Position numbers and translations under genes: made by a program. Of a DNA stretch of 26,649 nt, positions 1-26,649 are shown in pieces. Origin of the DNA: Candidatus Heimdallarchaeota archaeon (GTDB lineage: Archaea > Asgardarchaeota > Heimdallarchaeia > Heimdallarchaeales > Kariarchaeaceae); the NCBI GenBank assembly GCA_015523565.1, contig WAKA01000099.1:1-26649 (forward strand). The letters run 5' to 3'. The notes beneath the pieces are model-generated. The model searched no databases. It was not told where the DNA came from and saw only the letters and a program-made list of their open reading frames with translations. How positions within the stretch are numbered: position 1 is the stretch's first letter; the number at the start of each line of letters is the position of its first letter.

Positions 1-20
1 CATTTTGATTCCTTTCTTTG
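1..20 (-). other. Probable start codon and ribosome-binding site of a minus-strand gene that runs off the left edge
   Basis: Bases 1-3 are CAT (ATG on the minus strand), preceded on that strand by AAGAAAGGAATCAAA, a purine-rich SD-like tract. The coding sequence would lie outside the window. Confidence 0.3.
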
Positions 21-113
21 CCATTATCTGGTACAAAAAGAAACGTCTGAGACAAATTGGTTGAATAGTTTCTAATTGATGTAAATTTATTTATTGCGAT
101 ATTTTTGAATTAG

Positions 114-572
114 CTATGCTTTTTCAAAGCCTTTCAAGTCAAAAAGTGATCCCTTTCTTTCATCATTCCAGAGTGCCTTGACTTTCATGCCAATCTCGGG
201 TTCTCCGAAAACTCTATGGAAGAAATATGTATCGGATCCATCAACTTTTATCAAGCCAAGATGATATGGTTCGTCCAACGGATTGCCCCTATGATCAAGG
301 AATACTTTGGTAAAGCTTTCCAGAGTTCCTTCCTGTGGCAGTTCCTTGAATTCAAGATCTGTAAGCTCGGTAAAACAGTCTTCACAATACATTTTCGGTG
401 GGAAATATGTAGTGGAGCAGTCTGGGCATGTGACAGCAAGCATTTTCTTGTCCTTAAGCCCATAAAAGAATTTTTCCCCGACAATTCCGACTGTGTAATG
501 GAAATGAATAGGGAAATCTCCTTTAACTTCATGGGTGGGTGCGTCAGTCATTGTTCTTCTTTTTGGAATCAT
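114..572 (-). CDS. DUF35 family protein (Zn-ribbon + OB-fold, acyl-CoA binding partner of thiolase-like proteins)
   Basis: CPDC...PPKMYCEDC zinc ribbon followed by GTLESFT and IGMKVKALW OB-fold motifs. ATGA overlap with the upstream DUF35 gene at 569-572, preceded by GGAGG. Confidence 0.92.
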   Translation of the reverse strand: MIPKRRTMTDAPTHEVKGDFPIHFHYTVGIVGEKFFYGLKDKKMLAVTCPDCSTTYFPPKMYCEDCFTELTDLEFKELPQEGTLESFTKVFLDHRGNPLDEPYHLGLIKVDGSDTYFFHRVFGEPEIGMKVKALWNDERKGSLFDLKGFEKA

Positions 573-1075
573 GCTTCTTCCTCCATTTTAGTGAAATACA
601 TAATATCTGTAATATCCCCTTTTCTTTCTTCAGGTGGTTTCCAGACCGCCTTGACTTTCATGCCAACCTTGATTTGGTCATGGGGGATGCTTTCATCTAG
701 CAGGTGAAGAAAACCTGAAGGGGATATTGTTGTTCCATCAATGTCTATGACTGCTGGGATTTCAGGGTCTTTTCTCCTGGATGCGTCTGTTCGAATATAA
801 GCCAAGGAAAATGTGTTTACAGTTCCTGTATCTGGTAATTCCACATATTCAACCATTGGAGAGAAACATTCTTCACAGAACATTCTTGGTGGACAGACAA
901 CTCTGTTGCAGTCATCGCATTTCACGCCATAGATCTTCCCTTCCTTCAATCCCTCAAGAAACTTGGAGATGGCAATTCCAGTTGCCCATGCATATTTAAT
1001 TTCTGGATAATGGTCTACGCTGAGCACTTGATTCATAAATTCGTCATGGGAAAGTTTTGTGCCTCTAACATTCAT
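569..1075 (-). CDS. DUF35 family protein (Zn-ribbon + OB-fold), second paralog
   Basis: CDDC...PPRMFCEEC, GTVNTFS and VGMKVKAVW motifs. ATGA overlap with the upstream thiolase-like gene at 1072-1075, preceded by GGAGGT. Confidence 0.93.
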   Translation of the reverse strand: MNVRGTKLSHDEFMNQVLSVDHYPEIKYAWATGIAISKFLEGLKEGKIYGVKCDDCNRVVCPPRMFCEECFSPMVEYVELPDTGTVNTFSLAYIRTDASRRKDPEIPAVIDIDGTTISPSGFLHLLDESIPHDQIKVGMKVKAVWKPPEERKGDITDIMYFTKMEEEA

Positions 1076-2271
1076 TCGACTCGACCTCCTTTCAGGATCA
1101 GGACTGTACCAACCTGCATCAAGTCACCCCAAGCTTGGGCAAGCCCCCTTGTGACATCTTTTGGTATTTGTCTTTTACCTGCTTTGCCTGTCAATTGCAA
1201 ATAGACTTCTGCGGCTTTCATACCAGCTGCCGCTGCAATGGGGTTGCCCACACCAAGCAATCCCCCTGATGGGGTTACTGGGAAATCACCGTCCCTTGCG
1301 GTAACACCTTCATATGCGGCCTCTGGTGCCTTCCCTTTGGGGAAGAGTTGAAGTCCCTCTAAATGGTGCAATTCTTTATAATCAAAAGGATCATAAGGCT
1401 CAGCAAAAGAAAGCCATTTGCGAAGTGTCTCAGGTGAATGGTCTTTTTGTCCTGCCATGTTGTAGGCCTGTTTCGCTGCTTTTTCTACATATTTTGGATA
1501 ATACAGGTCCCTATTTGTCCACATTGTAGTGTCGACATTCCAACCGACTCCATCAACCCATGCGACATCATCAAGGGAAATGCCGAATTCCTTGATTTTC
1601 TCCTCAGACATCATGACAAATGAAACTGCACCGTCAGCAACAGGGGAAATGTCCAAAAGATGTACAGGTTCCGCAAGAACCTCTGAATTCATGACATCAT
1701 CAATTGTGAGCTTCATTCCCAACATTGCACTTGGATGGTCCAATGCATTGCCCTTGTTCTTGACAGAAACAGCCGCGATATGTTCTTTTGGAATGCCATG
1801 GGTTTCCATATACCTTTTCATTTCGAGAGCGAAAATCCAGACAAGGTTTGGTCCCAAGGGTCTTTCAAGCATGCTATCAAAGATTGTATTGAATGCGGCT
1901 TGGGCGGATGGTAATACGCTTGACATTTTCTCTTCAGTTGTGACCAAGACAACATCATGCATACCAGAGGCAATGGAATACCAGCCTTGGATTGGTGAAA
2001 ACACACCTGTACCACCACCTACATATCCTCTCATAGCTGGAAGGTTAAATCCACCAGAACCATCTGTAAGGTATTCATGCTTTTGATGAACTCCATCAAA
2101 TGCGTCTGGTGCTGAGCCTATGATGACACCGTCAACATCCTTTCTTGTTATGCCTGCATCATCCAATGCGGCTTTGGCAGAGTAATATGCCAGTTCTTTT
2201 GGTGTTTCCTTTGCTCTTCTCATAAATTTCGTCATTCCGACGCTAACGATACCTACTTTCCTGTTTTTCAT
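1072..2271 (-). CDS. Thiolase-like (SCP-x type) protein lacking the catalytic Cys; Ltp3-like subunit
   Basis: Thiolase-fold motifs VGMTKF, EEKMS, SPVADGA and TPSGGLLGVGNP. The nucleophile loop reads GYVGGGTG (no Cys), ExHD is replaced by EPYD, and GHP by GNP. Confidence 0.88.
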   Translation of the reverse strand: MKNRKVGIVSVGMTKFMRRAKETPKELAYYSAKAALDDAGITRKDVDGVIIGSAPDAFDGVHQKHEYLTDGSGGFNLPAMRGYVGGGTGVFSPIQGWYSIASGMHDVVLVTTEEKMSSVLPSAQAAFNTIFDSMLERPLGPNLVWIFALEMKRYMETHGIPKEHIAAVSVKNKGNALDHPSAMLGMKLTIDDVMNSEVLAEPVHLLDISPVADGAVSFVMMSEEKIKEFGISLDDVAWVDGVGWNVDTTMWTNRDLYYPKYVEKAAKQAYNMAGQKDHSPETLRKWLSFAEPYDPFDYKELHHLEGLQLFPKGKAPEAAYEGVTARDGDFPVTPSGGLLGVGNPIAAAAGMKAAEVYLQLTGKAGKRQIPKDVTRGLAQAWGDLMQVGTVLILKGGRVE

Positions 2272-2276
2272 TCACA

Positions 2277-3428
2277 TCACTCCTTTGATAAGATTGCCAA
2301 GGCACCTGCTGTTGTAGGTACGCCTCTCCATGAGAAAGCAAGACCTGTTTTCACATCATTTAGTTGCCTTCTTCCTGCGATGCCTCGCAATTGCTCGACT
2401 ACTTCAACGATTCTCTGCAAACCATTGGCATCATGCGCATTTCCCATTCCCATGACACCTCCAGAGACATTGACTGGTGTATCTCCGTTTCTTGCCAGTT
2501 GCCCATTCATCAATGCTTTTGCCGCTTCTCCTTCTTTGAAAATCCCAAGCCCTTCAAGATGCTGGAGTTCTTTATAGGCATATGTGTCATCGATCTCAAA
2601 GAAATCTATTTGACCTGCTGGATCTGTTATCCCTGCCATTTTATATGCCTTATTTGCACAGAGTTTGGCATACTTGGCGGTCTTCCATTCCCTGGTCTCA
2701 AGATTCGGTGAGTTTGTGGCGTAACTGATGCCTTTTATCCAGACTGGGTCTACGTCCTTTTCCTTGACAACCTTTTCACTTGCCATGACAACAATGACTG
2801 CACCATCCGCATGTTCCGCTATCTCTCCTTCCCTTAATGGAGATGCCACCATGTCCGTTTCCAATACGTCTGATCGTGTTGCTTTCATCCCATATGCCGC
2901 ATATGGATTGAGAATTGCATTATTGTAATTCTTCACTGCAACTTCCGCAAATGCTTCTTCTTCAATATTGTAGGTTGACTGGTAAATCCTTTTTTCAAGA
3001 CCTGCAATGGAGTGGTGGGTTGCATCGAATTGCCTTGCATATATGGGATCCAAAGCAAAATGCTGAATTTGATTTGGAGTCAGCATGTCTGAAACTCTGC
3101 TTTGGGATTCCACCACGGCAATGTCAAACATGCCTGTAGCTATCTGCATATATGCCGCTGCCATTCCCTGTATGCCATCACCTGTTATGGTATGGACTGT
3201 GCGTTGTGCTGCACCCAATTGATCTGGTGCATATTCATCCGCGATTGATATTCCCATTGAAAAGTCCTCTTCACATGAAATGAATGTGTCGACTTCCTCT
3301 CTAGGATTTACTTTTGCATCGGTATAGGCCTTGACAGCAGCTTTGTAAACCATCTCCTTATAAGACAATTCACGGATTGCTGGTCTAAAACCTTCAATAC
3401 CAACACCAATAATTGCAACTTTTTCCAT
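2277..3428 (-). CDS. Thiolase-like (SCP-x type) protein lacking the catalytic Cys; Ltp4-like subunit
   Basis: VAIIGVG, ADGAVIVVM and PVNVSGGVMGMGN motifs. The nucleophile region reads HTITGDG (no Cys), and EIDD replaces ExHD. An SD-like GGGTGA lies just upstream of the ATG. Confidence 0.88.
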   Translation of the reverse strand: MEKVAIIGVGIEGFRPAIRELSYKEMVYKAAVKAYTDAKVNPREEVDTFISCEEDFSMGISIADEYAPDQLGAAQRTVHTITGDGIQGMAAAYMQIATGMFDIAVVESQSRVSDMLTPNQIQHFALDPIYARQFDATHHSIAGLEKRIYQSTYNIEEEAFAEVAVKNYNNAILNPYAAYGMKATRSDVLETDMVASPLREGEIAEHADGAVIVVMASEKVVKEKDVDPVWIKGISYATNSPNLETREWKTAKYAKLCANKAYKMAGITDPAGQIDFFEIDDTYAYKELQHLEGLGIFKEGEAAKALMNGQLARNGDTPVNVSGGVMGMGNAHDANGLQRIVEVVEQLRGIAGRRQLNDVKTGLAFSWRGVPTTAGALAILSKE

Positions 3429-3429
3429 A

Positions 3430-3520
3430 GTTTCACCCTTTGGTAAATCTGTGCCGGAAAGTAAAAATCCGTTTCCGACAACCTAGTATCAAGTAAAGCT
3501 ACTTTTTTTTAAATCTTGAT
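3430..3520 (-). promoter_or_regulatory. Putative promoter and leader of the thiolase-DUF35 operon, with inverted repeats
   Basis: Minus-strand TTTAAAA TATA-like box (~3507-3513) flanked by the inverted repeat ATCAAG (3488-3493)/CTTGAT (3515-3520). A second inverted repeat, CGGAAA (3455-3460)/TTTCCG (3472-3477), lies in the leader. Confidence 0.35.
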
Positions 3521-3556
3521 CTATCAACAATATCTTTTTGAAAACTTTGCACAGTT

Positions 3557-4762
3557 TCAATAATAACTGTCCCTAAATCGAAATGGCAGGAAAGTCACAT
3601 TAATTCCAATGAGATTTGCCAAATTATTGATGAACCTATGATTTAGATTGACGATATAGATCTTCACCAAAAAGGACGAATTGATTTTTTGAAAGGCTAA
3701 AATAAGCTCTTCTTCATTCATCTGCAGTCCATTGATTTCAAATATCTGCATTCGGTATAGATTTGTGAAGGCGCTTGGCTCTAACTTCTTGCATGAGAGC
3801 CTTAAGACTGAAAGTGTTTGAAGATTAAAAAATGCCGATGTCTTAATGACTTGTATATCAATTTCTTCCAAAATAATTGACTGCAATGCCGGCAAATTTT
3901 TGAAAGCCTCACTTTCTATTGTCTCTATGGGGTTTTTGCTTAAATCAATGGAATTGAGGTTGTCCATTTCGAAGAATCCTCTGGAGTGTATTTTCTTTAT
4001 TCTATTCTCCGCAAGTGACAAGCTTTGAAGTGCTGAATGATTGTTGAAAACATTGGATGGTATCTGTTTCAATTCATTTTGCCATAAAAACAAGGAAACC
4101 AAATTTGGCAGTTCCCTGAAACAATTTGGATGGAGCTTTGTAATCTTATTCTTTCCAAGATTCAGTTCTTCTAGGCTGAACAGGTCAATAAATTCATTTC
4201 CCTTCACTGTCATAATCCTGTTGTTCCACAAATTAAGACGCTTAAGTCTTGGGAGAAAATTAAAGGCTCCTGCTTCTATCTTTTTGATCTGGTTTTCAGA
4301 AAGGTCGATTTCCTCCAAGTCAGGAAAATTTGAAAATGCATTGCTCTTTACAGTATGGATTTTGTTTGTGGCGACAAATATCTGTTTAACCTTAACAAGA
4401 CCCTTGAATGATGAATGACTGATCAGTTCCACTTGGTTTCCATACATCAGGAATTTTTCCAGTTTTTTTAAATTCTGTAAATTTGGAATGGATGTCAAAT
4501 TATTGTGGCTCAAATCCAAAATCAATAGAGAACTTAGGGGATTGAATGTGTCAAAGTCAATTTCCTCAACTTGACAGCCAATGATTCTTAATGCTTTTAA
4601 GTTCTGGAACTTTTCAAATGCTGTATCTTTGATTTTGTTGATTTTTACATTCTTGATGGTTAATCTATTGTTCTCTAGAATGGCAAGATTATCACGAAGT
4701 AAGACCTCAAGAGTCAAGGAATCCAAAATCAATATATATCCATATTCTTTTTCAGTACTCAA
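3557..4762 (-). CDS. Leucine-rich repeat protein with about 12-13 mostly 24-aa typical-class repeats
   Basis: Repeated LxxLxLxxNxIxxIxxxxFxxL units, e.g. LEEIDLSENQIKKIEAGAFNFLPR and LNSIDLSKNPIETIESEAFKNLPA. The TTG start is uncertain, but an in-frame TAA lies 10 codons upstream. Confidence 0.92.
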   Translation of the reverse strand: MSTEKEYGYILILDSLTLEVLLRDNLAILENNRLTIKNVKINKIKDTAFEKFQNLKALRIIGCQVEEIDFDTFNPLSSLLILDLSHNNLTSIPNLQNLKKLEKFLMYGNQVELISHSSFKGLVKVKQIFVATNKIHTVKSNAFSNFPDLEEIDLSENQIKKIEAGAFNFLPRLKRLNLWNNRIMTVKGNEFIDLFSLEELNLGKNKITKLHPNCFRELPNLVSLFLWQNELKQIPSNVFNNHSALQSLSLAENRIKKIHSRGFFEMDNLNSIDLSKNPIETIESEAFKNLPALQSIILEEIDIQVIKTSAFFNLQTLSVLRLSCKKLEPSAFTNLYRMQIFEINGLQMNEEELILAFQKINSSFLVKIYIVNLNHRFINNLANLIGINVTFLPFRFRDSYY

Positions 4763-4929
4763 AAATGTTTTTTTTGGAAAATCTTTGTTTTATTTATGAA
4801 AAGAGGGTTTCCTTCATCAGAATTTTACCAATGCCATTAATCTTGTCATAATTGGTTTTATGACTTGTCCTTTCACAAGAAAAAAGGAAAAGCAAAAATG
4901 TTTTAATTTATTTATTGGTATTCTATCCA

Positions 4930-5709
4930 ATGAAAAGTATAGTTTTGATATTATTGATTGTTGGATCTTTTACAGTCAACAATACCATCTCGTTGGGCTC
5001 TGAAAACAATTTAAAGCAAATTTTTGATACTCCACAAATGGTTTCACCAACCAACGGTTCCTTTGTGGTTAATGGAAACATCACTTTTCAATGGGAAAAA
5101 GTGGGATTGGCTTTTTTTTATCAAATCCAAGTTTCAGAAGATAAAGAATTTGCAAACCCAGTTGTTGACAATTATACCGTTGACACAAGTTTCAATGTTT
5201 CTGGTTTGGCAGACAGATCATACTATTGGCGGGTAAGGGGGGGTGATTATACGGGTATTCCATGGCATTGGTCTGAGGCATGGTATTTTGTGGTATTTAC
5301 CCCATTAAGCCCTCCTATTTTAATTTCTCCAGACAATGGCGCTAAATTGACTGATGTTACATTGAAATGGCAAAGTCTTCAAGGTGCCATAAAATATCAT
5401 GTTCAAGTCAGTGAAAGCCAAACCTTCCAAAATCCTGTTATTTCTGAAACTTTGTCATCTACAAGTTTGACAATCACCTCTTTGGATGAGGGAACCTATT
5501 TTTGGAGAGTTCAAGGAGAAGACCAATATGGGAATCTTGGAGAATGGTCTGAAATGAGACAATTTTCTGTAATGGGTATTTCTTCTTCCACCCCTGTAGG
5601 TTCCACTGAAAACCAAGGAGGAATTAACAGTGTTTTCTTGCTTATGTCCTTGATTTTTGTTGCAATTATCATAAGACGCAAGAGTCATGATTTTTCGCAA
5701 TATTATTAA
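4930..5709 (+). CDS. Cell-surface protein with two tandem Fn3/Ig-like domains and a C-terminal membrane anchor
   Basis: Signal peptide MKSIVLILLIVGSF (ATG 4930 preferred over TTG 4915). Two ~90-aa repeats of the form PxxxSPxNG...W...YxxQVSE...F.NPV...YxWRVxGxDxxG...WSE. Then an S/T-rich linker, a hydrophobic helix and RRK. Confidence 0.8.
   Translation: MKSIVLILLIVGSFTVNNTISLGSENNLKQIFDTPQMVSPTNGSFVVNGNITFQWEKVGLAFFYQIQVSEDKEFANPVVDNYTVDTSFNVSGLADRSYYWRVRGGDYTGIPWHWSEAWYFVVFTPLSPPILISPDNGAKLTDVTLKWQSLQGAIKYHVQVSESQTFQNPVISETLSSTSLTITSLDEGTYFWRVQGEDQYGNLGEWSEMRQFSVMGISSSTPVGSTENQGGINSVFLLMSLIFVAIIIRRKSHDFSQYY
5029..5571 (+). repeat. Intragenic tandem duplication encoding the two Fn3-like domains
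   Basis: Unit 1 spans ~5029-5295 and unit 2 ~5311-5571. They share SPxNG, QVSE, FxNPV, WRVxG and WSE; tggtctga recurs at the DNA level. Confidence 0.7.
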
Positions 5710-5715
5710 AAGATA

Positions 5716-6333
5716 ATGTCCACATATTACATAGGTGTAGTGGCTATGAATTCAATAAATAGCTACATTTCCACCTTAGTTGCATTGGGAAAGTTAATTG
5801 AAAATTTTAGTGATGCAGAAAGGCTGAATGATTTAAGAAATAATTTACAGGAAATAAGTGAAGTGCCTATTGCAAGACAGGTTTTGCATCAGCTTGCATT
5901 GATTGGGAAGGAAATGATGAACAATGAAAATCAAATCCTGTTTCATTTGTTTAACTCTCCTTCATATTGCCATTTGGAATTGGATGAGGATACTGTTGAA
6001 TATTTGAAAAGCATGATATTTCATGGAATGCAAGAAGCTGTTTCTCCTGCCTTGGCATTACAATCAATAGGGATGTTTTATCTCAATGGAAACATGGATT
6101 TAATTCATCAAATTTACCTTTCTTACGCAATCAATGCCATGCTTAACAATTTCAGGACATTCAGGCAAAGGGTCGAAAGTTGTTATCATTTTGCAAATCA
6201 GGTCATTGTTTCCAATTTGTTTGATTTAGCCATTGAATTGCTTTCAATAGTCAAACAAGAAATGAACGGTGATAAAAATGAATTAAACATGCCATTCCTT
6301 AAAAAATCAGAAAATTCAATTGGTTGGACATGA
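5716..6333 (+). CDS. Hypothetical protein, predicted mostly alpha-helical
   Basis: 205-codon ORF packed 6 bp after the previous gene. No recognisable motif. The start could be the second Met (MNSINS). Confidence 0.6.
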   Translation: MSTYYIGVVAMNSINSYISTLVALGKLIENFSDAERLNDLRNNLQEISEVPIARQVLHQLALIGKEMMNNENQILFHLFNSPSYCHLELDEDTVEYLKSMIFHGMQEAVSPALALQSIGMFYLNGNMDLIHQIYLSYAINAMLNNFRTFRQRVESCYHFANQVIVSNLFDLAIELLSIVKQEMNGDKNELNMPFLKKSENSIGWT

Positions 6334-6342
6334 AGATATTTA

Positions 6343-7305
6343 ATGAAGCCAATGCATGGTAACCTAATGGGAATGAATAGTAATGTGCCCATCAAAGGCG
6401 AATTCAAGGTTCCAATGGAAAAAGGGATGAAAATTTTTACTAGAACCGTTTCATGTCCACACAATGATATCATTAATCTACAAGTAATTCTTGTCCATCC
6501 ATTTCCATTCTCATCTGAAATCTATTCTGGATTTTATGAATCATCATTAGTGAAAGAATTTTTGGAAATGGAATGCAATAAAGGGAACCATGTCAGGTTT
6601 TTGTTCCCGGATTTGCCTGGTTTCGGTCAGACATTGCCAATCACTGCTAATCCAAAAGACTTGGGAGGTTATGTTGATATCATTCATGCTCTTGCAGAAA
6701 ATTTGCCGCTGGTGATAGGGGGATGTTCAATGGGAGGTTACGTTGCTTTGGAGTATGTGTCACATTATGAAACCGAGGGATTGATTTTGATTGATACTCA
6801 CCCCTATGAAGATCCCTTGGAAAAACGCGATGCAAGGATAAGACAAGCCGGCCAATTTGAAAAAGTGTTGAAATCTGGACTCGGATTGAACAATGCAGAC
6901 TTAAGGATTCTTTCATTGAAAATGCCGATGTTTGCAGAATTCCTTCACAACCTAAGGAAACAGCTAGTTACTGAATCCAATTCTGAAATTGGCATGAAAG
7001 CATTGGAATTGATGCAAAAACAAAGTTTAGTTGGAATTATCAGTGCCTTGAGGGCAATGGCGGGAAGGAAAAGCAATGTTAATACACTTAAGGAATATGA
7101 AAAGCCAGTTCTGATTGTGGTGGGTGAAAAAGACAAAATCACACCTGTTGAAATGGCACAAAAAATGTCTGAACTTAATTCAAATCATTCCACAATGAAA
7201 ATAATAGCTGATTCAGGTCATTTGCCAATGCTGGAAAAGGTACAGGATTTTAACAAGACAATTATTGATTGGCTCGAAAAAGTTCTTGAAAATATGGTGA
7301 AATGA
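6343..7305 (+). CDS. Alpha/beta hydrolase (esterase/lactonase-like)
   Basis: HPFP oxyanion region, PDLPGFG, nucleophile elbow GCSMGG, acid in GEKD and His in SGH. The true start may be a later Met, e.g. 6427 (MKIFTR). Confidence 0.9.
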   Translation: MKPMHGNLMGMNSNVPIKGEFKVPMEKGMKIFTRTVSCPHNDIINLQVILVHPFPFSSEIYSGFYESSLVKEFLEMECNKGNHVRFLFPDLPGFGQTLPITANPKDLGGYVDIIHALAENLPLVIGGCSMGGYVALEYVSHYETEGLILIDTHPYEDPLEKRDARIRQAGQFEKVLKSGLGLNNADLRILSLKMPMFAEFLHNLRKQLVTESNSEIGMKALELMQKQSLVGIISALRAMAGRKSNVNTLKEYEKPVLIVVGEKDKITPVEMAQKMSELNSNHSTMKIIADSGHLPMLEKVQDFNKTIIDWLEKVLENMVK

Positions 7306-7354
7306 GATGAAAATAAACAACTGTTTTTTAGACCGTATTGTATGTAAACGTTGA

Positions 7355-8056
7355 ATGCGAGAACCTCATGTAATTGTGGACAATATAACAAAGACCTATG
7401 ATCTGGGTGAATCTAAGGTTGAGGCTTTAAAATCTGTATCTTTGTCTGTGGAAAAGGGAGAGTTCCTGATTGTTATGGGACCATCAGGTTCTGGCAAATC
7501 GACTCTTGTAAATATGATTGGTGGAATCGACAAACCAACAACAGGAAAAGTAAAAATAAATTCAACAAATGGGTCATTGGATTTACAGGGATTGAAGGAC
7601 AAGGATTTGACAAAATACCGCCGAAATCTAGTGGGATTTGTGTTTCAATTCTACAGTTTGGTTCCCACATTGACAGCTTTGGAAAATGTTGAAATGATTG
7701 GTGAACTTGTCAATATTCCTCGATCAGTTCTGAAAAAGAGAAGCATGCAATTGCTTGACGAAGTAGGATTGAAGGGAAGATATGGCTCATTTCCCTCCCA
7801 ATTGTCAGGTGGGGAAAGGCAAAGAGTCGCATTGGCACGTGCATTGGTTAAGCATCCTGAAATCCTGATTGTTGATGAACCGACTGGTCAACTGGATGAG
7901 GAGACAGGTGTTAAGATGGTTCAACTTATCAAAGACACAGCTAAGAAATATGGAAGCACAGTAGTCATGGTAACACATGACGGGAACTTGAAAAAGTTTG
8001 GAGACAGAATTATCTATCTGTCTTCTGGAAAGATCATTAAAGAGGAGGGGCAGTGA
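7355..8056 (+). CDS. ABC transporter ATP-binding protein, LolD/MacB family
   Basis: Walker A GPSGSGKST, GFVFQFY Q-loop, LSGGERQRV, DEPTGQLD and VTHD. Confidence 0.95.
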   Translation: MREPHVIVDNITKTYDLGESKVEALKSVSLSVEKGEFLIVMGPSGSGKSTLVNMIGGIDKPTTGKVKINSTNGSLDLQGLKDKDLTKYRRNLVGFVFQFYSLVPTLTALENVEMIGELVNIPRSVLKKRSMQLLDEVGLKGRYGSFPSQLSGGERQRVALARALVKHPEILIVDEPTGQLDEETGVKMVQLIKDTAKKYGSTVVMVTHDGNLKKFGDRIIYLSSGKIIKEEGQ

Positions 8057-8057
8057 A

Positions 8058-10463
8058 ATGAAAAAGATTTACAAATCATCACTAAGGGACCTCTATTTTC
8101 ACAAGATACGGTCATTTGTCATTGTATTTTCCATCGTAATGGTAATTTCTTTTTCCCTAGCCCTTAACAGCCTAACAATAAATTTGGAAAAGACAATGAA
8201 TGCGGAGCAAAGCAAATATAAATTGGCACATGTAAATTTTCTTTTTTCTGAACTTGTTGATCCATCAGTCAACGAAACCATCTACAACTCCATCAAGGAA
8301 TCAATTGGACGAGAACCGACTGCATCATTTGCCAGATTGTATGTCAATTCAAAATACCAAATGCCAAACAAGGAATGGATTAAAAATGTGATCATTTCTA
8401 TAGATGACAGGACTCCTGAACCCATCAACCAAATGGTCATAGATGAAGGCAGAAAACCTGTTGCCCCTGATGAGATATTATTGCTTACTTCTTTTGCAAA
8501 AGCGGCGGAAGTTCAAGTTGGTGACGAAATAAAAATGTTCGGAAAAAATGGGACTGTCACGTATAAGGTGGTTGGACTTGGCAGATCAATTGAATTCTCC
8601 TCTTTCAATATAGCCCAAACTGGTGTTATGTTTGCAACAGACAAGGGGGCATTAAGATATCTGGGTTTACCGTTGTCTTTTCAAAAAAGGAATAGTTTTG
8701 TCTATTATATCGATGAGAAAATAACACTAGATGAAGAAAAGGCAATGGTCAAAAAAGTTGAGCAGGATGTGAAGGATGATGGATATGCACCCATTGCATT
8801 TAGTTGGTTGATGAGGGAGGTCAGCTATCGTAAAAGCCTGAATGATGCATTAAAAATCACATCAAAGTACATGGCCGTTTCCACCATTTTCATATTCATG
8901 ATTGCGGGAGTTGTCATTTTTGTAGTCACCAATAGGTATGTAAATGACCAAAAGATTGTGATCGGTGCAATTTATTCTTTCGGAACGACGAAAAGGGAGA
9001 TACTTGCCTCATTCATTCTTAGATTGACCATCCTGTTCGTTATAGGCAGTTTTTTTGGTCATTTATTTGGCAGATTGTTGCTGAGAAACATAATAGATAC
9101 AATGGTACGGGAATGGGGATTGTTTGATTCACAGGCAAATGTCCCATTTGAAACTGCATTGTGGGTCACTTTAGGAGCATATCTGGTATTGATTTTCTTT
9201 AATTTCCTTGCACTTTGGAATATCTTTCGGATGACACCCTATGAAGCCATGCGTGGGAAATCCACCGAGTTGGTAAGTACTGGATTATTGATAAGGGTGT
9301 CCAAAATATTGCCGTTCAAGACTTTAAGAATGGCTTGGCGGAATCTTACACGCAACAGGACTAGATCCGCGCTTACAATAATCAGTTTCACAATTTCAAT
9401 AATATTTGCAACATCCATTCTTTTAACCCATTCAAGTGTCTTTATCAACTTGGACAATTATTTTGATACGAGTGTCCACGTGGACATCATTGCTGATGTT
9501 GGATTTCAGGACCCTACTGGGGCAGTTATTGACAATTTAAGTAAGATGCCTGAAATAGTTGAAGTTGAGCCGTATATAGAGATGTTGGCACAATTCAAGG
9601 ATCATCCTGAATACGTTGCATACTTGCGTGGTGTAGAATACAATACATCAATGTTTGACTTTGAACTGCTTGATGGTCGAGTTTTCTCTGAGGGAAGCAA
9701 TGAAGTCGTAATTTCTAAATTTGTCAAGGCAAACTATGGATTTGATATTGGAGATACAATTCCAATTGTCTTCTTTGGAGAAAACATCAACTTTACAGTG
9801 GTCGGTGTTCAAAAGGACATGTTCACCACTGCCTCAATAGTGTTTGATTTGGATTATCTTCCTAAGGTGATAAAAGATAGAACCACAGGGATTCCCTTGG
9901 AAAAATTTGGTCTGAAAATCTACAGCAATCTGCTTATCAAGACTAATGGGGATGTTGATGCTGTTGTCGACAACCTCAATCGAAACCATCCAGATATTGA
10001 AAACGCGATTTCAATCAATGTACGGCATAAATTGGTTCGTCAATTGATTGGGTCGCAAACCATCGTCATTTTTGTTCTTGTTTTCCTTGCTCTTTCTGTT
10101 GGTGCAATGACCGTTTTTACCACGCAGTTCATATCTTTGATTGAGAGAGATCGAGAATTCAGTATCCTGAGAATTTTTGGAATATTCAACAGGGAAATCC
10201 TGTATGGTGTAATGATGGAGGGATTAATCATTGTAACAATTGCCTTGACATTGGCTCTCGTCTTGAGTCGGGAGGTTGCCAATCGCATTTGGATACCGTT
10301 GGTCAACGATACCCTTCTATCAATAAAATTATTCGAAGACAATTTTATTTATATGGTCTCAGTAATCTTTAGTTTGGTCACAGTTGTTCTCTCCACACTT
10401 GTCAGTTTCAATGAATCTGTGAAAATCAAACCTTCTGAAGCAATTCGGTTTGAATTTCTATAA
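8058..10463 (+). CDS. ABC transporter permease, FtsX/MacB-like, duplicated (two extracytoplasmic domains, 2 x 4 TM)
   Basis: Two TM + large loop + 3TM halves, with RNLTRNRTRSALT, ERDREFSILRIFG and KPSEAIRFE motifs. ATG 8058 lies 1 bp after the ATPase stop and follows GGAGGGG, so it is preferred over 7998. Confidence 0.9.
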   Translation: MKKIYKSSLRDLYFHKIRSFVIVFSIVMVISFSLALNSLTINLEKTMNAEQSKYKLAHVNFLFSELVDPSVNETIYNSIKESIGREPTASFARLYVNSKYQMPNKEWIKNVIISIDDRTPEPINQMVIDEGRKPVAPDEILLLTSFAKAAEVQVGDEIKMFGKNGTVTYKVVGLGRSIEFSSFNIAQTGVMFATDKGALRYLGLPLSFQKRNSFVYYIDEKITLDEEKAMVKKVEQDVKDDGYAPIAFSWLMREVSYRKSLNDALKITSKYMAVSTIFIFMIAGVVIFVVTNRYVNDQKIVIGAIYSFGTTKREILASFILRLTILFVIGSFFGHLFGRLLLRNIIDTMVREWGLFDSQANVPFETALWVTLGAYLVLIFFNFLALWNIFRMTPYEAMRGKSTELVSTGLLIRVSKILPFKTLRMAWRNLTRNRTRSALTIISFTISIIFATSILLTHSSVFINLDNYFDTSVHVDIIADVGFQDPTGAVIDNLSKMPEIVEVEPYIEMLAQFKDHPEYVAYLRGVEYNTSMFDFELLDGRVFSEGSNEVVISKFVKANYGFDIGDTIPIVFFGENINFTVVGVQKDMFTTASIVFDLDYLPKVIKDRTTGIPLEKFGLKIYSNLLIKTNGDVDAVVDNLNRNHPDIENAISINVRHKLVRQLIGSQTIVIFVLVFLALSVGAMTVFTTQFISLIERDREFSILRIFGIFNREILYGVMMEGLIIVTIALTLALVLSREVANRIWIPLVNDTLLSIKLFEDNFIYMVSVIFSLVTVVLSTLVSFNESVKIKPSEAIRFEFL

Positions 10464-10534
10464 TGGATAATAATCAGTAAAAATAATTTGAACAGTAGGA
10501 TTTTATTTATTAATATCAATGCTGAAAGTGAATA

Positions 10535-12334
10535 GTGGTCGCTGTCAATCGTCCAATCATGCAGTCTGAATTTTCTGGATCCTACAATTATAAGACAAAC
10601 AAGAAAAGTCCAATGAGATGGGTTCTCTCCCATGTATTGCGGAATTCCCATTATTTTTTGCTCGCGATTTCATTACAAATTATTGCTTCGACCTTTCAAG
10701 CCAGCATTCCCGATGTAATAGGAAATGTTGCTGATATTTTTATCAACGGACTGATGAATGAGGGAAAATTGGCAAAATTATCATTGACTATTTTGTGGTA
10801 TGGTCTTGCTGCGGGAGGACTAATGCTATTACGTGGCGCTTTCATTGAAGTTGTTTCACAAAGAATTGAACGCGATGCCAGAGATGAGTTGTATTCCTCA
10901 TTGCTTGGAAAGAGTTTGACTTTCCATGACCAACAACAGATTGGAGATTTGATGTCAAGGGCGGCGGCAGATGTCAGGCAACTAAATCTTATGGTCAATC
11001 CTGGCTTTTTGCTTGTTTTTGCCGCAGCGGTTAATATTGTACTTCCTGTGATTTTTATCGCCAGAATCAACATTCAGTTGTTGCTTGTTCCTTTCCTTTA
11101 TTTAATTGTCTTTTTTTATGAGCTGAAACGTTATGTTGATCGATTGACCCCTGTCTCATTTCAAATGCGAATGGAAATGGCAAAGATGAGCAGTGTTTTG
11201 AATGAAACATTGACAGGTATTCAATTGGTAAGGGGAAGTGCACAGGAACACATTGAAAAAATGAAATTCTTGAAGCATGTCAAAAACTATGAGGATTTTG
11301 CTATTGAAAGTGGTAGAATCCAAGCAAGGTACCGACCAATACTTTGGCTTGGTTTGGCCACTGCTTTGGGATTGTTCCACTCTCTTTTTCTGGTTTTGAA
11401 TGGGACGATAAGTGGAGGTCAGATGGTTTCTTTCATTTTGTTGATGCAAATGTTTCGATTTCCAACGTTCATCAATATTTTTGCCCTTCTCTTTTTTACA
11501 TTAGGCAGAGCCTCAGCAGAAAGAATCCTGAACTTAATCACCGCTGAAAGCTTAATAGATGAAAATCGAGATGGATATAAAGGGATTGTCACTAAAAATG
11601 TACGATATGAGAACGTCACTTTTGGATACAATGAAAACCTTCCCGTTCTTCAGGATATTTCCTTCGAAGTGAAAATGGGTGAGACAGTGGCGTTGGTCGG
11701 AATGACTGGGTCTGGAAAGACAACGATCACCAAATTGCTGGCCAGACTTTATGATCCTCAAAAAGGTTCAATCTATGTTGATGATATTGACCTTAGGGAA
11801 TGGTCATTGGAATCATTGCGTTCCCAAATGGCAGTGGTTGAACAAGATATTTTTCTTTTTAGCCGTTCAATTAAGGACAACATAACCTTGGGGATGACTG
11901 ATATCCCTCTTGAAAAGGTGATTGATGCGGCTAAATTGGCTCAAGCGCATGAATTCATTATGGCTTTGCCTGACAAATACGATACAGTTATTGGTGAACG
12001 AGGCATTACATTGTCGGGAGGTCAACGTCAAAGAATTGCAATTGCGCGTGCAATTCTTCGCAATCCTCGCATATTGATACTTGATGACGCCTCTTCAGCC
12101 ATTGATTCAAAAACTGAAGATGAGATACAGACTGCAATCAATAATGTTCTTACAGGCAGAATCTCATTTTTGATAACACATCGCATCGCCCAAATCAGAA
12201 AAGCAGATCTCATTATCCTATTGGACAAGGGGAGAATAATAGGCAAGGGAAGCCATGAAGAGCTGATTTTAACTAATTCAAAATACAGGATGCTTTTCTC
12301 AACGTTCGATGAATTTGATCAAAAGATAAATTGA
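10535..12334 (+). CDS. Type IV ABC exporter half-transporter (TMD+NBD); subunit with the non-canonical Walker B
   Basis: 6-TM domain with GDLMSR, then GMTGSGKT, LSGGQRQR, ILILDD (Asp in place of the catalytic Glu) and ITHR. The start could be the ATG at 10559. Confidence 0.93.
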   Translation: MVAVNRPIMQSEFSGSYNYKTNKKSPMRWVLSHVLRNSHYFLLAISLQIIASTFQASIPDVIGNVADIFINGLMNEGKLAKLSLTILWYGLAAGGLMLLRGAFIEVVSQRIERDARDELYSSLLGKSLTFHDQQQIGDLMSRAAADVRQLNLMVNPGFLLVFAAAVNIVLPVIFIARINIQLLLVPFLYLIVFFYELKRYVDRLTPVSFQMRMEMAKMSSVLNETLTGIQLVRGSAQEHIEKMKFLKHVKNYEDFAIESGRIQARYRPILWLGLATALGLFHSLFLVLNGTISGGQMVSFILLMQMFRFPTFINIFALLFFTLGRASAERILNLITAESLIDENRDGYKGIVTKNVRYENVTFGYNENLPVLQDISFEVKMGETVALVGMTGSGKTTITKLLARLYDPQKGSIYVDDIDLREWSLESLRSQMAVVEQDIFLFSRSIKDNITLGMTDIPLEKVIDAAKLAQAHEFIMALPDKYDTVIGERGITLSGGQRQRIAIARAILRNPRILILDDASSAIDSKTEDEIQTAINNVLTGRISFLITHRIAQIRKADLIILLDKGRIIGKGSHEELILTNSKYRMLFSTFDEFDQKIN

Positions 12335-12335
12335 G

Positions 12336-14228
12336 GTGCAACATATGGGATTTATTTTACAAGGACTTGATAAGGAAGACTATGATAGGAACTATTCTGA
12401 TAAGGAGCTTTTGTTTCGGATACTTTCCTATTTCAACCCTTACAAAAAAGAAATGCTGATCATAACAATTGCTGTGTTCCTCTCAGCCATCAGCAATACG
12501 GTAGTTCCAATATTTATTGCAAGATCATTGGATGTAATTAAGGCAAGTCCGTCTCCTTTTTCCAAAGAGGTTCTGTTGTTGGCAGGCGGAACATTGTTCT
12601 TTGCCGCATTTGCCTTTTTCATGAATATGCTGAACCAAGAAAAAACTGCTATTGCTGTTCAGTCCGCAATTAGGGATTTAAGAAAAGATGCATTTGACCA
12701 AGTGATTGATAGGGATCTTTCATTTCTCAATTCACAACCAACTGGACGGCTTGTGTCAAGACTTACAAATGACACTAGGGATTTCGGCACCACTGTTACA
12801 TTGACAACAAATCTCATGTCTCAACTGTTATTGGTTATCTTTATTACAGGTTTCTTGTTTACCATCAGTGTAAGGCTCACATTTTTCATGTTAATGCTCA
12901 TTCCCATTGTCTTTTTCACCGCTTTGTCATTTAGAAAAGTTGCCAGAAAGGTGGCTTTGAATTCCAATAGGGTATTGGCAAGAATAAATGCATTGATTCA
13001 GGAAACAATGTCTGGAATTTTTGTGGCTAAATCATTCAGGGCAGAAAAGGCAATCTATGATGAATTTGACGAAATGAACAGGCTGTCATACAATATCAAC
13101 CTTCAAAGAGGAATAGTCTTTAATTCAATTTTCCCTATCCTGAACATTCTGACAGGAATGACAACTGCTGCAATTGTATATTTGGGAGGTCTTGAAGTCC
13201 TTAACGCAAATACCATTCTGGATTTCCTTCCAGGAAGGCAACTGACTTATGGTGAATGGTTTCTATTTCTTCAAGCCATCAATTATTTTTTCTTTCCCAT
13301 AATACAGGTTGCAAGCTTTTGGTCACAATTTCAGCAAGGACTTGCCGCATCTGAACGGGTTTTCTCTCTTATGGACGCAGAAAATACTGTCATCCAGAAT
13401 AATTCAATTGTTCCAAACCAACTCAAAGGAAAAATTGAATTTCAACATTTATGGTTTGCTTATGAACCCGAATTGTGGGTATTGACTGATTTCAATTTAT
13501 TGGTGCCTGCTGGACAAAACTTGGCCATTGTAGGTCATACGGGTGCTGGAAAGTCCACCATTGCAAAACTTATCGCAAGGTTTTATGAGTTTCAAAGGGG
13601 GAAGTTGATTATCGATGATTATGACATTCGTGACCTCAATTTAAAGGCATATCGCAAGCAACTTGCTATAATTTCTCAAGAGGTCTTCCTTTTCAATGAT
13701 TCTTTGAAAAACAATATTCTTTATGGAATAAGGGACGAAGAAAGGGAAATTGCAGAGGAAAAAATGAAAGAAATATTCCTCCAAATAGATGCATTGGATT
13801 GGGTCAATAATCTCAAGGAAGGATTTGATACAAAAGTGGGTGAACGAGGCAATCTCTTAAGCCAAGGACAAAGACAACTTGTTGCCTTGGTCAGGACATT
13901 GCTTAGGGATCCTGCAATCCTGATCATGGATGAAGCCACCAGTTCTGTAGACCCGTTTACAGAAATTCAGATACAAAGGGCCGCGAATTTGCTTATGGAA
14001 GGAAGAACATCAATTGTGATTGCACATAGGCTGTCCACTGTCAAGAAAGCAGATCGGATTATTGTGATGAAACGGGGGAAGATCATTGAATCAGGTACAC
14101 ATCAAGAACTTTTGGAAAATGGCGGTCATTATGCCGAGCTTTATGATACTTATTTCCGCCACCAATCTTTGGAATATATAGAACAAATTGCCAGATACGG
14201 TAAAAAAAGAGAGTTGGGAAGCAGGTAG
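12336..14228 (+). CDS. Type IV ABC exporter half-transporter (TMD+NBD); partner subunit
   Basis: GRLVSRLTND, GHTGAGKST, degenerate signature LSQGQRQL, ILIMDE and IAHRLST. Begins 1 bp after the previous stop. Confidence 0.93.
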   Translation: MQHMGFILQGLDKEDYDRNYSDKELLFRILSYFNPYKKEMLIITIAVFLSAISNTVVPIFIARSLDVIKASPSPFSKEVLLLAGGTLFFAAFAFFMNMLNQEKTAIAVQSAIRDLRKDAFDQVIDRDLSFLNSQPTGRLVSRLTNDTRDFGTTVTLTTNLMSQLLLVIFITGFLFTISVRLTFFMLMLIPIVFFTALSFRKVARKVALNSNRVLARINALIQETMSGIFVAKSFRAEKAIYDEFDEMNRLSYNINLQRGIVFNSIFPILNILTGMTTAAIVYLGGLEVLNANTILDFLPGRQLTYGEWFLFLQAINYFFFPIIQVASFWSQFQQGLAASERVFSLMDAENTVIQNNSIVPNQLKGKIEFQHLWFAYEPELWVLTDFNLLVPAGQNLAIVGHTGAGKSTIAKLIARFYEFQRGKLIIDDYDIRDLNLKAYRKQLAIISQEVFLFNDSLKNNILYGIRDEEREIAEEKMKEIFLQIDALDWVNNLKEGFDTKVGERGNLLSQGQRQLVALVRTLLRDPAILIMDEATSSVDPFTEIQIQRAANLLMEGRTSIVIAHRLSTVKKADRIIVMKRGKIIESGTHQELLENGGHYAELYDTYFRHQSLEYIEQIARYGKKRELGSR

Positions 14229-14447
14229 AGTCCTAAAATTTTTAGAATTGGGCAATTTTCCTCAATAACCCTAAAAATTTGTTGTCAAAATTCCATCAGT
14301 TTTTTTTCATCACCATTCTTGAATTGATGTTAAGAAACCGTTGTAAAGATTAAAATTTATCAATCTTCTAAGTAGAAGCCTTTTAAAACTAGAATGTTTA
14401 AACTCAACATGGCGGATACAGGCAAAATGCCACGATGATCCGTAGGA

Positions 14448-15950
14448 TTGATCGGAGATAAATTGAGTGCGGAACCAATTACTTTACAATCTGGTATGTG
14501 GGATGCATTTCTCATCATGTTTTTTTTAGGAATGAACTTTTTCTTTGTTGCTTCGGAATTTGCATTTGTCAGGGTTCGAGTAACACATATGACCACCTTA
14601 GCCAATCAAGGGTCTAAGCGAGCCAAAAGAGTACTTGATATCATCCATGATTTGGATAGGTCAATGTCTAGTACGCAACTAGGGATTTCTTTTGCATCTC
14701 TTGGTATTGGATTCATTGCTGAAAAGTTCTTTACAGGTATTTTGATATCCCTTATGTACCTATTGGGGGTAAATCTTGATTTGATTTCAAATATCGAGGG
14801 ATTCGGTTTTGTAATAGGTTATTTTCTTGGAACCTATTTGCATGTAGTTGTTGGTGAATTAGTGCCTAAATCAATTGCCATTAGATTTGCTGAGAAAACT
14901 GCATTGTTCTGTGCTGAACCTTTGTATTGGTTCATGAAAACCACAAATTGGTTCCTTTATCTGTTGATAGTCTCTTCAAATCTGGTGTTGCGGCTTGTTG
15001 GAATCCCTCCTGCTCAAGAAACATTTGGAGAAGTCTATTCTGAAGATGAACTGAAGCTTATAATTGAAAACAGCATTGAGGGTGGAGAATTAGAGGAATA
15101 TGAATCCAAATTGATATACAATATCTTTGAATTCACTGATACCACTGCCAAAGAAATCCTGACACCAAGACATGAAGTAGCGGCATTACCAGATACGGCT
15201 AAAATCCATGAGGTCATTGAGCTTGCAAAAAAGACAGGACATAGTCGTTTCCCTGTTTATCACGAAGAATTGGATGACATTATTGGTTTCATTCATATTA
15301 AGGATGCACTGATTTACTATGAAATGGGAAATGGCACTAAGGAGCATACCGTAAGTGAACATCTGAGACCTGTAATCACTGTTCACGAAGGCTATCCAAT
15401 AGATGACCTCCTAAAGGACATGCAAAAACAGCAGACACAAGTTGCTGTAATTGTTGATGAATATGGGAATTTGCAGGGAATAATCACTATTGAAGACATA
15501 TTGGAGGCAATTGTCGGTCCAATAAAAGATGAATTTGACAGCCTTGAAAAACAAGATGAGGAAACTACCGACGATGAGGGAATTGTTGTTGCAGGAACAA
15601 TTCCAATTGATGAATTCAATGATTTGCTCAAAAAATATAATATCAAGACAGAAATCCATCCAAAAAGTGATGTGGTTACTCTTGCGGGGTATATTCTTGA
15701 AAAACTTGAATCCAAAATTCCCAAGAAAGGGCAAGTGATTGATGATGGAAATCTATTCTTCAAAATACTGGAGATGGATAAAAACAGAATTGAAAAGGTT
15801 GAAGTCAGTGACCACCTAATCATGGCCAAACATAATTTAAATCCTAAACAAAATGAAAATAACAATGGGAACATAAAACAAAAGAATAATGAATTAAACC
15901 AAAAGAATAACGAAACCCAAGAACAGGAAAAATTGCAGGAGAATATGTGA
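14448..15950 (+). CDS. CorB/CNNM ('hemolysin family', TlyC-like) divalent cation transporter: DUF21 + CBS pair + CorC_HlyC
   Basis: FFVASEFA, QLGI, GELVPK, HSRFPVY, VDEYG, TIEDILEAIVGPIKDE and TLAGYI motifs. The start may be ATG 14496 rather than TTG 14448. Confidence 0.93.
   Translation: MIGDKLSAEPITLQSGMWDAFLIMFFLGMNFFFVASEFAFVRVRVTHMTTLANQGSKRAKRVLDIIHDLDRSMSSTQLGISFASLGIGFIAEKFFTGILISLMYLLGVNLDLISNIEGFGFVIGYFLGTYLHVVVGELVPKSIAIRFAEKTALFCAEPLYWFMKTTNWFLYLLIVSSNLVLRLVGIPPAQETFGEVYSEDELKLIIENSIEGGELEEYESKLIYNIFEFTDTTAKEILTPRHEVAALPDTAKIHEVIELAKKTGHSRFPVYHEELDDIIGFIHIKDALIYYEMGNGTKEHTVSEHLRPVITVHEGYPIDDLLKDMQKQQTQVAVIVDEYGNLQGIITIEDILEAIVGPIKDEFDSLEKQDEETTDDEGIVVAGTIPIDEFNDLLKKYNIKTEIHPKSDVVTLAGYILEKLESKIPKKGQVIDDGNLFFKILEMDKNRIEKVEVSDHLIMAKHNLNPKQNENNNGNIKQKNNELNQKNNETQEQEKLQENM
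15879..15914 (+). repeat. Short intragenic repeat with 21-bp period in the N/Q/K-rich tail of the CorB-like gene
   Basis: CAAAAGAATAATGAA (15879-15893) and CAAAAGAATAACGAA (15900-15914), encoding QKNNE twice. Confidence 0.6.
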
Positions 15951-15952
15951 AT

Positions 15953-17419
15953 TCATTCAACTGTATCCTTGAATGTGGGAGAATGCCTCATTTTTAATGT
16001 ATGTTCCATTTTATTTGCAATTGCCAACAACTTTTTCTCAGAAAATGGCAATCCCATGAAAGTACCGCCTACAGGTAGCCCCTGAACTAAGCCAATAGGT
16101 ATTGTGATTGCTGGAAAACCTGTAGTGGCGCTAAGAAATGTGGCACTGCCACTGGAGCAATCCCCATTCACTATGTCTATTAGCCATGCAGGACTGCCCG
16201 TTGGAAGAAAAATTGCATCTAATTTATTTTGAGAAAATACATTTTCTACATTGTCCCTAAGAAGTTGATAACTCTTCATTGCTTTCTGATAAATCTCAGA
16301 CTTGAATCCCTCAGTTTCCAGAGAAAGTTCAAGCCATTCCTGCCCAAAATATGGCATTACCTTGTCCGCATGTTTCCTGTTGAATTCAATCAAGTCCTCT
16401 ATGGAATTTATCCCTATTTTGGGATCCACTGATTTCAAATATTTGTTGAGGTCTATTTTATAATCAGTCAATAGTACATCCAACTCATGCAATCCATCTT
16501 CAGGTATTTTGATCTCTATGCTGTCAATTAATTTCCAACCAATCTCCTCCATTTTACGAATTGTATTTTCAACAATTGTCTTGACTTTTGGAGGAACTTC
16601 ATGGAATTGTTTTGGAATACCTACCTTTACCTCCTCTACATCAACCAGATGAAAATTTGAAAAGTCAATTTCTTTGTCTCTGCATCTTTCTGTAATTGGA
16701 TCAGTTTCATCATACCCTGCAATGGATTCAAGTGCAATTGCAGCATCTTTAACTGTCCTTGAAATTGGACCTGCTATATCTTGTGTATGCGAAATGGGAA
16801 TTATTCCTGATCTGCTTACAAGTCCCATTGTGGGTTTAATCCCTACAACTCCATTTATGTGCGATGGACATAGGATCGATCCATCAGTTTCGGTTCCAAT
16901 GGCAACAGTGCAAAAATCTGAAGAAACAGCAACAGCAGATCCTGAGCTTGATCCACATGGAGTCCTGTCCAATGCATACGGATTTCTTGTTTGTCCGCCT
17001 CGGGATGACCATCCACTAATGGATTTCTTTCCTCTGAAATTTGCCCACTCACTTAAGTTTGCCTTTCCCAAAATGATTGCCCCTGCTTGACGTAATTTCT
17101 TGACAATAAACGCATCCTTTTGGGGATGATGATTCTTTAATGCCAATGACCCCGCAGAAGTAACCATTTTATCTGCTGTGTCGATATTGTCCTTGACGAC
17201 TATTGGTATACCCTCCAAAAGCCGGAAAGGTTCTCCTTTCCTAATGCGTTTGTCTATCTCTTTTGCAATTTCAACTGCATCAGGATTTAATTCAATTATT
17301 GCATTGACTTTTCTGTCCAATTCATTAATCCTTTCCAAAAAATAATTTACCAGTTTTTCTGCTGTCAATTGATTTGTCTTGAACAATTGGTGGATTTGAC
17401 TGATTGAAAGTTCATCCAT
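15953..17419 (-). CDS. Amidase signature family enzyme (peptide amidase-like)
   Basis: GIPIVVKDNID (catalytic Lys), GKANLSEWANF, GSSSGS and GTETDGSI; the Ser-cisSer-Lys triad is intact. Confidence 0.95.
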   Translation of the reverse strand: MDELSISQIHQLFKTNQLTAEKLVNYFLERINELDRKVNAIIELNPDAVEIAKEIDKRIRKGEPFRLLEGIPIVVKDNIDTADKMVTSAGSLALKNHHPQKDAFIVKKLRQAGAIILGKANLSEWANFRGKKSISGWSSRGGQTRNPYALDRTPCGSSSGSAVAVSSDFCTVAIGTETDGSILCPSHINGVVGIKPTMGLVSRSGIIPISHTQDIAGPISRTVKDAAIALESIAGYDETDPITERCRDKEIDFSNFHLVDVEEVKVGIPKQFHEVPPKVKTIVENTIRKMEEIGWKLIDSIEIKIPEDGLHELDVLLTDYKIDLNKYLKSVDPKIGINSIEDLIEFNRKHADKVMPYFGQEWLELSLETEGFKSEIYQKAMKSYQLLRDNVENVFSQNKLDAIFLPTGSPAWLIDIVNGDCSSGSATFLSATTGFPAITIPIGLVQGLPVGGTFMGLPFSEKKLLAIANKMEHTLKMRHSPTFKDTVE

Positions 17420-17547
17420 GTTTACTTTACGTTATAATCATATATCTGCATTTTTCCAAAACGAATTGTTGAAACTTAAAAAAAAATATTTCCCAATGCA
17501 TTTTTATTTATTTGTTCTATTTTTTCAATAGGAATATGGTAAATTCA

Positions 17548-17572
17548 ATAACGTTTTAAATATAACGTTGAA
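17548..17572 (+). promoter_or_regulatory. Archaeal TATA-like box flanked by repeated ATAACGTT motifs
   Basis: TTTAAATA (17555-17562) lies ~20-28 nt upstream of ATG 17583, consistent with a leaderless transcript. ATAACGTT occurs at 17548-17555 and 17562-17569. Confidence 0.5.
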
Positions 17573-17582
17573 AATATGAGAA

Positions 17583-18773
17583 ATGGATAAATTTTTTGTT
17601 CTTACCATGTTCAACCTACTTTTATTTATTGTTATAATTACAGTATACTTTATGAATTATTTGAAATTCAAACAAAATTTTTTTAGATTCCCATTGACTG
17701 GATATATTTTTATCAACATTTGGGCTTTTGCCACTGTTCTTTCGAATATTTATAGCGAGTTTGTATTACCTATATTCTCATTTTCCGTATTTTCAGGCAT
17801 TGTTGGGGTTCTTTTCATTTTTAGTCCTGAATGGCTCTTTATTTACCCAAAAAGAATTAAAATTGTATGGCAGATTTTTTGGCATTATTCATTCATAATT
17901 TTGGGAATAGTTTTGACTCAAACCATTTATCCACAATTGGATCTCATCATCAACAGATCCCAAACAGGGAATGCACATCAAACAATATTTCTAATCCTAG
18001 ATATCTGGGTTGCACTGGTTTTCTATCTTTTTTTAAAAACACATCGGATTGCGGATATGTCTAACAAATTTTGGAAATTATTGAACTACACAAGATATGC
18101 AGGAATTTTTGCAGTGGGGTTAATTGTTTTCTTTCAAACCACCAAATATCCCAATATGGAATTGTCTATGCTTTTTGTTGCAATTGGATCCATTATTCTT
18201 GCATTTTCGACTTTTGCTTATTTTATGGGAATTTATCTGTATCCCTCTGGCTTGTTGATACATTTATTCCAACTAAAAATTTTGCTCAAGGAAAAGAAAA
18301 TCAATTATGCTCTTTATAGTTATGAGACAATCGGTCCAAGCCTCATTTTCCATTATGGATTTGATTTTTTTGAACAGAAGGATTTTGAAGAGGAAATGCT
18401 GAATTTAGGCATAACTGGAATGGTATTGTTGGGAAATGGTGAAGATTATATTGAAAGTACCATTATTCTTCCTATTGAAAATGAAGAATATATTGGCATT
18501 GGAATTTCTTTTTGGGGAAAAGACCCAAGTCAAAAGGATATGAGGTTTAAGGGGCGAACTTTCTTTTTGCTCCTTTTTGCTTTTTCCAATGAATTGGAAT
18601 GGATCGTTTATAAGAGGAAAGTATGGCAGCAAGCAGTAAGGTCTTACGTAAGCAAATTAGAGAATGCAAAAGAGGAATTGACTCCTGAAAGGGTAGAAGG
18701 TATTATTCATACGGTCATTCATTCCATATTTTTGGACAATCGCTATATCATTGACACCTATATTCCAATTTGA
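17583..18773 (+). CDS. Membrane protein with ~7 N-terminal TM helices and a C-terminal soluble longin/uDENN-like domain
   Basis: Seven hydrophobic segments in aa 1-230. From aa ~240 the pattern is beta-beta-alpha-beta-beta-beta-alpha: YALYSYETIGP...helix...IILP...IGIGISFWGKD....DMRFKGRTFFLLLF...helix. The ORF is solid; the domain call is by eye. Confidence 0.6.
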   Translation: MDKFFVLTMFNLLLFIVIITVYFMNYLKFKQNFFRFPLTGYIFINIWAFATVLSNIYSEFVLPIFSFSVFSGIVGVLFIFSPEWLFIYPKRIKIVWQIFWHYSFIILGIVLTQTIYPQLDLIINRSQTGNAHQTIFLILDIWVALVFYLFLKTHRIADMSNKFWKLLNYTRYAGIFAVGLIVFFQTTKYPNMELSMLFVAIGSIILAFSTFAYFMGIYLYPSGLLIHLFQLKILLKEKKINYALYSYETIGPSLIFHYGFDFFEQKDFEEEMLNLGITGMVLLGNGEDYIESTIILPIENEEYIGIGISFWGKDPSQKDMRFKGRTFFLLLFAFSNELEWIVYKRKVWQQAVRSYVSKLENAKEELTPERVEGIIHTVIHSIFLDNRYIIDTYIPI

Positions 18774-18958
18774 TACAAATACTAAATACTTAAATAGGTT
18801 GAATGGAAAGTTAAAATTGCCAAAGATGATTACGGGGTATTACGTTCTACAAAAGCAATAGTAAAATCGACCCATCCCAAATATTTTTGAAAAGTCATAA
18901 TTTTGGCCGATTTGATTTGGAACATGGATGGATTCTGTGTTCTTTGAACAAATTTTCT

Positions 18959-18966
18959 AAGGAGGT
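18959..18966 (+). promoter_or_regulatory. Shine-Dalgarno site of leuS
   Basis: AAGGAGGT, 8 nt upstream of the TTG start at 18975. Confidence 0.7.
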
Positions 18967-18974
18967 AAACAATT

Positions 18975-21842
18975 TTGAATAGACAGCTTGAAATTGAAAA
19001 GAAATGGCAGTCCAAATGGAATGAGGCCCATCTGTTCGAAAGGGATCGGATAGACGGGATGCCAAAGTTTTTCGGGAATTTTCCCTTTCCATACATCAAT
19101 GGGAAGCTTCACTTGGGACATGGTTATAGCATGATGAAATTGGAAGCTACAATTCGTTACCAATTGATGAAGGGCAAGAATATCTTGTGGCCTTTTGGTT
19201 TCCATGCCACAGGTGAACCTATTGTTGGAATGGCAAAAAGGGTTGCAGAAGGAGACAGTAATCAAATTCGTGCTTTGGAACTGTCAGGCATTCCTAAAGA
19301 AAAAATGGAAGAATTCAAGGATCCATATAACATTGTCAGGTATTTTATGAAAACCACAGAAGATACCTGCCGAAATCTTGGTGTGGCTGTTGATTGGAGG
19401 AGAAAGTTTGTTACAACGCAATTGACGCCTACATTTTCCAAGTTCATTGAATGGCAGTACCGGAAGCTTCATAGTATGGGCTACGTAGTTCAGGCTTCAC
19501 ATCCCGTGATATATTGTCCAAGCTGTAAATCTCCTACAGGAGAGCACGACAGGTTGGAAGGTGATGATGCCAGGATTGTTGATTTTGTCCTCCTTTATTT
19601 CTATGTGCCTGATGTAGATGCTTACCTTGTACCTGCCACTTTGAGACCTGAAACGGTATTTGGTGTGACAAACATATTTCTGCATCCCGATGCGACTTAT
19701 GTTGTTGCCAATGTGGATGGGAAGAAGGTAATCGTCAGTGAATCAACTGCTGTAAAATTCAAGGAGCAAGAACACGAAGTCACCGATATTGCTCCAATAG
19801 ACTTGAAAGAATTGTTTGGTAAATATGCCATCAACCCAATGACAGAAGAAAAGGTCATAATAATTCCAGGAACATTCATAGATCCAGATGGTGCCACTGG
19901 TGTCGTCATGTCTGTCCCTGCACATGCTCCTGTGGATTATGCCACCCTGATGGAGTTGAAGGAAAATCCTGAATTGGTTGAAAAATATGGGATTGACCAT
20001 GAGGAAATTAAAAAGATTGAACCAATCTCTTTAATTGAAATTCAAGGCTTCAGTGAATTCCCTGCAAAGGATGTCGTTGAGGAAATGGGAATTCGGGGAC
20101 AGAAAGACCCCAAATTGAAGGATGCGACAAAACTTGTATACAGAAAAGAAGCCATGCATGGTGTGACCAAGGCAATTACAGGGAAATATCAAGGCAAATC
20201 TGTAGAAGAAGTCAAAGATTTGCTTGTCAAAGATATGCTTGAAGAACACAAGGCCATGATCCTTAAAGAACCTAGTGAAATTGTAGTCTGTAGATGTGGT
20301 ACCAGAAATTATGTGAAATTCTTGGAAAATCAATGGTTCCTTAAGTTCAGTGATCCGGAATGGAAGGCAAAAGTCTACAAAATGATAGACAAAATGACTT
20401 TCTATCCACCAGAGGCAAAAAATGCATTCATTAGAACAGTTGACTGGGTTGAAAACCGGGCTTGTGTCCGCCAAAGTGGTTTGGGCACTCCTGCCCCATG
20501 GGATCCTGAATGGATCATTGAAACCCTTTCTGACAGTGTCATTTACATGGCATACTATATTGTCTCAAAGTATGTCAATGAAGGTTCTTTCAAGGAAGAA
20601 TGGGCTATCGATCCTATTTTCGACTATATTTATCTGGGGAAAGGCAATGCAAGAAAACTTTCAAAGGAACATGGAATTCCCGAAAAATTGCTCAAAGACA
20701 TCAAAAAGGACTTCCAATATTGGTATGGGTTCGATTTGAGATCTTCTGGAAAAGATTTGGTGAACAACCATTTGACCTTCATGCTTTTCCATCATGCGGC
20801 AATATTCCCTGAAAAATATTGGCCGAAAGCCATTCATGTCAATGGTTATGTCAATGTTGCAAAGAAGACTGCGGACAATAAAATTATAGAGGAGAAGATG
20901 TCCAAACGAAAAGGCAATTTCAAGACCTTGGATGATCTTTTGGAGACATTTGGTGCTGACATAACCAGGATCACTTTGTTGACCGCGGGAGAAGGAATGG
21001 AAGATGCGGCCATCATGCCCGATGAAATTCCAAGCTATTCAAAATGGCTCAATACTTTGATGTCTATGGCTGAAGAAACGGACATTGACGATGAGATGCA
21101 ACAAATCGATCGTTGGCTTATTTCCAAAATGCAGGATCAAATACAGAAAACAATAGACAACTATGAAAACATCAGGACAAGAAGCGCGTTCCAATCAGCA
21201 TACCATGAAACCTTGCATTTGATTAAATGGTATACCAATAGAAGAAATGGAACTAAGGGACCTGGATTCAAATATGCAAGGGAAGTCATTATCAAGATGA
21301 TTGCCCCCATGTTGCCCCACTTGGCAGAGGAAATTTGGGAAATGTGGGGGAGAAAAGGTTTCATAGCAACATCTCATTTCCCACATGTGGAAAAGGATAA
21401 AATTGACTTGGATGCTGAATATGGTGAAAAATATCTTGGTGAAGTTGTTGACGATTTGAAAAACCTGATCTCATTCTTGACATCCAGAGGTAATGACCCA
21501 CCTTCTGAAATAGTTCTTTATGTCTCCCCTCAGTGGAAGTACAAAATTTATGAAGAGGCAAGAACAAATGGTACAAAGACCCTGCTGAAAAATATCATGC
21601 AGGATCCAGAGATCAAGTCCAAAGGGAAAGCGGCTGTCTCTTACGCACAATCCCTTATGAAGAAAGGGGCACCTCCAGATATTCCCATCTCCTATGAAAC
21701 CGAAATGAAAGTCCTCGAAGAAGCCATTCCTTTCATTGAAAAACAATTTAACGCCAAAGTTGCCGTGAAGCCCGCTGAAGGTGCAGACCATCCAAAGGCA
21801 AAAGTAGCAGTTCCAAGAAGACCTGGCATTGTTTTGAATTAG
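18975..21842 (+). CDS. leuS: Leucine--tRNA ligase, archaeal/eukaryotic type
   Basis: FPFPYINGKLHLGH (HIGH motif), GFHATG, DWRRKF, editing-domain motifs ATLRPET and TGVVMSVPAHAPVD, LSDSVIYMAYY, SGKDL..NHL, KMSKR, and the archaeal C-terminal AVPRRPGI. Confidence 0.98.
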   Translation: MNRQLEIEKKWQSKWNEAHLFERDRIDGMPKFFGNFPFPYINGKLHLGHGYSMMKLEATIRYQLMKGKNILWPFGFHATGEPIVGMAKRVAEGDSNQIRALELSGIPKEKMEEFKDPYNIVRYFMKTTEDTCRNLGVAVDWRRKFVTTQLTPTFSKFIEWQYRKLHSMGYVVQASHPVIYCPSCKSPTGEHDRLEGDDARIVDFVLLYFYVPDVDAYLVPATLRPETVFGVTNIFLHPDATYVVANVDGKKVIVSESTAVKFKEQEHEVTDIAPIDLKELFGKYAINPMTEEKVIIIPGTFIDPDGATGVVMSVPAHAPVDYATLMELKENPELVEKYGIDHEEIKKIEPISLIEIQGFSEFPAKDVVEEMGIRGQKDPKLKDATKLVYRKEAMHGVTKAITGKYQGKSVEEVKDLLVKDMLEEHKAMILKEPSEIVVCRCGTRNYVKFLENQWFLKFSDPEWKAKVYKMIDKMTFYPPEAKNAFIRTVDWVENRACVRQSGLGTPAPWDPEWIIETLSDSVIYMAYYIVSKYVNEGSFKEEWAIDPIFDYIYLGKGNARKLSKEHGIPEKLLKDIKKDFQYWYGFDLRSSGKDLVNNHLTFMLFHHAAIFPEKYWPKAIHVNGYVNVAKKTADNKIIEEKMSKRKGNFKTLDDLLETFGADITRITLLTAGEGMEDAAIMPDEIPSYSKWLNTLMSMAEETDIDDEMQQIDRWLISKMQDQIQKTIDNYENIRTRSAFQSAYHETLHLIKWYTNRRNGTKGPGFKYAREVIIKMIAPMLPHLAEEIWEMWGRKGFIATSHFPHVEKDKIDLDAEYGEKYLGEVVDDLKNLISFLTSRGNDPPSEIVLYVSPQWKYKIYEEARTNGTKTLLKNIMQDPEIKSKGKAAVSYAQSLMKKGAPPDIPISYETEMKVLEEAIPFIEKQFNAKVAVKPAEGADHPKAKVAVPRRPGIVLN

Positions 21843-21849
21843 AATCTTT

Positions 21850-22680
21850 TTATGATCCGTCAATCATTGACATGGGCAATACAAATGTAAAGTTTGAATT
21901 CTCAATTATATAAGCTTCCAAGAATTCATCATATTTCTTCCTGTGGAAAGATTCCCTTATCACTCCAAGCTCAAACATCAATTCATGTAATAAATCAATT
22001 GGTAGGTCATAATCCTCATGACCAGGAAACAGCCTTCCTTTTTCCATGAAATGCTCAACCTTATCATAAAGTTCTTCCAATAATTCTATGTAATCCTCAA
22101 AATAAACATTTTCAGGATAGAAAAAAGCACCAAAATGAAATGTGTCACCTGTGAATATTTCTCCTTCAGAGGAAACCAATACAATTGATCCTTGGGTATG
22201 ACCATTTGCATGGAAGACAGAGAGATCAATTCCTCCCAAATCAAATTTTTCACCCCCTATCAATGGAATGACTTGATCATTGACAGGGATTTTGAAATTC
22301 ATTTCCTTATAGAAATGAGCTCCAATTGAATCTTTAAGAAATGATACGTCAATTGGTTTTGAAATGCCTTTGTAATCCAATTTATGGATATGAACCTCAG
22401 GAAACTCACTGTTGCCCCCCACATGGTCAAAATGGTTGTGTGTATTGAACACAAGCAAATCCCTTTCTCCCAAATATTTCTTTATCGTAGGAAGGATAGG
22501 TTTTACTCCAGCGCCAGTGTCAATTAATGCCGCCTTTTCAGTTCCGATTAGCAGGTACATGTTTGTATAGACTGTTCTAAATTTCGGCTCGATCTTATCC
22601 AATCTTTCTCTGATGATATATAGGTGGTCATTTATCTGCTTGACCTCAAACCATTCCATAATTAATTTAGTTGCGTTCAC
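21850..22680 (-). CDS. Metallo-beta-lactamase fold hydrolase
   Basis: LIDTG, THNHFDHVGG (HxHxDH), GHTQG, FTGD and PGH motifs. The start may be ATG 22659. Confidence 0.92.
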   Translation of the reverse strand: MNATKLIMEWFEVKQINDHLYIIRERLDKIEPKFRTVYTNMYLLIGTEKAALIDTGAGVKPILPTIKKYLGERDLLVFNTHNHFDHVGGNSEFPEVHIHKLDYKGISKPIDVSFLKDSIGAHFYKEMNFKIPVNDQVIPLIGGEKFDLGGIDLSVFHANGHTQGSIVLVSSEGEIFTGDTFHFGAFFYPENVYFEDYIELLEELYDKVEHFMEKGRLFPGHEDYDLPIDLLHELMFELGVIRESFHRKKYDEFLEAYIIENSNFTFVLPMSMIDGS

Positions 22681-22699
22681 TTATAGAATATTTGTTTAG

Positions 22700-24013
22700 T
22701 TATTTTATCCAAGGCTTTTCTCTGGCATATTCTTCTGCAAGCCTAAATTGTTTGGAAAGATCAATATGAAATTGCCTATTGTCGACAACTGGTTTACCGT
22801 CAACTAAAACATATGAAACATCCCTTTTCGTTGCCGTATAAACAATATATGAAAACTCATTATACATGGGATAGGCATTTGGATATACTGGATCAAGTAT
22901 TACAATGTCCGCTTTCTTGCCAGGCTGGATACTTCCGATTTCATCTTCCATCCCCAAAGCCCTTGCCCCTTCAAGTGTTGCCAAATGGAAAACTGATCTT
23001 GCATCCATGACCTTTGGATCATGGGTAACTGCCTTTTGATAATATGACGCCAACTTCATCTCAAGGAACATGTCATGACCGCCTGTTGCAGGAGAACCGT
23101 CTGTTGCAAGACCGACTGGAATTTGCTTTTGAACAAATTTTGGCACCGGTGCAATTCCTGAGGCAAGCTTGCCATTTGAAGAGGGATTATGTGAGATTGT
23201 TGTACCTGTTTCCTTGATGATTTCAATTTCAGCATCAGAAACCCAGACACAATGCGCAAGGATTGTCTTGTCCCCCAAAATTCCCAAATCTTGGTAAGCC
23301 TTTATGTACTCATTTCCTGTTGATTTTCTAACCTCCTCACATTCTGAAATGTTTTCAGCGGCATGGGTATGAAACAGCAATCCTCTTTTGTTCGATTCCT
23401 CTTTTGCCCTTTGCATCAACTCATTTGAGCATGTCAGCAGAAATCTTGGGGTATATGCAAATTGAACCCGTTTCCCTTTCGGATATCTGTCTGCGAGTTG
23501 GTTCGCCTCTTTGATTGCCTTGTCTGTGCTTTCAATCAATCCTTCAATGGTATTCCTGTCCATGAGCATCTTTCCCACATTGCCACGGATGCCTGAATCA
23601 ATTGCCGCTTTTATTGTCTGTTCAGCATGCCTTACCGTTGCCATGTCATTTGTTGTTGTAATCCCCCCAAAAAGCATCTCTGCATAACCGATTAAGGAGG
23701 ATGTATAAACTTGTCCTGCATTGATGCTGGCCTCCCCTGGCAAAATCACTTGGTTCAACCAATCCAATAGCTCCAGATCGTCACCTGCACCTCGAAATAG
23801 AGTTTGTACCGCATGCGAATGTGTATTTACAAACCCTGGAATTACAATGGAATTTTTGTTGCCTATGACTGGATAATCAAACTCTTTCTTGATTTGCTCA
23901 AACAATCCAATTTTCTTGATTGTTCCTTGTTCAATAACAAGGGCATGTTCTTTCCCAACAGGTGAAAATGCATCCCTAATGATACGACCTCGAACAATTA
24001 ATCCCTGTGACAC
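22700..24013 (-). CDS. Amidohydrolase of the MtaD/DadD-like nucleoside deaminase group
   Basis: PGFVNTHSH, HTHAAE, AHCVW, HNPSSN.KLASG, ATDG and GSIQPGKKAD motifs. The exact substrate cannot be determined from sequence. Confidence 0.9.
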   Translation of the reverse strand: MSQGLIVRGRIIRDAFSPVGKEHALVIEQGTIKKIGLFEQIKKEFDYPVIGNKNSIVIPGFVNTHSHAVQTLFRGAGDDLELLDWLNQVILPGEASINAGQVYTSSLIGYAEMLFGGITTTNDMATVRHAEQTIKAAIDSGIRGNVGKMLMDRNTIEGLIESTDKAIKEANQLADRYPKGKRVQFAYTPRFLLTCSNELMQRAKEESNKRGLLFHTHAAENISECEEVRKSTGNEYIKAYQDLGILGDKTILAHCVWVSDAEIEIIKETGTTISHNPSSNGKLASGIAPVPKFVQKQIPVGLATDGSPATGGHDMFLEMKLASYYQKAVTHDPKVMDARSVFHLATLEGARALGMEDEIGSIQPGKKADIVILDPVYPNAYPMYNEFSYIVYTATKRDVSYVLVDGKPVVDNRQFHIDLSKQFRLAEEYAREKPWIK

Positions 24014-24142
24014 CTATTCCAATTGGCATTGATTTTTTATAAGTTCTATATTAGATACCTAAGTTATTTATTGGACATTTTACTCGTTATTATGATTACA
24101 TGAAATTGAAAAGTTTAATTAGGGATTCAGTTTGGTTAGCCT

Positions 24143-24634
24143 ATGAAAATCCTACCTATTGTAGCTGGATTGATCGTCTTATTTGCACCAATTGTTTTTT
24201 CTGTATCGACATTGGGAAACAACGAAACAACAACCATTCTCGGATCATTTTACATCTCCACCAAATCAAATGTGTTTGGAATTGAAAGTTCAAGCCAAGA
24301 GACTTTAAATTCCGATTGGTTCAAGGACAATGGTCTTTATGACACATATTATGGAAGTTACGTTCTTTTCTATTATTTCAGCTTGTTAATGGCGGCTATT
24401 GCAATTTTCATTGGATTACGGACAAAAGGTAAGCAAAGCGGCAAACCCGCGGCATTGGTTTCCCTGCTCAGTGGATTGACATTGTTGGCAATCCGCTACC
24501 TGATGCTTTCAGATGCCAATAGTTCGTTTTATGAGAAAAAAGAGATACTAGGCATACAAACCTCTTACTTGGAAATTCCTGTAGCAGCACTGTTTGCCAT
24601 ACTTCTAGGCATTTTCGGATTGATAAAGGATTAA
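24143..24634 (+). CDS. Hypothetical membrane protein with four hydrophobic segments
   Basis: 163 aa: hydrophobic N-terminus, ~50-aa polar loop, helical hairpin, ~25-aa loop and a C-terminal helix. Its stop codon overlaps the convergent gene's stop within TTAA (24631-24634). Confidence 0.7.
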   Translation: MKILPIVAGLIVLFAPIVFSVSTLGNNETTTILGSFYISTKSNVFGIESSSQETLNSDWFKDNGLYDTYYGSYVLFYYFSLLMAAIAIFIGLRTKGKQSGKPAALVSLLSGLTLLAIRYLMLSDANSSFYEKKEILGIQTSYLEIPVAALFAILLGIFGLIKD

Positions 24635-25101
24635 TAATACAATATTACGACCAGAAATGTCATCCATGCCAAAAAAAGAACCAAGGGAAATACTCGCTTG
24701 AATAAAGAATCATTTTTCTCCCTTTGCCTGATTTCTTGCTGTTCCTGTTCTATCACTTGTTTATACACTTTCTTCTTTTTTCTCCAAAATAAGCGCTTAT
24801 TCTTTTTCTTTGCGATTTCCTCCAGTTTGGCCAAATCATTCTTGAAATTTGTTACTATATGATTATACAATTGTGTCATTTCCTCTGCCTCTTCCTGCGT
24901 TCGAGGGGCAAGCTCTGCAAGAATTCTTGAAGGCATCTCACTTCTGCACACAGGACAAAATGGTTGCATGAACAGCCAAGCGGCAAAATGATCCTTGTGG
25001 TATTCTGACTCACAAAAAGGACATTTGTATGGTTTCTCTTGGAGGGGTCCAAAGCAGATTTTACAGGTAATGTTAGCCACATAATGTTTTTTCCACCACA
25101 C
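24631..25101 (-). CDS. RING-finger protein (putative E3 ubiquitin ligase) with coiled/basic linker and C-terminal tail anchor
   Basis: CKIC-x10-CPFC-x4-HKDH-x3-W-x6-CPVC gives 8 metal ligands plus the conserved RING Trp and Pro. The protein ends in VFPLVLFLAWMTFLVVILYY-stop. GTG start. Confidence 0.8.
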   Translation of the reverse strand: MWWKKHYVANITCKICFGPLQEKPYKCPFCESEYHKDHFAAWLFMQPFCPVCRSEMPSRILAELAPRTQEEAEEMTQLYNHIVTNFKNDLAKLEEIAKKKNKRLFWRKKKKVYKQVIEQEQQEIRQREKNDSLFKRVFPLVLFLAWMTFLVVILYY

Positions 25102-25181
25102 TTTTTATATCTGTCTTAATTCCCTTCAAATTTTGATTTTTATGGGAAAAGCTCTTAACTTTTTTCTAAACAAAACAAATA

Positions 25182-26423
25182 ATGAATTCCGAAACTTTTC
25201 TTTATCCTTTTGCAATTGTGGTTACATTTGTATTTATTACCATTGGCATAAAAGGCAGTTCCCCTCTTGCAGTAATTTTCTATTTAATCTGCGGTTTTCT
25301 GCTGGCGGTATGGTATATCTCTTTGGGATTGCTTCATAAAGACCAATTCACAAAAATACTTCATAAGATTTCAGTTTCAAATCCACTGAAATTTGGAGTT
25401 CCTGCATTGGTTTTTATGATCGTTGTTTTCACAGAATTACTTTTGGGGGGCTCTTGGAATATTGGAAAATTGCTTGGGTTGGCAATCTATCTTTACTTGC
25501 CAACAATTGCCCTAACCCTAAAGTTTCGAGGAAACCTTATCTTTTCGGTATTGGCTGTCTGGTTTCCAATTGAATGGGATTTTCTCGACCAGTTGCTGAG
25601 TAATTTGAGGTTCTTCGTCCTACCAAGTGATGCGTTGTTGGGGATATTCTCTCTTTCTTGGGCAATGCTCACCAATGGTTTTGATCTTCCATGGTACAAT
25701 TGGAACCTTGACAAAGATGATTTGAGATACATAAATATCAGTACTTTAGGAGCAACCATTGCAATTGTCCCTCTGGGAATTCTGCTTAAATTCTTGACTT
25801 GGAATCCCTCAACTCTCCTGTCAAATTCAATTGCCCCAAATCCCGTTCTTACTGCAATTATTGTTTTCATTGGGATTTTTTTCGTTCAAGGAATAATGGA
25901 GGAATACCTTTTTCGTGACATCATTTTTAGGAAATGGTTCGAATTTTTAGAGAAACAAGACAAACGATGGCATTTGGGATCAATTGTCTTTTCTGGTTTG
26001 GTGGTCATATCAATTCCATTTTGGGATGAAGTTCTTGGATTTCTGACAAAAATATTACCGTTTCTAGCTCCTGTCACAGACAAGGTCGGAACACTAGACG
26101 AACCTCTTGGTCAAGCGGAAGGTGCACCAATCCCAGAAATTTCCAGTTGGCCCAATTGGCTTCCTTACTTGATTATAGGATCCTTATTGATTTTTTTGGG
26201 AATTCTTGTCTATTCCAAATTCCCTAATGCAGTCACTGCCGCGTTGATTGCCTCTGCAATCATTTTTGGGTTTGCCCATTTTGAGGACTGGAGATATGTC
26301 ATGTTTGCAAGTTTTGCAGGAGTTGCCTATGGATATGCCTATTACAAAACCAAAAATCTTCTTGCTGCTGCTGCGGTTCATATGGGAGTTGACGCTGTTT
26401 GGGCATTGCTTCTCTCATATTAA
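25182..26423 (+). CDS. CPBP family (type II CAAX protease/Rce1-like) intramembrane glutamic protease
   Basis: Polytopic protein with EEYLFR (EExxxR), FGFAH (FxxxH), AGVAYG and HMGVD (HxxxD/N) motifs. Confidence 0.9.
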   Translation: MNSETFLYPFAIVVTFVFITIGIKGSSPLAVIFYLICGFLLAVWYISLGLLHKDQFTKILHKISVSNPLKFGVPALVFMIVVFTELLLGGSWNIGKLLGLAIYLYLPTIALTLKFRGNLIFSVLAVWFPIEWDFLDQLLSNLRFFVLPSDALLGIFSLSWAMLTNGFDLPWYNWNLDKDDLRYINISTLGATIAIVPLGILLKFLTWNPSTLLSNSIAPNPVLTAIIVFIGIFFVQGIMEEYLFRDIIFRKWFEFLEKQDKRWHLGSIVFSGLVVISIPFWDEVLGFLTKILPFLAPVTDKVGTLDEPLGQAEGAPIPEISSWPNWLPYLIIGSLLIFLGILVYSKFPNAVTAALIASAIIFGFAHFEDWRYVMFASFAGVAYGYAYYKTKNLLAAAAVHMGVDAVWALLLSY

Positions 26424-26649
26424 CCAACAAATTTCCTTTTATTTAGATAAGTGAAATAATCTTTTTACAATTTTATTCTTTCACAATAGATGCTATTTAT
26501 AGTTTTATGAAAGCAATAAGCCCTTTATCTCAATTTCTTTGGTCTCATATTCTGAGTTAATTTTCATATCAATATCATAGTACTGCCGATTATATGTATT
26601 CCATCTTTTTTCTAATAAACTCTATGAATTTCACCATTAACTATAGAAG

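Follow-up and report, generated by a model that had tools for sequence, protein, structure and literature searches.

The window, a stretch of 26,649 nt on contig WAKA01000099.1 of a Candidatus Heimdallarchaeota genome, carries on its reverse strand a gene for a small protein with a RING finger at the N-terminus, a helical stalk in the middle and one transmembrane (TM) helix at the end (Table 1). The preliminary description placed this protein in the longest open reading frame, 24631..25101(-), which the six-frame ORF list gives as 156 aa from a GTG start. That frame does hold a real, conserved gene, but we argue that translation more probably begins at GTG 25080 than at GTG 25101. The preference rests on three points. 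The 149 aa version starting at GTG 25080 is the one in the protein database (P0001). All homologues begin 2-5 residues ahead of the first Cys. Finally, the position of the promoter-like box ATATAAAA suits GTG 25080, and the box directly adjoins GTG 25101 of the longer frame. Most orthologues have similar A/T-rich boxes around -22 to -35. Under the general rule of promoter spacing in Archaea the mRNA would be leaderless or near-leaderless and begin at 25080. Residues are numbered below as in the 156 aa frame.

Table 1. Features of the RING gene and its product, in window positions (residues in 156 aa numbering)
Feature	Positions	Strand	Extent	Basis or remark
Gene for tail-anchored RING protein	24631..25080	(-)	Probable CDS, 149 aa from GTG 25080	Stop codon 24631-24633
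TATA-like box ATATAAAA	25103..25110	(-)		Sequence; centre ~26 nt upstream of GTG 25080
RING finger	24931..25071	(-)	Residues 11-57	zf-RING_2 match, AlphaFold2 model, invariant columns
Cytosolic helical stalk	24694..24930	(-)	Residues 58-136	'ELxPKTxxE' motif just past the RING, then long charged helices
Lys/Arg-rich patch	24769..24810	(-)	Residues 98-111, inside the stalk	Sequence
C-terminal TM helix (tail anchor)	24634..24693	(-)	Residues 137-156	Hydropathy

Neighbours of the gene in the window encode a multi-TM protein of 163 aa (a convergent ORF), an amidohydrolase and an Rce1-like CPBP protease (divergent). At its stop the convergent ORF shares 4 nt with the RING gene, and its product has no Pfam match. 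Only the nearest species (56% identity) also has this ORF and the amidohydrolase gene next to the RING gene. In a second species of the genus, as with the more distant orthologues, both are missing and the neighbours are unrelated. The CPBP protease stands beside the gene only in the window, and PAC2, a member of the proteasome assembly chaperone family, is found upstream of it only in the nearest relative. A conserved operon partner is ruled out, as the neighbours change already within the genus. There is no ubiquitin, ESCRT or proteasome partner linked to the RING gene, and no ubiquitin-system gene stands beside its orthologues. This agrees with the earlier observation that the window has no ubiquitin, E1 or E2 gene. 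A role in membrane quality control or ESCRT sorting was also proposed for the protein, and since the gene neighbourhood is not conserved this remains a guess.

The distribution of the family is narrow. A phmmer search against 1.84 billion representatives gave 6 matches at E<=1e-10 and 79 at E<=1e-3, with no eukaryotic orthologue among them. Full-length relatives were not found outside Heimdall-type archaea, and NCBI names place the relatives in 'Candidatus Heimdallarchaeota'. A profile search was run on 400 genomes of the phylum. Full-length matches above 120 bits, over profile positions 1-140, occur only in the window's own GTDB family, in G000 and nine of the 11 other genomes. As for the remaining two, one has a match cut by the end of its contig (117 bits) and the other is a 68%-complete genome with only a weak match (E 1.3e-13). 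A second family of the same class, the Heimdallarchaeia, has weaker full-length matches of 62-67 bits. Beyond these two families the profile matched the RING part alone in the 400 genomes. The protein evolves fast outside the RING, with only 36% identity within one genus. The core alignment has 10 members at 23-56% identity. Its invariant positions are the eight ligands, AAWL, C-P-x-C-R, the post-RING Pro and a stalk Glu.

The preliminary description saw a RING variant with the ligand order C,C,C,C,H,H,C,C at 24946-25065, and that span is exact. The ligands are C13, C16, C27, C30, H35, H38, C49 and C52, spaced C-x2-C-x10-C-x2-C-x4-H-x2-H-x10-C-x2-C as in a RING, and all eight are kept in 10 of the 10 core members. 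This C4H2C2 order is not that of a strict RING-H2 finger, which is C3H2C3 with C-x-H at ligands 3-4. When the family HMM is aligned to Arkadia, C30 falls on RING ligand 3 and the column of the canonical His-4 holds a non-ligand. C27 supplies the extra ligand and makes a CxxC knuckle, H35 is ligand 5, and H38 replaces Cys-6. Since His-4 is replaced by the knuckle and ligand 6 is His, the geometry of the presumed zinc sites has to be assumed.

One might take this order as the mark of an unusual protein, as was first done. This does not hold within the genome: 5 of the 7 other RING loci examined there have the same CPxC-x4-H-x2-H-x3-W...CPxC pattern. It also recurs in many more distant matches, where the RING is joined to an NfeD-like, a Dna2-like or a polytopic membrane domain. 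C4H2C2 is the standard srfp-like arrangement of Archaea and typical of the lineage. In open-access literature we found 'C4H2C2' used only for the LSD2 zinc finger and not for RING E3s.

Sequence matches of the finger point to RING-H2 ligases. Pfam zf-RING_2 (PF13639) matches the window protein from end to end, with 20.8 bits against a gathering threshold of 27.3. It also matches all 16 of the 16 aligned relatives, and 3 of these exceed the gathering score (P0004 with 32.7, P0016 with 31.5 and P0007 with 28.7 bits). The best match of the family profile among PDB sequences is Arkadia (E 5e-10, 43 bits), and further matches are RNF165, EL5, RLIM, RNF38, listerin, RNF24, gp78, RNF13, ZNRF3 and HRD1. 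Arkadia, RNF165, EL5, RLIM, RNF38, listerin, gp78 and HRD1 are active RING-H2 E3s. Two homologues are already labelled 'E3 ubiquitin protein ligase' at NCBI. A search of NCBIfam gave no meaningful match. The ESM Atlas gave only leads below 0.9, to small giant-virus RING proteins, planctomycete Prok-RING_1 and Asgard RING clusters, and none of them was of use.

A cross-brace RING fold had been proposed for the finger, and structure prediction bears this out. The AlphaFold2 model built with the family alignment has a pLDDT of 92, and residues 11-57 reach 92-97. The RING part of the model superposes on RNF165 (5d0i_B) with Z 7.1 and an rmsd of 1.4 Å over 49 of 51 residues, and Foldseek gives RNF165 with probability 1.00 and TMt 0.79. 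Other structural matches of this part are TRIM37, PCGF5, RNF213, listerin and HRD1 (Z 6.0 for HRD1). The model and the superposition agree, and both speak for the fold as a prediction.

The stalk follows directly. The model has helices at 58-64, 69-100 and 102-155, and the last one continues into the membrane segment. The post-RING Pro, P66 (P59 in 149 aa numbering), is at least 90% conserved in alignment A1 and invariant in A2, and the stalk Glu E94 is invariant in A2 as well. The polybasic patch first noted after the charged helix does lie there. A basic cluster is present at the same position of the stalk in all core homologues, and every member has an unusually high share of Lys in the stalk. 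The whole model also matches Prp19, in which a U-box is followed by a long oligomerising helix, with a poor rmsd that makes this an analogy of layout only. By that analogy the stalk probably oligomerises the protein.

The protein was also said to close with a single TM helix. Residues 137-156 are its only hydrophobic segment. The best 19-residue window, residues 137-155, has a Kyte-Doolittle mean of 2.52 and leaves one residue before the stop. The sole TM helix is thus at the extreme C-terminus, which is the topology of a tail-anchored protein. A C-terminal TM helix is found in 10 of the 10 orthologues of the same GTDB family, with 0-6 residues after it. We infer a cytosolic N-terminus because it holds the zinc finger and the segment is flanked by basic residues.

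If the protein is a ligase it needs residues that face an E2. These would be Ile15, two positions past ligand 1, Trp42 in the helix, Pro50 following ligand 7 and the linchpin Arg53 following ligand 8. I/V, W, P and R are kept at these positions in 10 of the 10 core members, and W42 aligns with the Trp of Arkadia. In the reconstituted Caldiarchaeum srfp E3, I30Q, W58A and R69A are reported to impair ubiquitylation (PMC5654768). Ile15, Trp42 and Arg53 appear to correspond to srfp I30, W58 and R69 by motif position.

An E2 and ubiquitin are needed as well. The preliminary description called for a search of the genome for ubiquitin, E1, E2, ESCRT and Get3-like genes, and all of them are there. A genome lacking E2 and ubiquitin, which would have refuted the proposal, is thus not what we find. 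There are three matches above cut-off for UQ_con, the UBC-type E2s, three ThiF-type E1s, and three ubiquitin-fold matches of unequal strength, 2 of them above cut-off. One locus (C104) is a ubiquitin-ubiquitin-E1-E2-RING cluster or operon. Another E2 (on C204) has the HPN...C active site together with 'PF' and 'W-T-P-A' loops. In UbcH5-type E2s these loops contact RINGs. Three Cdc48, two Snf7 (ESCRT-III) and two EAP30 (ESCRT-II) genes are also present, as is one single-domain ArsA/Get3-type ATPase (on C177). The last is weak evidence for an insertion pathway because the Pfam ArsA_ATPase family also matches 14 of 14 control genomes. An Asgard cascade of E1, E2 and RING E3 has been reconstituted (bioRxiv 10.1101/2023.07.25.550441).

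We argue from sequence and model that the protein is probably a membrane-tethered E3, and probably an active one. It would be a tail-anchored (type IV) membrane protein with about 130 N-terminal residues in the cytoplasm, where they would fold into a two-zinc, cross-braced finger of the srfp/RING-H2 kind. The RING would dock a ubiquitin-charged UBC-type E2 encoded elsewhere through Ile15, Trp42 and Pro50, and the linchpin Arg53 would hold E2~Ub in the closed conformation. Ubiquitin could then be transferred to the lysines of proteins on or close to the membrane's inner side, or to the Lys-rich stalk itself. The stalk of about 80 residues would keep the RING away from the bilayer. The tail helix may be inserted by a Get3-type ATPase, a YidC-like insertase or both. 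Insertion after translation is presumed because a lone C-terminal helix stays inside the ribosome until translation ends.

Many domains with a RING fold lack ligase function. One can imagine that this one is a membrane-tethered adaptor that recruits a partner through contacts with protein, lipid or nucleic acid and does not activate an E2, like the structural RINGs of GATOR2/SEA or of the Nse1 type. Its fold matches do include non-ligase or scaffold RINGs (SEA/GATOR2, Nse1, TFIIH p44), ligands 4 and 6 are non-canonical, and no ubiquitin gene is linked to it. The strongly basic stalk could serve to bind anionic lipids or nucleic acid. However, the residues for E2~Ub activation (the hydrophobic one after C1, the Trp, the Pro and the Arg) are invariant, and scaffold RINGs usually lose them. 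The top sequence matches are all active RING-H2 ligases, and a full set of ubiquitin, E1 and E2 is present in the genome. We consider an adaptor unlikely.

A different scenario keeps the ligase or its E2 contact but changes its purpose. The protein could be an E3 for a ubiquitin-like modifier other than ubiquitin, served by another ThiF E1, or a decoy at the membrane that sequesters E2~Ub and is its own main substrate, turned over by way of its stalk. In favour stand the three ThiF-type E1s of the genome and its three ubiquitin-fold matches of differing strength. The Lys-rich stalk of all members and the fast evolution of the family could be read in the same direction. Nothing specific speaks for this scenario, and pairing of RINGs with UBC-fold E2s is the only archaeal mode documented (PMC5654768; bioRxiv 10.1101/2023.07.25.550441). 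It is improbable.

Still less probable is that the domain is a reader finger of a PHD-like or another treble-clef type, derived from C4HC3 and unrelated to ubiquitin transfer. The first half of the finger does give reason to consider it. Its spacing, C-x2-C...C-x2-C-x4-H-x2-[C/H], is that of PHD and Prok-RING_1. The best PHD match of the family profile among PDB sequences is BPTF (E 5e-5, 26.8 bits), Pfam PHD matches 1 of the 16 members (E 0.0033), and the N-terminal half of Prok-RING_1 is matched by 11 of the 16. For Prok-RING_1 the best member E-value over all 16 is 4.4e-9. However, BPTF scores 16 bits below Arkadia. The second half of the finger, Trp-Leu, five residues and CPxCR, is the RING-H2 signature, with the Trp 7 residues ahead of ligand 7, whereas a PHD finger places it 2 ahead. 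There are no PHD fingers among the matches listed in the structural rankings of Foldseek and VIA. Taken with His as ligand 6, these points lead us to reject a PHD finger, and the combined sequence and model evidence supports a RING fold. A zinc finger of the PHD or another kind without an E2 interface, which would have ended the original proposal, is not what we find, given the predicted fold and the conserved E2-facing residues.

Membership in Prok-RING_1 (PF14446) was considered and rejected on the window protein and the members scanned one by one. On the window protein it gives E 0.72. Those members have only sub-threshold matches to half of the profile; the best has 24.9 bits (threshold 29.1) and covers positions 6-33 of 54. 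Prok-RING_1 has a C4HC3 configuration (PMC11354881). Its first finger half (C-x2-C ... C-P-x-C-x4-H) resembles that of the window protein, but the second half of the window protein is RING-H2-like, with ligand 6 a His.

A chance ORF or a decaying, non-functional fragment can be dismissed: the frame is short, starts with GTG and overlaps a convergent stop, but it is intact in essentially all family genomes and has a confident AlphaFold2 model, and the sequences leave a real gene far beyond chance because its ligands are invariant at 23-56% identity and every one of the orthologues keeps the C-terminal TM helix.

It is worth comparing the putative membrane-tethered E3 with known systems. The archaeal srfp E3 is likewise a small RING of the RING-H2 type (PMC5654768; bioRxiv 10.1101/2023.07.25.550441). 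Hennell James et al. report for the Caldiarchaeum subterraneum srfp an extra 'C3B' cysteine, which is the same ligand shift (PMC5654768). Where the canonical finger has C-x-H, both proteins have a CxxC knuckle, and both keep the Ile, Trp and Arg/Lys that are essential in srfp. They differ in that srfp sits inside a Ub-E1-E2 operon and the window protein is unlinked to ubiquitin genes, although its genome carries an srfp-type operon of its own (C104). The window protein also adds a basic helical stalk of 80 residues, ends in a TM anchor and has His as ligand 6. The srfp-type E3s that were reconstituted were purified from E. coli, and the available text of the two papers, the second of which concerns a Helarchaeial RING E3, mentions no tail anchor (PMC5654768; bioRxiv 10.1101/2023.07.25.550441).

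The best matches in sequence and fold are the eukaryotic RING-H2 E3s (Arkadia/RNF111, RNF165/ARK2C, EL5/ATL, RLIM, RNF38, RNF24, gp78 and HRD1), and many eukaryotic RING-H2 E3s are membrane ligases too. What they have in common with the window protein is the cross-brace fold, the residues for E2 binding together with the linchpin, and the 'H-x2-[C/H]-x3-WL-x5-CPxCR' half of the finger. The window protein differs from them in being C4H2C2 and not C3H2C3, and in having a loop of 4 residues, not 2, between ligands 4 and 5. The order of domains is also reversed. Membrane-bound eukaryotic RING-H2 ligases have their TM segments ahead of the RING, and the window protein begins with the RING and ends with the TM helix. 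Homology over the full length to eukaryotic RING-H2 ligases was not found.

That order of domains does exist in eukaryotes. RNF5/RMA1, RNF185 and RNF152 begin with a cytosolic RING and end, past a linker, in a membrane anchor, which in principle puts an E3 at the cytosolic side of a membrane, as proposed for the window protein. Their fingers are C3HC4 (RING-HC). The preliminary description set the protein beside these three. We argue that this is an analogy of layout and not a sign of kinship, since the ligand order differs, the best matches in Pfam and the PDB are of the RING-H2 class, and no relationship in sequence was detected beyond the generic RING; it must be noted that RNF5 and RNF152 entered this comparison by description only. 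The shared layout is best read as convergent because no eukaryotic orthologue was detected in the 1.84 billion representatives.

The protein is a new architectural variant among known RING E3-like proteins. We found no description of a tail-anchored archaeal RING protein in open-access literature, which is weak evidence of absence. Of all known organisms the Asgard archaea are the nearest kin of eukaryotes, and every reconstitution of their E1/E2/RING ubiquitin cascades so far has used soluble E3s encoded in operons. A tail-anchored ligase of 149 residues, whose soluble cytosolic part is short, would lend itself well to asking whether ubiquitin was used at membranes before eukaryotes. It would also offer the Get3 homologue a defined tail-anchored client from an archaeon. 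One can go further and suppose that the family is an independently evolved archaeal counterpart of the eukaryotic ligases at membrane faces. It would tag proteins in or close to the membrane of Heimdallarchaeia with ubiquitin, for extraction by Cdc48 and degradation by the proteasome or for capture by ESCRT. This is doubtful, but if true it would make ubiquitin-dependent surveillance of membrane proteins older than the endomembrane system. The importance of the protein is limited in that the family is mainly confined to one Heimdallarchaeia family, is unlinked to partner genes and has no eukaryotic descendant detected. It is also one of about a dozen RING proteins in the genome, several of which are likewise membrane-bound.

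The tail-anchored form is one branch of a wider group with the RING first and the membrane last, since polytopic relatives with an N-terminal RING exist. P0009, P0011, P0017 and P0047 have the N-terminal RING and the post-RING motif followed by several C-terminal TM helices. In most orthologues the TM helix has a Pro close to its beginning and, halfway along, an aromatic residue or Met, and the recurrence of these residues may hint at a specific helix-helix contact.

The C4H2C2 ligand order of the tail-anchored RING protein, a probable E3, is the standard RING of this lineage. The same pattern, CPxC-x4-H-x2-H-x3-W...CPxC, is common to 5 other RING loci of the genome (L004, L006, L007, L008 and L009). 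The L006 protein (242 aa) has 3 TM helices at its N-terminal side. Contig C104 of this genome carries a ubiquitin cluster with a RING of its own, in which Glu replaces the expected ligand 6 (H-x2-E). This RING sits C-terminally in a stop-to-stop frame of 388 residues, which has several hydrophobic stretches. Judging from these stretches, the E3 of the operon itself may, like the tail-anchored RING protein, be a membrane protein.

UEV-Vps23/ESCRT clusters have been described for Asgard archaea. On another contig of the genome (C32, 4587-6511) there is an EAP30 (ESCRT-II) gene with a partial UQ_con (UEV-like) match directly upstream, and this pair fits such clusters.

Location of the RING gene, its neighbours and the ubiquitin cluster
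Feature	Location	Strand	Domain or loci
RING gene	window 24631-25080 (probable CDS)	-	C4H2C2 RING
163-aa ORF, several hydrophobic segments	window 24143-24634	+	
413-aa polytopic membrane protein	window 25182-26423	+	PF02517
CNNM/CorC transporter, amidase, leucyl-tRNA synthetase, metallo-beta-lactamase-fold protein, amidohydrolase	window 14448-24013		
Two ubiquitin-fold genes, ThiF E1, UBC E2 and RING, clustered	C104 1344-5495		L005, L012, L016, L017, L020

The RING gene is convergent with the 163-aa ORF, and the two overlap by 4 nt at their stop codons. This ORF has no match in Pfam or NCBIfam, and its conservation beside the RING gene is limited to the nearest species, at 53% identity (L001/L029). 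On the other side the RING gene is transcribed divergently from the 413-aa protein, whose C-terminal part is an Rce1-like/CPBP intramembrane glutamic protease domain (49 bits). In the nearest species the RING orthologue is instead adjoined by a gene of the PAC2 (proteasome assembly chaperone) family. The transporter-to-amidohydrolase stretch is ordinary chromosomal context, and nothing around the RING gene points to a mobile element.

The orthologue P0085 lies on a JGI contig (L025). About 1.5 kb downstream of it, at 6943-8665 and on the strand opposite to P0085, the genes for another small zf-RING_2 protein (192 aa) and for an AAA ATPase (362 aa) stand in tandem.
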